DNA from: Betaproteobacteria bacterium
GTDB taxonomy: Bacteria; Pseudomonadota; Gammaproteobacteria; Burkholderiales; SG8-39
Direction: 5' to 3'
DNA length: 64,000 nt
NCBI GenBank assembly: GCA_022340285.1
Contig: JAJDOG010000002.1
Location: 84,881-148,880, forward strand
Position numbers and translations under genes: made by a program. The notes below the pieces were generated by a model. That model worked only from the letters and a program-made list of their open reading frames with translations, was not told the origin of the DNA and searched no databases. Within the stretch, counting starts at the first letter, position 1. Every line of letters starts with the position of its first letter. Shown here one piece after another: positions 1 to 64,000 of this stretch.

Positions 1-1
1 G

Positions 2-760
2 CCGACCTCCGGACAGGTCCTCGTCGACGGGCACGATATCCTGCGCGAGTACCGCGCCACGCGATCGCGCATCGGGCTGGTGCCGCAGGAACTGCACACG
101 GACATGTTCGAAACGGTGTGGGGTACGGTGCGTTTCAGCCGCGGTCTGTTCGGGCTCGCACCGAACGCCGCGCATCTCGAGAAGGTGCTGCGCGACCTTT
201 CGCTTTGGGAAAAGCGCAACGACAAGATCATGACGCTTTCGGGCGGCATGAAGCGGCGTGTGCTCATTGCCAAGGCGCTTGCCCACGAGCCGCAGATCCT
301 TTTCCTCGACGAACCGACCGCGGGTGTCGACGTCGAGCTGCGCCGCGACATGTGGGCGCTGGTGCGGCGCCTGCGCGCGAGCGGCGTCACCATCATCCTG
401 ACGACTCACTACATCGACGAGGCGGAGGAGATGGCGGATCGGATCGGCGTGGTGAGCCGGGGCGAGCTGATCGTGGTGGAGGAGAAGACGGCCCTCATGA
501 AGAAGCTCGGCAAGAAGCAGCTGACCCTGCATCTCCTCGAGCCCATGACGGCGATCCCTGCGGCGCTGGCCGACTGGAACCTGACTCTGAACAACGGTGG
601 CTGCGACCTGGAATACACCTTCCTCTCGAGCGACGAGGGCAAGGCGATTCCGGCGTTGCTGCGACGGATCGGCGAGCTCGGAATCGGGTACCGGGATCTG
701 AACACCCGGCAGAGCTCGCTCGAGGACATCTTCGTGAGCCTGGTCAGCGAGCGAGCGTGA
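2..760 (+). CDS. ABC transporter ATP-binding protein (ABC-2 exporter type), 5' end outside window
   Basis: The frame stays open back to position 2 (..[28 protein letters not shown]..). It has the ABC signature LSGGMKRR, Walker [13 protein letters not shown] and H-loop TTHY. GTGA overlap with the next gene. Confidence 0.9.
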
Positions 761-1545
761 GCACGATCACCCACACCCGGGCGTTCAACGGTCGCGGAGT
801 CCTCGCAATCTTCCGCTTCGAGATGGCACGCGCGCGGCGCACCCTGTGGCAGAGCCTGGTCACCCCGGTGATCACCACGTCGCTCTACTTCGTGGTGTTC
901 GGCGCGGCGATCGGCTCGCGCATGAGCGAGGTGGACGGCGTGCCCTACGGCGCGTTCATCGTGCCGGGTCTCATCATGCTGTCGCTGTTTACCGAAAGCC
1001 TGTCGAACTCCTCGTTCGGGATCTACCTCCCGCGCTTCATCGGCACCATCTACGAGATTCTGTCTGCGCCCATCTCGGCATTCGAGATGGTCCTCGGCTA
1101 CGTCGGTGCGGCGGCCGCCAAATCGGTGATCCTGGGTCTTGTCATCCTCGCCACGGCGACGCTTTTCGTTCCGATCCGCATCCTGCACCCGGTGTGGATG
1201 CTCGCATTCCTGGTGCTCACCGCGACGACCTTCAGTCTGTTCGGATTCATCATCGGCATCTGGGCGAAGGGATTCGAGCAGCTGCAGTTCGTGCCGATGC
1301 TGATCATCACGCCGCTCACCTTCCTCGGCGGCGCGTTCTACTCGATCGATATGCTGCCCGGGACCTGGCGCATCTTCAGCCTGTTCAACCCGGTGGTCTA
1401 TCTGATCAGCGGCTTCCGCTGGAGCTTCTATGGCACATCGGACGTGGGCGTTGGGATCAGTCTGGCAGCGACGCTCGGGATCCTCGCCCTGTGCCTCGCC
1501 CTGGTCTGGTGGATCTTTCGGACCGGCTACCGGCTGAAGACCTGA
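757..1545 (+). CDS. ABC-2 family transporter permease
   Basis: GTG at 757 overlaps the ATPase stop codon. The C-terminal 262 aa of ORF 118..1545 are hydrophobic and multi-TM (..FVVFGAAIG.., ..[13 protein letters not shown]..), as in ABC-2 permeases. Confidence 0.85.
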
Positions 1546-1575
1546 GCGGCCGGATCGGCCCTGTCGATTCCGGGG

Positions 1576-1695
1576 ACCGCCGATCGACTAGGGGGCAAGA
1601 TCCACGTCGAAGAACAGGAGGTGCCCGGCATGAGCGCGTTTTGTCTCTTCACGGATCCCGAGGGACGCATGATGGGCTTGTGGAAGTCGAAGTAA
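1576..1695 (+). pseudogene. C-terminal remnant of a VOC/glyoxalase-family gene
   Basis: Downstream of the permease TGA and in the same frame: ..GGKIHVEEQEVPGMSAFCLFTDPEGRMMGLWKSK*. This matches the last beta-strands of glyoxalase/VOC proteins. There is no start codon and no N-terminal domain. Confidence 0.5.
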
Positions 1696-1723
1696 CGAAG
1701 GGGAACCTCAACCGGAGCTCGCA

Positions 1724-2095
1724 ATGAAATATCTCTGCCTCGCCTACTATGACGAGAAGGCATTCGAGGCGATGTCGAAGCCCGAGGTGGAGGCGCTCGT
1801 GAGCCAGTGTCCGCCGCACGATGCAGCGCTGCGCGCGAGCGGTCACCTGATCGTGCAGGCCTCGCTCGGAGCCAGCCGGGAGTCGATGTGCCTGCGCCCC
1901 CGAAGTGGCAAGGTCTCGATCACGGACGGACCGTTCGCCGAGACGAAGGAGCTGGTGGGCGGGTTCTTCATCATCGAGGCGAAAGACCTGAACGAGGCGA
2001 TCCGGGTCGCCTCCATGCACCCCGCGGCGCATCTCGGCGAGACGGTCGGCTGGGGCATCGAGGTCCGCCCGGTCGAATTCTTCCAGCAGGAGTAG
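1724..2095 (+). CDS. YciI-like (DGPF) family protein
   Basis: 123 aa. It has DGPFAETKELVGGFFIIEA, the hallmark YciI/DGPF motif. Confidence 0.8.
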   Translation: MKYLCLAYYDEKAFEAMSKPEVEALVSQCPPHDAALRASGHLIVQASLGASRESMCLRPRSGKVSITDGPFAETKELVGGFFIIEAKDLNEAIRVASMHPAAHLGETVGWGIEVRPVEFFQQE

Positions 2096-2196
2096 GCCGC
2101 GGCGATGTCGATTCGGCGGAAGGCCAATCGACCATTGCGCAGAGGCCGGCTCGCATCGATCCGGCACGACCCGAAACCTCGTCAGGAGACACGCAA

Positions 2197-2616
2197 ATGC
2201 GATTCATGATCATCGTCAAAGCCACCAAGGATTCCGAGGCGGGCGTGATGCCCGAGGAGAAGCTCATTGCCGAGATGGCGTCCTATCACGAGGAGCTGGC
2301 GAAGGCCGGCATGCTGCTCGACGCCTCCGGGCTTCAGTCGAGCGCCAAGGGATGGCGAATCAAGTACTCCGGTGCGAAGGGCACCTTCGTCGACGGCCCG
2401 TTCACCGAGACGAAAGAGCTCGTCGCCGGCTACACCCTCATCCAGGCGAGGTCGCGGGAAGAGGCCATCGAGTGGACGAAGCGCTTTCCCAATCCCGCGG
2501 TCGACGGAAAGGAAGGCGAGATCGAAGTGCGCCAGGTCTTCGAGCTCGAGGACTTCGGTCCGAGCGACGCAATCGAGCGCTTCCGCGACATGGGCGTTAG
2601 CGGCGCGAAGAAGTGA
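2197..2616 (+). CDS. YciI-like (DGPF) family protein, second paralogue
   Basis: ATG at 2197 preceded by AGGAGA. It has DGPFTETKELVAGYTLIQA. The upstream part of ORF 1807..2616 is an arginine-rich GC artefact. Confidence 0.8.
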   Translation: MRFMIIVKATKDSEAGVMPEEKLIAEMASYHEELAKAGMLLDASGLQSSAKGWRIKYSGAKGTFVDGPFTETKELVAGYTLIQARSREEAIEWTKRFPNPAVDGKEGEIEVRQVFELEDFGPSDAIERFRDMGVSGAKK

Positions 2617-2699
2617 TCACGAACCACCCCGCCCGCTACGCGGGCACCCCTCCTTGAAAAGGAGGGGATAGAAAACAATCTCAGCTCATAGGAGACACG

Positions 2700-3113
2700 A
2701 TGCAAGTCCAGCCCTACCTGTTCTTCGACGGCCGCTGCGAGGAAGCGCTCGAGTTCTACAAGAAGACGCTTGGCGCCGAGGTCGAGATGCTCATGCGATT
2801 CAAGGAGAGCCCCGAACCGCATCAACCGGGGATGATTCCGCCGGGCTCCGGGGAAAAGGTGATGCACGCGGCCCTGCGCATCGGGGAGGCAACGGTCATG
2901 GCCTCCGACGGCCGATGCATGGGTCACCCGAGCTTCCAGGGTTTCGCGCTATCGGTGAACGCGCGCGATGGCGCCGAAGCCGAGCGCCTGTTCGCGGGGC
3001 TCGCCGAGGGCGGTCAGGTTCAGATGCCGCTCGCCAAGACCTTCTTCTCTCCGAGCTTCGGCATGGTCGCCGACCGCTTCGGCGTGTCCTGGATGGTCAT
3101 CGTGGCGCAGTAG
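2700..3113 (+). CDS. VOC family protein (PhnB/YjdN-like glyoxalase fold)
   Basis: 137 aa. MQVQPYLFFDGRCEEALEFYKKTLGAEV.. and ..FSPSFGMVADRFGVSWMV are typical of the PhnB-like family. AGGAGA ribosome-binding site. Confidence 0.8.
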   Translation: MQVQPYLFFDGRCEEALEFYKKTLGAEVEMLMRFKESPEPHQPGMIPPGSGEKVMHAALRIGEATVMASDGRCMGHPSFQGFALSVNARDGAEAERLFAGLAEGGQVQMPLAKTFFSPSFGMVADRFGVSWMVIVAQ

Positions 3114-3120
3114 CCCGGGC

Positions 3121-4110
3121 CTAGCGCGGCGTGAGGATCATCTTGCCCTGCACGCCGCGCTCGACGAACCGGGCCAGCGCATCGGCAAACTTCTCGAGCG
3201 GGTAGCGCGCGCTCACGTGCGGCTTGAGCTTTCCCGCTTCGTAGAGGGCATAGAGCTCCGTCTGGACCCGCTGCACCCACTCGGGATCGCGCTCGCGGTA
3301 ATCGGCCCATTGCAGGCCGACGACGGAGATGTTCTTGACCAGCAGGTAGTTCGCCTTCACCTCGGGAATGCGCCCTGCGGCAAAGCCCACCACCACCAGC
3401 CGCCCGCACCAGGCGAGCGCACGAAGGGCGCCGTCGAAGGCGTCGCCGCCGACATTGTCGAGCACGATGTCGACGCCGCGCTTGCCGATCGCCGCGTAAA
3501 CCTGCTCGCGGAGGCTGTTCCGCAGGTCGGGGGCGGTGAGGTCGATCACATGGTCCGCGCCGTGGGTCTTGCAGAATTCGCCCTTCTCGGGACTCGTCAC
3601 GCCAGCGAGCACGGTTGCGCCGAGCGCCTTTGCAATCTCGACGCCCGCCAGCCCGACGCCGCCCGACGCGCCGGTGACCAGCACGGTTTCGCCCTTCCTG
3701 TAGGCGGCGCGGTCGACGAGCGCGAAATGGGAAGTCTGGTAGGCGAGCCCCAGCGCGGCGCCCTCCTCGAAAGACATCGCGGGCGGCATGACGTAGCAGG
3801 TCGCCTCGGGCGATACGACCTTTTCCCGATAGGTGCCGTACTCGCGCTGTGCCATCACGCGGTCGCCAACCTTGATGCGCGTCACACCCTTGCCCACCGC
3901 GCTCACCACGCCGGAAACTTCCTTGCCGGGACTGAACGGCCGCGGCGGCAGCACCTGGTACTTACCCTCGATGACGAGCATGTCGGGGTAGTTGACGCCG
4001 ATGGCGCGTGCGTCGATCAGCACCTCCCCCGGCCCGGGCACCGGATCGGGTAGCGTCTCGACGCGTTGATCTCGAACGGGGCCGTGCTCGTGGACGATCA
4101 CCGCGCGCAT
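3121..4110 (-). CDS. NADPH:quinone oxidoreductase / MDR-family zinc-independent dehydrogenase
   Basis: 329 aa with the nucleotide-binding motif VLVTGASGGVGLAGVEIAKALGA and an MDR N-terminal (GEVLIDARAIGVNYPD). Confidence 0.85.
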   Translation of the reverse strand: MRAVIVHEHGPVRDQRVETLPDPVPGPGEVLIDARAIGVNYPDMLVIEGKYQVLPPRPFSPGKEVSGVVSAVGKGVTRIKVGDRVMAQREYGTYREKVVSPEATCYVMPPAMSFEEGAALGLAYQTSHFALVDRAAYRKGETVLVTGASGGVGLAGVEIAKALGATVLAGVTSPEKGEFCKTHGADHVIDLTAPDLRNSLREQVYAAIGKRGVDIVLDNVGGDAFDGALRALAWCGRLVVVGFAAGRIPEVKANYLLVKNISVVGLQWADYRERDPEWVQRVQTELYALYEAGKLKPHVSARYPLEKFADALARFVERGVQGKMILTPR

Positions 4111-4116
4111 CGCGCG

Positions 4117-5235
4117 TCAGCCCTTCTTGTCGAGGAGATCGTTGTCGGCGCCGAGGCGCGGATAGCCGGCCGATCCAGGTGCGCGAAAGTGCTCCGCGAC
4201 CGGCACCGGAACAGCGGTGAACTCGCCTGCGTCGGTGACCACCTTGTGCGTGAAGAGCCCACGCGCACGGAAATGCGGGCTCTCCACGGCCTCCTTCACG
4301 CTGCTCACGATGACGCAGCAGAGATCCTTGCCCTCAAAAGCCGCGCGCCATTCGGCGGAGGTCTTCGCGGCGATGCGTTCTGCAATGGCGCGCTTGGTGG
4401 CCTCCGGATCGCGCCGGTCGTCGGTGTACTCGCGAGGCAGGTCGACCGTGGTGCAGAAGTTCTCCCAGAAGCGCTGCTCGAGCGGCGCCGCCGCGACGAA
4501 CCGACCGTCGGCGGTGCGGTAGATCTGGTAGCGCGGACTGCCGCCTGCCACGAGCCCCGTCGCCGGACCCGGCCATTTCCCGGTGACCTCGCCTTCGCCG
4601 AGCGCCCAGTACATGAAGGTGAAGAGGTTGTCGCTCATGGAGACGTCGAGGCGGCAGCCGACACCGTCACGGTCGCGCTGGCGGAGCCCGAGCAGGATGT
4701 TCATCACCGCGGGGTAGGCGCCGCCTGCGATGTCCGCGATGAGCGCAGGGGGCACCACCGGCGCGCCGTCGGCGCCGGCGGCGAGCGAAAGCATGCCCGA
4801 CTCGGCGAGATAGTTGAGGTCGTGCGCCGCGACCTGGGCGCGCGGACCGTCCGGGCCATAGCCGGTGATGGCACAGTAGATGATGCGCGGGTTGATCGTC
4901 TTCAAGGCGTCGTAGCCGAGACCGAGCCGATCCATCACCCCGGGGCGGAACTGCTCGACGACGACGTCTGCTTCGCGAATCAGCGGCGTCAGCCTGCGGA
5001 TCGCGGCCGGATCCTTGAGATCGATGGCGATCGAGCGCTTGCCGCGATTGAGGAGCGCGAAGTTCACGCTGTCGGGCCCGACGCGCGGCTGGTAGATGCG
5101 GAGCTCGTCGCCCATGCCGGGCCGCTCGATCTTGATCACCTCCGCGCCGGCCTCCGCAAGGAGGAGGGTGCAGAGCGGGCCGGGGAGAAGGGTGCTGAAA
5201 TCGAGCACCTTGATGCCTGCGAGGGGTCGGTTCAT
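4117..5235 (-). CDS. Family III CoA-transferase (CaiB/BaiF type)
   Basis: The ATG at 5235 gives 372 aa. The N-terminal GIKVLDFSTLLPGPLCTLLLAEAGAEVIKIE is typical of the family. The rest of the 715-aa ORF is out-of-frame read-through of the next gene. Confidence 0.9.
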   Translation of the reverse strand: MNRPLAGIKVLDFSTLLPGPLCTLLLAEAGAEVIKIERPGMGDELRIYQPRVGPDSVNFALLNRGKRSIAIDLKDPAAIRRLTPLIREADVVVEQFRPGVMDRLGLGYDALKTINPRIIYCAITGYGPDGPRAQVAAHDLNYLAESGMLSLAAGADGAPVVPPALIADIAGGAYPAVMNILLGLRQRDRDGVGCRLDVSMSDNLFTFMYWALGEGEVTGKWPGPATGLVAGGSPRYQIYRTADGRFVAAAPLEQRFWENFCTTVDLPREYTDDRRDPEATKRAIAERIAAKTSAEWRAAFEGKDLCCVIVSSVKEAVESPHFRARGLFTHKVVTDAGEFTAVPVPVAEHFRAPGSAGYPRLGADNDLLDKKG

Positions 5236-6401
5236 TGCTTGGAGAGGAAGCTGCGGCCAATGAGTTGACGATGGATCTGGTTGGTGCCCTCCCAGATCTG
5301 CGTGATCTTCGCGTCGCGCATCAGGCGCTCGACGCGATAGTCCTTGCAGTAGCCGTAGCCGCCGTGCAGCTGCACCGCCTCGGTCGCGATGCGCATCGCG
5401 AGGTCGGAGGCGCGCAGCTTGAGCATCGAGGCCTCGATGCCGATGTCGTGCGCGCCGCCATCGACCAGTCGCGCGACGTGCCACAGCCAAGCCTCGCACT
5501 GGGCGAGCTCGGCGGCGAGGTCCGCAAGCAGAAACTGGATGCCCTGGAACTCGGCGATCCGGCGGCCCGACTGCCGTCGCTCGTTGATGTAGGCCACCGC
5601 ATCGCCGAAGGCGGCGCGGGCGATGCCCAGGGCGTGCGCGGCCACGCTCGGCCGCGACTTGTTGAGCGAGGCGAGCAGGAGCGAGAGGCCGTCGCCCGGC
5701 TTGCCCAGCAGGTTCGCGCGCGGCACCCGGCAGCCGTCGAAGGCGAGGGCGGCGGTGCTCGACGCGCGAATGCCCATCTTGTCCTCGGTGCGCAGCACGG
5801 TGAAGCCCGGCGTACCCTTCTCGAAGATGAGCGCCGAGATCGCCTTGCGATCGTCGTCGATCCCGCTCCACTTGCCGAAGAGCAGGTAGAGGTCGGCGAC
5901 GTCGCCGCTGGTAATGAAGGTCTTGCCGCCGTCGACGACGATCGAATCGCCGTCGGCCGTGAAGCGCGTCTTCATGCCGGTCGCGTCCGAGCCCGCCGTG
6001 GGCTCGGTGATGGCGAGCGAAACGAGGCCGCCCTGCGCGATGCGGGGCAGAAGCCGCTGCTTCTGCTCCTCGGTGCCGAAATCCACCAGCGGCTTGATGC
6101 CATGGAAGTTCGTCGCCCAGATGACGCCGGTGGAAGCGCAAGCGCTGCTGATCTCGCGCACGCACGCAAGGTAGGCCGCGTAGGAGAGCGGCGCGCCGCC
6201 GTAGGCCTCGGGGATGAACATCGCATTCAGGCCGAGCCGGTTGATGGCCTTGACGTTCTCCCACGGAAACTCGGCGTCGCGGTCGTAGCGCTCGGCACGC
6301 GGTGCGATCTCGTCGCGCGCCAGCGCGCGCACGCTATCGACGAGTAAGCGCTCCTCCTCGGCCAGCGCGAGCGTCGCGTCGAGTCTTTCGAATACGTCCA
6401 T
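5232..6401 (-). CDS. Acyl-CoA dehydrogenase
   Basis: 389 aa with ITEPTAGSD, QLHGGYGY and IWEGTNQI motifs. ATGA overlap with the CoA-transferase gene. Confidence 0.95.
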   Translation of the reverse strand: MDVFERLDATLALAEEERLLVDSVRALARDEIAPRAERYDRDAEFPWENVKAINRLGLNAMFIPEAYGGAPLSYAAYLACVREISSACASTGVIWATNFHGIKPLVDFGTEEQKQRLLPRIAQGGLVSLAITEPTAGSDATGMKTRFTADGDSIVVDGGKTFITSGDVADLYLLFGKWSGIDDDRKAISALIFEKGTPGFTVLRTEDKMGIRASSTAALAFDGCRVPRANLLGKPGDGLSLLLASLNKSRPSVAAHALGIARAAFGDAVAYINERRQSGRRIAEFQGIQFLLADLAAELAQCEAWLWHVARLVDGGAHDIGIEASMLKLRASDLAMRIATEAVQLHGGYGYCKDYRVERLMRDAKITQIWEGTNQIHRQLIGRSFLSKQ

Positions 6402-7144
6402 CAGTGCGCCATCCCCTGGCCGCCGTCTAGGTAGATGGTCGCGCCGGTAAAGAAGGGGATGTCCTCACGGAAGAGCGAGGCGACCATGCGCGCCACGTCT
6501 TGCGCGCCGCCGGGCCCGCCAGTCGGCACGCGCGCTTCGAGAAACGTCCCCAGTTTGCCCTGCATGGCCTCGGCATTCAGCTCTGTGGCAATGTAGCCGG
6601 GGGCAACGTCGAGGACGCGGATCTTCTTCGGCGCCCACTCGACCGCGAGGCAGCGCGTGATGGCGCCCACGGCTGCCTTGGAGGCGCAGTAGGCCAGATT
6701 GCGCTTGACCCCCAGCTTGTCGAAGAACGAGCCGATGTTGACGATGGTGCCGCCGCGCGACTCGAGGTGCGGATAGACCTCGCGGCACGCGACGAACACG
6801 GCGCGCGCATTCGTGTCCATCACCTGATCGAAGACACCTGTCGCCAGCTCGGCCGACTTGCCATCGAGGTGGATGCCGGCGTTGTTGACCAATCCGTCGA
6901 TGCTGCCCGCGCGCGCGGCCAGCGCCGCAAAGGCGTTTCGCAGCGAGGACTCATCGGTCACGTCGCACGCGAAGTTCAGCGTGCGCCCGGCGATCGCATC
7001 GTCGACCGAGGTGGACTCGACGCCGATCCCCTTGCGGGTCAGGCAGCCGACGGTGTACCCGCGCCGGGCAAGCTCGAGCGCAATCGCAGCGCCGATGCCG
7101 CGGCTCGCGCCCGTGACTGCAATGACCCCCAGCGTAGCCGCCAC
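6401..7144 (-). CDS. SDR-family oxidoreductase (BadH-like hydroxyacyl-CoA dehydrogenase candidate)
   Basis: 247 aa with TGASRGIG (cofactor binding), NNAG and catalytic YCASKAA. Confidence 0.9.
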   Translation of the reverse strand: MAATLGVIAVTGASRGIGAAIALELARRGYTVGCLTRKGIGVESTSVDDAIAGRTLNFACDVTDESSLRNAFAALAARAGSIDGLVNNAGIHLDGKSAELATGVFDQVMDTNARAVFVACREVYPHLESRGGTIVNIGSFFDKLGVKRNLAYCASKAAVGAITRCLAVEWAPKKIRVLDVAPGYIATELNAEAMQGKLGTFLEARVPTGGPGGAQDVARMVASLFREDIPFFTGATIYLDGGQGMAH

Positions 7145-7145
7145 G

Positions 7146-7913
7146 TCAGCGATCCTTGAAGGCCGGCTTGCGCTTTGCCACGAACGCGGCGGTGCCCTCG
7201 GTCGCGTCGTCGGTCTGAAAGGCGAGCGTGGAAAGATCGGCCTCGATCTTCAGGCCCTCGTGGATCGGCGTGTCCTGCGCGCGCATCACGGCCTCCCGAG
7301 CGAGACCGAGCACCGGCAGGCTGTAGCCGGAGAATTCGCGCGCGAAGGCAATGCCCTGCGCAACCGGATCGCCCTCGACGAGCCGGCTGGCGAGCCCCCA
7401 AGCAACGGCAGTCTGCGCGTCGATCGCCTTGCCCGTGAGGATCATCTCGAGCGCGCGGGTTTCGCCGATCACCCGCGGAAGTCGCTGGGTCCCGCCGTAG
7501 CCGGGAATCAGCCCGAGCTTGATCTCCGGGAGCGCAACCTTCGCGTTGGGCGTGACGAGCCGGAACGTACATGCCAGTGCGAGCTCGAGCCCGCCGCCGA
7601 ATGCATAGCCGTTGACGATCGCCACCGAGGGAATGGGGAGGCGCTCGAGTTTCGCCATGACGGCCTGTCCTCGCTCGGCGCCGCGCTTGGTCTGGATCAT
7701 CGAGCGGCCGGCGAGCTCGCCGATGTCGGCGCCCGCGCAGAATGCCTTCTCGCCTGCGCCGGTGACGAGCAGCGTGCGGGCGTCGCTTGCCGCCACTTCG
7801 TCGATTGCGGCCGACAGATCCTCCACCAGCTGGAACGAGAGGGCGTTGTGCGCTGCCGGACGATTCAGCCGGATGAGCGCGAATTCCTCGATGCGCGAGA
7901 GTTCGATAGCCAC
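7146..7913 (-). CDS. Enoyl-CoA hydratase/isomerase (crotonase)
   Basis: 255 aa with LVTGAGEKAFCAGADI and NGYAFGGGLELALAC. Confidence 0.9.
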   Translation of the reverse strand: MAIELSRIEEFALIRLNRPAAHNALSFQLVEDLSAAIDEVAASDARTLLVTGAGEKAFCAGADIGELAGRSMIQTKRGAERGQAVMAKLERLPIPSVAIVNGYAFGGGLELALACTFRLVTPNAKVALPEIKLGLIPGYGGTQRLPRVIGETRALEMILTGKAIDAQTAVAWGLASRLVEGDPVAQGIAFAREFSGYSLPVLGLAREAVMRAQDTPIHEGLKIEADLSTLAFQTDDATEGTAAFVAKRKPAFKDR

Positions 7914-7926
7914 GTCGGGACTCCTG

Positions 7927-9600
7927 TCAGTGTTCCTTCTCGGGATCGGTCCAGCGTATTGGCTCCGGAGCGATGCGCCCGCTCTTCACCCATTCGACCA
8001 GCTCGCGCTTGAGGATCTTGCCGCTCGCGGTCAGGGGAAAAGCGTCCAACGATATGAAGAATTCGGGCATGTCGTACTTCGACAAGCCGACGGCATGGAG
8101 ATGATCGAGCATCCCCTCGCCGTGTACCCGCTCGCCTTCGCGACAGATTACCGCGAGGCAGGCCTTCTCGCCGAGGCGCGCGTCCGGCACGCCGAACGCG
8201 GCGGCCTTTTGCACGGCGGCGTGCCGGTGCGCCAGATCCTCGATCCGCGCAGGGTGGATGTTGTGGCCGCCGCGGATGATCAGGTCCTTCTTTCGCCCGA
8301 CGATGCGCAGGCAGCCGCGCTCGTCGAGCGTGCCGAGGTCCCCCGACATGAACCATCCGTCGCGGTTGAACGACTCTTCGGTCGTGACCTGGTTGTCGAA
8401 GTAGCCCAGCATGAGGAGCGCGCCGCGCGTGCCGATCTCGCCGACCGTGCCCGGCGGCACCTCGATATCGGGGTTCTCCTGACTGAAGATGCGCGTTTCG
8501 TAGCCGCGGCACGCGCGCCCGCAGGTCTCCACGATCGTCGCCGCGTCGTCAGTGGGCAGGGTGTACTGGTGCGAGCCGTTCTCGGTCATGCCGTAGATGT
8601 TCTGCGGCGTGATCCCCATGTCGAGAAACGTCCGCGCCACCTCGCGCGGGATCGGCGCGCCGGCCATGTAAAAGAGGCGCACGGCGCCGAGCCGCTCCAT
8701 GCCGCGACGCTTCACCTCGGCGAGCAGGTCGATGGCGTGCGTGGGAACGCCCATGATGTAGGTCGCGCCGGTCTCGACTGCCCAGTCGATAGGTTGCTTG
8801 CCCGCCGGGGGATCGTTGACGACGAGCTCGAAGCCGGCGGCCATCATCTGCTCGACCGCCACGGTGCCGATGTGGTGGCTCATCGGACTAAGACTGAGCA
8901 GGATGGTCGAGTGATCGTGGTGCCAGTCCCCGACCATTGCGCGACCGTTGGCGAGGAGGGTGTTGTGCGAGTGCATGACGCCCTTCGGCGCGCCCGTGGT
9001 GCCCGAAGTGAAAGCCAGGTAGACGATGCGATCCGGGTCTTCGTCGGGGACAATCGACGATCCGGCGGACGAGCCGCGCGCGGGAAACGGGAGCACCCGC
9101 GAATCGATGCCGGCCGGCCCATCCGCGCCGAAAACCGCCTTCATGTGCGGCAACGCCTCCGCGGCCGCGACGATGTCCGCGCGCTCGGGGTCTGCGCCGT
9201 AGCCCGCATGGGTGAACAGCGCCGCCGCGCGCGTGCGCTCGAGGAGCTGCGTGATCTCGGCAACGGTGTAATTCTGGTGCAGAGACGGATTGCAGACGTA
9301 CCCGTTGCGCGCGCAGGCAAGCAGCGCGACCACGCTCTCCGCCCGCGACGGCAGCCACACCGCCACGCGTTGACCGCGACGCACGCCGACCTGGTGCAAC
9401 TGTTCCGCGACGCAGTCCACCCACTCTATGAGCTCGCGCCAGGCTAGCCGCACCCGCGAATCGCGCAGCGCCGGCGCGTCCGGACGCGCCTCTGCATGCT
9501 GCCGCAGGAGCGTGTACAGCGTGTCCTTGCGCCAGACACCGTCGGCGTAATAGCGCTCCGCTTCGCGCGGATTGAGCAGCGTTAGGACGGTGTTGACCAT
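7927..9600 (-). CDS. AMP-dependent acyl-CoA synthetase/ligase (AliA-like)
   Basis: 557 aa with the AMP-binding motif LAFTSGTTGAPKGV, plus YGMTE and GRKKDLIIRGGHNIHP. Confidence 0.9.
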   Translation of the reverse strand: MVNTVLTLLNPREAERYYADGVWRKDTLYTLLRQHAEARPDAPALRDSRVRLAWRELIEWVDCVAEQLHQVGVRRGQRVAVWLPSRAESVVALLACARNGYVCNPSLHQNYTVAEITQLLERTRAAALFTHAGYGADPERADIVAAAEALPHMKAVFGADGPAGIDSRVLPFPARGSSAGSSIVPDEDPDRIVYLAFTSGTTGAPKGVMHSHNTLLANGRAMVGDWHHDHSTILLSLSPMSHHIGTVAVEQMMAAGFELVVNDPPAGKQPIDWAVETGATYIMGVPTHAIDLLAEVKRRGMERLGAVRLFYMAGAPIPREVARTFLDMGITPQNIYGMTENGSHQYTLPTDDAATIVETCGRACRGYETRIFSQENPDIEVPPGTVGEIGTRGALLMLGYFDNQVTTEESFNRDGWFMSGDLGTLDERGCLRIVGRKKDLIIRGGHNIHPARIEDLAHRHAAVQKAAAFGVPDARLGEKACLAVICREGERVHGEGMLDHLHAVGLSKYDMPEFFISLDAFPLTASGKILKRELVEWVKSGRIAPEPIRWTDPEKEH

Positions 9601-9652
9601 ACACAGACTCGTGAGATACCGGACACGCGGGCCAAGCCGTGCTGAGTTATGT

Positions 9653-10432
9653 TCAGCGTCCGAACTTGTCCGGATCGGGCTTGCGCTTCGCGCGAAACGC
9701 GTCGGAGAGCTCGTGCGATTCCTCGGTCTCGAGGTAGCCCCGTAGCAGCAGGTCGTGCGCCATGCGGGCGAGCCCGCCGACGCCGCCGTGGCGCGCGTTG
9801 AACGCGGCCTTGATCGATGCCAGCGCGAACGGCCCGCGCTCGGCCAGCTCGAGCGCCATCATGCGTGTTTCCTCGCGTAGACTGGCGTCGGGTACGACGC
9901 GGTTGATGAGGCCGAACGCGAGCGCTTCGCGCGCGGTAAGGCGCGGGTTGAGCATCCAGAGCTCCTTCGCCTTCTTCTTTCCGACGAGGTCTTCCAGGTA
10001 CCAGGTTCCGAAGCCCGCGTCGAAACTGCCCATCATGGGACCGACCTGGCGAAAGACGGCGCTTTCCTTGGCGATCGTCAGATCGCATACGACCTGCAGG
10101 ACATTGCCGCCGCCGACGGCGAAGCCGTTGACGGACGCGATCACGGGTTTCTGCAGCCGGTCGATCGACTCGTACATCTCGAGCGTCGGCAGGACGCCGG
10201 CATAGAGAAGGGTTTCCTCCATTCCCTCTTTTCTGCCGCCGATGCAGAAGAACTTGTCGCCTGCGCCGGTGATCACCAGCACGCGGGTACGCGTCTCGCG
10301 ACGCACGGCGTTGAGGCAGTCGCGGATCTCGTGACACATCTGCGGCGTGAACATGTTGCCGTCGTCGGGACGGTTGAGCGTGAGCCAGCCGATCGGTCCG
10401 TCCTCTTCGTACAGAATTGCTTCGTAGCTCAC
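9653..10432 (-). CDS. Crotonase-family hydrolase, BadI/MenB-like (2-ketocyclohexanecarboxyl-CoA hydrolase candidate)
   Basis: GTG at 10432 preceded by AAGGAGGA, giving 259 aa. GFAVGGGNVLQVVCDLTIA and QVGPMMGSFDAGFG match the MenB/BadI subgroup. Confidence 0.8.
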   Translation of the reverse strand: MSYEAILYEEDGPIGWLTLNRPDDGNMFTPQMCHEIRDCLNAVRRETRTRVLVITGAGDKFFCIGGRKEGMEETLLYAGVLPTLEMYESIDRLQKPVIASVNGFAVGGGNVLQVVCDLTIAKESAVFRQVGPMMGSFDAGFGTWYLEDLVGKKKAKELWMLNPRLTAREALAFGLINRVVPDASLREETRMMALELAERGPFALASIKAAFNARHGGVGGLARMAHDLLLRGYLETEESHELSDAFRAKRKPDPDKFGR

Positions 10433-10449
10433 GGTGGCGTCCTCCTTGC

Positions 10450-11082
10450 CTAGGCTTCCTGCGCCAGCAGCAACCGGAAGAGGCGCGTGGGCCGCAGCGC
10501 GCCGATTGCGGGAGCGATGCGCTCCGCTGCCGCGCTCACGGCCCGTTCGTCGTCTCCCTCCACGAGCACGAATGGCGGGGGAAGCCGATCCGGCGCCTGG
10601 CGAAACTTCGCTTCGGGGTTGGGGACTTGGGTCGACTTGGCATGCGGCAAGGCGACACGGATTCGCCCGACCGACGCCGCGGCCGCAAGGGCGTCGCGGG
10701 CGGAGTCCGCGGGCGGCCCGGCGAGCTCGAGCCAAGCGACCACGCTGCCTGGGGCGCGATGCTCGCCGAAGTCCGCAACGACCTCGCAAGCCGCGCGCGT
10801 CATGTTGCTGAAGCGCGGCATGATGGCTCGAGTGCGCGGCGTGGGATTGGCCAGCCGCTCGAGATAGGCGGGAGAGGTGAACACGTCCACGGACGTCGTG
10901 TCGTAGATCGCGGCGTAGCGCTGCGGTGCCGAGACATCGCGATAGCGGCGCGCCGTCAGGAACCCGGGCACGCCCAGCCGCTCCGGAAAGTGCTCCTCGT
11001 CGTACCAGGCGTTGAACTCGGCCTCGTCGGCCGCGGTGATGTCGTTCCACACCGTGAGCAGTCCGGGATATCGCGTCGTCAT
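10450..11082 (-). CDS. Hypothetical protein, two-domain, possibly dimeric alpha/beta-barrel-like
   Basis: ATG at 11082 preceded by GGAGGG, giving 210 aa. First gene of the minus-strand operon. It has the motif WNDITAADEAEFNAWYDEEHFPERLGVPGF. I do not recognise the family with certainty. Confidence 0.6.
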   Translation of the reverse strand: MTTRYPGLLTVWNDITAADEAEFNAWYDEEHFPERLGVPGFLTARRYRDVSAPQRYAAIYDTTSVDVFTSPAYLERLANPTPRTRAIMPRFSNMTRAACEVVADFGEHRAPGSVVAWLELAGPPADSARDALAAAASVGRIRVALPHAKSTQVPNPEAKFRQAPDRLPPPFVLVEGDDERAVSAAAERIAPAIGALRPTRLFRLLLAQEA

Positions 11083-11319
11083 GGGCCCTCCGTCCGTGTC
11101 GGTTTCCAGCCTATCATTTGTACGCGTTCGCCGGGGAATCCGGGAGCTGGCGACGGAGATTCTGCAGCGCGCAAACTCGGTGTCGAAGACGCCCGGAGGG
11201 CTTGCTTGACCGTCGGCGCACTTTCTAGCACCATGGCTCCGGATAACAAGATTCGCGCGGCCAGAGTTTTCTCGCACCCGCCCGCGCGTTCACCTATAAA
11301 GTCCACGAAGGAGGATCTC

Positions 11320-12594
11320 ATGCAAGGAATAAGGAAGCTCATCGCGTCCGCCGCCGCACTGCTGTGCGTCCCGGCGCTCGCCATCGCCCAGGATGCGCCG
11401 ATCAAGATCGGCGTGGTCTCGTTCCTCTCCGGGCCGGCCGCCGGGCCGTTCGGCGTCCCGGCGCGAAATGCCGCGGAGATCATGTTCGAGATGATCAACG
11501 CTGGCAAAGTGCCCGCGCCTTACGCGACGAAAGGTTTGGGCGGCGCGAAGATGCAGATGTCGCTGGTCGACGAGTCCGGCGGGACCACCACGCAGGTGAC
11601 CGAGTTCCGCAACCTGGTCCAGCGTGACAACGTCGACCTCGTGATCGGCTACATCTCGAGCGGCAGCTGCCTGGGTATCGCGCCGGTGGCCGAGGAACTC
11701 AAGAAGCTCACGGTGTTCTTCGATTGCGGCACGCCCCGGATCTTCGAGGAACGGGACTACAAGTACGTGTTCCGCACGGCGTCGACCGCCACGATGGACA
11801 GCGTGGGCGCAGCGCTGTACGTGAAGGATCTCAAGCCCAACGCGAAGATGATCGCGGGCGTGAACCAGAACTACGCCTGGGGCCAGGATTCCTGGGGCGA
11901 TTTCGAGCTGGCCATGCAGCAGATCATCCCTGGCATCAAGGTGGCGACCTCGCAGATGCCGAAGCTCTTCGCGGGCCAGTACAACGCGGAGATCTCGACG
12001 CTACTGAGCTCGAAGGCCGATGTCATCCACTCGAGCTTCTGGGACGGTGACCTCGAGGCGTTCATCCTTCAGGCGGGACCGCGGGGACTCTTCAAGCGCA
12101 GCACGGTGATCCTCACGACCGGCGAGACGGCGATGTACAAGCTGGCCGCCAAGATTCCCGATGGCGTGGTGATCGGCGCGCGCGGCCCGTACGGCCCGTA
12201 TGCCCCCGACAACGAGCTCAACAAGTGGTTCTCCGCGACGTTCGAGGACCGCTATGGCGTCCCGCCGAACTACGCCGCCTACCAGATGGCGCAGGCGATC
12301 CTCGGTACCAAGGCCGCCTGGGAAAAAGCACAGGCCGCGAATGGCGGCAAGCGTCCGAGCCAAGACCAGGTCATCGCCGCCTTCGAGAACCTTACGTTCG
12401 TCAGCCCGGCAGGCGAAGTGAAGATGACGAACGGCAAGGGCCACCAGGCGATCACCGGGACCGCCTACGGCGTGACCAAGAAGGTGGGCGGCAAGATGAC
12501 GATCGACAAGATCAAGCGCTATCCGGCGGAGAAGGTGAACCCGCCCGACGGCGTGAAGGCCGCCGACTGGATCAAGAGCGGATTCAAGAAGTAG
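11320..12594 (+). CDS. ABC transporter substrate-binding protein (Liv/branched-chain type fold)
   Basis: ATG at 11320 preceded by GAAGGAGGA. Signal peptide MQGIRKLIASAAALLCVPALAIAQ followed by PIKIGVVSFLSGPAAG. Confidence 0.9.
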   Translation: MQGIRKLIASAAALLCVPALAIAQDAPIKIGVVSFLSGPAAGPFGVPARNAAEIMFEMINAGKVPAPYATKGLGGAKMQMSLVDESGGTTTQVTEFRNLVQRDNVDLVIGYISSGSCLGIAPVAEELKKLTVFFDCGTPRIFEERDYKYVFRTASTATMDSVGAALYVKDLKPNAKMIAGVNQNYAWGQDSWGDFELAMQQIIPGIKVATSQMPKLFAGQYNAEISTLLSSKADVIHSSFWDGDLEAFILQAGPRGLFKRSTVILTTGETAMYKLAAKIPDGVVIGARGPYGPYAPDNELNKWFSATFEDRYGVPPNYAAYQMAQAILGTKAAWEKAQAANGGKRPSQDQVIAAFENLTFVSPAGEVKMTNGKGHQAITGTAYGVTKKVGGKMTIDKIKRYPAEKVNPPDGVKAADWIKSGFKK

Positions 12595-12609
12595 ACTCTC
12601 AGCTTGACG

Positions 12610-12640
12610 GACGGCTGCCTCCCGGCAGCCGTCTTTTCGT
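12610..12640 (+). terminator. Intrinsic terminator/attenuator between the binding-protein and permease genes
   Basis: Perfect 10-bp stem GACGGCTGCC/GGCAGCCGTC with loop TCCC, followed by TTTTCGTTT. Confidence 0.7.
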
Positions 12641-12652
12641 TTCCCCGAGCGC

Positions 12653-13549
12653 GTGCAGGAACTCGTAGCGGTCGTCATCGACGGCATCATCTACTCGGCC
12701 TGGCTGTTCATCGCGGCGGTCGGACTGACGCTCATCTATGGCGTCATGAAGATCATCAACGTGACGCACGGCAGCTTCTACGCGCTCGGCGCGTATGCCG
12801 CGGCATCGATCACCGGCGCGCTCCTGGCCCACGGCATGCCGCCGATGCTGTCCTATGCGGTGCTGCTCGGATCGGCGCTGCTGGTTGCGATCGTGGTCGG
12901 TCCACTCATCGAGCGCGGCATCCTGCGCTTCATGTACGTCAAGGACGAGGTGGTGATCCTGCTGATCACCTACGCGCTCTTCCTGATCCTCGAAGACGTC
13001 ATCAAGCTGATCTGGGGTGTCGACCCGTACTACATTTCAGAGCCCTACGGGCTGCTGGGCAGTTTCGACGTCGCCGACCTGACCTACCCGACGTACAACC
13101 TGATCCTGGTCGGCGTGGCGATCGTGTGCGGTGCGGGGCTCGCCTGGACGCTGACCAAGACCCGCACCGGCAAGCTCCTGGTCGCCGTAATCCACGACAC
13201 CGAAGTGAGCCGGGCGATGGGAATCAACGTCGACCGCTTCTACGTCGTGACGTTCACGTTCGGCTCGCTGCTGGCGGCGATCGGTGGCGCGTTTACTGCG
13301 CCCACCGTTTCAGTGGTGCCGGGGCTGGGCGTCGAGGTGATCGTGCTGTCGTTCGCGGTGGTGGTGATCGGCGGCCTCGGCAGCCTGCCCGGCGCGGCGC
13401 TGGGTGCGGTCATTGTGGGACTCGTCCGTTCCGCGACCATCCACTATCTGCCGCAGGCGGAGCTCTTCGTCATCTATTTCGTGATGGCCATGGTCCTCGC
13501 GTTTCGTCCGCGCGGCCTCTTCAGCATCGCCGAGGCGAGAAAGATATGA
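12653..13549 (+). CDS. Branched-chain-type ABC transporter permease (LivH-like)
   Basis: 298 aa, multi-TM, with LIYGVMKIINVTHGSFYALGAY typical of LivH. Confidence 0.9.
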   Translation: MQELVAVVIDGIIYSAWLFIAAVGLTLIYGVMKIINVTHGSFYALGAYAAASITGALLAHGMPPMLSYAVLLGSALLVAIVVGPLIERGILRFMYVKDEVVILLITYALFLILEDVIKLIWGVDPYYISEPYGLLGSFDVADLTYPTYNLILVGVAIVCGAGLAWTLTKTRTGKLLVAVIHDTEVSRAMGINVDRFYVVTFTFGSLLAAIGGAFTAPTVSVVPGLGVEVIVLSFAVVVIGGLGSLPGAALGAVIVGLVRSATIHYLPQAELFVIYFVMAMVLAFRPRGLFSIAEARKI

Positions 13550-14481
13550 CCTCCGACCGCACCCCGCGGATTCTCGGCGCGATTCTCGTCGTCCTGCTCG
13601 CAGCGGGGCCGTTCGTGCCGCAGTGGGCAATCTTCCTGATCACCATCGCCCTTGCCAAGGGCCTGGTCGTGCTTGGCCTGTTGATCCTGTTGCGTTGTGG
13701 GTTGGTGTCGTTCGGCCAGGCGCTCTACTACTGCATCGGTGCCTATACGGCCGGTATGCTCGGGCGCCTATTCGAAGTGGACGGCGTGCTGACGCTGATG
13801 CTGGCGGGCATGGTCGTCGCGGCGGTGACCGCGTACGTCCTCGGGTTCCTGCTCGCGCGCTACCGCGGAATCTTCTTCGGGCTTTTGAGTCTGGCTGTTT
13901 CGATGATCCTCTACGGCCTGCTCGTCAAGAGCGAGACGCTCGGCTCGAGCGATGGCTTCAACGTTCTCCCCTCGACGCTTTTCGGTATTCGTCCGGCGGA
14001 CGAGTGGGTGCGCTATGCGGTGCTTGTGGTGGCGAGCGTGGTCGCCTTCGTCGCGGCGCTGCTGGTGCATCGCTACCTCAAGACACCCCTCGGCAGCCTG
14101 GCCCCGGCGATCAAGGACAACGAGATCCGCGTCGAGTACATGGGCGCTTCGGCGCGTTACGCGATCCATGTCAACTACGTCATCGCCGCCGCGCTCGCAG
14201 GACTGGGCGGCGGTTTGGCGGCCACGACGGTCGGGCACATCGATCCCGAGATGGCCTACTGGACGACCTCCGGCGAGTTCATCTTCATCACGATCCTTGC
14301 CGGCACCGGCAGCGTGATCGCGCCGTTCCTCGGGGCGTTGATCTTCGGAATCATCCAGACCGTGGCGTTCGACATCTCGCCCAACACCTGGCAGATGGTG
14401 CTGGGCGGTGCGCTGCTCGCGGTGATCGTGTTCCTGCCGACCGGGCTTTGGTCGCTGTTCCGTCGGCGCAGGGCCACCTAG
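13546..14481 (+). CDS. Branched-chain-type ABC transporter permease (LivM-like)
   Basis: ATG at 13546 overlaps the previous stop (ATGA). 311 aa with LVSFGQALYYCIGAYTAG. Confidence 0.9.
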   Translation: MTSDRTPRILGAILVVLLAAGPFVPQWAIFLITIALAKGLVVLGLLILLRCGLVSFGQALYYCIGAYTAGMLGRLFEVDGVLTLMLAGMVVAAVTAYVLGFLLARYRGIFFGLLSLAVSMILYGLLVKSETLGSSDGFNVLPSTLFGIRPADEWVRYAVLVVASVVAFVAALLVHRYLKTPLGSLAPAIKDNEIRVEYMGASARYAIHVNYVIAAALAGLGGGLAATTVGHIDPEMAYWTTSGEFIFITILAGTGSVIAPFLGALIFGIIQTVAFDISPNTWQMVLGGALLAVIVFLPTGLWSLFRRRRAT

Positions 14482-15291
14482 ATGGCCGCCATCCTCGACG
14501 CGAAGGGACTCAACAAGAGCTTCGGCGCGGTCACCGCGGCGAGCGACATCAATGCCGCGATCGAGCAGGATTCCGTGGTCGGCCTGATCGGGACGAACGG
14601 CGCGGGCAAGACCACGTTCATCAACATGATTACGGGCTACCTGAAGCCCGATCGCGGCCGCATTCACTATGAAGGCCGCGACATCACCGATCTCGCGCCG
14701 CGTGACATCACGCGCATCGGCATCTGCCGCTCGTTCCAGATTCCCCAGCTCTACAGCTCGCTTACCGCGTACGAGAACATGCTGATGGGCCTCGGCGTGG
14801 TGATGCGCAACGCCGGCGTGGGTGGATTCTTCTCGCGCGGGCGACCGAACGTCCCGGGGCACGGTCGGCCGGCGGAGGAAGTTGCCGACGCGATCCTCGA
14901 GCGCTTCGGCCTCGTCGAGTACCGCGACAAGAACGCGCAGGTGCTGCCCGGGGGCGTGCGCAAGCTGCTCGACATCGCGCTGACGATGGCCGCCAAGCCC
15001 AAAATTCTGCTGCTCGACGAGCCCACCAGCGGCGTGTCGGCCGAAGAGAAGTTCGTCATCATGGAAATGATCATGAAGGCGGTGCGTGCCGAGGGCGCAA
15101 CCGTGCTGTTCGTCGAGCACGATATGGAGGTGGTGAGCCGCTTCGCCCAGCGGGTGCTGGCCTTCTACGACGGGCGCATCATCGCCGACGGATCGCCCGA
15201 CACGGTGCTGAGCGACCGTGAGGTCAAGCGGTTCGTGGTGGGCGGCGAGCTCCATCGGCTCGACGAGAAGCAGGGTGCGGCGAATGCTTAA
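14482..15291 (+). CDS. ABC transporter ATP-binding protein (LivG-like)
   Basis: Walker A GTNGAGKTT, LPGGVRKLLDIAL and Walker B LLLDEPTSGV. Confidence 0.95.
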   Translation: MAAILDAKGLNKSFGAVTAASDINAAIEQDSVVGLIGTNGAGKTTFINMITGYLKPDRGRIHYEGRDITDLAPRDITRIGICRSFQIPQLYSSLTAYENMLMGLGVVMRNAGVGGFFSRGRPNVPGHGRPAEEVADAILERFGLVEYRDKNAQVLPGGVRKLLDIALTMAAKPKILLLDEPTSGVSAEEKFVIMEMIMKAVRAEGATVLFVEHDMEVVSRFAQRVLAFYDGRIIADGSPDTVLSDREVKRFVVGGELHRLDEKQGAANA

Positions 15292-15931
15292 GATCGAGAA
15301 CGTCGACGTTTCGATCCAGGCAGTGCAGATCCTGCGCAGCGTCTCGTTCGAATTGCCCACCGGCAACATGGCCGGCCTGATCGGGCGCAACGGGGCCGGC
15401 AAGACCACTCTCATGAAGAGCATCATGGGGTTGCTCAAAGTGTCGAGCGGCATCGTCAAGTTCGACGACAGCGATCTGCTCGCGACGCCCATCCACATGC
15501 GCGCAAGAATGGGAATCGGATATATGCCGGAGGATCGGCGGCTGATTCCCGACCTCACCGTGGAGGAGAACCTGTTGCTGCCGGCTTGGGCGGCGAAGCT
15601 GCCCGATGCCGCCGCCCGCCTCGAGAAGGTGTATCACCTCATTCCGGAGATCCGCGGCTTTGCGCCGCGCAAGGGCCTGCAGATCTCGGGAGGTCAGCAG
15701 AAGCTGGTGGCGATCGGACGTGCGCTGATGTGCGGTGACAAGCTGCTCTTGCTCGACGAGCCCTTCGAGGGCGTGGCGCCGGCACTCGCGCACCGCCTGG
15801 TCGAGGTGGTGGGCAACCTCAAGAAGGAAGGCATGTCGATGATTCTCTCGGAATCGGACCTGCAGCATTCGGAGCGCATGGCGGATCGCGTCATCGTCAT
15901 CGATCGCGGCGTGGTCACCACGAGGAGTTGA
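15284..15931 (+). CDS. ABC transporter ATP-binding protein (LivF-like)
   Basis: ATG at 15284 (MLKIENV..). It has GRNGAGKTT, ISGGQQKLVAIGRAL and LLLDEPFEGVAP. Confidence 0.95.
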   Translation: MLKIENVDVSIQAVQILRSVSFELPTGNMAGLIGRNGAGKTTLMKSIMGLLKVSSGIVKFDDSDLLATPIHMRARMGIGYMPEDRRLIPDLTVEENLLLPAWAAKLPDAAARLEKVYHLIPEIRGFAPRKGLQISGGQQKLVAIGRALMCGDKLLLLDEPFEGVAPALAHRLVEVVGNLKKEGMSMILSESDLQHSERMADRVIVIDRGVVTTRS

Positions 15932-15936
15932 GAACC

Positions 15937-16251
15937 ATGATCGTCGAGGAGCGCATCTACACCCTGCAGCCGGGAAAGGTTCCGGAGATGGTCCGCCTGT
16001 ACGGCGAGGAAGGCCTTCCGCTCCAGCAGCGTCACCTGGGGAAATTCATCGGCTACTTCACGACCGAGAGCGGCAACCTGAACCAGGTCGTCTTCATGTG
16101 GGGCTTCGACAGTCTCGACGACCGGGCCGCGCGTCGCGCGCGCATGGCACAGGACCCCGAGTGGCAGCGCTATCTGGCGAGGGTCGTGCCGCTTCTCGTG
16201 AGCCAGGAAAACCGGATACTCACCCCTGCCTCTTTCTCGCCCATTCGATAG
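15937..16251 (+). CDS. NIPSNAP-family protein
   Basis: ATG at 15937 with AGGAG about 10 nt upstream. MIVEERIYTLQPGKVPEMVRLY..NQVVFMWGFDSLDDR is NIPSNAP-like. Confidence 0.75.
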   Translation: MIVEERIYTLQPGKVPEMVRLYGEEGLPLQQRHLGKFIGYFTTESGNLNQVVFMWGFDSLDDRAARRARMAQDPEWQRYLARVVPLLVSQENRILTPASFSPIR

Positions 16252-16282
16252 CTCGCGAACTGGCCAGGTTCTTCAGGCGAAA

Positions 16283-16343
16283 AGGCGGAACGTAACGTAC
16301 AGGAGGAAACCGGCTGGTTTCCTCCCGTAACCTTCCTTCCCGC
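16283..16343. repeat. Solo copy of the SD/anti-SD hairpin repeat (same family as the array at 37729..37890)
   Basis: GGAACGTAACGTACAGGAGGAAACCGGCTGGTTTCCTCCCGTAACCTTCCTTCCCG aligns with unit 3 of the 37.8-kb array. 10-bp stem GGAGGAAACC/GGTTTCCTCC. It lies between convergent genes. Confidence 0.8.
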
Positions 16344-16357
16344 TAAAGAACGCGCTT

Positions 16358-17173
16358 CTAGAGCACCGCGAGGCTCGCATTCTTCACGTCTGTGACGACC
16401 ATGTGGCCGGGGGTGTGCGTGATGCAGAGGGGCGGGCGGGCGTTGCGGACCACCGACTGCGGCGTGACACCGCAGGCCCAGAACACGGGAAGCTCGTCTT
16501 CGCGCACCTCGGTCGGGTCTCCCACCCAGGGGCGGTTGATGTCCTCGATGCCGATGAGCTCCGGCTTGCCGATATGCACCGGCGCGCCGTGCACGGTGGG
16601 GAAGCGAGTGGTGATCTGAACGGCCCGGATGGCGCCGGCGGGCGTGAACGGGCGCATCGAAACGACCATCTTGCCGTGAAAGCGCCCGGCCGGGGCCGTG
16701 TCGATATTGGTGAGGAACATCGGCACGTTCTTGCCCTGTTCGACATAGCGCAAGGGGAGACCTGCCTCCATCAGCGCCTCCTCGAACGAGAACGAACAGC
16801 CGAGCACGAAGGCGACGAGGTCGTCACGCCACAGATGCCGGATGTCGGTCACGTCCTCGACGAACTCACCGTCACGGAAGACCCGGTAGCGCGGCACGTC
16901 GGTGCGTATGTCGAAGTCCTCGGCGAGCGCGGGGAGACGCGGATCGCCCGGGTCCGTGGCGCCCAGCAGCGGACAGGGCCTCGGATTCCGCTGGCAGTAC
17001 ACGAAGAAGTCGTCGGCAAAGTCCCTGGGCAGGATGCAGACGTTTCCCTGCACGTACCCGGGCGCGAGTCCGGCCGTGTGCCCGGCGTGCGCACCGGTTC
17101 GCACCGCCCGGCGCACCGCACGCGGGTCACTGCGGTCGAAGGATGGGGTGGCGACGGCGCTTGCTATGGCCAT
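16358..17173 (-). CDS. Putative hydro-lyase, DUF1445/UPF0317 family
   Basis: ATG at 17173 gives 271 aa. ..[32 protein letters not shown].. and ..[10 protein letters not shown].. are typical of the UPF0317 family. Confidence 0.8.
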
Positions 17174-17304
17174 GAGCGGCTCCACGCGTGGACGAACGCA
17201 ATCTTGCGGCCGTGGGACGGCATCGTCAACCTGCGCCTCGCCCGCCGGGCAATCGGCGGGCAATCACGATGCCGTAGACTATCGGGCGTAAGGCTTCTTG
17301 AACG

Positions 17305-17856
17305 ATGGCGATCGAATCCATCCCGAATGACGACGCGACCGGCCTGATCCTGCGTGCGGTGGCGTTCGCTGCACACAAGCATCGCGATCAGCGGCGCAAG
17401 GACAAGCAGGCTTCACCGTATATCAACCATCCGATTTCGCTCGCGAAGGTGCTGTGGGAAGAGGGCGGAGTGCGCGACCCGGCCGTGATTGCAACCGCGT
17501 TGCTGCATGATACGCTCGAAGACACGGAGACGAGCTGGCAGGAGCTGCGAGGGGAGTTCGGTGACGAGATTGCGGACCTCGTCGCGGAGGTCAGCGACGT
17601 GAAGTGGTTGAAGAGCGATGCGCGCAAGCGCCTCCAGGTCTCGCGCGCGGCGCATTCCACCGACCGGGCGAAGCTCGTGAAGCTGGCGGACAAGATCTGC
17701 AATCTGCGCGATATGGCCGCACATCCGCCGCACGGGTGGTCGCTCGAGCGGCGGCGCAAGTATTTCGACTGGGCGAGCGAGGTGATCGACCAGCTGCGGG
17801 GGGTACACCCCGAGCTCGAGCGGCGCTTCGACGAAGTTTCCGTTCTGCGTCCTTAG
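17305..17856 (+). CDS. HD-domain (p)ppGpp hydrolase-like protein (Mesh1/small alarmone hydrolase type)
   Basis: 183 aa with AHKHRDQRRKD..PYINHP and the HD motif LLHDTLEDT. There is no synthetase domain. Confidence 0.8.
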   Translation: MAIESIPNDDATGLILRAVAFAAHKHRDQRRKDKQASPYINHPISLAKVLWEEGGVRDPAVIATALLHDTLEDTETSWQELRGEFGDEIADLVAEVSDVKWLKSDARKRLQVSRAAHSTDRAKLVKLADKICNLRDMAAHPPHGWSLERRRKYFDWASEVIDQLRGVHPELERRFDEVSVLRP

Positions 17857-17919
17857 GCCGGGGACGTAGAATCTGCACGAGCGAATCGCTCCGGTCGCTT
17901 CAAACAGGGAGGTACACGT

Positions 17920-18645
17920 ATGCGCTACGAATTTTACTACTGGCCCTCGATTCAGGGCCGCGGCGAATTCGTCCGACTGGCTCTGGAAGCAGGGGGCGCG
18001 GATTACATCGACATCGCGCGCATGCCGGGCAAGAGCCGCGGCATGACCGGGCTCATGCGCTATCTCGAGGGCAAGGGCGTGAAGCGGCCTCCGTTCGCGC
18101 CGCCGTACCTCAAGGCGGGGAAGCTGGTGATCGGGCAGTCTGCCAACATCCTGCTCTACCTCGGCCCGCGGCTCGGGCTCGCGCCCCGCGGCGAAGCCGA
18201 CCGGCTCTGGGTTCATCAGCTGCAGCTCACGATCGGCGATTTCGTCGACGAGGCGCACGACGTTCATCATCCCATCGGTGCCAACCTCTATTACGAGGAA
18301 CAGAAGCGCGAGGCGAAGCGGCGCGCCGAGGTTTTCATCCGCCTGCGGATCCCGAAGTTCCTTGGCTATTTCGAGCGGGTGCTCGAACGGAACCGGTCAA
18401 GCGGCGGGTTCATGGCGGGCGGGCGAATGACGTACGGGGATCTTTCGATGTTCCAGGTCATCGCCGGATTGCGCTACGCGTTCCCGCGCACGATGTCGCG
18501 CAGGGGCCATCGCTACCCGAAGCTGATGGCGCTCCACGATCGCGTCGCCGGGCGCTCGAGGGTGGCGGCCTATCTGCGTTCCGAGCGGCGCATCCCATTC
18601 AACGAGCACGGGTTGTTCAGACACTACCCCGAGCTCGACGGCTAG
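17920..18645 (+). CDS. Glutathione S-transferase family protein
   Basis: 241 aa. The N-terminal YYWPSIQGRGEFVRLALE is thioredoxin-like, followed by an alpha-helical C-domain. Confidence 0.75.
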   Translation: MRYEFYYWPSIQGRGEFVRLALEAGGADYIDIARMPGKSRGMTGLMRYLEGKGVKRPPFAPPYLKAGKLVIGQSANILLYLGPRLGLAPRGEADRLWVHQLQLTIGDFVDEAHDVHHPIGANLYYEEQKREAKRRAEVFIRLRIPKFLGYFERVLERNRSSGGFMAGGRMTYGDLSMFQVIAGLRYAFPRTMSRRGHRYPKLMALHDRVAGRSRVAAYLRSERRIPFNEHGLFRHYPELDG

Positions 18646-18793
18646 CGGCTGTGCGATTCGTCCTTTCCGGCCTGTGGGTTCCGGCGGCGCCGGAGGGGTC
18701 TGGGAAGGCAGGGGGCTTGCTGAATCGAGTCACCGCGACACTCGCGCCGCGTCCCTGAACGGTCTGCCCGCGCTCACTTTTGCGCCGCACAAC

Positions 18794-18825
18794 AAGTTGC
18801 CTTGCTTATCGTAAGCTAGGCAACT
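18794..18825. promoter_or_regulatory. Candidate MarR operator (perfect 8-bp inverted repeat)
   Basis: AGTTGCCT-N16-AGGCAACT lies 12 nt upstream of the marR ATG. Confidence 0.55.
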
Positions 18826-18836
18826 ATCTTTACGGG

Positions 18837-19334
18837 ATGTTCCGCGAGGATCTGTCCCGCAACTTCGGCTTCATCCTGAACGACGTGGCGCGCCTGTTGC
18901 GCACGAGCTTCGATCGGCGCGTAAAGGAGCTCGGGCTCACACGCTCGCAATGGTGGGTGCTCACGTTTCTCTTCCGCAACGATGGGGTGACCCAGTCCGA
19001 ACTCGCGGAGACGCTCGAGATCGAGAAGCCCACGCTCGGCAGGCTGATCGACCGTCTGGAAGCGAAGGGCTGGGTGCGGCGCGAGCCCGACGCCACGGAC
19101 CGGCGCGCGTGGCGCGTGCATCTCACCGACGAGATCGAGCCTGCGATGAAGACGATGCGCGCAATCGCCGCGGAGGTACGGCGCGACGCGCTGGCCGGCC
19201 TGAACGCCGCGGAGCGCGAGCGCTTCGTGGACATGCTGCTTGCGATCAAGACCAACCTATCGCGCCTGGAGAACGGCGCGGCGCGCAATGGTGTTGCCCG
19301 CAGTGGCACGCGCGCTAGAAAGCGGGGCGCATGA
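18837..19334 (+). CDS. MarR-family transcriptional regulator
   Basis: ATG at 18837. Winged helix-turn-helix LTRSQWWVLTFLFRNDGVTQSELAETLEIEKPTLGRLIDRLEAKGWVRR. Confidence 0.9.
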   Translation: MFREDLSRNFGFILNDVARLLRTSFDRRVKELGLTRSQWWVLTFLFRNDGVTQSELAETLEIEKPTLGRLIDRLEAKGWVRREPDATDRRAWRVHLTDEIEPAMKTMRAIAAEVRRDALAGLNAAERERFVDMLLAIKTNLSRLENGAARNGVARSGTRARKRGA

Positions 19335-20431
19335 GCGAGAAGCGTGTCCGGCGCATCATCTGGCCGCGACGCTTGGTGCGCGGCGTGCTGCTGGGGGTGG
19401 TGCCACTCGCGGCCGTGGCGGCCGGATTGCATTACTACGTGCTCGGTGGCCGTTACGAGGTGACCGAGAACGCTTACGTCAAGGCCAACATCATCGCCGT
19501 GAGCGCGGAGGTCGCGGGGCGAGTGGTCGAGGTCGCCGTACGCGACAATCAGCCGGTCGACGCTGGCGCACTCCTGTTCCGGTTGGATCCGACGCCATTC
19601 GAGCTCGAGGTGGCGCGGGCCGAGGCGCAGATGGCGGTGGTGCGCACCGAGCTTGAGGCGCTGCGCGCCTCGTACCGCGTGGCGCTGGCCGAGGCGGCGG
19701 AGGCGGAGTCGAGCATTGGCTTTCTCACCCGGCAGCTGGAGCGCCAGCGGATGCTGAAGGCGCGCGGCATGGGCCGCGAGGAAAGCTACGATGAAGCTCA
19801 ACACAACCTCGACGCCGCGCAACGCAAACTCGACAGCAGCCGGCAGCGCGCGCGAAGCGTGCTCGCGAGCCTGGGCGGTGAGGTGAGCCTTCCTCCCGAG
19901 CGGCATCCGCGCTACCTGCAAGCCATGGCGGCGCGCGATACCGCGCAAGTTGATCTCGCGCGCGCACGCGTCGTCGCGCCGGCGGGAGGCGTCGTGAGCA
20001 ACATGAAGCTGCAGGTCGGCGAGCACGTTGCGCGCGGCGTTCCGGTCTTCAGCCTGATCGAGAGCGGGCACGTCTGGGTCGAGGCGAACTACAAGGAGAC
20101 CCAGCTCACCTACATGCGTGAAGGGCAGCGCGCCACCGTTGCCGCGGACGCGTACCCGGGCAGCGAGTGGGAGGCGCGCGTCTCGGCGATCGCACCGGCG
20201 ACGGGGGCGGAGTTTGCGGTGCTGCCGCCGCAGAACGCCACCGGCAACTGGGTGAAGGTCGTGCAGCGTATCCCGGTCGTCATCCAGCTCGATCCCGTCG
20301 ACGGCGCGCCGCCGCTGCGTGCGGGCATGACGGTGAGCGTGAGCATCGATACCGGCCGTGAGCGCACTGTGTCGGGAAGCCTCCGCGAGCTCCTCGGACT
20401 TGCGCGCGCCGAGCCGGCAGTCGGGAAATGA
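19331..20431 (+). CDS. HlyD-family efflux membrane-fusion protein (EmrA-like)
   Basis: 366 aa with an N-terminal TM, a coiled-coil region and ..GNWVKVVQRIPVVI... ATGA overlap with marR. Confidence 0.9.
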   Translation: MSEKRVRRIIWPRRLVRGVLLGVVPLAAVAAGLHYYVLGGRYEVTENAYVKANIIAVSAEVAGRVVEVAVRDNQPVDAGALLFRLDPTPFELEVARAEAQMAVVRTELEALRASYRVALAEAAEAESSIGFLTRQLERQRMLKARGMGREESYDEAQHNLDAAQRKLDSSRQRARSVLASLGGEVSLPPERHPRYLQAMAARDTAQVDLARARVVAPAGGVVSNMKLQVGEHVARGVPVFSLIESGHVWVEANYKETQLTYMREGQRATVAADAYPGSEWEARVSAIAPATGAEFAVLPPQNATGNWVKVVQRIPVVIQLDPVDGAPPLRAGMTVSVSIDTGRERTVSGSLRELLGLARAEPAVGK

Positions 20432-21963
20432 CCCCGGACGCTGCACCGCGGGGCCGTGCGCGGCATCCCGCGCTCGTCACCGGCACGGTGATGCTCGCCA
20501 CGATCCTCTATTCGATCGACTGGACCATCGCCGTCGTCGCCCTGCCGCACATGCAGGGTACCTTCTCCGCCACGCAGGACCAGATCTCCTGGGTGATCAC
20601 GTCCTATATCGTCGCCTCGGCGATCATGATCCCGACCGCAGGATGGCTGAGTACTCGATACGGGCGCAAGCGCGTATTCATGACCGCCATTGTCGGATTC
20701 ATGGTCGCTTCGCTTCTTTGCGGCACGGCCGATTCGCTCACCGCGGAGGTTCTCTCGCGGATCCTGCAGGGGGCGAGCGGCGCATTCCTCGTGCCGCTTT
20801 CGCAGTCCATCATCCTCGATACCTATCCTCCCGCCGAGCAGGGCCGCGCGATGGCCTTCTGGGGGATCGGCGCGGTGATGGGGCCGGTGATCGGGCCGAC
20901 GCTGGGCGGATACCTGACCGAGTACTTCACCTGGCGGTACATCTTCTACATCAACATCCCGTTCGGTCTGCTCGCGCTCGCCGGCTGCGCGGCTTTCGTG
21001 CCGGAGACGGTGCGCGACCCGCGCCGGAGGCTCGACATGTTCGGTTTCGTGACGCTCGCGCTCGGCGTCGGGATGCTGCAGATGATGCTCGATCGCGGCG
21101 GGCAGCTCGACTGGTTCGAGTCGAACGAGATCGTGATCGAGCTCTGGCTTGCGGGTCTCGGATTCTATCTCTTCGTCGCCCACGTCCTGACGACCCGGGC
21201 GCCGTTCCTCGATCCGCGGCTGTTCGCCAACCGCAGTTTCACGGTGGGCATCGTTTTCGTATTCGTCTATGGGTTCATCACCGTACCGCCGCTCGTGCTG
21301 ATGCCGCCCTTCCTGCAAGATCTGCGCGGTTATCCCATCGACACGGTCGGACTGCTGCAATCGCCGCGAGGCGTGGGGCTCCTCGTGGCGATGCTGCTCG
21401 GGGGCCGCCTGACCGGGGTCGTCGGACCCCGCAAGCTGATCGCCTTCGGCCTCGCATGCATGATCGTGTCGAGCGCGGCGATGTCGCGCTGGAACCTGGA
21501 CGTGGGCGCCTGGCCGATCATCTGGACCGGATTCCTCCAGGGCGTCGGAGCGGGGATCATCCTGGTCCCGATCCAGGCGATTGCCTTTCCGACGCTGGAA
21601 CCCAGGCAGCGCACCGAGGCGGCTTCGGTGTTCAACCTCGTCCGCAGTATCGGCTCGAGCATCGGCGTCTCGATCGCCCTTACCCTCTTCACGCGCACCG
21701 CGACGATGAGCCGAGCGCGCCTCGTCGAGCACATCAACCCCTACAACGAGCTGCTCCACTACGAGTCGGTGGCGCGCGGCGTGGAAATCGGGACCACGGC
21801 CGGGCTCGCGGAGGTGGAACGCGAGATCGTCACGCAGGCGCAGCTCTTCGCGTACGTGACCGATTTTCGCCTGCTCGCGCTCGCCGCCGTGGCAGGCCTG
21901 CCGTTGTTGCTTCTCGCGGGCACCAGGCAGCGCTCGGCGACGGTGGATAATCCGACTGATTAG
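20428..21963 (+). CDS. MFS drug:H+ antiporter, DHA2 (EmrB/QacA) family
   Basis: 511 aa with about 14 TM segments. It has LPHMQGTFSATQDQISWVITSY and GRKRVF. Confidence 0.9.
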   Translation: MTPDAAPRGRARHPALVTGTVMLATILYSIDWTIAVVALPHMQGTFSATQDQISWVITSYIVASAIMIPTAGWLSTRYGRKRVFMTAIVGFMVASLLCGTADSLTAEVLSRILQGASGAFLVPLSQSIILDTYPPAEQGRAMAFWGIGAVMGPVIGPTLGGYLTEYFTWRYIFYINIPFGLLALAGCAAFVPETVRDPRRRLDMFGFVTLALGVGMLQMMLDRGGQLDWFESNEIVIELWLAGLGFYLFVAHVLTTRAPFLDPRLFANRSFTVGIVFVFVYGFITVPPLVLMPPFLQDLRGYPIDTVGLLQSPRGVGLLVAMLLGGRLTGVVGPRKLIAFGLACMIVSSAAMSRWNLDVGAWPIIWTGFLQGVGAGIILVPIQAIAFPTLEPRQRTEAASVFNLVRSIGSSIGVSIALTLFTRTATMSRARLVEHINPYNELLHYESVARGVEIGTTAGLAEVEREIVTQAQLFAYVTDFRLLALAAVAGLPLLLLAGTRQRSATVDNPTD

Positions 21964-22013
21964 CCAGGGCCGGCTGCAACGAGCCGGCGATCGAACGGAC
22001 AACGGAGGCCAGG

Positions 22014-22706
22014 ATGGCGAACGAAATTGCATTGATCGTCGGGGCAGGAAAAGGATTGAGCGCGTCGCTTGCGCGCGCGTGCGCAAAGCGGGGCATGAAG
22101 GTTGCGCTTGCCGCACGCAACACGGACAAGCTTGCCGCGCTGGCAGCCGAGACCGGGGCGAAGACGTACCCGTGCGATGCGTCCGACCCGGGCGATGTCG
22201 GCGCGCTCTTCAAATCCCTGGAGAAGGACCTCGGGTCGCCGACCCTGGTGGTGTACAACGCGAGCGCGCGCGTGCGCGGACCGTTCGTCGAGATCGAGGC
22301 CGCGCAGGTTTCCAAGGCCCTTCAAGTGTCGGCATTCGGGGGATTTCTCGTCGGGCAGGAGGCGGCAAAGCGCATGCTCAAGAGCGGGAGCGGGTCGATC
22401 CTTTTCACCGGAGCTTCGGCGAGCGTCAAGGGCTATCCGCAGTCTGCCTCGTTCGCGATGGGCAAGTTCGCGCTGCGTGGGCTCGCGCAGAGCATGGCGC
22501 GGGAGCTCGCCCCGAAGGGCATTCATGTGGCGCACTTCGTGATCGACGGCGGGATCGCACAGCAGGGCGACACGCGCGGCGATCGCGGACCGGACGGCTT
22601 CCTGAGTCCGGACGCGATCGCGCAGACCTACCTGCAGATCCACGACCAGCCGCGCAGTGCGTGGACGTGGGAGATCGAGCTGCGTCCCTGGACGGAAACC
22701 TTCTGA
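22014..22706 (+). CDS. SDR-family oxidoreductase
   Basis: 230 aa with VGAGKGLSASLA and YPQSASFAMGKFA (YxxxK-like). Confidence 0.8.
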   Translation: MANEIALIVGAGKGLSASLARACAKRGMKVALAARNTDKLAALAAETGAKTYPCDASDPGDVGALFKSLEKDLGSPTLVVYNASARVRGPFVEIEAAQVSKALQVSAFGGFLVGQEAAKRMLKSGSGSILFTGASASVKGYPQSASFAMGKFALRGLAQSMARELAPKGIHVAHFVIDGGIAQQGDTRGDRGPDGFLSPDAIAQTYLQIHDQPRSAWTWEIELRPWTETF

Positions 22707-22713
22707 GCGAGGC

Positions 22714-24438
22714 TCAGAACGCCTTGATGAGCTGGATCCAGCCCTGGGATGAGTGGCCCGTTTCCCCGGCGGCCGATTCGTCACCGAGCGACCAGGCGTA
22801 ACTCGCGTTCAGCGTCAGTCCTTCGCGGGCAAAGACGTTTACGCCGACGCCGGCTCCCGTCAGGGTGCGATGATTTGGCACCGGGGCGTACGGGCTCTTG
22901 TTGATCTGGATCGACCCGGAGTCGACGAAAGCCACTGCCTGCGTCACACCGGGGAATCCGGGAATCGGCAACGCGTAGCGTGCCTCGAAGGTTCCCAGGA
23001 TTCCTTCGTCACCCGGCGCCTCGCCGGTCGGATACGCACGCACGCCCAGCGGGCCGCCGAGCGAGAATTGCTCGACCGGATCGAGATTCTTGCTCGCGAG
23101 CTGGCCGGAGACCGCGGCGTAGAGCTGCAGCCTGCGGGTCAGGTTCTGGACACGAACCAGCGAGTAGTTGAGCTTGAAGAACCCTCCTTCGCTCTGCGTG
23201 GTCGCCTGGTCGATCGCGAGGGCCGTGGAATCCTGGATATTGAGTCGGCCGCCCGCGATCGCGAGGCTTCCGGCAGTGACGCCACCGGTCGGGCCGCCGT
23301 CGGGGGCGTCGCCGAAAAGCGTCAACGTCGCGACACCTTCCTTGCGCGGATTGAAAGCGCCTGCCGCGCCGATCTTGTCCTCGAGGTTTTTCGCGTCGAA
23401 CGCAAACTGGCCGTAGAGGCTGCCACGGCGCGAGCGAATCAGCGCGTAGCGCACGTACGCGGTGGCGATCCCTGCATAGCCGGTCGCGCCCAGCGCGGAG
23501 AGCGCGTCGCCGAGCGTGTAGTTGGTGTAGGTCCCGATCGCCCCGGCCTGGAGGCCATCGCCGGTCAAGGGCAGGTTATAGGCGATCTGGCCGTAAACCA
23601 GATCCGAGCGCTGTGCGACGATCGCCCGCGCGGCGAGCGTGTCGCCGCGCCCCGCGAGATTGTCCGCATGGAAGCTGCCGCCCAGTCGGTAACGGCCGGT
23701 GAGCTCGTTGCCGTAGTTGTCGACGCTCAGCGTGCCGCCGTAGCGCTCGGTCTCGGTGACATCGACGACCAGGTCGGCAGTTCCGGGTCTTTGCCCGGGT
23801 TTCAACGTGCCACGCGCCGCGATGCCGCCCAGATCGTCGAGCAGCAGGAGCGAGCGGTCGAGCGCCGCCTCCGTGATGACTTCGTTCGGACGGAGCGCAC
23901 GCACCGCCTCATTCGCCACGTCGCGCGAAAGTGGTGCGTCGACCGCGACGCTCACTTCGCCGTAGCGTCCTTCGAGCACAGCGAGCTCTACCACCCCGTC
24001 GCGAATCTCCTGGGCCGGGACGTACGCCCGCGCGACCGGGAAACCGCGCTCCCGGTACAGGCTTGTGACCTTGGCGGCGGCTTCGTTCAGGTCGCTCAGC
24101 GTGATCTCGAGCCCGGCGTAAGGCTGCAGCAGTGCGATCAGATCCGCTTCGGGGAGCGCCGTCACCCCCGTGAGCCGGATCCGGTCCACCCGAAAACGCA
24201 ACGCGTCGGGCCCCTTCAATGCAGGGCGTGCCGGCTGATCGACATCGACCTTTGGCTGGGTCTGCGGCGGCGGCTGGGGACGGGTCTTCTCGACATCGCG
24301 GATTGCGTCACCGATGCCGGGCAATTGCTGCGCGCGAACGGATGTCGTCGCAAGAACCGCCGGAATCAGCAGCCACAATACAAGCCGCCCAGATCGAATC
24401 AGGTCCTGCAGCAATTGCCCCTTTCTTCTTGTTGGCAT
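22714..24438 (-). CDS. Two-partner secretion outer-membrane transporter (TpsB; ShlB/FhaC/HecB family)
   Basis: 574 aa with a signal peptide, POTRA-like FRVDRIRLTGVTALPEADL.. and a C-terminal beta-barrel ending ..GWIQLIKAF. Confidence 0.9.
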   Translation of the reverse strand: MPTRRKGQLLQDLIRSGRLVLWLLIPAVLATTSVRAQQLPGIGDAIRDVEKTRPQPPPQTQPKVDVDQPARPALKGPDALRFRVDRIRLTGVTALPEADLIALLQPYAGLEITLSDLNEAAAKVTSLYRERGFPVARAYVPAQEIRDGVVELAVLEGRYGEVSVAVDAPLSRDVANEAVRALRPNEVITEAALDRSLLLLDDLGGIAARGTLKPGQRPGTADLVVDVTETERYGGTLSVDNYGNELTGRYRLGGSFHADNLAGRGDTLAARAIVAQRSDLVYGQIAYNLPLTGDGLQAGAIGTYTNYTLGDALSALGATGYAGIATAYVRYALIRSRRGSLYGQFAFDAKNLEDKIGAAGAFNPRKEGVATLTLFGDAPDGGPTGGVTAGSLAIAGGRLNIQDSTALAIDQATTQSEGGFFKLNYSLVRVQNLTRRLQLYAAVSGQLASKNLDPVEQFSLGGPLGVRAYPTGEAPGDEGILGTFEARYALPIPGFPGVTQAVAFVDSGSIQINKSPYAPVPNHRTLTGAGVGVNVFAREGLTLNASYAWSLGDESAAGETGHSSQGWIQLIKAF

Positions 24439-24490
24439 TGCACGGCGAAAATCCTTTCGCCGTCGATCCCCTTGCTAGCCGCTGTTCACC

Positions 24491-27400
24491 TCAGTGAACC
24501 CCGTCGGGCAGGCGGATCCCTGTACCCTCGATGACGAGTGGTTGCTGCGGTCCCGGAGCGTCCCCGCCATCCGGCGGCAACGCACAGGGCAGCGATCCGA
24601 CGGGCGTCGCATAGGCGAACACGTCGTCTCTGCATCGCCTGATACGCTGCGCACGCACCGTCCCCACGGCATCGCCTTGACTGCTTGCCCCGACGTCGAA
24701 TGCCGAGGCATTGCCGGGTGCCTGCGCAAAGACGTAGTTGCCGTTGTTGGCGGCAAGGCCGGCGCCCCAGATCGGATACACGCCCGGTACGAAGGTGTTT
24801 TGCACCGTCGTGGAGAAAACTGCTGTCCCGGTCGTGGCGTTGCCCAGGTTGTCGGCACCCTTGAACCCAGTGACCGTGCCGGTGAAGGTCGGCAGCGGCG
24901 CGAGCGTCTGGACGGACACCGGGTCCGCGACGTACTGAAGCGTCGCCGGCGTGACCACGAAGTTGCTTCCGACGTACGTGACGATGTACTCGATTGCCGG
25001 GGCTACCGCTACCGTACCCTGGTTGATTGCGTACGCCCCGACGTTTTCGCCCGCAGCGCGCGCGAGAGCACCGGAAACCGTATCGCCGGGCACGATCGGA
25101 CTGCCGGTCGTCCCCGGTCCCCCCGTTATGGTGTAGGTGTAGGCCGCCGGATTCGGGTCGCCGTAGAGCTTGGTCTGCCCGGCATCGGCAGCGATGGTGA
25201 CGGGACGCGCAACGACGGTCAGCTGCCCGTTCACGTATGTGAACGTGTAACCGACGTCGGAAACGAGCGTGCCCGGGGCGACTGTGATGGGGTAGGGATT
25301 ACCGGTGACCGAGCTCGTCGCTGTCGCCGTGGTGCCGAGGCTGGGCGCGCCGCTGTAGGCATCTGCAGCCGTGTCGCCGTTCGCGAGCCCGGTGACCGTC
25401 GCGGTGAGTGTCGGAACCGGCTCGCCGTAGATCTTGTTCTGGTTGTCTGCCGTGACCGTGAGAGAAGGCTGGTAGCTGTAGATATTGTGGTTACCGGGCT
25501 CCGTGATCGTCGCCGGGGGATTCGCCGCGTACGTCCGGTTGTACAGGTTGGGTTTTGCGTTGCCAGGGACTGGAACGGTGCCGGTGTTCTGCGCCGGGCT
25601 GCGCGAATAGGTGAGCCAGCGGCCACCGGCAGAGATCGTCGCCGCGCCGTAGTTGAGGTCTTCGCCGCTGGCCACCACGACATCACCGCCCGTCGAGGCA
25701 ATGCTGTTCGCGAGCGTGATGTCGTGGCCCGCTCCGGGAGTGGTCACGACCGTTGCGTTGCCGGTCGTCGACACGCCGACCGTTGCGCCGACCGTTCCGA
25801 CGGTGAGCGCGCCGGAGTTGAGAAGATTCACCGAGCCGGTCGACGCGGCCAGGGTACCAATGGTGTTGCCTGCGTTGGTCAGCGTGTGAGTGCCGCCGGC
25901 GCCGAGCAGGACGAGATTCGTCGCCGTGATCGGCCCCGTCTGCGTCACCGTGCCGCCGGTGGCGAGCGTGAGCGTGCCGGCATCGTTACCGCCGGGCGCA
26001 GGCATCGTCGTCGTGCCGACCGAAATGTTGCTGGTTGCCCCGCGCAGCGTGGTGTCGGCGTTGTAGTTGTTGTACGTCCCGGTCGTTACCGCACCGGAAC
26101 CGTTTGCACGACCGATGATCAGCGAGTCGAATCCGTTCTGGATGTAGCCGAGCTCGGTTGTGGACAGGTTGAACTCTCCGGCGCCACCGGCGACACCGAC
26201 CGTCGATGCCGGATCGATGGGCTGAAGCGTGAGCTGGCCAGTACCCCGCATCGCTGTATTGGCCAGCACGATACTGTCGGCGCCCGTCACGGTGTCGGCG
26301 CTGATCGTGATATCGCCGCTGTGTCCCGCCGCGCCGATCAGCGTGCCCGAGCCGGTCGTGATCACCCCGGGTGCCGCGCCCGCGCCGGTGCCGGTGACCG
26401 CAATGGTGCCGCTGCCCGCTCCCGACGACGTCACCTGGGCGCTTGTGTTGAGGCGCACGCCGTAGTTGTTGTTGCCGGTGCCCGCACCCTGCCCGGTGAG
26501 CGCCACGTCTCCGGTAGCCGACTCGACGCGCGCGCGAGTGCCCGTGAAATAGGCCCCGTAATTGTTGTTGGTCCCAGCGCCCCCCGTTCCAGTGACCGTT
26601 ACATTGCCGCTGGTGCTCGCCACGCGCGCGTCGGTCCCGGTCACGTAGACGCCAAAGTTGTTGGTCGTCCCGGTTCCGCCGGTGCCGTTTACGGCGATGT
26701 CGCCGCTGGTGCTCGTGACCCGCGCGTTTCCACCGGTCAAGTAGACACCGTAGTTCTGGGCGCCGCCGGTCTGCGCCCCGGTGCCGGTAATGGCGATGTT
26801 CCCCGCGGCCGTCTCGACGCGGGTGTTCCCGCCGGTGATCACGACCCCGTAGGAGCGCGTGGTCCCGGTCCCCGCCGTGCCGCCGGTGCCCTGGATGCTC
26901 ACGGTGCCCGTGCCGGTGGTCGTGACCTTCGCATTGCCCCCGGCGAGATAGACGCCATGGGCGTTGCGATTGTTGCCGTTCGTCCCGTCGCCGCCGGTCC
27001 CCGCGACCGATATCGAACCGTCGACGCTCTGCACCGAGCTCGTGTTGTCCATGCGCACGCCGATGTTGTTCGTCCCAAGCCCTTGCGCTTGGCCGGTGAC
27101 CGTGACGTTGCCGGTCGTGGACGAAATCAGCGTGTTGTTGCTCTGGAGATAGACGCCGTAGTTGTTGTTCGTCCCGTTGCCACCGGTTCCCGTGACGCTT
27201 ACGGTGCCGGTGCCCGTCGCCTCGACGCGCGCCGCGTTCTGGAGGCGTACGCCGTAATTGGCCGCACCCGCCCCAGCACCTTGGCCTGTAACGCTGACGT
27301 TGCCGTCGCCGCTCGCGAAGCCTGCACCGCTGCCGCTGACGTAGACCCCGAAGTTGTTGTTGGTGCCCGCGCCGCCGGCGCCGGCCACTGTGACGTCGCC

Positions 27401-30400
27401 CGACGTCGATGTGGCGCGGACGCCGGTTCCGGTGAGGTAGGCGCCATAGTTGCTCGCCCCCGAGCCGTTCCCGGTGCCCGCTAGGGTGATGTCGCCGCTA
27501 CCCGTCTCGATCCGCGTGTTGTTCTGATCCATCTGGATGCCGCGGTTGTTGTTGCTGCCCGCACCCGCGGTCCCGGTGACCGAAACGGAGCCGGTGCCGG
27601 TGGCAGCGAGCTTGGCGTTACCGCCGCGCAGGTAGACGCCGTTGTTGCCGGTCGTGCCGGCCGCGCCGGTTCCCGTGATCGTGATCGTCCCGTCGACGGT
27701 CTCCACGGCGCTGGTGTTGTCCATGCGCACGCCCATATTGTTCGTCGCGCTGCCTTGCGCCTGGCCGGTGACGGTGATGCTTCCCGTCGTGGTCGCGATC
27801 CGGGTGTCGTTGCTCTGGAGCAAGACCCCGTAATTCGTGCTGGTCCCGTTTCCGCCCGTTCCCATCACGGCTACTGTGCCGGTGCCGGTCGCCTCGACCC
27901 GCGCCGCGTTCTGCATGCGTACGCCATAGTTCGCAGTGCCCGAGCCGGCACCCTGGCCTGTAACGCTGACATTGCCGTCGCCGCTCGCGAAGCCTGCACC
28001 GCTGCCGCTGACGTAGACCCCGAAGTTGTTGTTGGTGCCCGCGGCGCCGGTGCCGGTCACTGTGACGTCGCCCGACGTCGACGTAGCGCGGACGCCGGTT
28101 CCGGTGAGGTAGACGCCATAGTTGCTCGCCCCCGAGCCGTTCCCGGTGCCGATCAGGGTGACGGCGCCGCTACCCGTCTCGATCCGCGTGTTGTTCTGAT
28201 CCATCTGAATGCCGCGGTTGTTGTTCGTTCCTGCCCCGGCTACCCCGGTGACCGAAACCGAGCCGGTGCCGGTGGCAGCGAGCTTGGCGTTACCGCCGCG
28301 CAGGTAGACGCCGTTGTTGCCGGTCGTGCTGGCCGCGCCCGTCCCGCTGACGGTGATCGTGCCGTCGACGGTCTGTACCGAGCTTGTGGCGTCCATGCGT
28401 ACGCCCGAATTGTTCGTGCCAGTACCCTGTGCCTGCCCGGTGATCGAAATGTCGCCCGTCACGGACGCAATCTGCGCGGTGTTCTGTAGATAGACTCCGT
28501 GATTGTTGTTCGTTCCGGCACCGCCCGTACCCGATACCGTGATGGTGCCCGCGCCGGTCGTCTGGATGCGCGCCGCGTTCTGAAGCCAGACGCCATAGTT
28601 GCTGGCGCCACCGGTGCTCCGGCCCTGCCCGTTGACGATCACGTTTCCGCCGGCGGCGTCGATCGTCGCGTTGTTGAGCCGCACGCCATACGCCTGCGAG
28701 GTCGCGCCGCCGGTTGCGGCAGTCGTCGTCGGATCGGCTCCGCCGCCCAGCGTGACATTCCCTCCGTTGCTGAGAATGGAGGAGCCGTTGTTCAGCAGGA
28801 TGCTGCCTCCGTTCACGCCGTCGCTATCGCTATTCAGCGTGACGTCGAGTCGGCCCGAAGTCGAAGAGATGGAGACGTTGTTGTTCAAGGTGACCTGGTC
28901 GTGTCCGCGCAAAGTCAGCGCCGCGTCGCCTCCGGCGGTCTTGGCGATGCTTGCGGCTACCGTCAGGTCGCCGTTCTGCGCACCCGATCCGTCTCCGGTG
29001 GTGATGATCACGCTGGTGCCGGCGTCGAGCTTGCCCGCAATCTGACTTGCCTGGACCACCGCCGCGTTTCCGGTGGCATTCCAATCAGGCGCCGTATTCG
29101 TGTTGTTGTCGGTGTTGGCCGTCGCGGCGCCGCCGATCGTCAGGTTGTACGGATCGAGGAGCCACGTCCCGCCCCGGCCGTTCGGTGCGGCCGCCTCGAT
29201 CGTGGCGCCGTCCACGTCGAGATGCTTGCCTGAGGTCTCGACGAAACCGCCATCGCCGCCTTCGCTTGCTCCGTTGGCAGTCAGCTTTCCGTACACCTGC
29301 GCCGACGTATTGCCCCAGACCACGATCTTTCCGCCGTCGCCGCTCGCGATCGCATCGGCCGACACTTCCGCGCCTTGCGCGACGAAGGTGCGGTCGGCAT
29401 TCTGCACTCCTGGATTGCCGCCCTGCACGTCGCCGCCGATCAGCACCGTTCCACCCCGCGACTTGCCGGATGCATCGATACGAGCGCGAGGGAGCACGGC
29501 AACCTTGTCGCCGGTGATCTCGACACGCCCGCCGGATTCACCGGCTTCGCGGCCTGACGCGTCGAGCGTGCCGCTTACCGAAACAACTCCGCGCTCACCG
29601 CCCTCGAGACGGATGACGCCGTTCTTCATGCTGACGCTGCGCGCCTCGATGACGCCCTCGTTGTTGACGACGGTGTCGAGCAGCGCGTCGCGCGCCTTCG
29701 CCGTGAGGATGATCTGTCCGCCCTCGGCGCGGATGAGCTGCTTGTTGGCGGCGAGAGCGCCGACGGCATCGCGGTCGACGGCGATGGCGAGGAGCTTGTT
29801 GTCGGCGAGCGTGAGGGTGACTTGCTCTCCGGCTGCGAGCGCCGCCGTGCCGAGGGGCGCCGAGATGACCCCTTCGTTCGAAACACGCGGGGCGAGCAGC
29901 ACGACGTAGCCGCCTTCGGCCGCCTCGATGGTGCCCTGGTTGACAACCGAGCCGCCATCGCCGGAGAAACCGTAGCGACCCGCGAGGAAATCCGCATCCG
30001 ACAAGCTCAGGGTCGACGCGACGATGCCTCCGACGTTGACCTGGGCGCCCGGGCCGAACAGCACACCGTTCGGGTTGAGAAGAAGCACCTGACCGTTCGC
30101 CGACAGCCGGCCGAGAATCGCCGAAGGATCCTGACCCAGCACACGGTTTAGCGCGATCGCCGAGGCGCCCGGCTGCACGAACTGCACCGACTCGCCGGGA
30201 CCGATATTGAATTGCTGCCAGTTGATCGCGGCCTTCGACGTTGACTGGCGGATCGTCATCTGCGAGCCAGTGCTCGAGATCGCGGCGCTCCCGGCGGAGA
30301 TTTCCGCACCCGTCGGCATCGCGGCCGCTTGCCACGCTTGCGCCCAGCCGAATGCCAGCAGGACCGCTTGGGCGATCCGCCGGCGGACCGGAGCGTGCCT

Positions 30401-30424
30401 CAGCATCGCGCGCGTCGTCGTCAC
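24491..30424 (-). CDS. Two-partner secretion exoprotein (TpsA) with a TPS domain, about 24 x 32-aa N-[YF]-G-V repeats and three MBG-like C-terminal modules
   Basis: 1977 aa. TPS-domain motifs INWQQFNIG, ALNRVLG and LLLNPNGVLFG. GTG at 30424 lies 8 nt after GAGAGG. Confidence 0.9.
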   Translation of the reverse strand: MTTTRAMLRHAPVRRRIAQAVLLAFGWAQAWQAAAMPTGAEISAGSAAISSTGSQMTIRQSTSKAAINWQQFNIGPGESVQFVQPGASAIALNRVLGQDPSAILGRLSANGQVLLLNPNGVLFGPGAQVNVGGIVASTLSLSDADFLAGRYGFSGDGGSVVNQGTIEAAEGGYVVLLAPRVSNEGVISAPLGTAALAAGEQVTLTLADNKLLAIAVDRDAVGALAANKQLIRAEGGQIILTAKARDALLDTVVNNEGVIEARSVSMKNGVIRLEGGERGVVSVSGTLDASGREAGESGGRVEITGDKVAVLPRARIDASGKSRGGTVLIGGDVQGGNPGVQNADRTFVAQGAEVSADAIASGDGGKIVVWGNTSAQVYGKLTANGASEGGDGGFVETSGKHLDVDGATIEAAAPNGRGGTWLLDPYNLTIGGAATANTDNNTNTAPDWNATGNAAVVQASQIAGKLDAGTSVIITTGDGSGAQNGDLTVAASIAKTAGGDAALTLRGHDQVTLNNNVSISSTSGRLDVTLNSDSDGVNGGSILLNNGSSILSNGGNVTLGGGADPTTTAATGGATSQAYGVRLNNATIDAAGGNVIVNGQGRSTGGASNYGVWLQNAARIQTTGAGTITVSGTGGAGTNNNHGVYLQNTAQIASVTGDISITGQAQGTGTNNSGVRMDATSSVQTVDGTITVSGTGAASTTGNNGVYLRGGNAKLAATGTGSVSVTGVAGAGTNNNRGIQMDQNNTRIETGSGAVTLIGTGNGSGASNYGVYLTGTGVRATSTSGDVTVTGTGAAGTNNNFGVYVSGSGAGFASGDGNVSVTGQGAGSGTANYGVRMQNAARVEATGTGTVAVMGTGGNGTSTNYGVLLQSNDTRIATTTGSITVTGQAQGSATNNMGVRMDNTSAVETVDGTITITGTGAAGTTGNNGVYLRGGNAKLAATGTGSVSVTGTAGAGSNNNRGIQMDQNNTRIETGSGDITLAGTGNGSGASNYGAYLTGTGVRATSTSGDVTVAGAGGAGTNNNFGVYVSGSGAGFASGDGNVSVTGQGAGAGAANYGVRLQNAARVEATGTGTVSVTGTGGNGTNNNYGVYLQSNNTLISSTTGNVTVTGQAQGLGTNNIGVRMDNTSSVQSVDGSISVAGTGGDGTNGNNRNAHGVYLAGGNAKVTTTGTGTVSIQGTGGTAGTGTTRSYGVVITGGNTRVETAAGNIAITGTGAQTGGAQNYGVYLTGGNARVTSTSGDIAVNGTGGTGTTNNFGVYVTGTDARVASTSGNVTVTGTGGAGTNNNYGAYFTGTRARVESATGDVALTGQGAGTGNNNYGVRLNTSAQVTSSGAGSGTIAVTGTGAGAAPGVITTGSGTLIGAAGHSGDITISADTVTGADSIVLANTAMRGTGQLTLQPIDPASTVGVAGGAGEFNLSTTELGYIQNGFDSLIIGRANGSGAVTTGTYNNYNADTTLRGATSNISVGTTTMPAPGGNDAGTLTLATGGTVTQTGPITATNLVLLGAGGTHTLTNAGNTIGTLAASTGSVNLLNSGALTVGTVGATVGVSTTGNATVVTTPGAGHDITLANSIASTGGDVVVASGEDLNYGAATISAGGRWLTYSRSPAQNTGTVPVPGNAKPNLYNRTYAANPPATITEPGNHNIYSYQPSLTVTADNQNKIYGEPVPTLTATVTGLANGDTAADAYSGAPSLGTTATATSSVTGNPYPITVAPGTLVSDVGYTFTYVNGQLTVVARPVTIAADAGQTKLYGDPNPAAYTYTITGGPGTTGSPIVPGDTVSGALARAAGENVGAYAINQGTVAVAPAIEYIVTYVGSNFVVTPATLQYVADPVSVQTLAPLPTFTGTVTGFKGADNLGNATTGTAVFSTTVQNTFVPGVYPIWGAGLAANNGNYVFAQAPGNASAFDVGASSQGDAVGTVRAQRIRRCRDDVFAYATPVGSLPCALPPDGGDAPGPQQPLVIEGTGIRLPDGVH
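26980..28322 (-). repeat. Tandem direct duplication (2 x 672 bp = 2 x 7 protein repeats) inside tpsA
   Basis: 27301-27360 is base-for-base identical to 27973-28032. Flanking blocks differ at a few positions per 60 nt. Boundaries are approximate. Confidence 0.85.
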
Positions 30425-30560
30425 TTCCTGGGCCTCTCTGGGCTTCTGAGCACTGAATATATCAAAAACAATAGCTTATACAATATATTTAAAGTGACTT
30501 TACAGAAATATATGACGCAAAAGCCACGCCAGGGGACGCCTCATCAGATGCCGCCGAGCA
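30425..30560 (-). promoter_or_regulatory. AT-rich promoter/regulatory region upstream of tpsA
   Basis: CTGAATATATCAAAAACAATAGCTTATACAATATATTTAAAGTGACTTTACAGAAATATATGAC is a sharp AT island in an otherwise high-GC window. No specific -35/-10 pair is assigned. Confidence 0.5.
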
Positions 30561-30646
30561 GCGGCCGCGCGCCGCTTATCGAGGCGGGCAGCGAAAGGGG
30601 GCCGCGGGAGGATCGCAGCGGGGGGCGCTGCTCGGACCGCGATGCG

Positions 30647-32593
30647 CTAGCCCGAGATCGCCATGCGCCTGCGCGCGATCAAGAGCTCGCGTGCGATGAG
30701 CCCCGCCCCAACGGCGGTGCCGAGGATGTCGGTGTACACCGCGCCTGGGAAGGCTCCCGCAGGAATCAGGGCGAGGAAACCTGCTGTGGCGAATGCGAAT
30801 CGCGCGCCGTTCGAGAGCGGTCGGACGTAGTACCCCGTAATCGAGATCGAGACGAGCCACACGCCGGCGATCGCCGTGACGGTGGCGAGCGCAATCGCCC
30901 ACGCGTCGCCGATGAGCAAGAGCTGGGGTGAAAGCACGAACAGGACCGGCACAACAAAAGCAGTCCAGCCGAAAGCAACCGACGCCCAGCCGGTGCGCAT
31001 CGGTTCGGCGCCGGCCATGCTGGCCGCGGCGAAAGCGGCGATCGCGACCGGCGGCGTGATCATGGACATCATGCCGAAATACATCACGTAGAGGTGCGCG
31101 GCGATCGGAGTTATTCCGACCTTGACCAGCGCCGGGGCGACCAGCGCGGCAAGCAGGACGTAGACGCCCACCGTCGGTAGGCCCATGCCGAGAACGATGC
31201 AGACCAGCGCGGTGAGGACGAGCAGGATCGCGAGGCTGCCCTCGCCGATCTGCACGAGCGTGAGGGTGAGCCCGAAGCCGAGCCCGCTTATTCCCAGCAC
31301 ACCGATCACGATGCCCGCCGCCACGCACACCAGAATGATGTCGAGGGCCGCGAAGCCCGCGCCTGGCAGCGCGGAGAGAAAAGCGCGCCATCCCGGCCTT
31401 TCGCCGCGGTAACCGAAGATCACCGCAAGCGGGATCATCGGCGCTGCCGCGATGAGCGCCGCCATTTGCGGCGTCTGGTTGAAGATGAAGAGCGCAAGGA
31501 TCAGAACCGCGAAAGGCACGACGAAATAGAGCCCGCGCATCGTCGCGCCAACGGGCGGCATGTCCCGCTCCGCAAGGCGCGGAATCCGCATCTTTGCGGC
31601 ATCCAGATCCGCCTGCACGAAGAGCGCTATGTAGTAGAGGATCGCGGGCAGCAGCGCTGCAAGCACCACGTCCTTGTAGGGAATCTGCAGGAACTCCGCC
31701 ATCAGGAACGCCGACGCGCCCATGACGGGCGGCATCAGCTGGCCGCCAGTGGAGGCCACGGCCTCGATCGCCGCCGCCTTGTGTGCGGGGTAACCGCTGC
31801 GCTTGATGAGTGGAATGGTGATGACCCCGGTCGCGACCACGTTCGCCACCGCGCTGCCCGAAACCGAGCCGAAGAGCGCCGAGCCGACCACTGCCATTTT
31901 CGCGGGCCCGCCGCGGAAACGCCCCATCGTCAGCATCGCGATGTCGGTGAAGAAATGCGAGCCTCGGCTCGCACTGAGCAGCTCGCCGAAGAACAGGAAG
32001 GAGACAACGATCGTGCTTGCCACGGCGAGCGGCAGTCCGAGCACGCCGTTCACGTCGAGCGCCAGATACGCGGTGAGCTTCTGCCAGTCGGTGGCTTTCG
32101 CGGCGAGGCGTCCCGGCATCACGTCTCCCCACAGTGCATACGCGATGAAGGCGACCGAGATGATCAGCAAGGTGTTACCCGTCGCGCGCCGCAGCGCTTC
32201 GAGGGAGAGCACGAGGGCGATGCTGCCGGCGATCACCGCGCCCTTGGGGCGCAAGAGGATCAGGTCGACGAGGTTCTGGTATTCCCAAACGAGGTACCCG
32301 ATCGCAGCGAAGCCGATTGCCGCGCAGAGCCAGTCATACCAGGGGACGTTTGTGCGCGGCGTCTTGCGGCGCGCGGGGAGCGCGATGAAAGCCAGCGGCA
32401 GCGCAAGCGCCAGGATCGCGGCGAAGAACTGCGCGGGGTAGAGATCGAGGCGAAACCAGATCACGACGTCGAGCGCCCAGGCGATCGAGCCAAGCGTGAT
32501 CAGCGAGGCGAGCGCGCTTGCCAGGACGCGCGCCACAGGGGCCTGGGTGCCGCTCGACTCGCTTGAGCCGGGTGTGCTCAACCGCGGCCCCAT
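30647..32593 (-). CDS. TRAP transporter fused permease (TAXI-type DctQM fusion)
   Basis: 648 aa, highly hydrophobic, located downstream of a TAXI binding-protein gene. Confidence 0.9.
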   Translation of the reverse strand: MGPRLSTPGSSESSGTQAPVARVLASALASLITLGSIAWALDVVIWFRLDLYPAQFFAAILALALPLAFIALPARRKTPRTNVPWYDWLCAAIGFAAIGYLVWEYQNLVDLILLRPKGAVIAGSIALVLSLEALRRATGNTLLIISVAFIAYALWGDVMPGRLAAKATDWQKLTAYLALDVNGVLGLPLAVASTIVVSFLFFGELLSASRGSHFFTDIAMLTMGRFRGGPAKMAVVGSALFGSVSGSAVANVVATGVITIPLIKRSGYPAHKAAAIEAVASTGGQLMPPVMGASAFLMAEFLQIPYKDVVLAALLPAILYYIALFVQADLDAAKMRIPRLAERDMPPVGATMRGLYFVVPFAVLILALFIFNQTPQMAALIAAAPMIPLAVIFGYRGERPGWRAFLSALPGAGFAALDIILVCVAAGIVIGVLGISGLGFGLTLTLVQIGEGSLAILLVLTALVCIVLGMGLPTVGVYVLLAALVAPALVKVGITPIAAHLYVMYFGMMSMITPPVAIAAFAAASMAGAEPMRTGWASVAFGWTAFVVPVLFVLSPQLLLIGDAWAIALATVTAIAGVWLVSISITGYYVRPLSNGARFAFATAGFLALIPAGAFPGAVYTDILGTAVGAGLIARELLIARRRMAISG

Positions 32594-32614
32594 CGAGTCA
32601 GCTTCGGCGCCCGA

Positions 32615-33601
32615 TCAGCTCTTGGGCGGCCAGGCGTTCGCTTCCTTGTAGAACTTGATCGCCCCGGGATGGAACTGGATGGGGTCAAGATTGGTCGCCA
32701 TGCGGCCCGGATCGAACAGATTCATCACACCGAACACCTGGGCCATCGCCTTCTTGTTGGCGTGCATCGCCTTGACCATGCGGTAGACGACGTCATCGGG
32801 CGTATTGGTGCTCGCAACGAGAACCCCGTCATAGCTCAGCGCATTGATGGGCTCCACGACGCCGATATTGCGCGGGCTCGGCTTCTCGGGTCGCAGATAG
32901 GCCGGCGGGAAGAATTTCTTGATCTTGGCCACGTTTTCCGGAGTGTCGGGGATGTCGAGCGCGCGGATTCCGCCCACCGACGCGTTTGCCTCTTCCACTT
33001 TCGCAGCGCCGATAGCGAAGAAGAAGGCGTCTGCCCTTCCTGAGGCGAACGCGTCGGCGCCCGCAACCACGTTCGGCACGCTCACCGGCTGGATGTCCGC
33101 GCTGGTCATCCCGGCTGTGGCGTACAGGGCGTCGAGCAGAGGCGGAATGGTCTTCTGGCTGGTGAAGCCGGCGACCACGCGCTTACCCTTGAGATCGGCG
33201 ATCGACTTGATCGGCGAGTCCTTGCGCACGAACAGTGCGGTCCGCAGCGGATAGAGGATGGTGGCGGCGCGCAGGTTGCTGTAGTTGCGGCCCTTGAACT
33301 GCTCGACACCGAGCACGGCGACACGCAACTCTTCCACATTCGAGACCCCGAACGCATAGTCGCCTGCACTGACCGCGGGCAGGTAGACCGTCGCGCTCGC
33401 GAACGGATGCACGCTCGCCTTGAGCTGCGCCGCGTCGTTCGCCATCTTGGCGATCGCCGTGCCAGTCGAATGGTATAGCGAGCCTGGGTTGGACGCCGCG
33501 ATGCCGACGTCCTGGGCGAACGCGCCACTCGGTGTGAAGGTGAATGACACCGCGGCGGCGGCGAAAAGCGCAGCCGCCTGCTTATGCAAGGTCCTGACCA
33601 T
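32615..33601 (-). CDS. TAXI-family TRAP transporter solute-binding protein
   Basis: ATG at 33601 preceded by AGGAGGAGG. It has a signal peptide (..AAAVSFTFTPSGAFAQ) and GSLYHSTGTAIAKM. Confidence 0.9.
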   Translation of the reverse strand: MVRTLHKQAAALFAAAAVSFTFTPSGAFAQDVGIAASNPGSLYHSTGTAIAKMANDAAQLKASVHPFASATVYLPAVSAGDYAFGVSNVEELRVAVLGVEQFKGRNYSNLRAATILYPLRTALFVRKDSPIKSIADLKGKRVVAGFTSQKTIPPLLDALYATAGMTSADIQPVSVPNVVAGADAFASGRADAFFFAIGAAKVEEANASVGGIRALDIPDTPENVAKIKKFFPPAYLRPEKPSPRNIGVVEPINALSYDGVLVASTNTPDDVVYRMVKAMHANKKAMAQVFGVMNLFDPGRMATNLDPIQFHPGAIKFYKEANAWPPKS

Positions 33602-33869
33602 GATCCTCCTCCTGGGTGGGGTCGATCCCAACAACGATGAATCCGACTCGTAAGGCGCTACTTTCTTGGGCAGCGCATCGTCTGCGCTAGTTTACACGCG
33701 GCACATTGCATCCGGTCAACCGACGGACGCGAAGCGAAGTCATGTGGCGTTGTTGACCGACGGTGCGAGAATTCGAGACAGGCACCGGTTCCGGTACAGT
33801 TGCCGCGGCCCGATTATTCCCTTCACATGCGACGGTGAGGAGCCGGGCGGCGCTCGCCGAGGGACGCGC

Positions 33870-34289
33870 TCAGCGTGCTTTCGCGCGCAGGACTTTCGTC
33901 GCTCTCGCGACGTCTTGCGGCTCGACCCAGATGATTGCGCCCCAGCGCCCCTTCCCGGCGGTGAGAGCGTCGATTCCGGTCACGTTGATCTGCCTGGCGG
34001 CTAGCTTTGCCAGGTGGCTCGCCAGAGCTCCGGGACGGTCCTTGCCTTGAATGAGGTATCCAGTCTTCCGCGCTTCGAAGCCGAGCCCCCTTTTCCGCGC
34101 CGCCGCACGCAGCTTCGCGGCGTCGTCGGGCACCACTTCGATCTGGGCGCGCCGCCCGCGAGGCGTTCCGGTGCAGGCGAGCAGGTCGACGCCTGCGCTC
34201 ACCAGCGTGGAAAGAACCTTGAATGCCTGGCCGGGCCGGTTGGGAACGAGTGTCGAGAAATGCTCGACTTTCCGAACCGTGTCAGCCAT
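33870..34289 (-). CDS. ACT-domain protein (two ACT-like halves)
   Basis: 139 aa. HFSTLVPNRPGQAFKVLSTLVSAGVDL and IQGKDRPGALASHLAKLAARQINV look like ACT-type ligand-binding folds. Confidence 0.65.
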   Translation of the reverse strand: MADTVRKVEHFSTLVPNRPGQAFKVLSTLVSAGVDLLACTGTPRGRRAQIEVVPDDAAKLRAAARKRGLGFEARKTGYLIQGKDRPGALASHLAKLAARQINVTGIDALTAGKGRWGAIIWVEPQDVARATKVLRAKAR

Positions 34290-34355
34290 GGCTCCCTCCG
34301 TTTCGGTCGCGACTCCTCCCAGTCTAGCCGCGCCTCCGGATCCTGGAAAGAACGT

Positions 34356-35672
34356 CTAGAGGGTGAATCGCATCGCCGAGACGAGCATGCCTGGCAGCCG
34401 CGCACTACTCGTCGAGCGCTCGCCGTACGTGCCGGGGTCGGGAACGAACTCGCGCTCGGCCGTCAGCTCGACGAGATTCGCGCCGAGCATCCGGTAGAGC
34501 GTGTCGTCGAACCGCATCACGTTGACTGGCGCGACGATGCGCCCGCGCTCGACCCAGAATGTCGCGAATCGGGTCATACCGGTGATGCGCCCGGCCGGGC
34601 GATCGGAAAAGTTCGTGTACCAGAGGTTGCCGATATAAAGACCCGTGTCGAGCTCTGCGAGAACGTCGTGCGTTCCGAGCGCGCCGCCCGCCATATCGAG
34701 CGATTCCGGGCTTTCGCGGCCGTTCGCGGCATTGGTCTCGAGGCCGTACTCTTTCGCCGAGCGCGGCGACACCAGCGCGGCGCCGAGTCGGCCGGATTCG
34801 ACGAGTGTCACGGACGCTGGCTTCAAGTAGCCATCGCGCTGAAACGACGGCGCGATGCCATCCGCGGTGTTCTCGACCAGCGTCACCTTCGGCGACAAGC
34901 TTTCGCCATGTTCCATTCGCAGCAACGGGCCCTGCCGCGTCGCGCGCGCGCGGGCCGAGAATCCACCCCAGCCGAGGAGCCCCGCGAGCTCGTCGAGTGC
35001 GGACGGCGCGAGATAGGCGCGGTACTCGCCCGGTTCGATCGTGCGCGGGGCTGCTTCAAGCAGTGCGAGATTGCGAAGCGCTTCCGCTTGCTTCGCCTCG
35101 AACGTTGCGGGATCCCAGTCGAAGCCCGCGTGGTCGCACTTGACGGCTTTGTCGCTGTGCAGATGGAGGCTCCAGTCGAGATTGAAGCAGTCGACCGCGT
35201 GCCAGTTGCGCTGCCCGAACGAGTTGGCGAAGCCCCGCGAGATCGACCCGCCCGCGTAAAGCCCGACCAGATCGCGGCCATCGGATGCGGTGATGACCTG
35301 ATTCACCATCTCTTCTGCCGAAGGGAAGCTGCCCCGCCGCTCGTGAGTTGTCGATTCCGGATGCTCGGCGATGGCGAGCCATGGATCATCGGCGAAGTCG
35401 ACAAGCGTGTCACGCAGGCGCGTAACAGTCGTGCGCGCGAGCGCCTCGTCTTCGCCGTCGCCCGCGAGAGTGATCGTCGCGGCGGCCTGGCAACGATTGC
35501 GCACGAGCCGCAGGGTCAGGAATTGCTGCGCCACGCTGCCCGCCTGGCGCACCCGACCATGGTTGAATCGCACGAAGTCCGAGCGCTCGCCGGACAGCCA
35601 GAGCAGCAATGCCTCGTCGGTGTGCGTTTCCCGGGTCAACCGGTCGGCGAGAGAGAAGAACCGGTCTTTCAC
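34356..35672 (-). CDS. pmbA: PmbA/TldE-family metallopeptidase subunit
   Basis: GTG at 35672 overlaps the tldD stop (GTGA). 438 aa with ..GLYIGNLWYTNFSD.. and ..TGMTRFATFWVERG... Confidence 0.8.
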   Translation of the reverse strand: MKDRFFSLADRLTRETHTDEALLLWLSGERSDFVRFNHGRVRQAGSVAQQFLTLRLVRNRCQAAATITLAGDGEDEALARTTVTRLRDTLVDFADDPWLAIAEHPESTTHERRGSFPSAEEMVNQVITASDGRDLVGLYAGGSISRGFANSFGQRNWHAVDCFNLDWSLHLHSDKAVKCDHAGFDWDPATFEAKQAEALRNLALLEAAPRTIEPGEYRAYLAPSALDELAGLLGWGGFSARARATRQGPLLRMEHGESLSPKVTLVENTADGIAPSFQRDGYLKPASVTLVESGRLGAALVSPRSAKEYGLETNAANGRESPESLDMAGGALGTHDVLAELDTGLYIGNLWYTNFSDRPAGRITGMTRFATFWVERGRIVAPVNVMRFDDTLYRMLGANLVELTAEREFVPDPGTYGERSTSSARLPGMLVSAMRFTL

Positions 35673-37096
35673 GGCGCATCGCCCCCGAACACCGACACGC
35701 CGGCGAAGAGGCAAGGCGGCGATGCATGGCCGGTGTGGATACCCTGGTTGGGTTCGCCCTTGCCGCAGTAAAGCGTGCCGTGGATCTCGAACGTGCCGGG
35801 ATCGCCCACCATGCGCAGGCTCCGCCAGAAGGTGGCCGAAACGCCGCGATAGTTGGGATTCTTCACCACGCCCCGAATCCGGCCGTGCTCGATGAGCTCG
35901 CCCCACTCGCACCCGAACTGGAACTTGTTGCGCGAATCGTCGATCGACCATGACACGTTCGTGCGCATCAGCACGCCGCGCTCGATCGACGCGATCATGT
36001 CTTGCAGCGTGCTCTGGCCCGCCTCGACGTTCAGGTTCGCCATGCGGTCGATCGGCGGGCGATTCCAGCTGCTGGCGCGCGCGTTCGCCGTTCCTTCCAT
36101 GCCGGCCCGCAGCTGCGAGAAATGACCACCCAGCGGCCGCGCGAGAATGCCGTTGCGGATGAGCCAGGTTTTCTGCGCCGGGCTGCCCTCGTCATCGAAA
36201 GCGAACGTGGCGATCTCCGCGGGTAGCGATGGATCATAGGTCACGTTGAGCAGCTCGGATCCGTACTGGTAGGTGCCGAACATGCCGACCGTGACGAAGC
36301 TCGTGCCCGCATAGTTGCGTTCGTCGCCGAGGATGCGATCGAGCTCGAGCGGATGGCCGATCGACTCGTGGATCTGCAACATCATCTGATCGGGCATCAG
36401 CAGGAGGTCCATGGCGCCGGTCGGACAATTCGGTGCGCCGAGGAGTTGCAGGGCCTCATCCGCAAGGCGCGCGCCACAACCGATGAAGCCCGATCGCTCG
36501 ATCGCGTCGGGGCCGCCCTGCTGGGCGTGCTCGAAGCTGCGCGACTGGGTCTCGATGCCCCGATTCGCGACGACGCGCGCTTGGGGAACCGTGTACCGAA
36601 ACCGTTGCTGGACGTCGCCGCCGTGGCTGGTCAGGTAGAGATGCTCCACGTCGCGCCGATCGAGGCTCACTACGCGCTCGACGACGCGCGCATCGATGCT
36701 TGCGCCACGACACTCCTCGGCAAGGAGCTCGAGCAGCTCGCGGCGCGACCGAATCGGCTCGCTTGACGGATCCGGTCGGAACTCGCCGCGCGGTACAGGC
36801 ATGCGCCGCGGATCGAAGTGATGCACGCTCGCCGCACGCGTGACCTCGGCCCACATGCTGGCGCGATCGAGTGCCGCCTGCAGTCCGGCGCGTGAAAGAT
36901 CACTCGTCGCGCAATAGCCGTAGCCGCTCTCGGTGATGGCAGTGAGCATGGCACCGCGATCGATCGCGAGGCGCGGCGGCTCGGGGGCGTCCTGGCGCAC
37001 CGCGAGCGATTCCTGGGTCTCCGCCACGCCCCGGAGCGACCAGAAGGGCGCCGTGGAGCGTAGCTGGCGAAAGATGTCCCGGAGCGGATCGAGCAC
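35669..37096 (-). CDS. tldD: TldD-family metallopeptidase
   Basis: GTG at 37096 lies 6 nt after GAGGAGA. It has the HExxxH motif IHESIGHPLELD. The TTG at 37135 is an alternative start. Confidence 0.85.
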   Translation of the reverse strand: MLDPLRDIFRQLRSTAPFWSLRGVAETQESLAVRQDAPEPPRLAIDRGAMLTAITESGYGYCATSDLSRAGLQAALDRASMWAEVTRAASVHHFDPRRMPVPRGEFRPDPSSEPIRSRRELLELLAEECRGASIDARVVERVVSLDRRDVEHLYLTSHGGDVQQRFRYTVPQARVVANRGIETQSRSFEHAQQGGPDAIERSGFIGCGARLADEALQLLGAPNCPTGAMDLLLMPDQMMLQIHESIGHPLELDRILGDERNYAGTSFVTVGMFGTYQYGSELLNVTYDPSLPAEIATFAFDDEGSPAQKTWLIRNGILARPLGGHFSQLRAGMEGTANARASSWNRPPIDRMANLNVEAGQSTLQDMIASIERGVLMRTNVSWSIDDSRNKFQFGCEWGELIEHGRIRGVVKNPNYRGVSATFWRSLRMVGDPGTFEIHGTLYCGKGEPNQGIHTGHASPPCLFAGVSVFGGDAP

Positions 37097-37262
37097 GGAT
37101 TCTCCTCGATGGTGCCGGGCACGACGATAGCGCAACTGGCCGGCGGCGGCGGGGTTGAGTCAAAACGCCGTTTCCGATATAATTCAAAGCGTTGTGCCCC
37201 TCGGACGGGTGACACTGGCCGAGGGGCTTCGCTTTTTGAGACCCAACCATGGAGGTGCGCAG

Positions 37263-37445
37263 ATGGCCCGACCCCTGTCCCCGCAAGAAGCAACCGAAAT
37301 GATCATGGCGTTGCGGCGCCAGCAACCGGGTGCACCGTCCTACCGGTCGACGCCGAGCCGGCGCGGAAGACGCTCCGACTCCAAGACCGCCAAGACGAAC
37401 CAACCCGCCGCCGAAACCACACGCGAAACCGAGACCGAGGAGTGA
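37263..37445 (+). CDS. Small (60 aa) basic/low-complexity protein translationally coupled to the IF-1 paralogue
   Basis: GGAGG lies 7 nt before the ATG at 37263. The stop is 4 nt before the infA-like ATG, and the infA ribosome-binding site (GAGGAG) sits inside its 3' end. No recognisable domain. Confidence 0.45.
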
Positions 37446-37449
37446 CCGC

Positions 37450-37719
37450 ATGGCAAAAGAACAGCTGCTGGAGATGGACGGGACCGTTATCGACGCGCTG
37501 CCGAACGCACAGTTCCGGGTCAAGCTCGACAACGGTGCCGAGCTGATCAGCTATGCGAACGGCAAGATGCGCAAGTTTCGCATCCGCATCCTGCCGGGCG
37601 ACCGCGTCAAGGTCGAGCTCTCGCCCTACGATCTGACCCGTGCGCGGATCAGCTTCAGGTACCGCGATACGGGGACGCGACGGGAAGCCGCCAGTGGCGT
37701 CACGTCCGCGGCTTCCTGA
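37450..37719 (+). CDS. infA: Translation initiation factor IF-1 paralogue with a 17-aa C-terminal extension
   Basis: [63 protein letters not shown] is the IF-1 S1 fold. It is 89 aa, against the usual 72 or so. Confidence 0.9.
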
Positions 37720-37728
37720 GAGGAAAGA

Positions 37729-37890
37729 ACAAAACCGGAACGTTATGAACAGGAGGAAACCGCCTGGTTTCCTCAAAGACAAACCCGGAACGGTACGAAC
37801 AGGAGGAACCCGCCTGGTTTCCTCAATGACAAACCCGGAACGGTACGAACAGGAGGAAACCGCCTGGTTTCCTCCCGTTACCCTCCTTCC
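37729..37890. repeat. Tandem array of three 50-bp units, each with an SD/anti-SD hairpin
   Basis: Units start at 37729, 37779 and 37829: ACAAA(A/C)CCGGAACG(T/G)TA(T/C)GAACAGGAGGAA(A/C)CCGCCTGGTTTCCTC. Stem GAGGAAACC/GGTTTCCTC with loop GCCT. Unit 3 carries the tail CCGTTACCCTCCTTCCCGG. Confidence 0.9.
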
Positions 37891-37902
37891 CGGTGCGAGT
37901 AG

Positions 37903-37930
37903 ACCCCGCTGAGGCGGGGTTTGTTTTTTT
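37903..37930 (+). terminator. Rho-independent terminator after infA and the repeat array
   Basis: Stem CCCCGC/GCGGGG followed by TTTGTTTTTTT. Confidence 0.8.
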
Positions 37931-37943
37931 GCGGACCTCTACA

Positions 37944-38969
37944 ATGCCGGTCATGGATGAGCCGCCGTACGCGAATCTCACGCCGGATCGCGTGCTCGAT
38001 GCGCTGGAGAGTGTCGGACAGCTCGGCGACGGTCGGCTGCTCGCCTTGAACAGCTACGAGAATCGCGTCTACCAGGTCTATCTCGAGGAAGGCGCGCCGG
38101 TCGTCGCAAAGTTCTACCGACCGGGACGGTGGACCGACGCAGCAATTGTCGAGGAGCACCAATACACCTTGGAGCTCTCCGGGCTCGAGATTCCGGTGGT
38201 CGCGCCCCTCGTGATCCAGGACAGCACGCTCCACGAGTTCGAAGGTTTCCGGTTTGCCGTGTACCCGCGCCGCGGCGGGCGCGTGCCCGAACTGGACGTT
38301 TCGCAGACACTCGAGTGGATCGGCCGGTTCATCGGGCGCATCCACGCGGTCGGCGCGGTGCGGCCCTTCGTTCACCGGCCGGCGCTCGACATCGCGAGCT
38401 TCGGTGAAGAGCCACGCGATTTTCTCCTCTCCCAGGGCTGGATCCCGGCGGAGTTGACGGATGCCTACACGAGCGTCGTCAGCATGGCGCTCGATGGCGT
38501 GCGTCGCTGCTTCGAGCGTGCCGGAACGGTGGCGACACTACGCCTGCACGGCGATTGCCACGCGGGGAATATTCTCTGGACCGAGCCCCAGGCGGCGCGG
38601 GGATCGGAGGGCGCTCCGACCGGCGGCCCGCATTTCGTGGATTTCGACGACTGTCGCACCGGCCCGGCGGTGCAGGACTTGTGGATGCTTCTATCCGGGG
38701 AGCGCGCGGAGATGGCGCAACAGCTCGCCGACGTGCTGGCGGGATACGAAGATTTTCGTGAGCTCGATCCGCGCGAGCTCCACCTTGTGGAAGCGCTGAG
38801 AACGCTGCGCCTGATCCACTACACGGCGTGGCTCGCGAGACGCTGGGGCGACCCGGCCTTTCCCGCCGCATTTCCATGGTTCAACACGCAGCGTTACTGG
38901 CAGGACCGGATCCTGGAGCTGCGCGAGCAGATCCCGGCAATGGAAGAGCCGCCGCTCCCCCATCCGTGA
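37944..38969 (+). CDS. srkA: Stress-response serine/threonine kinase SrkA (YihE/RdoA family)
   Basis: It has LNSYENRVYQV, the catalytic motif HGDCHAGNILW, and FVDFDD. The ATG at 37953 is an alternative start. Confidence 0.9.
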   Translation: MPVMDEPPYANLTPDRVLDALESVGQLGDGRLLALNSYENRVYQVYLEEGAPVVAKFYRPGRWTDAAIVEEHQYTLELSGLEIPVVAPLVIQDSTLHEFEGFRFAVYPRRGGRVPELDVSQTLEWIGRFIGRIHAVGAVRPFVHRPALDIASFGEEPRDFLLSQGWIPAELTDAYTSVVSMALDGVRRCFERAGTVATLRLHGDCHAGNILWTEPQAARGSEGAPTGGPHFVDFDDCRTGPAVQDLWMLLSGERAEMAQQLADVLAGYEDFRELDPRELHLVEALRTLRLIHYTAWLARRWGDPAFPAAFPWFNTQRYWQDRILELREQIPAMEEPPLPHP

Positions 38970-39020
38970 GCGGCGGACCGGCCGCGTGTCGGGAACGCGG
39001 CCTTCGGAATTCGTGAGGAA

Positions 39021-39287
39021 TCAGGCTTCGGCTTCTTCGACCGGCAGCTCTTCGACTTCGAAAGGCATCTTTGCCGGGACCGTCAGCCAAACCGGGTAGT
39101 CGCCGTAGCCCTGCGGGCGCGGCAGCTCGCGTGGCGAACCGGCGCGGCGGAGTTGCCCCTGCCAACGCTTGCCAAGATCGAGGCCAATCGGCTCGAAGTT
39201 GTCGTCTTCGGTCAGATCCTGCACTTCGAGTCCGGTCTCAAGGGTTTCGTCCATGTCTCTCTCCGTATTGAAGTTATCGGAAAACAT
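39021..39287 (-). CDS. Hypothetical small acidic protein
   Basis: 88 aa from the ATG at 39287. Coding-like codon usage, acidic termini (..EVEELPVEEAEA). No family recognised. Confidence 0.5.
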   Translation of the reverse strand: MFSDNFNTERDMDETLETGLEVQDLTEDDNFEPIGLDLGKRWQGQLRRAGSPRELPRPQGYGDYPVWLTVPAKMPFEVEELPVEEAEA

Positions 39288-39582
39288 CGGACTGCCCCCC
39301 TTATCACGCAAAGGGAATGCCTGATCGTGCCCCGAGAGGGTTTGTTGGTGTCGGATTTCACACAGTGCGGTCGTGACCGAGCCCGGACGTGCGAGCTGTC
39401 ACGCCTGAATTGCCTGCACGGCACAAATCCGCCGAGCTTTGCGGCGTCGCACTATCCGGTTCTTGAGGTTCGCTGGCGATTATGCGAGCGTCATGTCGTC
39501 GATTCGTCAACAACCGCTCGGCGCAGTGTCAACCTTTCGACGACCATTAGCTGTTGGGGCGATGGGTTGTCCCCGGCTTCAT

Positions 39583-40194
39583 TCAATGGAAATACGCTTG
39601 CGCGCCGAGCAGCGCCTCGCGAAACCGGTTCTTGAGATGCGGGGCGTCGCGAGGCGGCAGGACCAGCGGTAGCCTGTCGGCGGCAACCTTCACCTGCGCG
39701 AAAAGCGGACCGGCGCCAGCGTGCACGTCGCCGCGCAATCGCGTGATGGCGTCCATCGCGGTCACGACCGAACACGATGCGAACCCGCACGCGTTCGCCA
39801 CGGCGGCAAGGTCCACGCCCTGCGCGGTATGGGTCGCCTGCATCCCCGTTTCGCCGTAGCGCTCGTTGTCGAGCACGACTACGGACAGGTTGCGAGTACG
39901 CCGCGCGCCGATCGTCGCGAGCGATCCGAGGCCCATCAGCATCTCGCCGTCGCCCGTCAGGACGAGGACGCGTCGATCGGGCTGCGCGATCGCGAGGCCC
40001 AGGCCGATCATTGCGGCACCCCCCATTCCGCCCCACAGGGGAAGGGTGAGCGGATGGTCCCCGGCTTCGGTTGCATCCCACGCGGGCGCCCCGAGACCGG
40101 CGACGACCAGCAGATCGCCGCGATCGGCGAGCAACGCCTTCACGACTTCGCGCCGATGCAGCCAGCCGCCGCTGCCACGCTCTGCGGTGCTCAT
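39583..40194 (-). CDS. TPP-dependent decarboxylase beta subunit (sulfopyruvate/phosphonopyruvate decarboxylase-like)
   Basis: 203 aa from the ATG at 40194. TPP-binding motif GDGEMLMGLGSLAT..VVVLDNERYGETG. Confidence 0.8.
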   Translation of the reverse strand: MSTAERGSGGWLHRREVVKALLADRGDLLVVAGLGAPAWDATEAGDHPLTLPLWGGMGGAAMIGLGLAIAQPDRRVLVLTGDGEMLMGLGSLATIGARRTRNLSVVVLDNERYGETGMQATHTAQGVDLAAVANACGFASCSVVTAMDAITRLRGDVHAGAGPLFAQVKVAADRLPLVLPPRDAPHLKNRFREALLGAQAYFH

Positions 40195-40196
40195 GT

Positions 40197-40712
40197 TCAG
40201 TCCTTGAAGGTCTTCGCGCCCAGCAAGCGCTGCCCGATCAGCAGCGCCGTCGGACGCAGTGTGTTGTACGCAATGCGCAGCGCGCCTTCGGCGAGCGGCA
40301 CGACGTCGTCCGCCCGATCCGCGCGCGAAACCAGCACGCCCATCGCTTCGAGAACAGGCTGGGTCGCGCGCCCCATCGGCACCTGCCAGGGATTGAACTC
40401 GCCCCAGTCGCCGCGCATCGTGACGAGCATCGTCAGCGGCGTCTGCGAAACCGCGAGCATCGAAAGCATGTTCACGCAGTTCCCGACGCCGCTCGATTGG
40501 GTGAGCAGCACGCTCTTGTCGCCGCCGAGCCACGCGCCCATCGCCAGGGCGACGCCTTCCTCCTCGGTGGTCAACCGCACGAGCTCGATCGCGGAGTCCG
40601 ATTCGCAGAACTCGATGAGCTCCATGTGCCCGGCATCGGGCACCACGCTCACTTGGCGAATGTTCTGCGCCTTGAGAAGCTGGTAGAGGCCTCGTGGCCA
40701 GTCGGGCGACAT
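40197..40712 (-). CDS. TPP-dependent decarboxylase alpha subunit (pyrimidine-binding domain)
   Basis: 171 aa with VSVVPDAGHMELIE..TTEEEGVALAMGAWLGG..LLTQSSGVGNCVN. It sits 2 nt upstream of the beta subunit. Confidence 0.8.
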   Translation of the reverse strand: MSPDWPRGLYQLLKAQNIRQVSVVPDAGHMELIEFCESDSAIELVRLTTEEEGVALAMGAWLGGDKSVLLTQSSGVGNCVNMLSMLAVSQTPLTMLVTMRGDWGEFNPWQVPMGRATQPVLEAMGVLVSRADRADDVVPLAEGALRIAYNTLRPTALLIGQRLLGAKTFKD

Positions 40713-40843
40713 CAGCTCGTTTCTCCCTTCGGCGCGCGTCAGCTCTGCGCCGAAGGGCGCCAGTATAATCGAGCGAAGCTGCGCTTCTCGCTTGCGTCGA
40801 AAGCGCGGTATCGCAGCCGCAAGTAATCAAACGGAGACCGTGC

Positions 40844-41836
40844 ATGGCAAAGCTGCGCATGACGCTCGCATGCTGGGACTACGATCGTACCCGGGCGCTG
40901 GCGGACGGCACCGTACCCGTCGAGGGTGTCGACCTCGTTTATCTCACGCTGCCGGTCGAGGAGACGTTCTTCCGCATGCTGCGGAACCGCGAGTTCGATT
41001 GCGCGGAATTGTCGCTCTCCTCGTACGTCGCATCGCTGGAGCGCAAAGATCCGCCGTTCATCGCGATTCCGGTGTTTCCGTCGCGCATGTTCCGCCACTC
41101 AGGGATCTACGTCTCGTCCGTAAGCGGCATCACGGAGCCCAGGCAGCTGGTCGGTAAACGCGTGGGCAACCCGGAATATCAGCTGACCGCACACGTCTGG
41201 ATCCGGGGCATCCTCGCCGAGGAATACGGCGTGCCAGTCGACAGCGTCGAGTACTTCACCGGAGGTCTGGAGGACGCAGGACGAATCGAGAAGCAGAAGA
41301 TCGATCTCCCCGCCGCGATTCGCATCCAGTCGATCGAGCCGACGCAGACGCTGGCGCAGCTGCTCGCCGAAGGAAAGATCGACGCAATCTACGCGCCGCG
41401 CGCGCCGTCCACCCTGAGCACGCGGCCGGACGCGGTGCGTCGCCTGTTCGAGGACTATGCGTCAGTCGAGCGGGAGTACTTCGAGAGGACGCGGGTGTTT
41501 CCGATCATGCACACGGTGGCGATTCGCCGTGACGTGTACGAGCGGAACCCGTGGTGCGCCCAGGCGCTCTACAAGGCGTTTGCCGCGGCCCAGCGCAAGA
41601 CCTACAGCGACCTCAATGAGCTCGCAGCGCTCAAGACGATGTTGCCCTGGCTTCCCGGGCACGTGGCCGAGACGAAGCGCGCGCTGGGAGACGACTGGTG
41701 GCCGTATGGCCTCGCGCCGAACCGCCACGTTCTCGAGACTTTCCTGCGCTACCATCACCAGCAGGGTCTGTCGAAGCGGCGCCATGCGCCCGAGGAACTG
41801 TTCGCCCCCGAGACGCTCGAGGCGTTCAGGATCTGA
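40844..41836 (+). CDS. 4,5-dihydroxyphthalate decarboxylase-like protein (PhtD / periplasmic-binding-fold decarboxylase family)
   Basis: 330 aa. MAKLRMTLACWDYDRTRALADGTVPVEGVDL..REFDCAELSLSSY.. is typical of the PhtD-like family. Confidence 0.7.
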   Translation: MAKLRMTLACWDYDRTRALADGTVPVEGVDLVYLTLPVEETFFRMLRNREFDCAELSLSSYVASLERKDPPFIAIPVFPSRMFRHSGIYVSSVSGITEPRQLVGKRVGNPEYQLTAHVWIRGILAEEYGVPVDSVEYFTGGLEDAGRIEKQKIDLPAAIRIQSIEPTQTLAQLLAEGKIDAIYAPRAPSTLSTRPDAVRRLFEDYASVEREYFERTRVFPIMHTVAIRRDVYERNPWCAQALYKAFAAAQRKTYSDLNELAALKTMLPWLPGHVAETKRALGDDWWPYGLAPNRHVLETFLRYHHQQGLSKRRHAPEELFAPETLEAFRI

Positions 41837-41898
41837 GCGCTCGGTCGTGCGCCGAAATTGATGCCGGGCGCGCCGGTTTCAGGTCGGGCGTGCCGGCT

Positions 41899-42198
41899 TC
41901 AAGCCGGGCGCAGGGCGAGCAGGCGCGAGAAGCGGATGCGGTCGAGGGATCGGCGCAGCCCGCCGTAACTGCGGGTGCTGATCACGGGCGGGCACTTGGT
42001 GATGCGGGCCATGATCCGTGTGCCGCGCGCGAGCAGGCGTGCCGCGGCGAGCGCGGGCGGTGTCACCGACCAGAGCTCGAGCTGCATGCCGTCGACCTTG
42101 CCGAGAACGACCGGGACCCCGTCCGCCGCTTCATCGACGGCGAGGACGGTCACCTCGACCTCGGCATCCTGCCAATCTGCGATCTTGTCGTAGTCCAT
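41899..42198 (-). CDS. Hypothetical protein
   Basis: 99 aa from the ATG at 42198 (MDYDKIADWQDAEVEVTVLAVDE..). No family recognised and the start is uncertain. Confidence 0.35.
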   Translation of the reverse strand: MDYDKIADWQDAEVEVTVLAVDEAADGVPVVLGKVDGMQLELWSVTPPALAAARLLARGTRIMARITKCPPVISTRSYGGLRRSLDRIRFSRLLALRPA

Positions 42199-42555
42199 TA
42201 TCGTCACCTCCGCGATGACTCGTTGCAATCCCTGTGCCAGGAAACGCTCCGGGAGCGCGCGCCGTGCGAAGGGATGCCGCCCACGCGCCCGTTTCCTTGT
42301 ACGTTCCGTGCATTACGATAGATGTGATGCGGTGCAATGAACAGGTGCTGTGGCGCACCCTAGATGTGCGGAATGCACCAGCCTGGAACTTTTGCACATG
42401 AGCGATTCCGCCCCGATGCCGTACAGCGTCACACGTGCCGATCATTGGCCCGGGCGATTCCTGCACGTCGGGGTGGGCGGGGTGCCGCGGACCGGGACAG
42501 GGCTCTGGCTGGCGCGCCGCCATGCGCGCATCGCCAACGCAAACCAGGAGGACGC

Positions 42556-43494
42556 ATGAATGGCCAACAAGTCCGATCATCCCGGCGAGCCGCGCTGGGA
42601 CAACTCGCGGCAATGGGAGCGCTGCTCATGACCGGCACTACACATACGCCCGCGGCGGGCGCGCAGCCGATCGCGCGGCATGCCATACCACGCACTGACG
42701 AAACGATTCCGGTGATCGGCCTCGGGACCTGGCAGACGTTCGACGTCGGCGCGGCCGAATCGGCGCGCGCGCCGCTCAGGGACGTGCTTACGCGCTTCGT
42801 CGAATGCGGCGGCAGCGTCATCGACAGCTCGCCCATGTACGGTCGCGCGGAATCGGTGGTCGGGGATCTTGCCGCCGACCTCGGGATCCAGGACAAGCTC
42901 TTCTACGCGACGAAAGTGTGGACCAGCGGCCAGAACGAAGGCGTGCGGCAGATGCAGGAATCGTTTCGTCGCATGCGCGTTCAGCGGATGGATCTCATGC
43001 AGATCCACAATCTCCTCGATCTGCGGGCGCACACTCAGACGTTGTTGAAATGGAAACGGGAAGGGCGCGTACGTTACATCGGCATCACTCACTACCACGC
43101 CGGAGCGCATGCCGAGCTTGAAAGGCTGGTTCGCACGAAGACCTACGACTTCATGCAGATCAACTACTCGCTCGGCGAACGCGAGGCGGAGGGACGCTTG
43201 CTGCCCGCCGCGCAGGAGGCCGGCGTCGCGGTGCTGGTGAACCGACCGTTCGGCTCCGGCGGTCTCTTCCGGCGCGTGCGCGGCGAGCCGTTGCCGGGTT
43301 GGGCCCCGGAGATCGGGTGCACCTCCTGGGCGCAGATCATGTTGAAGTGGATCGTCAGCCACCCGGCGGTGACCTGTGCAATCCCGGCGACCTCCAATCC
43401 GAGGCATGTGATCGACAACATGGCCGCCGGGCTCGGCCCGCAGCCCGATGCCCGGATGCGCCGAAGCATGGCTGACGCGTTCGACAAGCTATAG
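42556..43494 (+). CDS. Aldo/keto reductase with a twin-arginine (Tat) signal peptide
   Basis: CAGGAGGA ribosome-binding site. The N-terminal has SRRAALGQLAAMGALLM. AKR core IDSSPMYGRAE, MDLMQIHN and YIGITHY. Confidence 0.85.
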   Translation: MNGQQVRSSRRAALGQLAAMGALLMTGTTHTPAAGAQPIARHAIPRTDETIPVIGLGTWQTFDVGAAESARAPLRDVLTRFVECGGSVIDSSPMYGRAESVVGDLAADLGIQDKLFYATKVWTSGQNEGVRQMQESFRRMRVQRMDLMQIHNLLDLRAHTQTLLKWKREGRVRYIGITHYHAGAHAELERLVRTKTYDFMQINYSLGEREAEGRLLPAAQEAGVAVLVNRPFGSGGLFRRVRGEPLPGWAPEIGCTSWAQIMLKWIVSHPAVTCAIPATSNPRHVIDNMAAGLGPQPDARMRRSMADAFDKL

Positions 43495-43503
43495 CTTTGA
43501 ACC

Positions 43504-44136
43504 TCAACGACGCGGCGTTGCCTCGCGCACGATGCGCCGCCACGCCGGGTGACGCGCAATGACGGCGAGCGCCCGGCCGAGAAGCGTTCGTCCCGGCTCG
43601 GTGCGGTGCCACGTCGATGCGCCGGAAGGGTGCGGGAGCGGAACGACATCGAATGTCCGCCCGGCACGCGTCACCCGATGGCGCTTCCCGACGACGTGCT
43701 CGAGCTTCTCCGCATGGAAGAACGAAGCGATTGCCAGCTTGCCGACGGGGATCACGAGCTCGGGGGCGAGCAGCGTGAGCTCGGCCTCCAGCCAGGGGGC
43801 GCAGTTTGCGATCTCCTCGCGGTTCGGCACGCGGTCCCCGCCGCGCGGTAGCTTGCCCGGAAAGCAGCGGCACACCGCCGCCATGTACACGCAGCTGCGA
43901 AGCGCCTCCTCGTCCAGCCCGATTCCGGCGAACCAGCCGAACAGCGTCTTGCCCGCCGTCCATGCAAAGGGCTTGTGGATCACGAGTTCCTTCACGCCGG
44001 GTGCCTGGCCGATGAGCATGACCGGACTCGCAGCCGGCGCGCCGAGCACCGGGGCGCCCTGCATCTGCGGGCAGCGTCTGCATCGCGCGAGCGCCTGCTG
44101 GTGCCGACGTAGCGCGTGGACCGAAGCGCCGCTCAT
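43504..44136 (-). CDS. Uracil-DNA glycosylase superfamily protein
   Basis: 210 aa with CRRCP.., motif A-like MLIGQAPG and motif B-like PLPHPSGAS. Confidence 0.8.
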   Translation of the reverse strand: MSGASVHALRRHQQALARCRRCPQMQGAPVLGAPAASPVMLIGQAPGVKELVIHKPFAWTAGKTLFGWFAGIGLDEEALRSCVYMAAVCRCFPGKLPRGGDRVPNREEIANCAPWLEAELTLLAPELVIPVGKLAIASFFHAEKLEHVVGKRHRVTRAGRTFDVVPLPHPSGASTWHRTEPGRTLLGRALAVIARHPAWRRIVREATPRR

Positions 44137-44157
44137 CCCAGCGACGCGCCTCTCGCC

Positions 44158-45876
44158 CTAGCGGCCGGCAGTCGATGCCGCGTCGTCGTTCCGACGCGAG
44201 AGCCACTGCCAGATCCAGCCCGCCGGCCGGTCACGGCCAAGAATCACATAGTCCCGCGCGTGCACGTTGCGCAAAGTCATGCGCTGCAAATCGCGCGCCG
44301 CATTGGTTCCCGCGAAGAGCAGGCGGTCACCGGCCTTGAGCGGCGTCTTGGCGTCGGGCATCAGGACCTCCGCGCCATCACGCACCAGAAGGAGCGGCAC
44401 GCACGCGATCTCGCGCACGCGCAGTGTCGGATCCCGCAACAGCGCGTCGAGCGTGACGTCGTTCTTCTCGAACATCAGGACCCGGTGGATGGCGGGCGCC
44501 GCGGCGGCGTTGATATCGACACCCCATGTCGCGGCGACAACGGGACCGGCGACCTCCTCCAATCGGGCGACGAGGAGACTGGCCCACGGCTCGTCCTGCG
44601 TGCCGGCCATGCCGAGAAACCGTGCGAGCAGCGGCGTGGCGACGATCGAGAGGCTCTGGTAGGCGACGATCTCGGCCGATACCATGGTGATGTCGGCGGA
44701 GAAAGCCCCGAAGAGCGGCCGATTGGCCTCGAGGTTCTGGCGCAGCACGACGAACAGCTTCGGGTTGATCTCGCGCGCGGTGACCGCGATCGACAGATTG
44801 TTCACGTCGTTGTCGGTGCCCGCGACGATCCCCACCGCGGTCTCCACGCCCGCCTCGCGGAGCGGTCCGCCCTCGGTCCCGTAGCCCCGCACGACGCGCC
44901 TGCCGACCTCCGTCTGCGGCTCGGGGTCGATCACGGTCGCCTCCAGCCCTTCGCGGTCGAAGCAGCCGATGACCTCGCGACCGAAGCGCCCGTATCCGCA
45001 GACGATCCAGTGCCCGTGCGGCGGCGTCGTCTCGGCCGTGAGCGTCGTGCCCGGAAGACCGGTGAGGCGGGAGATGAGGCGGTACACCGCGGGCGCGTGC
45101 AGAGCGAGCCAGAGGTGCTCGCCGAACCGCTGAAAAGGATTGATGATGTGGTCGGTCCCGAAGGACGCCATGTTCTTGGCGACATCGCGGCTCATCGCCC
45201 GGCACAGGACCGGCGTGCGCGGATTGAGCAGCTTCACGGCGATCGCGACGGCAAGGTTCGCCTGATCGTCGCTCGTGATCGCCATCACGCCGCGGCACGC
45301 GCGGTGCGTGATACCTGCCCGGACGAGATTCTCCACGACGCGCGCGTCGCCGACGATCGCCGGGGTGTCGCGCGCGTAGCCCTGCAGATCCACCTCGTCG
45401 ATCCGTGTGCCGTCGATGTCCAGCACCACGAACTGCAATCCCATGCGGTCGAGCGCGCGACAGATGAGCGAGCCTGTCTCGCCGTAGCCGCAGACCACGT
45501 AGAAGGACTCGCTCAAGCCTCGCACCTCGCGCTCAAAACGCTGCGTAACCAGCGCGAGCCGGAAGCCGCGGTCCTGTACCAGAGCGAGGAGACTGCCGAG
45601 GAAGTACGCCCAACCGACCACCGAGAGATAGATGATGCCGGTGACCCAGAGCCGCTGCGCATCCGAGAAGGGCCGCGGCAGCTCGCCGAAGCCGATCGTG
45701 CTCGCGGTATACGAAAGGAAATAGAAGGCGTGGAAGAAGCTCATCTGCCAGGTACGGCCCTGCGCGTCGACGCCCGGGATGAGCACCAGCCCGATCACCC
45801 CGATCGAGTAGACCGCGATCAGCAGGATGATCGGCAGGCGCAGCCGCCGCAGCGCGAGGAATAGCACACTGGTCAT
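44158..45876 (-). CDS. Potassium channel protein with tandem RCK/TrkA domains
   Basis: 572 aa with the pore selectivity filter TASTIGFGE, and two Rossmann-like segments (VVCGYGETG and IVCGYGRFG). Confidence 0.85.
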   Translation of the reverse strand: MTSVLFLALRRLRLPIILLIAVYSIGVIGLVLIPGVDAQGRTWQMSFFHAFYFLSYTASTIGFGELPRPFSDAQRLWVTGIIYLSVVGWAYFLGSLLALVQDRGFRLALVTQRFEREVRGLSESFYVVCGYGETGSLICRALDRMGLQFVVLDIDGTRIDEVDLQGYARDTPAIVGDARVVENLVRAGITHRACRGVMAITSDDQANLAVAIAVKLLNPRTPVLCRAMSRDVAKNMASFGTDHIINPFQRFGEHLWLALHAPAVYRLISRLTGLPGTTLTAETTPPHGHWIVCGYGRFGREVIGCFDREGLEATVIDPEPQTEVGRRVVRGYGTEGGPLREAGVETAVGIVAGTDNDVNNLSIAVTAREINPKLFVVLRQNLEANRPLFGAFSADITMVSAEIVAYQSLSIVATPLLARFLGMAGTQDEPWASLLVARLEEVAGPVVAATWGVDINAAAAPAIHRVLMFEKNDVTLDALLRDPTLRVREIACVPLLLVRDGAEVLMPDAKTPLKAGDRLLFAGTNAARDLQRMTLRNVHARDYVILGRDRPAGWIWQWLSRRNDDAASTAGR

Positions 45877-45880
45877 CGGG

Positions 45881-46264
45881 CTACCTGCGCAGCATCACCG
45901 TTTCGATGACGAGAAGGACGACGGACACGACGTTGGCGAAGAGGGCGCCCGCGGACAGCGAAACGATACCCGCGAGCTTCCCGGCCGTCATTCCGTCCGG
46001 GCTCACATTGACCGCGTAGAACCAGACGAGCGTGGCGGCCACGAGTTGAAGGACGGCGACGAGGCTGGTGGCGAGGTGCACCGCACCGATCTGCGTGCGG
46101 TCGCCGAACTTGAGCACGGCGGCGATGAGATTCACGACAACGACGGCAAAGAGCTCGTAGGCATCGTGATGTTCGGGTGTTGCGATATCGCCGTATACGA
46201 ACCCGAAGTTGAGCGTCGCCGCGAGCAGGATAAAAAAACCGAAGACGACCTTCTCCAGGTTCAT
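45881..46264 (-). CDS. Small integral membrane protein (4 TM), uncharacterised
   Basis: 127 aa, hydrophobic, located 4 nt upstream of the K+ channel gene in the same operon. Confidence 0.7.
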   Translation of the reverse strand: MNLEKVVFGFFILLAATLNFGFVYGDIATPEHHDAYELFAVVVVNLIAAVLKFGDRTQIGAVHLATSLVAVLQLVAATLVWFYAVNVSPDGMTAGKLAGIVSLSAGALFANVVSVVLLVIETVMLRR

Positions 46265-46612
46265 GCGTGCTCCTCCCGATTGGCATCCGCGGCCGAGCGT
46301 GGGCGCGCGGTGGTTCGAACGAGCTTACACCACGGCACTGCGACTGAATCCGGGGCATCGCGGGCGCGCCGTCGTGGCGAAAGCGGTGCATCGCGATGGG
46401 CTTTCCGGCGCGCGGAAAACGATCGCCTTGACCAAAAGCGTAACAAATGTCATATTATGAACTCTATAGATAACGAAAAGAACGGAATCGGCAATATATG
46501 ATTGTATTCGGTACCGAGGGGCGCGGCGCAGACATCACCTGTGCCACTTCCTCCAGCCGAATGCGCATTCGCAGCCGGCGCCACCGATCACCTGGCCGCC
46601 GCACCGTTGAAG

Positions 46613-47233
46613 ATGGCAAAACGAGCATCCACCGAGCGACGCAAGGCGCCTTACTGCACGACGCGCGAGGCGGCCGGCTTGCTCGGCGTCTCGGTGCGCA
46701 CGGTGCAGCTCTGGGCCGAAAGCGGCGTGCTGGAAGTGTGGAAGACCGAGGGCGGGCATCGCCGCATCGGCGTCGACTCGCTCAACAGGTTCATGGCGGG
46801 CGAAGTGCCGGCGCCGCAGCGGGGCCGTGCTTCCGAGCCTTTCAAGATCGTGGTGGCGGATGACGACACCGCGTTGCTCAGGCTCTATCGGATTCGCGTG
46901 CAGGGATGGGACCCGCGCACCGAGGTCTACGCGGCCCGTGACGGAGTCGAGGCGCTGCTGCTGGTCGGGCGCGAGCAACCCAACATGCTGATCACGGAGG
47001 CCGTGCTGCCGGGGCTCGACGCGATGGCGATGATCCGTGCACTCGCCAATCACCCGCAGTACTCGGGCCTAGAGATCATCGTCGTGACGGCTCTGACCCC
47101 TGCTGCGCTCGCAGGACGGGGTGGATTGCCGGCGGAAATCCGTGTTCACACAAAACCGGTACCATTCGGGGAGCTCGAGCGCGAAGTGCGCTCGGCCGCA
47201 CACGGGTGGCAAACACTCGTCGCGGCTACTTAG
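46613..47233 (+). CDS. Excisionase/MerR-type HTH fused to an atypical receiver domain
   Basis: The HTH is YCTTREAAGLLGVSVRTVQLWAESGVL. The receiver is KIVVADDD..MLITEAVLPGLDA..VVTAL..HTKP, with Glu where the phospho-Asp is expected. Start uncertain (46502 or 46613). Confidence 0.75.
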   Translation: MAKRASTERRKAPYCTTREAAGLLGVSVRTVQLWAESGVLEVWKTEGGHRRIGVDSLNRFMAGEVPAPQRGRASEPFKIVVADDDTALLRLYRIRVQGWDPRTEVYAARDGVEALLLVGREQPNMLITEAVLPGLDAMAMIRALANHPQYSGLEIIVVTALTPAALAGRGGLPAEIRVHTKPVPFGELEREVRSAAHGWQTLVAAT

Positions 47234-47342
47234 GCGATTCCCGAGGGTCGAACAAGGAGGGGGAAGCCTGAATGAGCGAGATGAACAATAGTCGTGGCCG
47301 CGCATGCGGCGACACCCCAATGCGTGGGGCGCAGGGGGCGGA

Positions 47343-49520
47343 ATGATTGATTCGAAGCAACTCCTGCACGAGCTCGCACGGCTCAAGGCTCGGCAGGTGG
47401 CAGCAGGCTTACAGGTATCGAAGGCGTCCCAGGGGGCGCAATTCTCCCAGGGGGCACAAGAGCCATCTCGCAGCGCGCGTGGTCATGGCGCGTCAATGCA
47501 GACCGTTGCGCGCAACCCAGGCGCGGCGCCGCTCGAGCTGCATCTCGTCACCGATTTTGGCGGGCGCGTGCTGGAATGCGACGCGGATCTCGCGATGCTC
47601 CTCGCGGGCGAGACCGAGTTGAAGGGGGCAGGGATCGACGATTTCGTCGCGATGTCGGGCCAACCCGAATTCACGGCACTCTTCGACAGGATTCGCGCAG
47701 CGAGCTGCACCGACACCTTCAGCTGGCGTGGCGCGCTGCGGACGGCGCGCACCGGCGACGTGCAGGTGATCGCTAGCCTGATCGCGCACCCGGGAGGCGC
47801 CGGCACGCTCAGCTGGCTGCTGCGCGTGCAAGAGGCGAACGGGGCGGGAACCCCGCGGCACGCCCTTCCCGATCTCGCGTTTGCGACCGCCACGGATCCG
47901 ATGATGCTCACCGATCCGCGCGGACGGATCCTCGCGGTGAATCCTGCGTTCACGCGACTCACCGGATTCGATGCTGAAGCCGTGGTGGACAGGCCGGCCA
48001 GCATTTTGCGTTCCGGGCGCCACGCGCCGGGATTCTTCGAGCGGATGTGGAGGCGTCTCCGCGAGACCGGCGAGTGGTCGGGGGAGATCTGGAATCGCCA
48101 CGCGAACGGCGAGGAGCGCCAGGCGTGGCTGGCGATCTCGAGCGTCTCGGATGCGAACGGCGGTATCGGCGGCTATCTCGCGCTGATGCAGGATTTTTCG
48201 GTATTCAAGGACGCCGAGTCGCGGCTTCACCATCTCGCGCACCACGATCCGCTCACCGGATTGCCGAATCGCCTCCTGTTCCAGGACCGTGTCGCGCAGC
48301 AGATCGCGCTTGCCAAGCGTACCGACGAGCACGTATTTCTGCTCTTCATGGATCTCGATCGGGTCGATGTCGTCCGCGAGGCCTTCGGGCACGAGGTCGC
48401 CGATCGGCTCGTGTATCAGGCCGCTGCGCGTGTGCGTGCCGCGGTGCGCGAGCAGGACACCGTGGCGCGACTGGGCGGCGACGCGTTCACCGTGCTGGTG
48501 CCGCGCATGAAGAGCCACCAGGATGCAAGCACCGTCGCCGGAAAGCTTCTCAAAGCGATGCTGCCGCCGTTCCTGGTGAACGATCGCGCGGTGTGTGTCT
48601 CGGCGAGCATCGGCATCGCGGACTTTCCAGGTCATGCGTCGAACGCGACCGCACTGCTAGAGGGCGCCGAGCAGGCGGCCGCCACGGCCAAGCGAAGCGG
48701 TGGGGGATGCATACGCGGATACGCACCCGATTCGTCGCGTGTGGACGGCGTGGAGCCGAATATCGAGGGAGCGCTGTCCCGGGCGCTCGAGCGTAATGAA
48801 CTAGAGCTTCACTATCAGCCTCAGGTGGATGCGGCCACCGGCCGGATCGCCGGTGCCGAGGCGCTGCTGCGCTGGCACCATCCTTCGTTCGGAGCGCTGA
48901 CCCCTAGCGAATTCATTCGCGTTGCGGAGCGGACCGGCAAGATCGTGCCGATCGGGGAATGGGTGATCCGCGAGGCCTGCCGCCAGAGCCGGGCGTGGCA
49001 GGATGCCGGCTGTCCGACGATCCGGGTCGCCGTCAACGTTTCCAGCCGGCAACTCGACGATCCGAACTTCATCCCGATCATCGAAACCTCGATAGCCGCT
49101 TGCGGCCTGGATCCGTCGCTGCTCGAGATCGAGCTGACCGAAACCGATTTTGCCGAGTATTCGCCCGAGATGTTCCAGACGCTCGCGCGCTTGCACGAGC
49201 TCGGCGTGAAGATCGCGATAGACGATTTCGGGATCGGCTATTCGAGCCTCGACCGGATCAAGAAGCTTCCGGTGAGCCGGATCAAGATCGACCAGTCTTT
49301 CGTGCACGACCTGCTCGTTCATCGGCGCAGCGGCGCGATTGCCACGGCAATCATCTCGCTTGCCGGAGCGTTGCAGCTCGACGTGACCGCCGAGGGCGTG
49401 GAGAGCGAGGCCCAGTATCGCAATCTGCTCGAAAGGGGCTGTGCCGAGATGCAGGGCTACTTCTTCGGGCGGCCGATGCCGGCAGCCGATTTCTGGTCCC
49501 ATCTCATGGCCGCTGCGTAG
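47343..49520 (+). CDS. PAS / degenerate-GGDEF / EAL signalling protein (probable c-di-GMP phosphodiesterase)
   Basis: PAS segment MMLTDPRGRILAVNPAFTRLTGF. The GGDEF site reads GGDAF. The EAL motifs are intact (EALLRW, DDFGIGYSS, KIDQSF, EGVE, QGYFF). The ATG at 47304 is an alternative start. Confidence 0.9.
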   Translation: MIDSKQLLHELARLKARQVAAGLQVSKASQGAQFSQGAQEPSRSARGHGASMQTVARNPGAAPLELHLVTDFGGRVLECDADLAMLLAGETELKGAGIDDFVAMSGQPEFTALFDRIRAASCTDTFSWRGALRTARTGDVQVIASLIAHPGGAGTLSWLLRVQEANGAGTPRHALPDLAFATATDPMMLTDPRGRILAVNPAFTRLTGFDAEAVVDRPASILRSGRHAPGFFERMWRRLRETGEWSGEIWNRHANGEERQAWLAISSVSDANGGIGGYLALMQDFSVFKDAESRLHHLAHHDPLTGLPNRLLFQDRVAQQIALAKRTDEHVFLLFMDLDRVDVVREAFGHEVADRLVYQAAARVRAAVREQDTVARLGGDAFTVLVPRMKSHQDASTVAGKLLKAMLPPFLVNDRAVCVSASIGIADFPGHASNATALLEGAEQAAATAKRSGGGCIRGYAPDSSRVDGVEPNIEGALSRALERNELELHYQPQVDAATGRIAGAEALLRWHHPSFGALTPSEFIRVAERTGKIVPIGEWVIREACRQSRAWQDAGCPTIRVAVNVSSRQLDDPNFIPIIETSIAACGLDPSLLEIELTETDFAEYSPEMFQTLARLHELGVKIAIDDFGIGYSSLDRIKKLPVSRIKIDQSFVHDLLVHRRSGAIATAIISLAGALQLDVTAEGVESEAQYRNLLERGCAEMQGYFFGRPMPAADFWSHLMAAA

Positions 49521-50166
49521 CGCGCAGTCCGATGCTCAGCTCCCGCGCGAGCCAGTAAAGCACGACCGCATTCAAGAGGTGCCACGCGAAGTGGGTTCCG
49601 AGGGGAAGCCCGTGGCACAGCAGCGGATCGGCGGTGCGTAGCGCCAACGAGACGAGGAACAAGAGCGTCGCGCCCAGGAAAGCGCGCGCCGAGCCGCTTC
49701 CTATGCGCCAGAGATAGGCCGCCATCAGCGCGAGCGCGATGACGTACGGCAGGTATCCCGCCGAGCCGGTCGCGGGACCTGCCGGCAACATCTTCGGGAA
49801 CGCGTAGCTCAGCGCGGCGAACACGCATGCCCCGACCAGCGCGAGCGAGCCGCCGAGCCGTGCGGCGCGGGTGAGAAACAGAAACAGGAAGTAGGCGGCG
49901 AACACGAGAATGCTGAGCGTGTCGGCGAACGCGGCCCAGACCGTCGCCAGCGTATGGAAGAGAAAGCTTGCGACGCCGATCGCGCCGATCAGCACCGCGA
50001 GCGCGCGATCTTGCGGATCCACCCGCCGCAGCGCGCGGGACTGCGCCCACCAGAGCAGGGCAGCAGCCAGGAGAAATGCGAGATTCGTGAGCGCATTGAG
50101 CGGTTCCGACCAGAGTGTGAGATCGGTGCGCTCGCAGTAGATGTCGATCTGGCTCGACCAGGGCAT
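49504..50166 (-). CDS. Ceramidase-like integral membrane protein
   Basis: 220 aa from the ATG at 50166. IDIYCERTDLTLWSEPLNALTNLAFL is typical of the bacterial ceramidase-like family. About 7 TM. It overlaps the convergent EAL gene by 17 bp. Confidence 0.65.
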   Translation of the reverse strand: MPWSSQIDIYCERTDLTLWSEPLNALTNLAFLLAAALLWWAQSRALRRVDPQDRALAVLIGAIGVASFLFHTLATVWAAFADTLSILVFAAYFLFLFLTRAARLGGSLALVGACVFAALSYAFPKMLPAGPATGSAGYLPYVIALALMAAYLWRIGSGSARAFLGATLLFLVSLALRTADPLLCHGLPLGTHFAWHLLNAVVLYWLARELSIGLRATQRP

Positions 50167-50209
50167 CGGGGGCAAGTTTAGCGCCCCGGCGGCATCACGC
50201 CGCATGCGC

Positions 50210-51436
50210 TCACCGCGCGACGCGGTTGCGACCGGCCTTCTTGGCTCGGTAAAGCGCCTTGTCGGCGCTCTTGATGACTTTCTCGGGCGTGTCGAGGCGC
50301 TCGGTATGATGCGCGGCGCCGATGCTGACCGTTACCGAGACCTCGCGCGGCGCCTTGCCCGTGGACGCGCGCCGGCGCTTTCCGGTCCGGGTCCGCTTCG
50401 GGCGGTCCGGAGAGCGGATGGCCATCCTGTAATCCTCGATGCTAGTGCGCAGCGCCTCCAGGTGCGGCAGCACTTCCTCGAGGCTCTGCCTGGGGAACAC
50501 GATGGTGAATTCCTCGCCGCCATAGCGGTACGGCCGGCCACCCCCGCCGACTTCACGAATCTTTGCCGCCACCATGCGCAGCACCTGGTCGCCGACGTCG
50601 TGGCCGTAGGTGTCGTTGAATTTCTTGAAATGATCGACGTCCACCATGGCGATGGCGAATCGCCGGCCCAGGCCGAGCATGCGCTCGCCCAGTGCGCGAC
50701 GGCTTGGCAGGCCGGTCAGCTCGTCGCGAAACGCCATGCGGTACGAGTCCTGCAGCAGACCGATGGTCAGGATCAGCGCCGCCGCGAGCAGAAAGGTCGC
50801 GAAAGCGTCCGGCCGCGCGGCCGCGTCCGCCGCCGCGCCGAATGCATACAGCGCTCCCGCGACGGAGATGTCGATGGGCGACCGCGACAGGAGCGCCTTC
50901 GCCAGCACGACGGCGAAGGCGAGTGCGAGCAATACCAGACCCGCATGGGGGATGGGCGTGCCGCCCGCGAGCCAGGCGGGCAGAAAAGGCTGCGCGACCA
51001 ACTCGAGCGGCACGGCCTGCCGCTCGAGGCCGATCCAGGCCACGACGATCACCTGCAATGCGATGAGCAGCGCCTTGTTGCCGCCGTGCCCGTTGAAGAT
51101 GCCGCGCTCACGGAAGATCGCGAAGAGGGTCAGGTTGACCGGGACGAATACGCACATGGCGGTGTAGACGGTCCGGGCGGGCCAGCTCGCGAGGCCGCCC
51201 GTCATCCATTGGCGCGCCCCGAGGTAGGCGAGCGCGAGCGTGCAAAGCGCGAAGAAGACGCGGCCCCTGCTGAACGCCGCCGCCAGCATGGCGCCCAGAA
51301 GGAGCACACCCCAGGGCATCCACGTCCGGACGCCTTCGGGCATAGCGGCCGCGTGCGGCAGCAACAACCAGGCGGCGACCAGCACGACGGCCGGCACCCC
51401 GAGCGGACCCAGCGTTCGCAATACGGCGTTATGCAA
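50210..51436 (-). CDS. Membrane-anchored diguanylate cyclase (GGDEF)
   Basis: Multi-TM N-terminal region followed by DELTGLPSRR, DVDHFKKFNDTYGHDVGD and RYGGEEFTIVF. The start is uncertain (TTG 51436 after AGGAAG, or a downstream ATG). Confidence 0.85.
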   Translation of the reverse strand: MHNAVLRTLGPLGVPAVVLVAAWLLLPHAAAMPEGVRTWMPWGVLLLGAMLAAAFSRGRVFFALCTLALAYLGARQWMTGGLASWPARTVYTAMCVFVPVNLTLFAIFRERGIFNGHGGNKALLIALQVIVVAWIGLERQAVPLELVAQPFLPAWLAGGTPIPHAGLVLLALAFAVVLAKALLSRSPIDISVAGALYAFGAAADAAARPDAFATFLLAAALILTIGLLQDSYRMAFRDELTGLPSRRALGERMLGLGRRFAIAMVDVDHFKKFNDTYGHDVGDQVLRMVAAKIREVGGGGRPYRYGGEEFTIVFPRQSLEEVLPHLEALRTSIEDYRMAIRSPDRPKRTRTGKRRRASTGKAPREVSVTVSIGAAHHTERLDTPEKVIKSADKALYRAKKAGRNRVAR

Positions 51437-51792
51437 GCAACTTCCTAACCGAGCATCGAAGAACGCTTGGAGACGCCGTCTCTGCGCCGCGCCAGCGGGA
51501 GTTTCTCGTTGCCGATCAGGATCGTATCCTTCCGTGTCGCATTGCCGCGCGATTGTATCGACTCTTGGTGGCACGGCGGCGAAACGTGGGGCGCGCCGCG
51601 TGCGGTATGCCCGGTGACGCGTTGACAGGAGCGCCCGACACGGCCGTCTCGGGAAATCATTCGCCGACGGCGAAAAAGTTCTCGGTCTGTCGTATCGGTC
51701 GCTCGACGCGCGCGGGTGGCGGTGTAATATCGGCCGCGTGCGTTCGTCAGCTGTCATTCGCTCCGTGATTACTTGTTCGCTGTGCGCCCGCG

Positions 51793-52140
51793 ATGAAGCC
51801 TGATCTGGACAAGGGTTCTCTGCCCGCCGCGTACGTCAACGCGGAGATCCGTCGCACCGGTGCGGCGCTGCTGGTTTCCCATTTCACTTCGCAGTTGCGC
51901 GCCCGAGCGCTCACGCTTCGCTCGATCGTCTGGAACGACGGCCAGGGGGCGCATGACCGGCGCGATTGGCACACGTTTCAGATCTCGTCCGCGACCGCAA
52001 GCGCAAGCTTGCGGATCCGCGACGAGGACCTGCTTGCGGTCACGACCGACGAACGGATCGACGAGACTCCGGTGGGTGCGATCGTGCGCGACGTCCTGGA
52101 CAAGTTGGCGTGCGCGGAGCTCGCCGACGAAGCCGCCTGA
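51793..52140 (+). CDS. Hypothetical protein
   Basis: 115-aa ORF with a plausible composition. No motif recognised. Confidence 0.35.
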   Translation: MKPDLDKGSLPAAYVNAEIRRTGAALLVSHFTSQLRARALTLRSIVWNDGQGAHDRRDWHTFQISSATASASLRIRDEDLLAVTTDERIDETPVGAIVRDVLDKLACAELADEAA

Positions 52141-52260
52141 GCTCCGCGCCGCCTTGTCAAGGTGGCTCGGGTCGTTTAACTTCCGCGCAGCGCCAGTTCG
52201 CGCCGAACGTCTCGGTCCGGCGGCCTGCGCCGGCCTTGCGCATCGCGGGAGTTCGATAGC

Positions 52261-52680
52261 TTGAGAGACATCTTACGCGTGCTGGCGGTCCTGGCTGCAA
52301 CGGCCTGGGTCGCGCACGCGGGCGAAAACTGGATTCAGGTCCCCGGCGCCAAACGGGGAATCCACTTCGAAGTCGACGCGGAGAGCGTAATCGCTCGCGG
52401 CGGGCGCGTGGAGTTCTGGGAGCGCGTCGAGTACGAGAAGCCATCGATCAAGGACGAGGCATCGCTGCGCTGGATCAAGGTGAAAAAGGTCCTGCGCGTG
52501 ATGGATTGCAAGGCGCGCACGCAGGGCTTCCGCGAGGCGATGGCCTTCTCGACCGACGCCCGCCTGATCGAGCACGTGATGCTCGGCGGCGCGGGCATCA
52601 CCATGACTCCCATACCGCCCGGAACGATCGCAGCCTGGCAGCTTGACTGGGCGTGCGAGATTGCGAAAACGGCGCGCTGA
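52261..52680 (+). CDS. Secreted hypothetical protein
   Basis: Signal peptide MRDILRVLAVLAATAWVAHA. 139 aa with two Cys residues (MDCK.., ..WACE). TTG start. Confidence 0.55.
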   Translation: MRDILRVLAVLAATAWVAHAGENWIQVPGAKRGIHFEVDAESVIARGGRVEFWERVEYEKPSIKDEASLRWIKVKKVLRVMDCKARTQGFREAMAFSTDARLIEHVMLGGAGITMTPIPPGTIAAWQLDWACEIAKTAR

Positions 52681-52862
52681 GCGAATTTCCTTAGGCAGAC
52701 CTTAGCGATACGGTACGGTCTTGGCCGCGCAAGATTCTGCGTGCCGCTGCCTTATAATCCGACAATCATGTCATCTGGCAACCGTCACGTTGAGTTCGAC
52801 CGTCTGTTGTGCCGTTCGTTGTACCTCGTGCTACGCGCGGCGGCGTAACGGGCCCGGCAAGC

Positions 52863-53603
52863 ATGCGCATCCTGCTCAGCAACGACGACGGTTACTTTTC
52901 CCCGGGCCTGAACTTTCTCGCGGACTCCCTGGCCGGCCTGGGCGAGATTACGGTTGTCGCGCCGGAGCGCGACCGCAGCGGGGCGTCGAACTCGCTCACC
53001 CTCGACCGGCCGCTGACGGTGCGGCGCTCGGCGAACGGCTTCCTGTTCGTCAACGGAACGCCGACGGATTGCGTGCATCTTGCGGTGACGGGGCTGCTCG
53101 AGGACTTGCCGGAAATCGTGATCTCCGGAATCAATCTCGGTGCCAACATGGGAGATGACACGATCTACTCCGGCACCGTCGCCGCGGCCATGGAAGGTTA
53201 CCTGCTCGGGATTCCATCGATCGCGATGTCGCTCGCGAGCAAGGAGGGACGGCATTTCGCCACCGCCGCCCGCATCGCGTGTGAACTTGTCGAGCGATTT
53301 CGACGCGCGCCACCCGTGTATCCCATGCTGCTGAACGTGAATGTTCCGGATATCGCCCACGGGGAACTCGCGGGAATCGAGGTGACCCGCCTGGGCAAAC
53401 GCCACAAGGCGGAGCCGGTCATCAAGGCGGTCACGCCGCGCAATCAGACCGTGTACTGGATCGGCGCGGCCGGTGGCGCTCAGGACGCCGGACCCGGAAC
53501 GGACTTCCACGCAGTCGACGCGCGTCGCGTATCCGTCACTCCGCTCCAGATCGACCTCACGCATCAGCAGCAGATCGCGCTGGTACGCGACTGGCTCGGA
53601 TGA
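52863..53603 (+). CDS. surE: 5'/3'-nucleotidase SurE
   Basis: [49 protein letters not shown]. Confidence 0.95.
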
Positions 53604-53610
53604 GATCGGC

Positions 53611-54270
53611 ATGACCCTCGCCCCCGCACCGGGTTCCGGCATGACGTCGCAACGCACGCGCGACCGCATGGTCGCGCGCCTGCGCGAATGCGGCGTCGCG
53701 GATGAGGTGGTGCTGGAGGCCATACGCGATGTGCCCAGGCACATGTTCGTGGACGAAGCCCTCGCGAGCCGTGCGTACGAGGACTCCGCACTGCCGATCG
53801 GATTCGAGCAGACCATTTCGCAGCCTTTGACGGTGGCGCGCATGCTCGAGGCCGTCCGTAACGGCAGGGAACTCGACCGGGCACTCGAGGTCGGAACGGG
53901 GTGCGGCTATGGCGCCGCGCTCCTGGCGCGCGTCGCAAAGGCGGCGTATTCGATCGAGCGCATTGCTCCGTTGCTGGAAAAGGCACGTGCCAATCTGCGA
54001 CCGCTGCGGATCCGGAACTTGCGGCTCGCGCATGGCGACGGATATCAGGGATTGCCCGAAGTGGCGCCGTTCAATGCGATCGTGGTGGCAGCGGCCGCGC
54101 CGCACGTGCCCAGGGCGCTCCAGGATCAGTTGGCAGTGGGAGGACGCATGGTCATCCCGGTCGGCACGGAAAACCAGGAGCTGCGGTTGATCGAACGGAC
54201 TTCGTCGGGATTCAAGGAGACACGCCTCGACGCGGCGCGGTTTGTGCCGCTGCGAGCGGGGAAGGGCTGA
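53611..54270 (+). CDS. pcm: Protein-L-isoaspartate O-methyltransferase
   Basis: QTISQP, the SAM-binding motif [15 protein letters not shown], and GGRMVIPVG. Confidence 0.95.
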
Positions 54271-54274
54271 CACT

Positions 54275-55267
54275 ATGCGAGCGACTGCCTCCAGAGCGTG
54301 GATTGCATGGGCGCTGACCGGTCTTCTCGTGGCGGGCTGCGCGACGCGGACCCATGCGCCGGTTGCGGACCGAGAGGCGGCGCGGCCGCGCGCGCCAACC
54401 GTAGGACTGACTCAGCCGAGTACGTCGGGACGGCCGTCCACCTATGTCGTGAAGCGTGGCGACACGCTGTACAGCATCGCCACGGCAAACGGTATCGAGC
54501 CCCGCGAGCTGGCAGCGCTCAACAAGATCGACGATCCGAGCAGTCTGCGCGTGGGTCAGGTGCTGGTGTTGACGCCGCCACAGACCGCGTCCGGATCGGT
54601 GTCCGTGAACCCCGTCGCGACGACGGCGCCGGTCGAGGCACGGCCGCTTGGCGCGGCGAGTGCGCCGGCGTCCGGAACGGCGTCTCCGGCGACGGCGAGC
54701 GCTCCGGCGACCGGCGCTTCTGGTACCCCCGGGCTGAAGACGGGTCCGAAGGCCGTGAAGCTGCCGTACTCCGAAGAGAACCTCGCGTTGCTTCGCCGCG
54801 GCGAAGAAGTCCGTCCGGCTCAGGCCGAGCCCGCGGCACCGGTGAAGCCCGCCGCAACGCCTCCCGCCGCAGGCAGCGCATCGGGCGACGGTGGTCCGAA
54901 CTGGGCTTGGCCCGCGGCCGGCAAGATCGTGGGCACCTTCAAGCAGAGCGGAGGGAAGGGCGTCGCGATTGCCGGAAAGCTGGGCGATCCGGTCTACGCC
55001 TCGGCGGCCGGAACGGTCGTATACAGCGGCGAAGGTCTGCCCAGTTACGGCAAGCTCATCATCGTGAAGCACAACGACGAGTACCTCTCCGTGTATGCCC
55101 ATAACAGCGCGATCCTGGTGAAGGAAAAGCAGACTGTCGCGAAGGGCCAGAAGATCGCCGAGATGGGAACGAGCGGTGCAGGGGCTCCGAGCCCCCGTCT
55201 GCACTTCGAGATCCGCCGGCTCGGCAAGACCGTGGATCCGGAACAGCTGCTGCCAGAACGGCCATGA
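54275..55267 (+). CDS. nlpD: LysM/M23-peptidase lipoprotein NlpD
   Basis: Lipobox LLVAGC, LysM segment YVVKRGDTLYSIA, and M23 segment GKLIIVKHNDEYLSVYAHN..PRLHFEIR. Confidence 0.95.
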   Translation: MRATASRAWIAWALTGLLVAGCATRTHAPVADREAARPRAPTVGLTQPSTSGRPSTYVVKRGDTLYSIATANGIEPRELAALNKIDDPSSLRVGQVLVLTPPQTASGSVSVNPVATTAPVEARPLGAASAPASGTASPATASAPATGASGTPGLKTGPKAVKLPYSEENLALLRRGEEVRPAQAEPAAPVKPAATPPAAGSASGDGGPNWAWPAAGKIVGTFKQSGGKGVAIAGKLGDPVYASAAGTVVYSGEGLPSYGKLIIVKHNDEYLSVYAHNSAILVKEKQTVAKGQKIAEMGTSGAGAPSPRLHFEIRRLGKTVDPEQLLPERP

Positions 55268-56244
55268 TCTCCCGCTCCGTCCCGCCCGACGACGCGCGCG
55301 ACGATGAGGAAGACAAGCGGGCCGACGAGGAGCCCGAAGCCGGGGACGACCGCGCCGAAGGTGAGGGAGGCGCGATGTCAGCCGCGGAAGAGCCGGCGCC
55401 CGGCGCGGCGGAGTATCTCTCGGACGTCACCCAGATCTATCTGCACGAGATCGGCCTCAAGCCCCTTTTGACGGTCGAGGAAGAGCAGCGCTACTCGCGG
55501 CTCACCGTGCGGGGAGACTTCGAAGCGCGGCAGAAGATGATCGAGCACAACCTGCGGCTCGTCGTGAACGTCGCCAAGCAGTACATCAACCGCGGAGTGC
55601 CGCTGCTCGATCTCATCGAGGAGGGCAATCTCGGGCTGATGCACGCCCTCGAGAAGTTCGATCCGGAGCGCGGGTTCCGGTTTTCCACCTATGCCACGTG
55701 GTGGATCCGGCAGAACGTCGAGCGCGCGATCATGAACCAGTCCCGCACGATTCGACTGCCGGTGCACGTCATCAAGGAGATGAACACCGTGCTGCGCGCA
55801 CGCCGCCACCTCGAGATGCATGGCGACAGGGAGCCGCGCGTGGAGGACATCGCTCACCTTCTCGGCCGGCCGGCGGAGGACGTGCGGCGCGTTCTTTCGC
55901 ACAATGAGCACCTCGCCTCGCTCGATGCACCGCTCGACATCGACCCCATGCTTTCGATCGGCGAGTCGATCGCCGACGAGTCCGCCACGCTCCCGGAGGC
56001 GCGCCTCGCGAGCGCCGAAATCGAGGATTTGGTGCACGAATGGCTGGAGCAGCTCAATGCGAAGCAGCGCACCGTCATCGAGCGCCGCTTTGGCTTGAGT
56101 GGCGCCGAGATCGTCACGCTCGAGCACCTCGCCGAATCGCTCGGCGTGACCCGCGAGCGCGTGCGGCAGATCCAGCTCGAGGCGCTCGCCGAGCTGCGCA
56201 AGATCCTGCGCCGCCGCGGGCTCTCAAAAGACCAACTCCTCTAG
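55264..56244 (+). CDS. rpoS: RNA polymerase sigma factor RpoS
   Basis: Region 2 (RLVVNVAKQY, EGNLGLMHALEKFDPERGFRFSTYATWWIRQ) and region 4 (LGVTRERVRQIQLEAL), in the surE-pcm-nlpD-rpoS context. The ATG at 55375 is an alternative start. Confidence 0.9.
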   Translation: MISRSVPPDDARDDEEDKRADEEPEAGDDRAEGEGGAMSAAEEPAPGAAEYLSDVTQIYLHEIGLKPLLTVEEEQRYSRLTVRGDFEARQKMIEHNLRLVVNVAKQYINRGVPLLDLIEEGNLGLMHALEKFDPERGFRFSTYATWWIRQNVERAIMNQSRTIRLPVHVIKEMNTVLRARRHLEMHGDREPRVEDIAHLLGRPAEDVRRVLSHNEHLASLDAPLDIDPMLSIGESIADESATLPEARLASAEIEDLVHEWLEQLNAKQRTVIERRFGLSGAEIVTLEHLAESLGVTRERVRQIQLEALAELRKILRRRGLSKDQLL

Positions 56245-56539
56245 AGAACTAGGCGAATCGTCCCGCAACGCGCACAGGGGGACGGCCCGGTTCGGGCTCA
56301 TGGTGCCGCAAGGCGCGTCCTCGAGCGGGCACCCATAGGAGGGCACGCCTGCGGCCTTTAGGCGCCGGGCGGGCATGGCCGCTTTCAACGCAACCCGACT
56401 GCTTCAACGCGAGCACTCGCTCGCTGCACCGAAACGATGCGCGCAAGTCCGATTTGGTGCATGGCGCGCGCGGCGCTTGACTGGTGAGACAGTCCACTTG
56501 TTCTGCACGATCAATGCGATAACGCATCGCGTCGGTGCG

Positions 56540-56555
56540 TGGCACGGTCGTTGCA
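56540..56555 (+). promoter_or_regulatory. Sigma-54 (-24/-12) promoter for urtA
   Basis: TGGCACG-GTCG-TTGCA is an exact match to the consensus TGGCACG-N4-TTGCW. It lies about 80 nt upstream of the urtA ATG. Confidence 0.8.
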
Positions 56556-56636
56556 ATTCGCGCACTGGGCAAACACACGCTTGCCGCAATACGGCTCACG
56601 GGCCGTTGCCGACCAACTTGCAAAAGAGGAGATGCA

Positions 56637-57923
56637 ATGAAACGCCGTACATTCACCAAGACGCTCGCGCTAATGGCCGCGGCCGCAGCCATAGGACTCG
56701 GGTCACCTGCGCTACATGCGCAAGGCAAGACCGTCAAGGTCGGCGTGCTGCATTCGCTGTCCGGCACGATGGCGATCAGCGAGACCGTGCTGAAGGACGT
56801 CGCGCTGATGGCGTTCGAGGAAATCAACGCCCAGGGCGGCGTGATGGGCTACAAGATCGAGCCCGTCGTCGTCGATCCGGCCTCGAACTGGCCGCTCTTC
56901 GCGGAGAAGGCCCGCCAGCTCATCTCGCAGGACAAGGTCGCCGTGGTGTTCGGCTGCTGGACCTCGGTGTCGCGCAAGTCGGTGCTGCCGGTGTTCGAGG
57001 AGTTGAACGGACTGCTCTTCTACCCTGTGCAGTACGAGGGCGAAGAGATTTCCCGGAACGTCTTCTACACGGGCGCCGCGCCCAACCAGCAGGCGATCCC
57101 GGCGGTCGAGTACCTGATGAGCGAGGACGGCGGCGGGGCGAAGCGCTGGTTCCTGCTTGGCACGGACTACGTCTATCCGCGCACGACCAACAAGATTCTG
57201 CGTGCCTTCCTGCATTCCAAGGGCGTGGCCGACAAGGACATCGCCGAGGTCTACACGCCGTTCGGCCACTCCGACTACCAGACCATCGTGGCGAACATCA
57301 AGAAGTTCTCCGCAGGCGGCAAGACGGCAGTGGTCTCGACCATCAACGGCGACTCCAATGTTCCGTTCTACAAGGAGCTCGGCAATCAGGGCCTGAAGGC
57401 GACCGACGTTCCGGTGGTCGCATTCTCGGTCGGCGAAGAGGAACTCCGCGGCGTCGACACCAAGCCGCTCGTAGGCCATCTCGCGGCATGGAACTACTTC
57501 ATGTCCATCAAGAGCCCCGCCAACGAGGCGTTCACGAAGAAGTGGGCCGCGTACGCGAAGGCGCATAACATCCCCGGCCACAAGGACAAGCCGCTCACCA
57601 ATGACCCGATGGAGGCGACCTACATCGGTATCTACATGTGGAAGCAGGCGGTCGAAAAGGCGAAAACCTTCGACGTAGCGCAGGTCACCGCCGCCATGGC
57701 CGGTCAGACGTTCACGGCGCCGTCAGGCATTACCTCGATGATGGACGCGAAGAACCACCACCTGCACAAGGCCGTGTTCATCGGCGAGGTGAAGGCGGAC
57801 GGACAGTTCAACATCGTCTGGAAGACCAAGGGTCCGATCAAGGCCCAGCCGTGGAGCCCGTACATCCCGGGTAACGACAAGAAGAAGGACGAACCCGCCC
57901 TCATGGCGGAAAAGAAGATGTAA
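56637..57923 (+). CDS. urtA: Urea ABC transporter substrate-binding protein UrtA
   Basis: GAGGAG ribosome-binding site and a signal peptide. It has VKVGVLHSLSGTMAISE and VVFGCWTSVSRKSVLPV, and is followed by urtBCDE and the ure genes. Confidence 0.95.
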   Translation: MKRRTFTKTLALMAAAAAIGLGSPALHAQGKTVKVGVLHSLSGTMAISETVLKDVALMAFEEINAQGGVMGYKIEPVVVDPASNWPLFAEKARQLISQDKVAVVFGCWTSVSRKSVLPVFEELNGLLFYPVQYEGEEISRNVFYTGAAPNQQAIPAVEYLMSEDGGGAKRWFLLGTDYVYPRTTNKILRAFLHSKGVADKDIAEVYTPFGHSDYQTIVANIKKFSAGGKTAVVSTINGDSNVPFYKELGNQGLKATDVPVVAFSVGEEELRGVDTKPLVGHLAAWNYFMSIKSPANEAFTKKWAAYAKAHNIPGHKDKPLTNDPMEATYIGIYMWKQAVEKAKTFDVAQVTAAMAGQTFTAPSGITSMMDAKNHHLHKAVFIGEVKADGQFNIVWKTKGPIKAQPWSPYIPGNDKKKDEPALMAEKKM

Positions 57924-57946
57924 CGGCACGACGCCGTACGTGAGAC

Positions 57947-57968
57947 CGGGGCCGCCAGTGCGGCCCCG
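57947..57968 (+). terminator. Stem-loop (attenuator candidate) between urtA and urtB
   Basis: 9-bp stem CGGGGCCGC/GCGGCCCCG with loop CAGT. The downstream tract is only weakly T-rich (CTCCTTATATAT). Confidence 0.45.
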
Positions 57969-57978
57969 CTCCTTATAT

Positions 57979-59589
57979 ATGCGCATGCTACGCAACCTCT
58001 GCCTCATGCTGATCGTCGCGACAGCGGCGTATGCCCCTGCCGCGGCGGCGATCGATCGCGCGGTGGTCGAAAAGCTTGCCTTCGGTGATACCAGCGAGAA
58101 GCTCGAGGCGATCGCCGTGCTCGTCACGGAAGGGGATCCGCGCGCGGCTCCCGTGCTTGCCGCGCTTGCGGACGGCGAGCTTCAGACCGCGGAGAAGCGC
58201 GTGCTAATCGTGAAAGGCGACCGCGCGACCGATGCGGTGACGGGCGAGGCGGTCGCACCGTTGCCGGCAGGGCGGGAGGACGTCGTCGCGAACAATCGCC
58301 TGCGACGCGAGATCGGCTCGGCGCTCGCCGCCTTGCGGGTGAGAGCGCCGGACCGCGATGTCCGGCTGGCGGCGGCGAGGGAGCTCTCCGACAGCGCCGA
58401 CGAGGCGATGCTTCCTCTCATCCGGAAGGCGCTCGAGCTCGAGAAGGATGCCGAGATCCGATCGCTGCTCGAGATGGCCCAGGCCACCCTTCAGCTTCGC
58501 AGTCCAGACCGCGTCACGCGCCTGGACGCGATCCGGACGCTCGGCCAGTCGAGCAATCCGAGCATGAAGACGCTGCTTCTGCCGATCGTGTCGAAGAAGC
58601 CCGATGGGGCTTTCGCGGAGCCCGACGAGGCAGTACGCGCCGAAGCGCACAACAGCTTGAAGGCCATCGAGGGCCGGCTCGAGTGGGGCGAGCGGTTTGG
58701 TCTGCTGTTCGCGGGAGTATCGCTCGGCTCGATCCTGCTGCTCGCCGCCCTCGGCCTGGCGATCACCTACGGGTTGATGGGCGTGATCAACATGGCGCAT
58801 GGGGAGCTCATCATGGTGGGCGCCTATGCAACCTACGTCGTGCAGAACCTCTTCCGGGCCTATGCGCCCGACGTCTTCGATTGGTACCTCGCGTGCGCGG
58901 TGCCGGCCGCTTTCGCGGTCTCTGCGGCGGTCGGAATGGTGCTCGAGCGCACGGTGATCCGCTGGCTGTATGGCCGGCCGCTCGAGACGCTGCTCGCGAC
59001 CTGGGGCATCAGCCTGGTGCTGATCCAGGCGGTGCGCACGATTTTTGGCGCGCAGAACGTGCAGGTGGAGAACCCGGCCTTCATGTCAGGCGGCATCCAG
59101 GTTCTTTCCAACCTCGTGCTGCCCTGGAACCGCATCGTCATCGTCATCTTCGCCGCGGCAGTGGTCACCGGCATCTGGCTGTTGCTCACGCGGACGCGGC
59201 TCGGGCTGTTCGTCCGCGGCGTGACGCAGAATCGCGCGATGGCTTCCTGCGTGGGGGTGCCCACCTCGCGCGTAGACACGTGGGCGTTCGGACTCGGCTC
59301 CGGCATCGCCGGGCTGGCCGGGTGCGCGTTGTCGCAGATCGGAAACGTGGGGCCGGACCTGGGGCAGGGGTACATCGTCGACTCGTTCATGGTGGTCGTG
59401 TTTGGCGGCGTGGGGCAGCTTGCCGGAACGATCTACGCCGCGCTCGTGCTGGGCATGGTCAACAAGTTCATCGAGTCCTGGTCGGGCGCAGTGATCGCCA
59501 AGATCGCGGTGCTGGTGTTCATCATCTTCTTCATCCAGCGGCGGCCGCAGGGCATGTTCGCGCTCAGGGGACGGGCGGTGGAGGCCTGA
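57979..59589 (+). CDS. urtB: Urea ABC transporter permease UrtB with an N-terminal extension of about 230 aa
   Basis: The C-terminal half is LivH-like (GVINMAHGELIMVGAY). The N-terminal half has a signal/TM segment plus HEAT-like helical repeats. The start is 57979 or 57985. Confidence 0.9.
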   Translation: MRMLRNLCLMLIVATAAYAPAAAAIDRAVVEKLAFGDTSEKLEAIAVLVTEGDPRAAPVLAALADGELQTAEKRVLIVKGDRATDAVTGEAVAPLPAGREDVVANNRLRREIGSALAALRVRAPDRDVRLAAARELSDSADEAMLPLIRKALELEKDAEIRSLLEMAQATLQLRSPDRVTRLDAIRTLGQSSNPSMKTLLLPIVSKKPDGAFAEPDEAVRAEAHNSLKAIEGRLEWGERFGLLFAGVSLGSILLLAALGLAITYGLMGVINMAHGELIMVGAYATYVVQNLFRAYAPDVFDWYLACAVPAAFAVSAAVGMVLERTVIRWLYGRPLETLLATWGISLVLIQAVRTIFGAQNVQVENPAFMSGGIQVLSNLVLPWNRIVIVIFAAAVVTGIWLLLTRTRLGLFVRGVTQNRAMASCVGVPTSRVDTWAFGLGSGIAGLAGCALSQIGNVGPDLGQGYIVDSFMVVVFGGVGQLAGTIYAALVLGMVNKFIESWSGAVIAKIAVLVFIIFFIQRRPQGMFALRGRAVEA

Positions 59590-60731
59590 TGGGTCCGCTC
59601 ACGTCGACTTTCACGCGCCTCTACGGCACCAAGGGGTGGCTCGCGCTCGGCGTGTTCGCGGTCGTTCTGCTGGTCGTGATCCCGCTGCTGAACCTCGCCG
59701 TGCCCGAAACGAGTCCGTACCACGTCTCGACCTACTGGGTCACGCTCATCGGCAAGATCATGTGCTACGCGATCGTGGCGCTGGCGATGGACCTGATCTG
59801 GGGCTATTGCGGAATCCTTTCGCTCGGACACGGCCTCTTCTTCGCGCTCGGCGGATATGCGATGGGGATGTACCTCATGCGCCAGATCGGGCGCGAGGGG
59901 CAATATCAATCCGATCTGCCGGATTTCATGGTGTTCCTGGATTGGAAGGAATTCCCGTGGCAATGGTGGGGCACCGATCATTTCCTGTGGGCGGCGTTCC
60001 TGGTTGTCGCGGTGCCCGGGTTGCTCGCTTTCGTGTTCGGCTATTTCGCTTTCCGCTCGCGGGTGAAGGGTGTGTACTTTTCGATCATCACGCAGGCCCT
60101 GACCTTCGCCGCAATGCTGCTCTTCTTCCGCAACGATACGGGTTTCGGGGGCAACAACGGATTCACCGACTTCAAGCGCATCCTGGGCTTCCCGATCACG
60201 ACACCGGAGACGCGCATGGCGCTCTTCGCCCTGACGGGAATCGTGCTGATCGTTGCGCTCCTCGTCGGGCGCTGGCTCGTGACCTCGAAGTTCGGACGCG
60301 TTCTGGCCGCCATACGCGACGCCGAGCCGCGCGTGATGTTCTGCGGCTACGACACCGTCCATTACAAGCTGGCGATCTGGACGTTTTCCGCGGTCCTTTG
60401 CGGCATTGCCGGTGCACTCTATGTCCCGCAGGTGGGCATCATCAATCCGAGCGAGATGTCGCCGGCCAACTCGATCGAGATCGCCATCTGGGTGGCGATT
60501 GGCGGCCGCGGTACGCTGGTCGGCGCCGTGGCGGGCGCCGGGCTGGTCAATGGCGCGAAGAGCTACTTCACGCAGGCCTTCCCGGAATACTGGCTCTTCT
60601 TTCTGGGCCTGCTCTTCATCCTCGTCACGCTGTTCCTGCCCAACGGCGTGGTGGGTCTCGCGGCGAAGCTGCGCGCCATGCTGGCCGGGCGCCGGCCGGC
60701 GCCGGCCGGCGTCGCGGAGGAGACAGCGTGA
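59589..60731 (+). CDS. urtC: Urea ABC transporter permease UrtC
   Basis: ATG overlaps the urtB stop. It has GILSLGHGLFFALGGY and FGGNNGFTDF. Confidence 0.95.
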   Translation: MGPLTSTFTRLYGTKGWLALGVFAVVLLVVIPLLNLAVPETSPYHVSTYWVTLIGKIMCYAIVALAMDLIWGYCGILSLGHGLFFALGGYAMGMYLMRQIGREGQYQSDLPDFMVFLDWKEFPWQWWGTDHFLWAAFLVVAVPGLLAFVFGYFAFRSRVKGVYFSIITQALTFAAMLLFFRNDTGFGGNNGFTDFKRILGFPITTPETRMALFALTGIVLIVALLVGRWLVTSKFGRVLAAIRDAEPRVMFCGYDTVHYKLAIWTFSAVLCGIAGALYVPQVGIINPSEMSPANSIEIAIWVAIGGRGTLVGAVAGAGLVNGAKSYFTQAFPEYWLFFLGLLFILVTLFLPNGVVGLAAKLRAMLAGRRPAPAGVAEETA

Positions 60732-61552
60732 ACACTGCGATCCATACGGCAGCGGGACTGGGAGGTGGTCGCGCGTCGATGGGCCACGTCGTCACCGGAG
60801 AGCTCGACACGACGCACGGGACGATTCTCTACCTGGACGGCATCAGCGTGAGCTTCGACGGCTTCAAGGCGCTCAACGACCTCTCGCTCAACATCGACGT
60901 GGGAGAGCTGCGTTGCGTCATCGGTCCGAACGGCGCCGGCAAGACGACGATGATGGATGTCATCACCGGGCGGACGCGCCCCGACGCCGGCCGCGCGTAC
61001 TTCGGCGAGACCATCGACCTCGCGCGCATGAACGAGGCGCAGATCGCGCATGTCGGAATCGGCCGCAAGTTCCAGAAGCCGACCATCTTCGAGCGCCACT
61101 CGGCGTTCGAGAATCTCGAGCTCGCGATGAAGACGGACAAGCGGGTGCGCAAGACCCTGTTCGCGCGCCTCGGTGCCGATGAGCGAGACCGGATCGCCGA
61201 CACGCTGCGGCTCATCCGGCTCGATCCGGTGGCGGACCGCCCGGCCGGCCTGCTGTCGCACGGCCAGAAGCAGTGGCTCGAGATCGGAATGCTGCTCATG
61301 CAGGAGCCCAAGCTGCTGCTGCTCGACGAGCCGGTCGCCGGAATGAGCGACGACGAGACCGAGCGCACCGCAGAACTCTTTCTCTCGCTTGCGGGCCAGC
61401 ACTCGCTGGTGGTCGTCGAGCACGACATGGCGTTCGTCGCCCGCATCGCGCGCAAGGTGACGGTTCTGCACGAGGGATCGGTGATCGCCGAAGGGCCGAT
61501 GAAGACGGTGCAGGAGGATCCGCGGGTCATCGAGGTGTACCTGGGACGCTGA
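60728..61552 (+). CDS. urtD: Urea ABC transporter ATP-binding protein UrtD
   Basis: GTG overlaps the urtC stop. It has GPNGAGKTT, LSHGQKQWLEIGM and LLLLDEPVAGM. Confidence 0.9.
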   Translation: MNTAIHTAAGLGGGRASMGHVVTGELDTTHGTILYLDGISVSFDGFKALNDLSLNIDVGELRCVIGPNGAGKTTMMDVITGRTRPDAGRAYFGETIDLARMNEAQIAHVGIGRKFQKPTIFERHSAFENLELAMKTDKRVRKTLFARLGADERDRIADTLRLIRLDPVADRPAGLLSHGQKQWLEIGMLLMQEPKLLLLDEPVAGMSDDETERTAELFLSLAGQHSLVVVEHDMAFVARIARKVTVLHEGSVIAEGPMKTVQEDPRVIEVYLGR

Positions 61553-61554
61553 GC

Positions 61555-62247
61555 ATGCTGTCGGTCGCCCACCTCAACCAGTACTACGGCGGCAGCCACA
61601 TCCTGCGCGATGTCGCATTCGAAGTGCCTACCGGGCAGGTCGTCGCGCTGCTCGGCCGCAACGGAGTGGGCAAGACCACGCTGCTGCGTACACTCATGGG
61701 TCTCGTGCCCGCCGCCACGGGCTCGGTACGCTTCGACAACGCGGATCTCACCGGCGCGCCGCCCTACCGCCGGGTGAGGGCGGGCATCGGCTATGTTCCG
61801 CAGGGCCGCGAGATCTTCCCGCGCCTCACGGTCGAAGAGAACCTTGCGATGGGCCTGGCCACGCGTCCGCGCGGCACGCGCCTGCCGGAACGCATCTTCG
61901 AGATGTTTCCGGTTCTGAAAGACATGCTGCGCCGGCGCGGCGGTGATCTGTCCGGCGGCCAGCAGCAGCAGCTCGCGATCGGGCGTGCCCTCGCAATGAC
62001 GCCGAAACTCCTTATCCTGGACGAGCCGACCGAGGGGATCCAGCCCTCGATCATCAAGGACATCGAGCGCGTGATTCGCGCACTCGCGGCCACCGGCGAG
62101 ATGGCGATCCTGCTCGTCGAGCAGTACTACGACTTCGCGTGCTCGCTCGCCGATCAATACCTCGTCATGGAACGCGGCGAGATCATCGCGCGCGGGCGCG
62201 GCTGCGACATGCAGTCAGACGGCGTGCGCGAGCTGCTCGCAGTATGA
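61555..62247 (+). CDS. urtE: Urea ABC transporter ATP-binding protein UrtE
   Basis: GRNGVGKTT, LSGGQQQQLAIGRAL, LILDEPTEGIQP. Confidence 0.95.
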   Translation: MLSVAHLNQYYGGSHILRDVAFEVPTGQVVALLGRNGVGKTTLLRTLMGLVPAATGSVRFDNADLTGAPPYRRVRAGIGYVPQGREIFPRLTVEENLAMGLATRPRGTRLPERIFEMFPVLKDMLRRRGGDLSGGQQQQLAIGRALAMTPKLLILDEPTEGIQPSIIKDIERVIRALAATGEMAILLVEQYYDFACSLADQYLVMERGEIIARGRGCDMQSDGVRELLAV

Positions 62248-62254
62248 TCGGCGC

Positions 62255-63097
62255 ATGCATCCGGGCGAGGCCGTTCACCTGCAGGGCTGGCGCGCCGAGC
62301 TCGACCTCGCATTCGAGCGCCGCGCGGCGCGCACCGTGCTCGCGGCGCGGCGGCACGCAGGCCCGCTCGTGGTTCAGAAGCCTTTCTATCCCGAAGGCGA
62401 AGCCGTCTGTCACGCGATCGTTCTGCATCCGCCTGCCGGGATCGCCGGCGGCGACGATCTCGAGCTATCGGCCCGAAGTGCAGGCGGCGCGCATGCTTTG
62501 CTCACGACCCCCGGTGCGGGAAAATGGTACCGCTCCGCGGGATCCTGGGCGCGACAGCGCCTTGACTTCGACGTTGCCGAAGGGGCATGTCTCGAGTGGC
62601 TGCCGCAGGAAACCATCATCTACGACGGGGCGCTCGCCCGGCTCGAAACCGAAGTTCGACTTGCCGGCGACGCCTGCTACTTGGGTTGGGAGATCTTGTG
62701 CCTCGGTCGCACCGGTTCCGGAGAGGCATTCCAGCGCGGCACCTGCCGGCTGCGCACGACGGTGCTGCGCGACGGAAAGGCGCAGTGGCTCGAGCGCGGG
62801 ATTATCGACGGCGGAGGCGAGCTCCTCGATGCGCGCGTGGGCCTAGGCGGCCAGCCGGTGTGCGGGACACTGATCGTCGCTGCCCCCGTCCTCGCTGCGG
62901 AGCTCATTGCGGCGTGTCGGGTGCCGCAGCCGTCGGTCGGCGCCGGCGCGGTGACGTGTTTGCCCGGGACGCTGGTCGCGCGCTATCTCGGCCCATCCAG
63001 CGAAGCGGCGCGACGCTATTTCGCGAGATTGTGGGGGATCATCCGTCCCGAGGTTCTGGGCCGCACGGCGACGGTCCCGCGCATCTGGGCCACCTAG
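62255..63097 (+). CDS. ureD: Urease accessory protein UreD
   Basis: 280 aa with [12 protein letters not shown] and [11 protein letters not shown]. It lies immediately upstream of ureABC. Confidence 0.9.
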
Positions 63098-63107
63098 GGG
63101 GAAGGGG

Positions 63108-63410
63108 ATGGAGTTAACGCCGAGAGAGAAGGACAAGCTGCTGGTGTTCACCGCGGCGCTCCTTGCGGAGCGGCGCCGGGCCAAAGGTCTGAAATTGAAC
63201 TACCCGGAAGCCGTCGCATTCATTTCCGCCGCGATCATGGAGGGCGCGCGCGAAGGCAGGAGCGTCTCGGAACTGATGGGCTGGGGCGCCACGCTGCTCA
63301 AGCGCGAAGAGGTCATGGAAGGCGTGCCGGAGATGATCCCGGAGATTCAGGTCGAAGCCACGTTTCCCGACGGCACAAAACTCGTCACGGTACACAATCC
63401 CATCGTGTAG
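63108..63410 (+). CDS. ureA: Urease subunit gamma
   Basis: [37 protein letters not shown].. is the canonical UreA sequence. Confidence 0.97.
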
Positions 63411-63431
63411 AGCGGACCAGAGGAGGACTGC

Positions 63432-63752
63432 GTGATACCCGGAGAAATGCAGGTTGCGGACGGAGAGATCGAGATCAATGCCGGCCGCAAGACCATCACG
63501 GTCGAGGTCACCAACACCGGGGATCGCCCGATCCAGGTGGGATCCCACTACCACTTCTTCGAGACGAACGACGCACTGCAGTTCGAGCGCGCGCGCAGCT
63601 ATGGTTTTCGGCTGAACATCGCATCGGGCACCGCAGTCCGATTCGAGCCGGGGCAGATGCGAACGGTGGAACTGGTCGCGCTTTCCGGTGAGCGAAAGGT
63701 CTACGGGTTTGCTGGTCGCGTGATGGGGAAGCTCAAGGGATCCGCCAAATGA
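63432..63752 (+). CDS. ureB: Urease subunit beta
   Basis: GTG after [42 protein letters not shown]. Confidence 0.97.
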
Positions 63753-64000
63753 CTGCGAAGATCGGACGCCAGGCCTATGCGGAAATGTTCGGCCCGACCG
63801 TCGGCGACCGCGTGCGTCTCGCGGATACCGAGCTGTGGATCGAGGTGGAGAAGGATTACACGACCTACGGCGAGGAAGTGAAGTTCGGCGGCGGCAAGGT
63901 GATTCGCGATGGCATGGGACAGAGTCAGCGCACCGCGAGCGAGATCGCCGATACGGTGATCACCAATGCGCTGATCGTGGATCACTGGGGCATCGTCAAG
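63749..64000 (+). CDS. ureC: Urease subunit alpha, 3' end outside window
   Basis: The ATG overlaps the ureB stop. [58 protein letters not shown]. Confidence 0.95.

Follow-up and report, generated by a model that had tools for sequence, protein, structure and literature searches.

A probable fibrillar adhesin of a two-partner secretion system in a betaproteobacterium, with a 32-residue beta-helical repeat that lacks a model in Pfam-A and NCBIfam

A stretch of betaproteobacterial DNA from an uncultured organism of Burkholderiales type (GCA_022340285.1, JAJDOG010000002.1:84881-148880; 64,000 nucleotides, the whole of which is referred to below as the window) encodes a very long exoprotein next to an outer-membrane transporter. 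The locus raises the questions of what kind of passenger this two-partner secretion (TPS) system exports, and whether the repeat that fills the middle of the passenger belongs to a catalogued family. An open reading frame for 1977 residues on the minus strand at 24491-30424, claimed in a first-pass annotation, is present and is here called tpsA. Its start is ambiguous (GTG at 30424 versus ATG at 30406), and the ATG is used in the NCBI annotation, giving 1971 residues. The ShlB/FhaC-type transporter gene that had been placed 52 nt downstream was found there by Pfam as well: tpsB, separated from the tpsA stop by this gap in the order A-B, matches PF08479 (POTRA_2, E 4e-22) and PF03865 (ShlB, E 6e-17). 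A convergent SDR gene follows directly after tpsB at a distance of 7 nt, and the neighbouring genes are those of a TRAP transporter, SDR, MFS, HlyD and MarR proteins. Across three genomic contexts the tpsA-tpsB pair is the sole conserved part; it is kept at the related loci L002 and L003, and an ORF of about 587 residues occupies the tpsB position at L004. The gap upstream of tpsA (222 nt) contains an AT-rich stretch that may serve as the promoter region, in which a scan for the sigma-70 consensus upstream of tpsA gave no match. All relatives in the orthologue group are metagenome-derived, and no close orthologue from a cultured or characterised organism was found. Features are collated in Table 1.

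Table 1. Features of the tpsA-tpsB locus, with positions counted from the first letter of the window.
Feature	Position	Strand	Residues and basis
tpsB	22714..24438	-	574 aa; Omp85-family transporter, POTRA_2 and ShlB/FhaC barrel
tpsA	24491..30424	-	1977 aa; coordinates include the stop
C-terminal tail, proposed disulfide-loop anchor	24494..24688	-	1913-1977
Three MBG_2 (YGX-type) domains	24689..25462	-	PF18676, three stretches, E 4.2e-27
Conserved helix/MBG junction (GGRWLTYS...PNLYNRTY...IYSYQP)	25463..25627	-	1600-1654
Irregular, non-periodic region rich in beta-strands	25610..26371	-	1352-1605; low-confidence AlphaFold model
Repeat array (24 units, each about 32 aa)	26372..28693	-	578-1351; one unit per beta-helix turn
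EtpA/HMW1/HxuA-like secretion and beta-helix region	28610..30400	-	9-605; BLASTP to EtpA
TPS secretion domain	29591..30316	-	37-278; NPNG motif; PF05860, E 3.4e-40
Putative Sec-type signal peptide			1 to ~35, just before the TPS domain; read from sequence
AT-rich stretch, candidate promoter/regulatory region	30440..30530	-	read from sequence

The N-terminal part of TpsA identifies the export route. The motifs INWQQFNIG, ALNRVLG and LLLNPNGVLFG, on which the first-pass annotation had based its assignment of a TPS domain, are all present, and in addition to PF05860 the model TIGR01901 matches residues 67-141 (E 4.4e-25). By BLASTP, residues 9-605 align with residues 38-628 of EtpA (40% identity over 609 aa, E 1.5e-101), and the PDB sequences matched by TpsA are those of EtpA (8vba/8cpk), HMW1 (2odl) and HxuA (4rm6). 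The TPS domain, the adjoining Omp85 TpsB and a cysteine-poor beta-helical passenger (2 Cys in 1977 aa) together place TpsA in type Vb.

A TPS domain with a TpsB partner would also be expected of a CdiA-like contact-dependent inhibition protein or of another toxin-delivery exoprotein. The earlier inference that TpsA is no such toxin was borne out: the protein contains no VENN/pre-toxin motif, no toxin domain was found in it with Pfam, and the only match past the MBG domains is sub-threshold (DUF7162, E 0.03). FHA-1/FHA-2 repeats gave no match, and the gene after tpsA is not a small immunity-like ORF but tpsB, followed by the convergent SDR gene. A toxin-delivery function is accordingly given almost no weight.

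The central array was then delimited as 24 units at 26372-28693, in agreement with the roughly 24 units previously put at about 26380-28700. Units are 31-36 residues long (exactly 32 in 15 of the 24) and carry the signature N-[YF]-G-V ... G-x-[VI]-[TS]-[VI]-T-G-x-G, in which G3, G21 and G27 are invariant, N1 is present in 21 and V4 in 20 units. Self-identity at lag 32 is 0.275, compared with 0.120 +/- 0.011 after shuffling (z 13.8; 500 shuffles, lags 5 to 119), and the maximum reached by any shuffled array at any of these lags was at most 0.175. A higher order that had escaped the earlier annotation is a super-repeat of seven units (224 aa), formed by units 3-9 and 10-16, with a self-identity of 0.487 (z 27.5). 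It is also seen in the DNA as 672-nt repeats, and since these are only 72-81% identical the super-repeat is old and no assembly artefact. In most units position 5 is occupied by Tyr or Arg and position 12 by Arg or Lys, and nearly every unit has an alternating [VI]-[TS]-[VI]-T pattern on its third strand.

The AlphaFold model of the array (pLDDT 89.2, pTM 0.88) contains three strands per unit, at about positions 1-7, 11-15 and 20-26, plus a Gly/Asn-rich corner; one unit is therefore predicted to be one turn of a three-sided beta-helix. The top Foldseek match is EtpA (E 7e-5, probability 0.99) and all other matches are right-handed parallel beta-helices, so that model and matches both support the beta-helix that had been inferred beforehand. 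In structure-based libraries (SMART PbH1, Gene3D/SUPERFAMILY) the array would, in view of these matches, probably receive a generic assignment to the pectin lyase fold. If each turn rises by about 0.48 nm, the 24 units would make a stiff rod some 11-12 nm long, with unit positions 5 and 12 probably exposed at the surface.

The same fold is found in lyases, tailspikes and epimerases, which Foldseek lists with weak E-values, and the alternating Thr/Ser strand pattern is known from some ice-binding beta-helices. TpsA might thus be imagined as a beta-helical lyase or hydrolase, or as an ice- or mineral-binding protein acting through the Thr/Ser ladders of its third strand. The lyase-type matches, however, have E-values above 0.04 and low TM-scores and therefore reflect the shared fold only; no insertion or loop from which an active site could be made interrupts the array; beta-helical adhesins, EtpA included, often have faces rich in Thr/Ser; and nothing connects the source organism with ice. 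Such an activity is considered highly improbable.

When the array alone was searched against Pfam, no relevant match was obtained even at E<=10, and NCBIfam gave none at E<=1; nor does a model of either library cover the repeat in seven further unit-bearing proteins. The models Fil_haemagg, Fil_haemagg_2, PATR, DUF5649, GLUG and Beta_helix all fail to match the array, which agrees with the earlier impression that the repeat lies outside the classical FHA-type families, and comparison of the unit with PATR units by hhalign indicated no relation (P 0.18). A search of 1.84 billion representatives with the unit profile retrieved 1081 protein clusters, in which a single protein can have as many as 52 units, and these roughly 1000 repeat-bearing clusters span several phyla. 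The repeat is hence not confined to TpsA: it is widespread in bacteria, yet without a Pfam-A or NCBIfam model.

A more far-reaching interpretation is that the 32-residue turn constitutes a distinct, uncatalogued repeat family used as an exchangeable shaft cassette, with a multivalent binding face in the TpsA lineage. Its wider signature may be N-x-G-[VI]...G-x-[VI]-[ST]-[VI]-x-G-x-G-G; in at least five phyla it may form part of surface proteins whose export routes are unrelated (type Vb, type IX, dockerin-bearing and others); and the Tyr/Arg positions and Thr ladders may bind a repetitive ligand, for example a polysaccharide, beyond any role as a spacer. As a whole this interpretation is regarded as doubtful. 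The Tyr/Arg at position 5 and Arg/Lys at position 12 of TpsA are unconserved in the wider repeat family, and a ligand common to the family is unlikely because these positions vary.

Comparison of relatives bears on the role of the array. Orthologues contain 14-25 units (17 at the syntenic locus L003), and array length is probably adjusted as whole units are added or lost. Near-identical tpsA genes differ only in the central cassette, which consists either of 32-residue units or of DUF5649 repeats; judged from these sequences, this suggests that tpsA shafts may be swapped by recombination. More broadly, TPS exoproteins with MBG domains (6374 matches, from environmental Proteobacteria and Nitrospira) include paralogues in which PATR, DUF5649 or GLUG repeats take the place of the array.

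Variable copy number among close orthologues, an unrelated DUF5649 shaft in near-identical genes and the unconserved exposed positions of the wider family are all what would be expected if the 24 units were a mere length-setting "periscope" spacer, with binding located in the N-terminal region or the MBG domains. The stalk repeats of CdrA are likewise reported to vary in number between strains (bioRxiv 10.64898/2026.07.13.738186). On the other side, the repeat region of EtpA is required for its glycan binding (PMC11463764), and the recurrent residues at positions 5 and 12 represent more order than a spacer requires. A pure spacer is a real possibility, though one to which we attach less than even odds. 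It is compatible with the main explanation given below and differs from it solely in the role of the array.

Beyond the array, residues 1352-1605 resemble by eye the DUF5649 repeats of paralogues (comparison with paralogue P0010) at a level below the Pfam threshold. The junction that follows is common to the orthologues and to P0010, despite the different shaft type of the latter. Three C-terminal MBG-like modules had been proposed, and Pfam returned three MBG_2 stretches, with limits set from the sequence at about residues 1655-1738, 1740-1826 and 1827-1912. The tail contains the only two cysteines of TpsA, C1931 (24632-24634) and C1947 (24584-24586), which are 16 residues apart, the first 46 and the second 30 residues before the C-terminus, and it also carries the terminal motif LVIEGTGIRLP (24503-24538). 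The cysteine pair is invariant in eight orthologues and L004 and is kept in relatives with different shafts. The AlphaFold model of residues 1340-1977 (pLDDT 43) was too poor for use.

[quoted passage not shown] The cysteine pair and MBG_2 end of TpsA resemble these anchors, and by analogy TpsA may be tethered in the same way. No LapG-type TAAG (or AAG) site was found in the tail; at the equivalent position the orthologues differ (VAAS, VAAG, VVAT, VGAS).

The tail profile matched none of the PDB sequences (E<=10), TpsA chains included, among which the deposited HxuA chain possibly lacks its anchor, and none in a collection of 5.8 billion proteins. This failure to detect homology to known anchors fits a protein that, like EtpA, is released as a soluble bridging lectin or adhesin and whose cysteines are unrelated to anchoring; EtpA is, moreover, both the nearest solved structure and the nearest N-terminal sequence relative. 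EtpA itself, however, has neither cysteines nor MBG domains, in contrast to the invariant cysteine pair and MBG domains of TpsA, and it has the partner EtpC, of which no homologue was found in the window (tblastn, best E 0.77). Release is therefore judged unlikely.

The preferred reading, with a probability of roughly 0.65, is that tpsA-tpsB is a type Vb operon whose exported product is a fibrillar, non-toxic protein of the cell surface; its architecture suggests that it is most likely an adhesin. On the established TPS route a passenger uses Sec, its TPS domain engages the POTRA domains and the chain passes through the TpsB barrel. TpsA would thus cross the inner membrane via Sec, its TPS domain would dock onto the POTRA domains of TpsB, and the chain would thread the barrel and fold outside the cell as a right-handed three-sided beta-helix, of which the first ~600 residues would resemble the EtpA N-terminal domain and the next 774 would form 24 stacked turns. 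The repetitive face of the array could bind a repetitive ligand multivalently, on the analogy of EtpA, or act mainly as a spacer. The three MBG_2 domains would provide a short stalk, as in CdrA, and the two cysteines of the tail would close a disulfide loop; this loop is proposed to be unable to pass the TpsB pore, so that TpsA would remain attached to the cell.

The system itself is an ordinary one, a type Vb fibrillar adhesin, and the current understanding of two-partner secretion is unchanged by it; the new part is the repeat variant, which is unmodelled in both libraries. The central two-fifths of TpsA are without a Pfam-A or NCBIfam model, as are the corresponding regions in about 1000 other clusters, and a unit model built from the repeat alignment would annotate all of these. 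The array provides a clean instance, taken from nature, of a beta-helix with a turn fixed at 32 residues and a seven-turn super-repeat, and could help to show how the geometry of an adhesin shaft depends on the length and number of its turns. Modular evolution of type V passengers could be tested on the shaft cassettes that have apparently been exchanged between otherwise near-identical genes. Among TPS exoproteins with MBG domains, only CdrA has to our knowledge been studied.

Set against known systems, TpsA resembles FHA/CdiA-type proteins in its route of secretion and in being built, broadly, from beta-helical repeats, and differs in its array, which their repeat models do not match, and in having no toxin/immunity module. 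HMW1 and HxuA of Haemophilus influenzae have the same TPS-domain subtype (2odl, E 6e-47; 4rm6, E 6e-40), with no sequence similarity to TpsA detected past about residue 410; HMW1 requires the glycosyltransferase HMW1C, whereas none was found for TpsA in the window. CdrA/CdrB of Pseudomonas aeruginosa, with CdrA compared by description, has MBG2-type domains and C-terminal cysteines as in TpsA, but CdrA consists of a stalk of many MBG-type domains with an ADEPT tip and carries a TAAG LapG site, whereas TpsA is mostly beta-helix with only three MBG_2 domains and a tail without such a site.

EtpA, a TPS adhesin of ETEC (PDB 8vba, 8vbb, 8cpk), is the best match of TpsA in both sequence and fold. 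Its operon has the order B-A-C with the glycosyltransferase EtpC, compared with A-B for TpsA, and cysteines and MBG domains set the two passengers apart as described above. Homology by BLASTP is restricted to residues 9-605 of TpsA, and the C-terminal repeat modules of the EtpA type are lacking from TpsA. Both proteins are long three-sided beta-helices in which a TPS domain precedes tandem turns, and both have a super-repeat of about 225 residues (224 aa in TpsA, 228 aa in EtpA). In EtpA this is made of turns of about 26 aa, nine per module (PMC11463764), with a period at lag 26 on self-comparison, and in TpsA of turns of 32 aa, seven per module. The modules of EtpA are 98% identical among themselves, whereas those of TpsA have diverged. 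The unit profile and the EtpA turn are colinear from end to end (hhalign P 0.001), and each EtpA module contains one turn ('SSGVYLKDARITSTNGSITANGTATANG') that conforms to the 32-residue unit model. The unit is related to the EtpA-type turn but has a longer corner, and the fold itself is not new.

The gene pair tpsA-tpsB is of a known kind and probably encodes a type Vb fibrillar adhesin; its features are collated in the table. The assignment of the first-pass annotation to a two-partner secretion (TPS) exoprotein with a ShlB/FhaC-type transporter gene immediately downstream was confirmed: the tpsA stop is separated from the tpsB start on the same strand by 52 nt. When the full 1977-aa protein was searched, the only Pfam matches were the TPS domain and three MBG_2 domains, the latter corresponding to the three C-terminal modules that had been described as MBG-like. 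An NPNG-type haemagglutinin N-terminal model of NCBIfam also matched TpsA.

Features of the tpsA-tpsB locus (window coordinates and TpsA residues)
Feature	TpsA residues	Window	Strand	Remarks
tpsA		24491-30424	(-)	ORF, 1977 aa
TPS secretion domain	37-278			Pfam, E 3e-40
Array (repeat region)	578-1351	26372-28693	(-)	24 consecutive units
Irregular beta-rich region	1352-1605			after the array
Conserved junction	1600-1654
Three MBG_2 domains	about 1655-1912			near the C-terminus; Pfam, E 4e-27
C-terminal tail	last 65 residues
Tail-end motif	1963-1974	24503-24538	(-)
tpsB		22714-24438	(-)	Omp85 family; POTRA_2 and ShlB domains
AT-rich stretch		30440-30530		~90 nt, immediately 5' of tpsA
Antisense ORF		24494-27484	(+)	996 aa, inside tpsA
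PmbA/TldD-family metallopeptidase genes		34356-37135	(-)	two, adjacent, overlapping-called

The units of the array were delimited by anchoring on N-[YFH..]-G-[VIA]. The earlier count of about 24 units of nearly 32 residues was borne out: unit length was 31-36 aa and exactly 32 in 15 of the 24 units. The consensus was N1-[YF]2-G3-V4-[YR]5-[LM]6-x(3-4)-A-[RK]-[VI]-x-[ST]-T-x-G-x-[VI]-[TS]-[VI]-T-G-[TQ]-G-x(2-3)-G-T-N-(N), with three invariant glycines. Against a baseline self-identity of 0.120 +/- 0.011 (500 shuffles), values of 0.275 (z 13.8) at lag 32 and 0.487 (z 27.5) at lag 224 were obtained; the latter shows that the array also carries a 7-unit super-repeat, in which units 3-9 match units 10-16. 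An assembly artefact as the source of the repeat was rejected, since the DNA copies within the array are only 60-81% identical, which marks the array as old and its assembly as correct. The antisense ORF inside tpsA was judged not to be a gene, because such an ORF is to be expected where the G+C content is high and codon use is repetitive.

The array alone gave no relevant match in Pfam even at E<=10, no match in NCBIfam at E<=1, and no match among the PDB sequences at E<=1 (phmmer). The full TpsA sequence did match EtpA (E 7e-89), HMW1 and HxuA in the PDB sequence search. The full-length alignment with EtpA, which reaches residue 1383, is carried by the N-terminus, because the array alone is without a PDB match; BLASTP against EtpA of plasmid p948 (locus L001) confirmed this, with similarity limited to residues 9-605 (40% identity, E 1.5e-101). 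In the EtpA repeat region, unlike the array, a turn takes 26 aa and 9 turns build a module of 228 aa (PMC11463764 and the present analysis); no more than one turn in each of these modules fits the model of the 32-residue unit. In a profile comparison the unit aligned colinearly with the EtpA turn (hhalign, P 0.001), and its most fitting description is an EtpA-like turn whose corner is about 6 residues longer and rich in Gly and Asn. Kinship with PATR units was rejected by the same method (P 0.18, no relation).

An AlphaFold2 model of TpsA residues 540-1400, computed from an alignment of seven orthologues, was all-beta with a pLDDT of 89.2 and a pTM of 0.88. Three strands per unit were predicted, at unit positions of about 1-7, 11-15 and 20-26, so that in the model one unit forms one turn of a three-sided beta-helix. 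When the model was compared with the PDB (Foldseek), EtpA ranked first (8vbb_A, E 7e-5, probability 0.99); the remaining matches (E>0.04) were all right-handed parallel beta-helices, namely pertactin, phage tailspikes, PL6 lyases and AlgE epimerases. The earlier proposal of a beta-helical adhesin or fibre rather than a CDI toxin is supported. The fold and the rule of one 32-residue unit per turn are regarded as demonstrated for this gene pair. Beta-helices usually rise by about 0.48 nm per turn, and the 24-turn array would accordingly be about 11-12 nm long.

A homology search with full TpsA gave 6374 relatives at E<=1e-5, most of them TPS+MBG or TPS+YDG proteins of Proteobacteria and Nitrospira MAGs. 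The eight close orthologues (59-100% identity) came from metagenomes or MAGs labelled Betaproteobacteria or Burkholderiales. Copy number, whose variation is likewise regarded as demonstrated, ranged from 14 to 25 units among these orthologues; 17 units were counted in L003, an orthologue locus syntenic with the window, and 20 in L004, a further locus. More distant carriers were collected by an array-only search whose matches were then scored with the unit model. As regards taxonomic spread, this search recovered carriers in several phyla but neither TpsA nor its orthologues, and was used as a source of distant carriers and not as a census; all listed matches were of at most 1354 aa, and its candidate pre-filter seems biased against long proteins for queries of this type. 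In this way the unit was found in TPS proteins of Cyanobacteria and Simkaniaceae as well as in non-TPS proteins of Planctomycetota, Verrucomicrobiota and Bacteroidota, which bear type IX secretion tails, dockerin, Calx-beta, HYR or FG-GAP domains. The repeat was covered by a Pfam or NCBIfam model in 0 of 7 such unit-carrying proteins. A 32-position profile built from 134 diverse units (alignment A3) was also searched against 1.84 billion representative proteins and gave 1081 clusters at an E cut-off of 1e-3, 459 at 1e-10 and 114 at 1e-30, with up to 52 units in one protein.

In other members of the family the position of the array is occupied by DUF5649, PATR or GLUG repeats. Two relatives from the full-protein search, P0008 and P0010, are almost identical over roughly their first 350-400 and their last 60 residues (corresponding to TpsA residues of about 1-420 and 1913-1977), whereas the shaft of P0008, made of 32-residue units, is unrelated to the DUF5649 shaft of P0010; the overall BLASTP alignment showed 72% identity over 534 aa. 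Near-identical ends around unrelated shafts suggest recombinational exchange of a central cassette.

The only two cysteines of TpsA, C1931 and C1947, are located in the tail. Every orthologue and L004 have cysteine at both positions, and the pair is retained in relatives with a different shaft. The tail-end motif, [LVI]-x-[VI]-x-[GD]-x-G-[IVLM]-[RKN]-L-P, recurs, whether or not the cysteines are present, in about 34 of the top 120 relatives and lies 3-35 residues before the C-terminus of many TPS+MBG proteins, some of them cysteine-free. The tail sequence itself and a profile of 23 sequences were both compared with PDB sequences; only chance matches and no TpsA chain were obtained. The same profile gave nothing at E<=1e-3 against a collection of 5.8 billion proteins, because the motif is too short for a database of this size. 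An AlphaFold model of residues 1340-1977 with the eight close orthologues reached a pLDDT of 43, too low for the fold of the tail or the Cys-Cys geometry to be read from it. According to the review PMC5422565, HMW1 and HxuA retain a periplasmic C-terminus and are locked in TpsB there by a loop closed by a disulfide. CdrA is described as a TPS adhesin with MBG2-type repeats that a cysteine hook anchors in CdrB (PMC7616799; bioRxiv 10.64898/2026.07.13.738186; PMC11898600). EtpA, in contrast to TpsA with its two cysteines, has none. By analogy with HMW1, HxuA and CdrA, the pair C1931/C1947 is a plausible candidate for a cell-surface anchor. LapG-regulated release was rejected, as no LapG-type di-alanine site is conserved in the tails of TpsA and its orthologues.

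No glycosyltransferase, immunity-like ORF or toxin domain was found at the tpsA-tpsB locus, in line with the earlier reading that a toxin/immunity module is lacking; the absence of such partners from this locus is regarded as demonstrated. An EtpC homologue was not found in the window (tblastn, best E 0.77). Genes for a TRAP transporter DctM protein and a solute-binding protein lie upstream of tpsA on the same strand, and SDR, MFS, HlyD and MarR genes lie downstream on the opposite strand. The AT-rich stretch, in a window otherwise of 64-68% G+C, is probably a promoter or regulatory region; a promoter scan gave no match to the sigma-70 consensus in the gap 5' of tpsA. The PmbA/TldD pair, upstream of the TRAP transporter genes, is also present in L003 and represents an ordinary housekeeping context. 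In L002, the locus of relative P0005, tpsB is followed by a large gene without recorded domains, which is truncated at the contig end and encodes at least 1394 aa, and upstream there are an EAL-domain gene and a guanylate-cyclase/FHA gene (coordinates given for these side genes: L002:15762-19943 and L002:4441-7080). Both arrangements are without counterpart in the window or L003.

By the established TPS steps, TpsA would be exported by Sec, recognised through its TPS domain by the POTRA domains of TpsB, translocated through the barrel and folded extracellularly into a beta-helix. A C-terminal disulfide loop may then retain it on the cell, with the MBG domains as the proximal stalk and the beta-helix, which would have the N-terminal region at its far end, as the part that reaches out and binds. 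The array could serve as a tunable rigid segment and may bind a repetitive ligand multivalently, like the repeats of EtpA, which bind blood-group A glycans (PMC11463764). The novelty is modest and consists of a regular, widespread 32-residue turn unmodelled in the two libraries tested (Pfam and NCBIfam), the 7-turn super-repeat and the signs of shaft-cassette exchange. Relative to the known systems, TpsA joins an N-terminus like those of EtpA and HMW1 to a C-terminus like that of CdrA.

Follow-up and report, generated by a model that had tools for sequence, protein, structure and literature searches.

Our results demonstrate that the hairpin array downstream of a gene for an initiation factor IF-1 paralog (infA) is a short intergenic repeat, here designated F1, expanded locally in tandem; F1 occurs at about 59 sites in the genome of this uncultured member of the Burkholderiales. 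The array lies within a 64,000-nucleotide stretch of that genome, referred to below as the window. F1 matches known dispersed repeats (PMC3337134, PMC3686654, PMC2229807) in its form and location, in its copy number and clustering, and in its restriction to a lineage and its turnover, and it is therefore probably a REP/BIME-like or MITE-like element, with the infA array being a variable-number tandem repeat (VNTR) that arose by unequal recombination or slippage.

The window contains one tandem array, which TRF places at positions 37724 to 37874 with a period of 50, 3.0 copies, 93% matches, and 0 indels. Direct reading resolves it into three head-to-tail units of 50 bp, each with an A-rich head (AAAGACAAACCCGGAACGGTACGAAC) and a 9- to 10-bp AGGAGGAAACC/GGTTTCCTCC hairpin. 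Three such units behind the IF-1 paralog had been described in a preliminary description of this DNA, and both approaches confirm them. Unit 1 (37724..37778, + strand; TRF, nhmmer model positions 3-46, and direct reading) consists of a head and a hairpin without a tail, the hairpin being formed by GAGGAAACC (37753-37761), GCCT, and GGTTTCCTC (37766-37774). Unit 2 (37779..37828, + strand; TRF, nhmmer, and direct reading) likewise has no tail, and its hairpin (37803-37811/37816-37824) carries a single A>C mismatch at 37809. Unit 3 (37829..37894, + strand; direct reading and an nhmmer match of 69 bits over model positions 3-66) is a complete element, with a head, a 10-bp hairpin (GGAGGAAACC, 37852-37861, and GGTTTCCTCC, 37866-37875), and the conserved tail CGTTACCCTCCTTCCCGG (37876-37893). 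The CCCGTTACCCTCCTTCCCGG tail is thus present in the last unit only. The predicted RNA fold of the array has an energy of -86.1 kcal/mol (z = -3.47), and none of 200 shuffled sequences folded as well.

The array begins 5 nt past the stop codon of the IF-1 family gene (37450..37719, + strand), in its 3' UTR, and the gene is not part of the repeat. The gene encodes a protein of 89 amino acids (Pfam PF01176, eIF-1a/IF-1; E = 1.6e-23), was also called by a codon-usage gene finder, and is also called in 8 other assemblies. The protein carries a 17-residue C-terminal extension. A short basic open reading frame (37263-37445, + strand) ends 4 nt upstream of the IF-1 paralog gene and corresponds to a 48- or 60-amino-acid gene call in other assemblies of the lineage. 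Nine nucleotides beyond the array, a hairpin resembling an intrinsic terminator and distinct from the repeat is found (37903..37930, + strand). It reads ACCCCGC-TGAG-GCGGGGT followed by TTGTTTTTTT, which gives a 7-bp GC stem, a 4-nt loop, and 9 T residues in 10 nt. A consensus terminator scan left this hairpin unflagged; the call is based on direct reading, on its formation in the minimum free energy RNA fold, and on the conservation of the hairpin and its T-run at the orthologous locus in three related genomes (G001, G004, and G005). On these grounds, the placement of the array between the stop codon of the IF-1 paralog and an intrinsic terminator, as first described, is upheld. The F1 hairpin itself is followed by CCGUUACCCUCCUUCCC, with no U-run, and does not show the GC hairpin with an immediate U-run of an intrinsic terminator. 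Further downstream lies a gene for an APH-family phosphotransferase (kinase) (37944..38969, + strand; Pfam PF01636, E = 2.9e-32), given here for context.

The preliminary description had proposed that copies be counted across the whole genome together with their contexts. A BLAST search followed by an nhmmer profile search of the whole assembly, a 4.37-Mb metagenome-assembled genome (MAG) of 120 contigs (G000), identified 73 F1 units at 59 sites, among which those on contigs C68 and C73 represent one locus at contig ends. The sites comprise 46 solo copies, 12 direct doublets, and 1 direct triplet, the infA array being the sole three-unit site. Fifty-eight units carry the tail; the other 15 lack it, and each of these occupies an internal position in an array. 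An inverted partner is found nearby at only about 6 of the 59 sites. The copies on C68 (5622-5684) and C73 (3107-3169), each at a contig end, are identical, as are their flanks. Breaks in the assembly occur at or near F1 repeats, and contigs L191, L193, and L194 also end within the infA array.

A solo complete copy of F1 is present in the window at 16280..16344 (+ strand), in a convergent gap with a NIPSNAP-family gene upstream and a D-Glu cyclase family gene downstream. Of the 9 strain-level contigs shown, 7 have a called downstream gene, and in each of them the gap is 106 nt long; in the remaining 2 this gene is not called. A solo copy between convergent genes had been noted previously at 16283-16343; the copy is real, and the flanks that it was said to share with the array are part of the element itself. 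Dispersal, which had been proposed from these two loci, extends to all 59 sites.

The F1 element is approximately 65 nt long and consists of a variable A-rich head (..GCGGAAGGTTACGAAC), a hairpin of 10 to 13 bp with the consensus AGGAGGRAACC-loop-GGTTYCCTCC, and a 20-nt tail (CGTTACCCTCCTTCCCGC); the family consensus is ..AAAAGCGGAAGGTTACGAACAGGAGGAAACCGGCTGGTTTCCTCCCGTTACCCTCCTTCCCGCT. An alignment of 106 distinct copies, drawn from four genomes, shows the central stem to be paired in 92 to 99% of copies, with compensatory changes at column pairs 26:45 (A-T in 78 copies, G-C in 18) and 29:42 (A-T in 61, G-C in 37). The predicted mean energy of the hairpin is -19 +/- 4.3 kcal/mol. The ends of F1 form a short inverted repeat, GCGGAAGG ... 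CCTTCCCGC, that pairs in 72 to 95% of copies without compensation. An outer closing helix, GGAAGG/CCTTCC, was considered and not accepted, as it is paired in 72 to 95% of copies with zero compensatory changes. No Rfam family reached its gathering score in the window, the best subthreshold match having 20.3 bits against a required 45. The tail is the best-conserved part of F1. The 20-nt nonpalindromic tail and the ACGAAC head are 90 to 99% conserved across species whose coding DNA is only about 77 to 86% identical, and selection on a function could equally fit this conservation.

The preliminary description had raised the speculation that the array is a ribosome or anti-Shine-Dalgarno (anti-SD) decoy with a role specific to an initiation factor gene. 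F1 would then titrate 30S subunits or pair with SD sequences and be specially linked to infA. AGGAGG occurs in the 5' arm of F1, and CCUCCUU, the core sequence of the canonical 3' end of 16S rRNA, occurs in its tail. In predicted ensembles the tail is about half free, with a mean unpaired probability of 0.46. For AGGAGG the corresponding value is 0.17, which indicates that the SD-like motif is sequestered in the hairpin. Tail column 56 (T/C) also correlates with stem column 26 (A/G), with A-T in 77 copies, G-C in 15, G-T in 7, and A-C in 2. We examined this three-way tail-stem covariation as possible evidence of pairing and rejected it: the correlation is real but confounded, since the same copies share loop and 3'-end subfamily variants, and subfamily descent explains it as well as pairing does. 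The MAG contains no 16S gene with whose own tail F1 could be compared. F1 follows dozens of unrelated genes, infA accounting for 1 of the 59 sites, and neither its orientation nor its copy number is conserved (see below). A decoy, or any role specific to the initiation factor gene, is therefore highly improbable. Slightly less so, though still quite improbable, is a combination in which F1 has been spread or maintained without a REP-associated tyrosine transposase (RAYT) and its CCUCCUU tail has an RNA-level role, for example as an anti-SD mimic or as a 3'-UTR module bound by ribosomes or by a protein, the covariation then reflecting alternative pairing rather than subfamily descent.

The repeated CAGGAGG in tandem hairpins also recalls the tandem GGA hairpins of CsrA/RsmA-type sponges such as CsrB or RsmY/Z, and a weak match to RsmY was obtained (E = 0.084). 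This match covers the terminator hairpin only (37901-37922), and its 15.9 bits compare with a gathering score of 57. The GGA of F1 lies in the stem and not in the loop, and at most sites F1 occurs as one unit in the 3' UTR of an ordinary gene. We thus rejected a CsrA sponge, which is extremely improbable.

The location of F1 was analyzed against the gene calls of a custom codon-usage gene finder (4,034 genes). Coding sequence makes up 90.7% of the genome, and all sites are intergenic. Convergent gaps hold 27 sites versus 5.4 expected, codirectional gaps 28 versus 35.2, and divergent gaps 2 versus 16.4 (chi-square P = 2e-22). F1 starts at a median of 26.5 nt past the upstream stop codon. In the codirectional gaps of G000, the element is in the sense orientation at 21 sites and antisense at 7 (two-sided binomial P = 0.0125), which hints at some transcript-level constraint. 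This raises the possibility that F1 is a selected RNA-level module of 3' UTRs, whose hairpin and tail confer stability on the 3' end of the mRNA or attract an RNase or an RNA-binding protein, as has been shown for some REP and ERIC copies. The proximity to stop codons and the sense bias in G000 agree with such a module, as do the predicted stability of the hairpin with its compensatory changes and the conservation of the single-stranded flanks. The infA array lies between stop codon and terminator and therefore would be transcribed. Some F1 copies, however, are situated downstream and not upstream of a terminator, and the comparison between species and strains speaks further against this explanation.

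F1 is present in 5 of the 6 other genomes assigned to the same genus by GTDB, and all 34 genomes examined from other genera of the family and order lack it; the same-genus genome without F1 is G003. A search of 185,579 species genomes for an exact 28-mer spanning the 3' arm and tail yielded only 4 other MAGs, all labeled Burkholderiales bacterium or uncultured beta proteobacterium. With 59 intergenic sites, restriction to one genus, and a bias toward gene 3' ends, the earlier designation of a dispersed REP-like family is borne out. Two of the genomes, G002 and G006, have arrays in which the whole F1 unit, tail included, is repeated up to about 10 times. Two arrays in G002 (C11:903176-903794 and C1:2074273-2074606 [L036]) contain about 7 to 10 units including the tail, with a period of about 56 to 63 nt, a different loop (CCCACCCGGG), and a GCGGGGGGAA linker.

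Using flanking coding sequence, we traced 24 other G000 sites in G001, G004, and G005. Among the total of 50 orthologous gaps, F1 has the same orientation in 25, is flipped in 12, and is missing in 13. The corresponding numbers are 6, 0, and 5 for G005; 13, 5, and 1 for G004; and 6, 7, and 7 for G001, so that flips rise with divergence, from 0 in G005 to 5 in G004 and 7 in G001. The number of units at orthologous gaps also differs among genomes. Flips between sense and antisense occur at 5 orthologous codirectional gaps, and the pooled sense-to-antisense ratio in such gaps is 18:16 over the four genomes. The sense bias of G000 is therefore not conserved. Together with the loss of the element from 13 of the 50 gaps and the variation in unit number among strains with identical infA described below, this makes a selected 3'-UTR module unlikely.

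Copies at orthologous positions are 83.7% similar and those at nonorthologous positions 81.2%, and the remainder of the gaps cannot be aligned. Orthologous copies are thus barely more alike than others, and a single consensus is therefore maintained for all F1 copies, be it through selection, conversion, or turnover from master copies. Neither an excision nor a clean insertion with a target-site duplication was seen in these gaps, whose divergence between species is too great for such a duplication to be defined.

The gap between infA and the kinase gene contains 3 units in G000, about 2.5 in G005, 1 in G004, and about 0.5, a half-hairpin remnant, in G001, and the repeats are followed by the same terminator in all four genomes. 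In G001 (C10 [L126], about 1340-1395), the half-hairpin remnant in the infA 3' UTR is preceded by an unrelated 13-nt tandem repeat, CACGTAAGGCAAC, present four times. Strains were compared using metagenome contigs that encode an identical IF-1 protein. Three units are found in the window and in L188, and two units in L187, L189, L190, and L192. In L187, the infA DNA is 100% identical and the first of the two units is a unit 1/unit 2 recombinant; the other three two-unit contigs show 97.8% identity. The two-unit strains have either unit 1 or unit 2 missing. Since unit number varies and a two-unit form is a unit 1/unit 2 recombinant, we interpret the infA array as a VNTR produced by unequal recombination or slippage. 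Its unit number is polymorphic between close strains (3 versus 2), as in a VNTR or minisatellite. An array variable in close relatives was also among the things that the preliminary description had named as counting against a role in the 3' UTR of the initiation factor gene, and that role finds no support here.

A RAYT encoded elsewhere in the genome had been suggested as a possible partner of the repeat. The search for such an enzyme was negative in this genome and in 4 of the 5 F1-bearing sister genomes. No match to the Y1 family (PF01797) was found in the F1-bearing genomes G000, G001, G004, and G006. Y1 matches in G005 are an IS200-type TnpA and one 300-amino-acid COG1943-like open reading frame, and that in G002 is a split gene; no F1 copy lies within about 1.5 kb of the Y1 genes of G005 or G002. 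IS110 and TnpB-type genes are also absent from G000, and IS110 or TnpB/Cas12f-like proteins were rejected as mobilizers, as they do not co-occur with F1 among the genomes. Because Y1/RAYT, IS110, and TnpB-type genes are all absent from G000, which is 100% complete as judged by marker genes, we assign no mobilizing enzyme to F1.

At two loci of G000 (C97:173072-173093 and C50:23547-23570), the F1 head is joined directly to the tail, with the junctions AACGTTAC|CCTCCTTCCCG and GGGTAC|CCTCCTTCCCGCTG. What is missing is exactly the 35-nt hairpin module between two CGTTAC direct repeats, and these loci could be deletion footprints or empty sites. The two cases without the 35-nt hairpin show microhomology of 5 to 6 bp. 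IS608-like targeting of TTAC, which the direct CGTTAC repeats flanking the hairpin could suggest, was not adopted: there is no Y1 enzyme, and deletion by slippage explains the pattern equally well.

A second, more abundant repeat, F2, is present in 168 oriented copies genome-wide, one of them in the window (2620..2670, - strand; direct reading and genome census). It has the form CCCCTCCTTTTCAAGGAGGGG-TG-[variable GC stem-loop]-GGGGTGGTT, its stem-loop shows compensatory changes, and, as in REPINs, its copies are often paired in inverted orientation at a distance of about 25 nt. The center of F2, GGTGG plus a palindrome, resembles a classical REP head, in a genome without a RAYT gene. F2 is found within 150 nt downstream of F1 and in the same orientation at 14 of the 59 F1 sites (about 1.8 expected) and upstream at none. 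In other F1 copies the 3' side is extended by a conserved sequence (AACTGAACACCGCGAAT..), which flips whenever the element does. The combination of F1 with F2 or with the 3' extension in fixed polarity is a BIME-like mosaic organization. At the site 16 gap in G001 (L170) and the site 7 gap in G005 (L152), which hold F1 elsewhere, F2 or a CCCGCTGTCGCGGGAATGAC-type palindrome is found instead. The same few gaps are landing pads shared by several families of repeats.

BIMEs bind IHF, gyrase, and Pol I. F1 might similarly be a DNA-level host site, at which a chromosomal protein binds or which serves in processing or recombination, selected whatever its orientation. A function independent of orientation fits the flips, and the single consensus of all copies across species, the conserved nonpalindromic tail, and the fixed-polarity association with F2 are also compatible with it. 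Yet there is no candidate protein, 13 of the 50 sites are empty in sister species, tandem copy number is unconstrained, and G003, of the same genus, is wholly without F1. We regard such a site as distinctly unlikely, somewhat more so than a 3'-UTR module, and favor a REP/BIME-like or MITE-like repeat.

The systems closest to F1 are the REP/BIME elements of Enterobacteria and the REP-REPIN/RAYT systems of Pseudomonas and Stenotrophomonas (PMC3337134, PMC3116915, PMC3686654). Like F1, REP/BIME elements are short GC-rich imperfect palindromes that are strictly extragenic, are present in tens of copies or more, and are situated at gene 3' ends. They are likewise lineage specific, vertically inherited, and kept near a consensus, and they occur as singlets, tandem clusters, and mosaics with other motifs. 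In the broad sense of REP, F1 has the stem-loop palindrome (a compensated stem of 10 to 13 bp), the many dispersed extragenic copies (73 units at 59 sites), and the enrichment at gene 3' ends with avoidance of divergent gaps. In contrast to REP-RAYT systems, F1 occurs without a RAYT in this genome and in 4 of 5 F1-bearing sister genomes. REP sequences have a conserved GT(A/G)G directly 5' of the palindrome (PMC3686654), whereas this head is not conserved in F1, which reads GGAAGGT, GGAACGT, or GGTAGGT; column 11 is a T in only about a fifth of copies, and the motif is 6 to 8 nt from the foot of the stem. The replicating unit of REP sequences, the REPIN, is an inverted doublet (PMC3337134), whereas F1 occurs mostly as singlets or direct tandems. 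The best-conserved part of F1, unlike in REP, is a 20-nt nonpalindromic tail. None of the three defining features of REP-RAYT systems that were tested (a cognate RAYT, a GTAG head, and an inverted REPIN doublet) is found in F1, and we therefore classify it as REP-like in the broad sense only.

F1 can also be compared with MITE-like small mobile sequences such as ERIC, Correia/NEMIS, RUP, BOX, and YPAL (PMC2229807, PMC10969869). These are noncoding, shorter than 200 bp, stem-loop forming, and intergenic, as is F1, and the short inverted repeat at the ends of F1 may be a further likeness. MITE-like elements are often cotranscribed with the upstream gene, and some affect mRNA stability (PMC2229807, PMC10969869). 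In the diverged gaps around F1, no TA or other target-site duplication was discerned, and no related insertion sequence with matching termini was found in G000, where Y1, IS110, and TnpB-type transposase genes were looked for. F1 differs in being GC-rich rather than AT-rich, and at approximately 65 nt it lies at the small end of the size range. The infA array resembles the MIRU/VNTR loci of mycobacteria, which are intergenic tandem units of 40 to 100 bp whose number varies among strains. MIRUs are located inside operons, often in frame with overlapping stop and start codons. In contrast, the 50-bp F1 unit is not a multiple of 3, and the hairpin element is mostly dispersed as single copies.

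We propose that F1 persists in a restricted number of permissive gaps behind genes, at their 3' ends, where it is gained, lost, and reoriented on the timescale of species divergence. It is kept near one consensus across species and often lies in fixed polarity beside F2, in a BIME-like mosaic. Some enzyme, or gene conversion, may mobilize or homogenize the element now or may have done so once. Unequal recombination or replication slippage between units would have given rise to the infA triplet. In transcripts, hairpins of -19 kcal/mol would at most hinder 3' exonucleases incidentally, at a point upstream of the real terminator, and a generic effect of the predicted hairpin on mRNA 3' ends is possible.

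The meaning of these results is mainly one of annotation, in that a striking array turns out to be one expanded copy of a genus-specific intergenic repeat. The suggested link of the array to translation initiation is thereby removed. F1 and F2, held to consensus across an uncultured Burkholderiales genus without a detectable RAYT, provide a test case for the persistence of such repeats, and the infA array is a ready-made VNTR for strain typing of this lineage in metagenomes.
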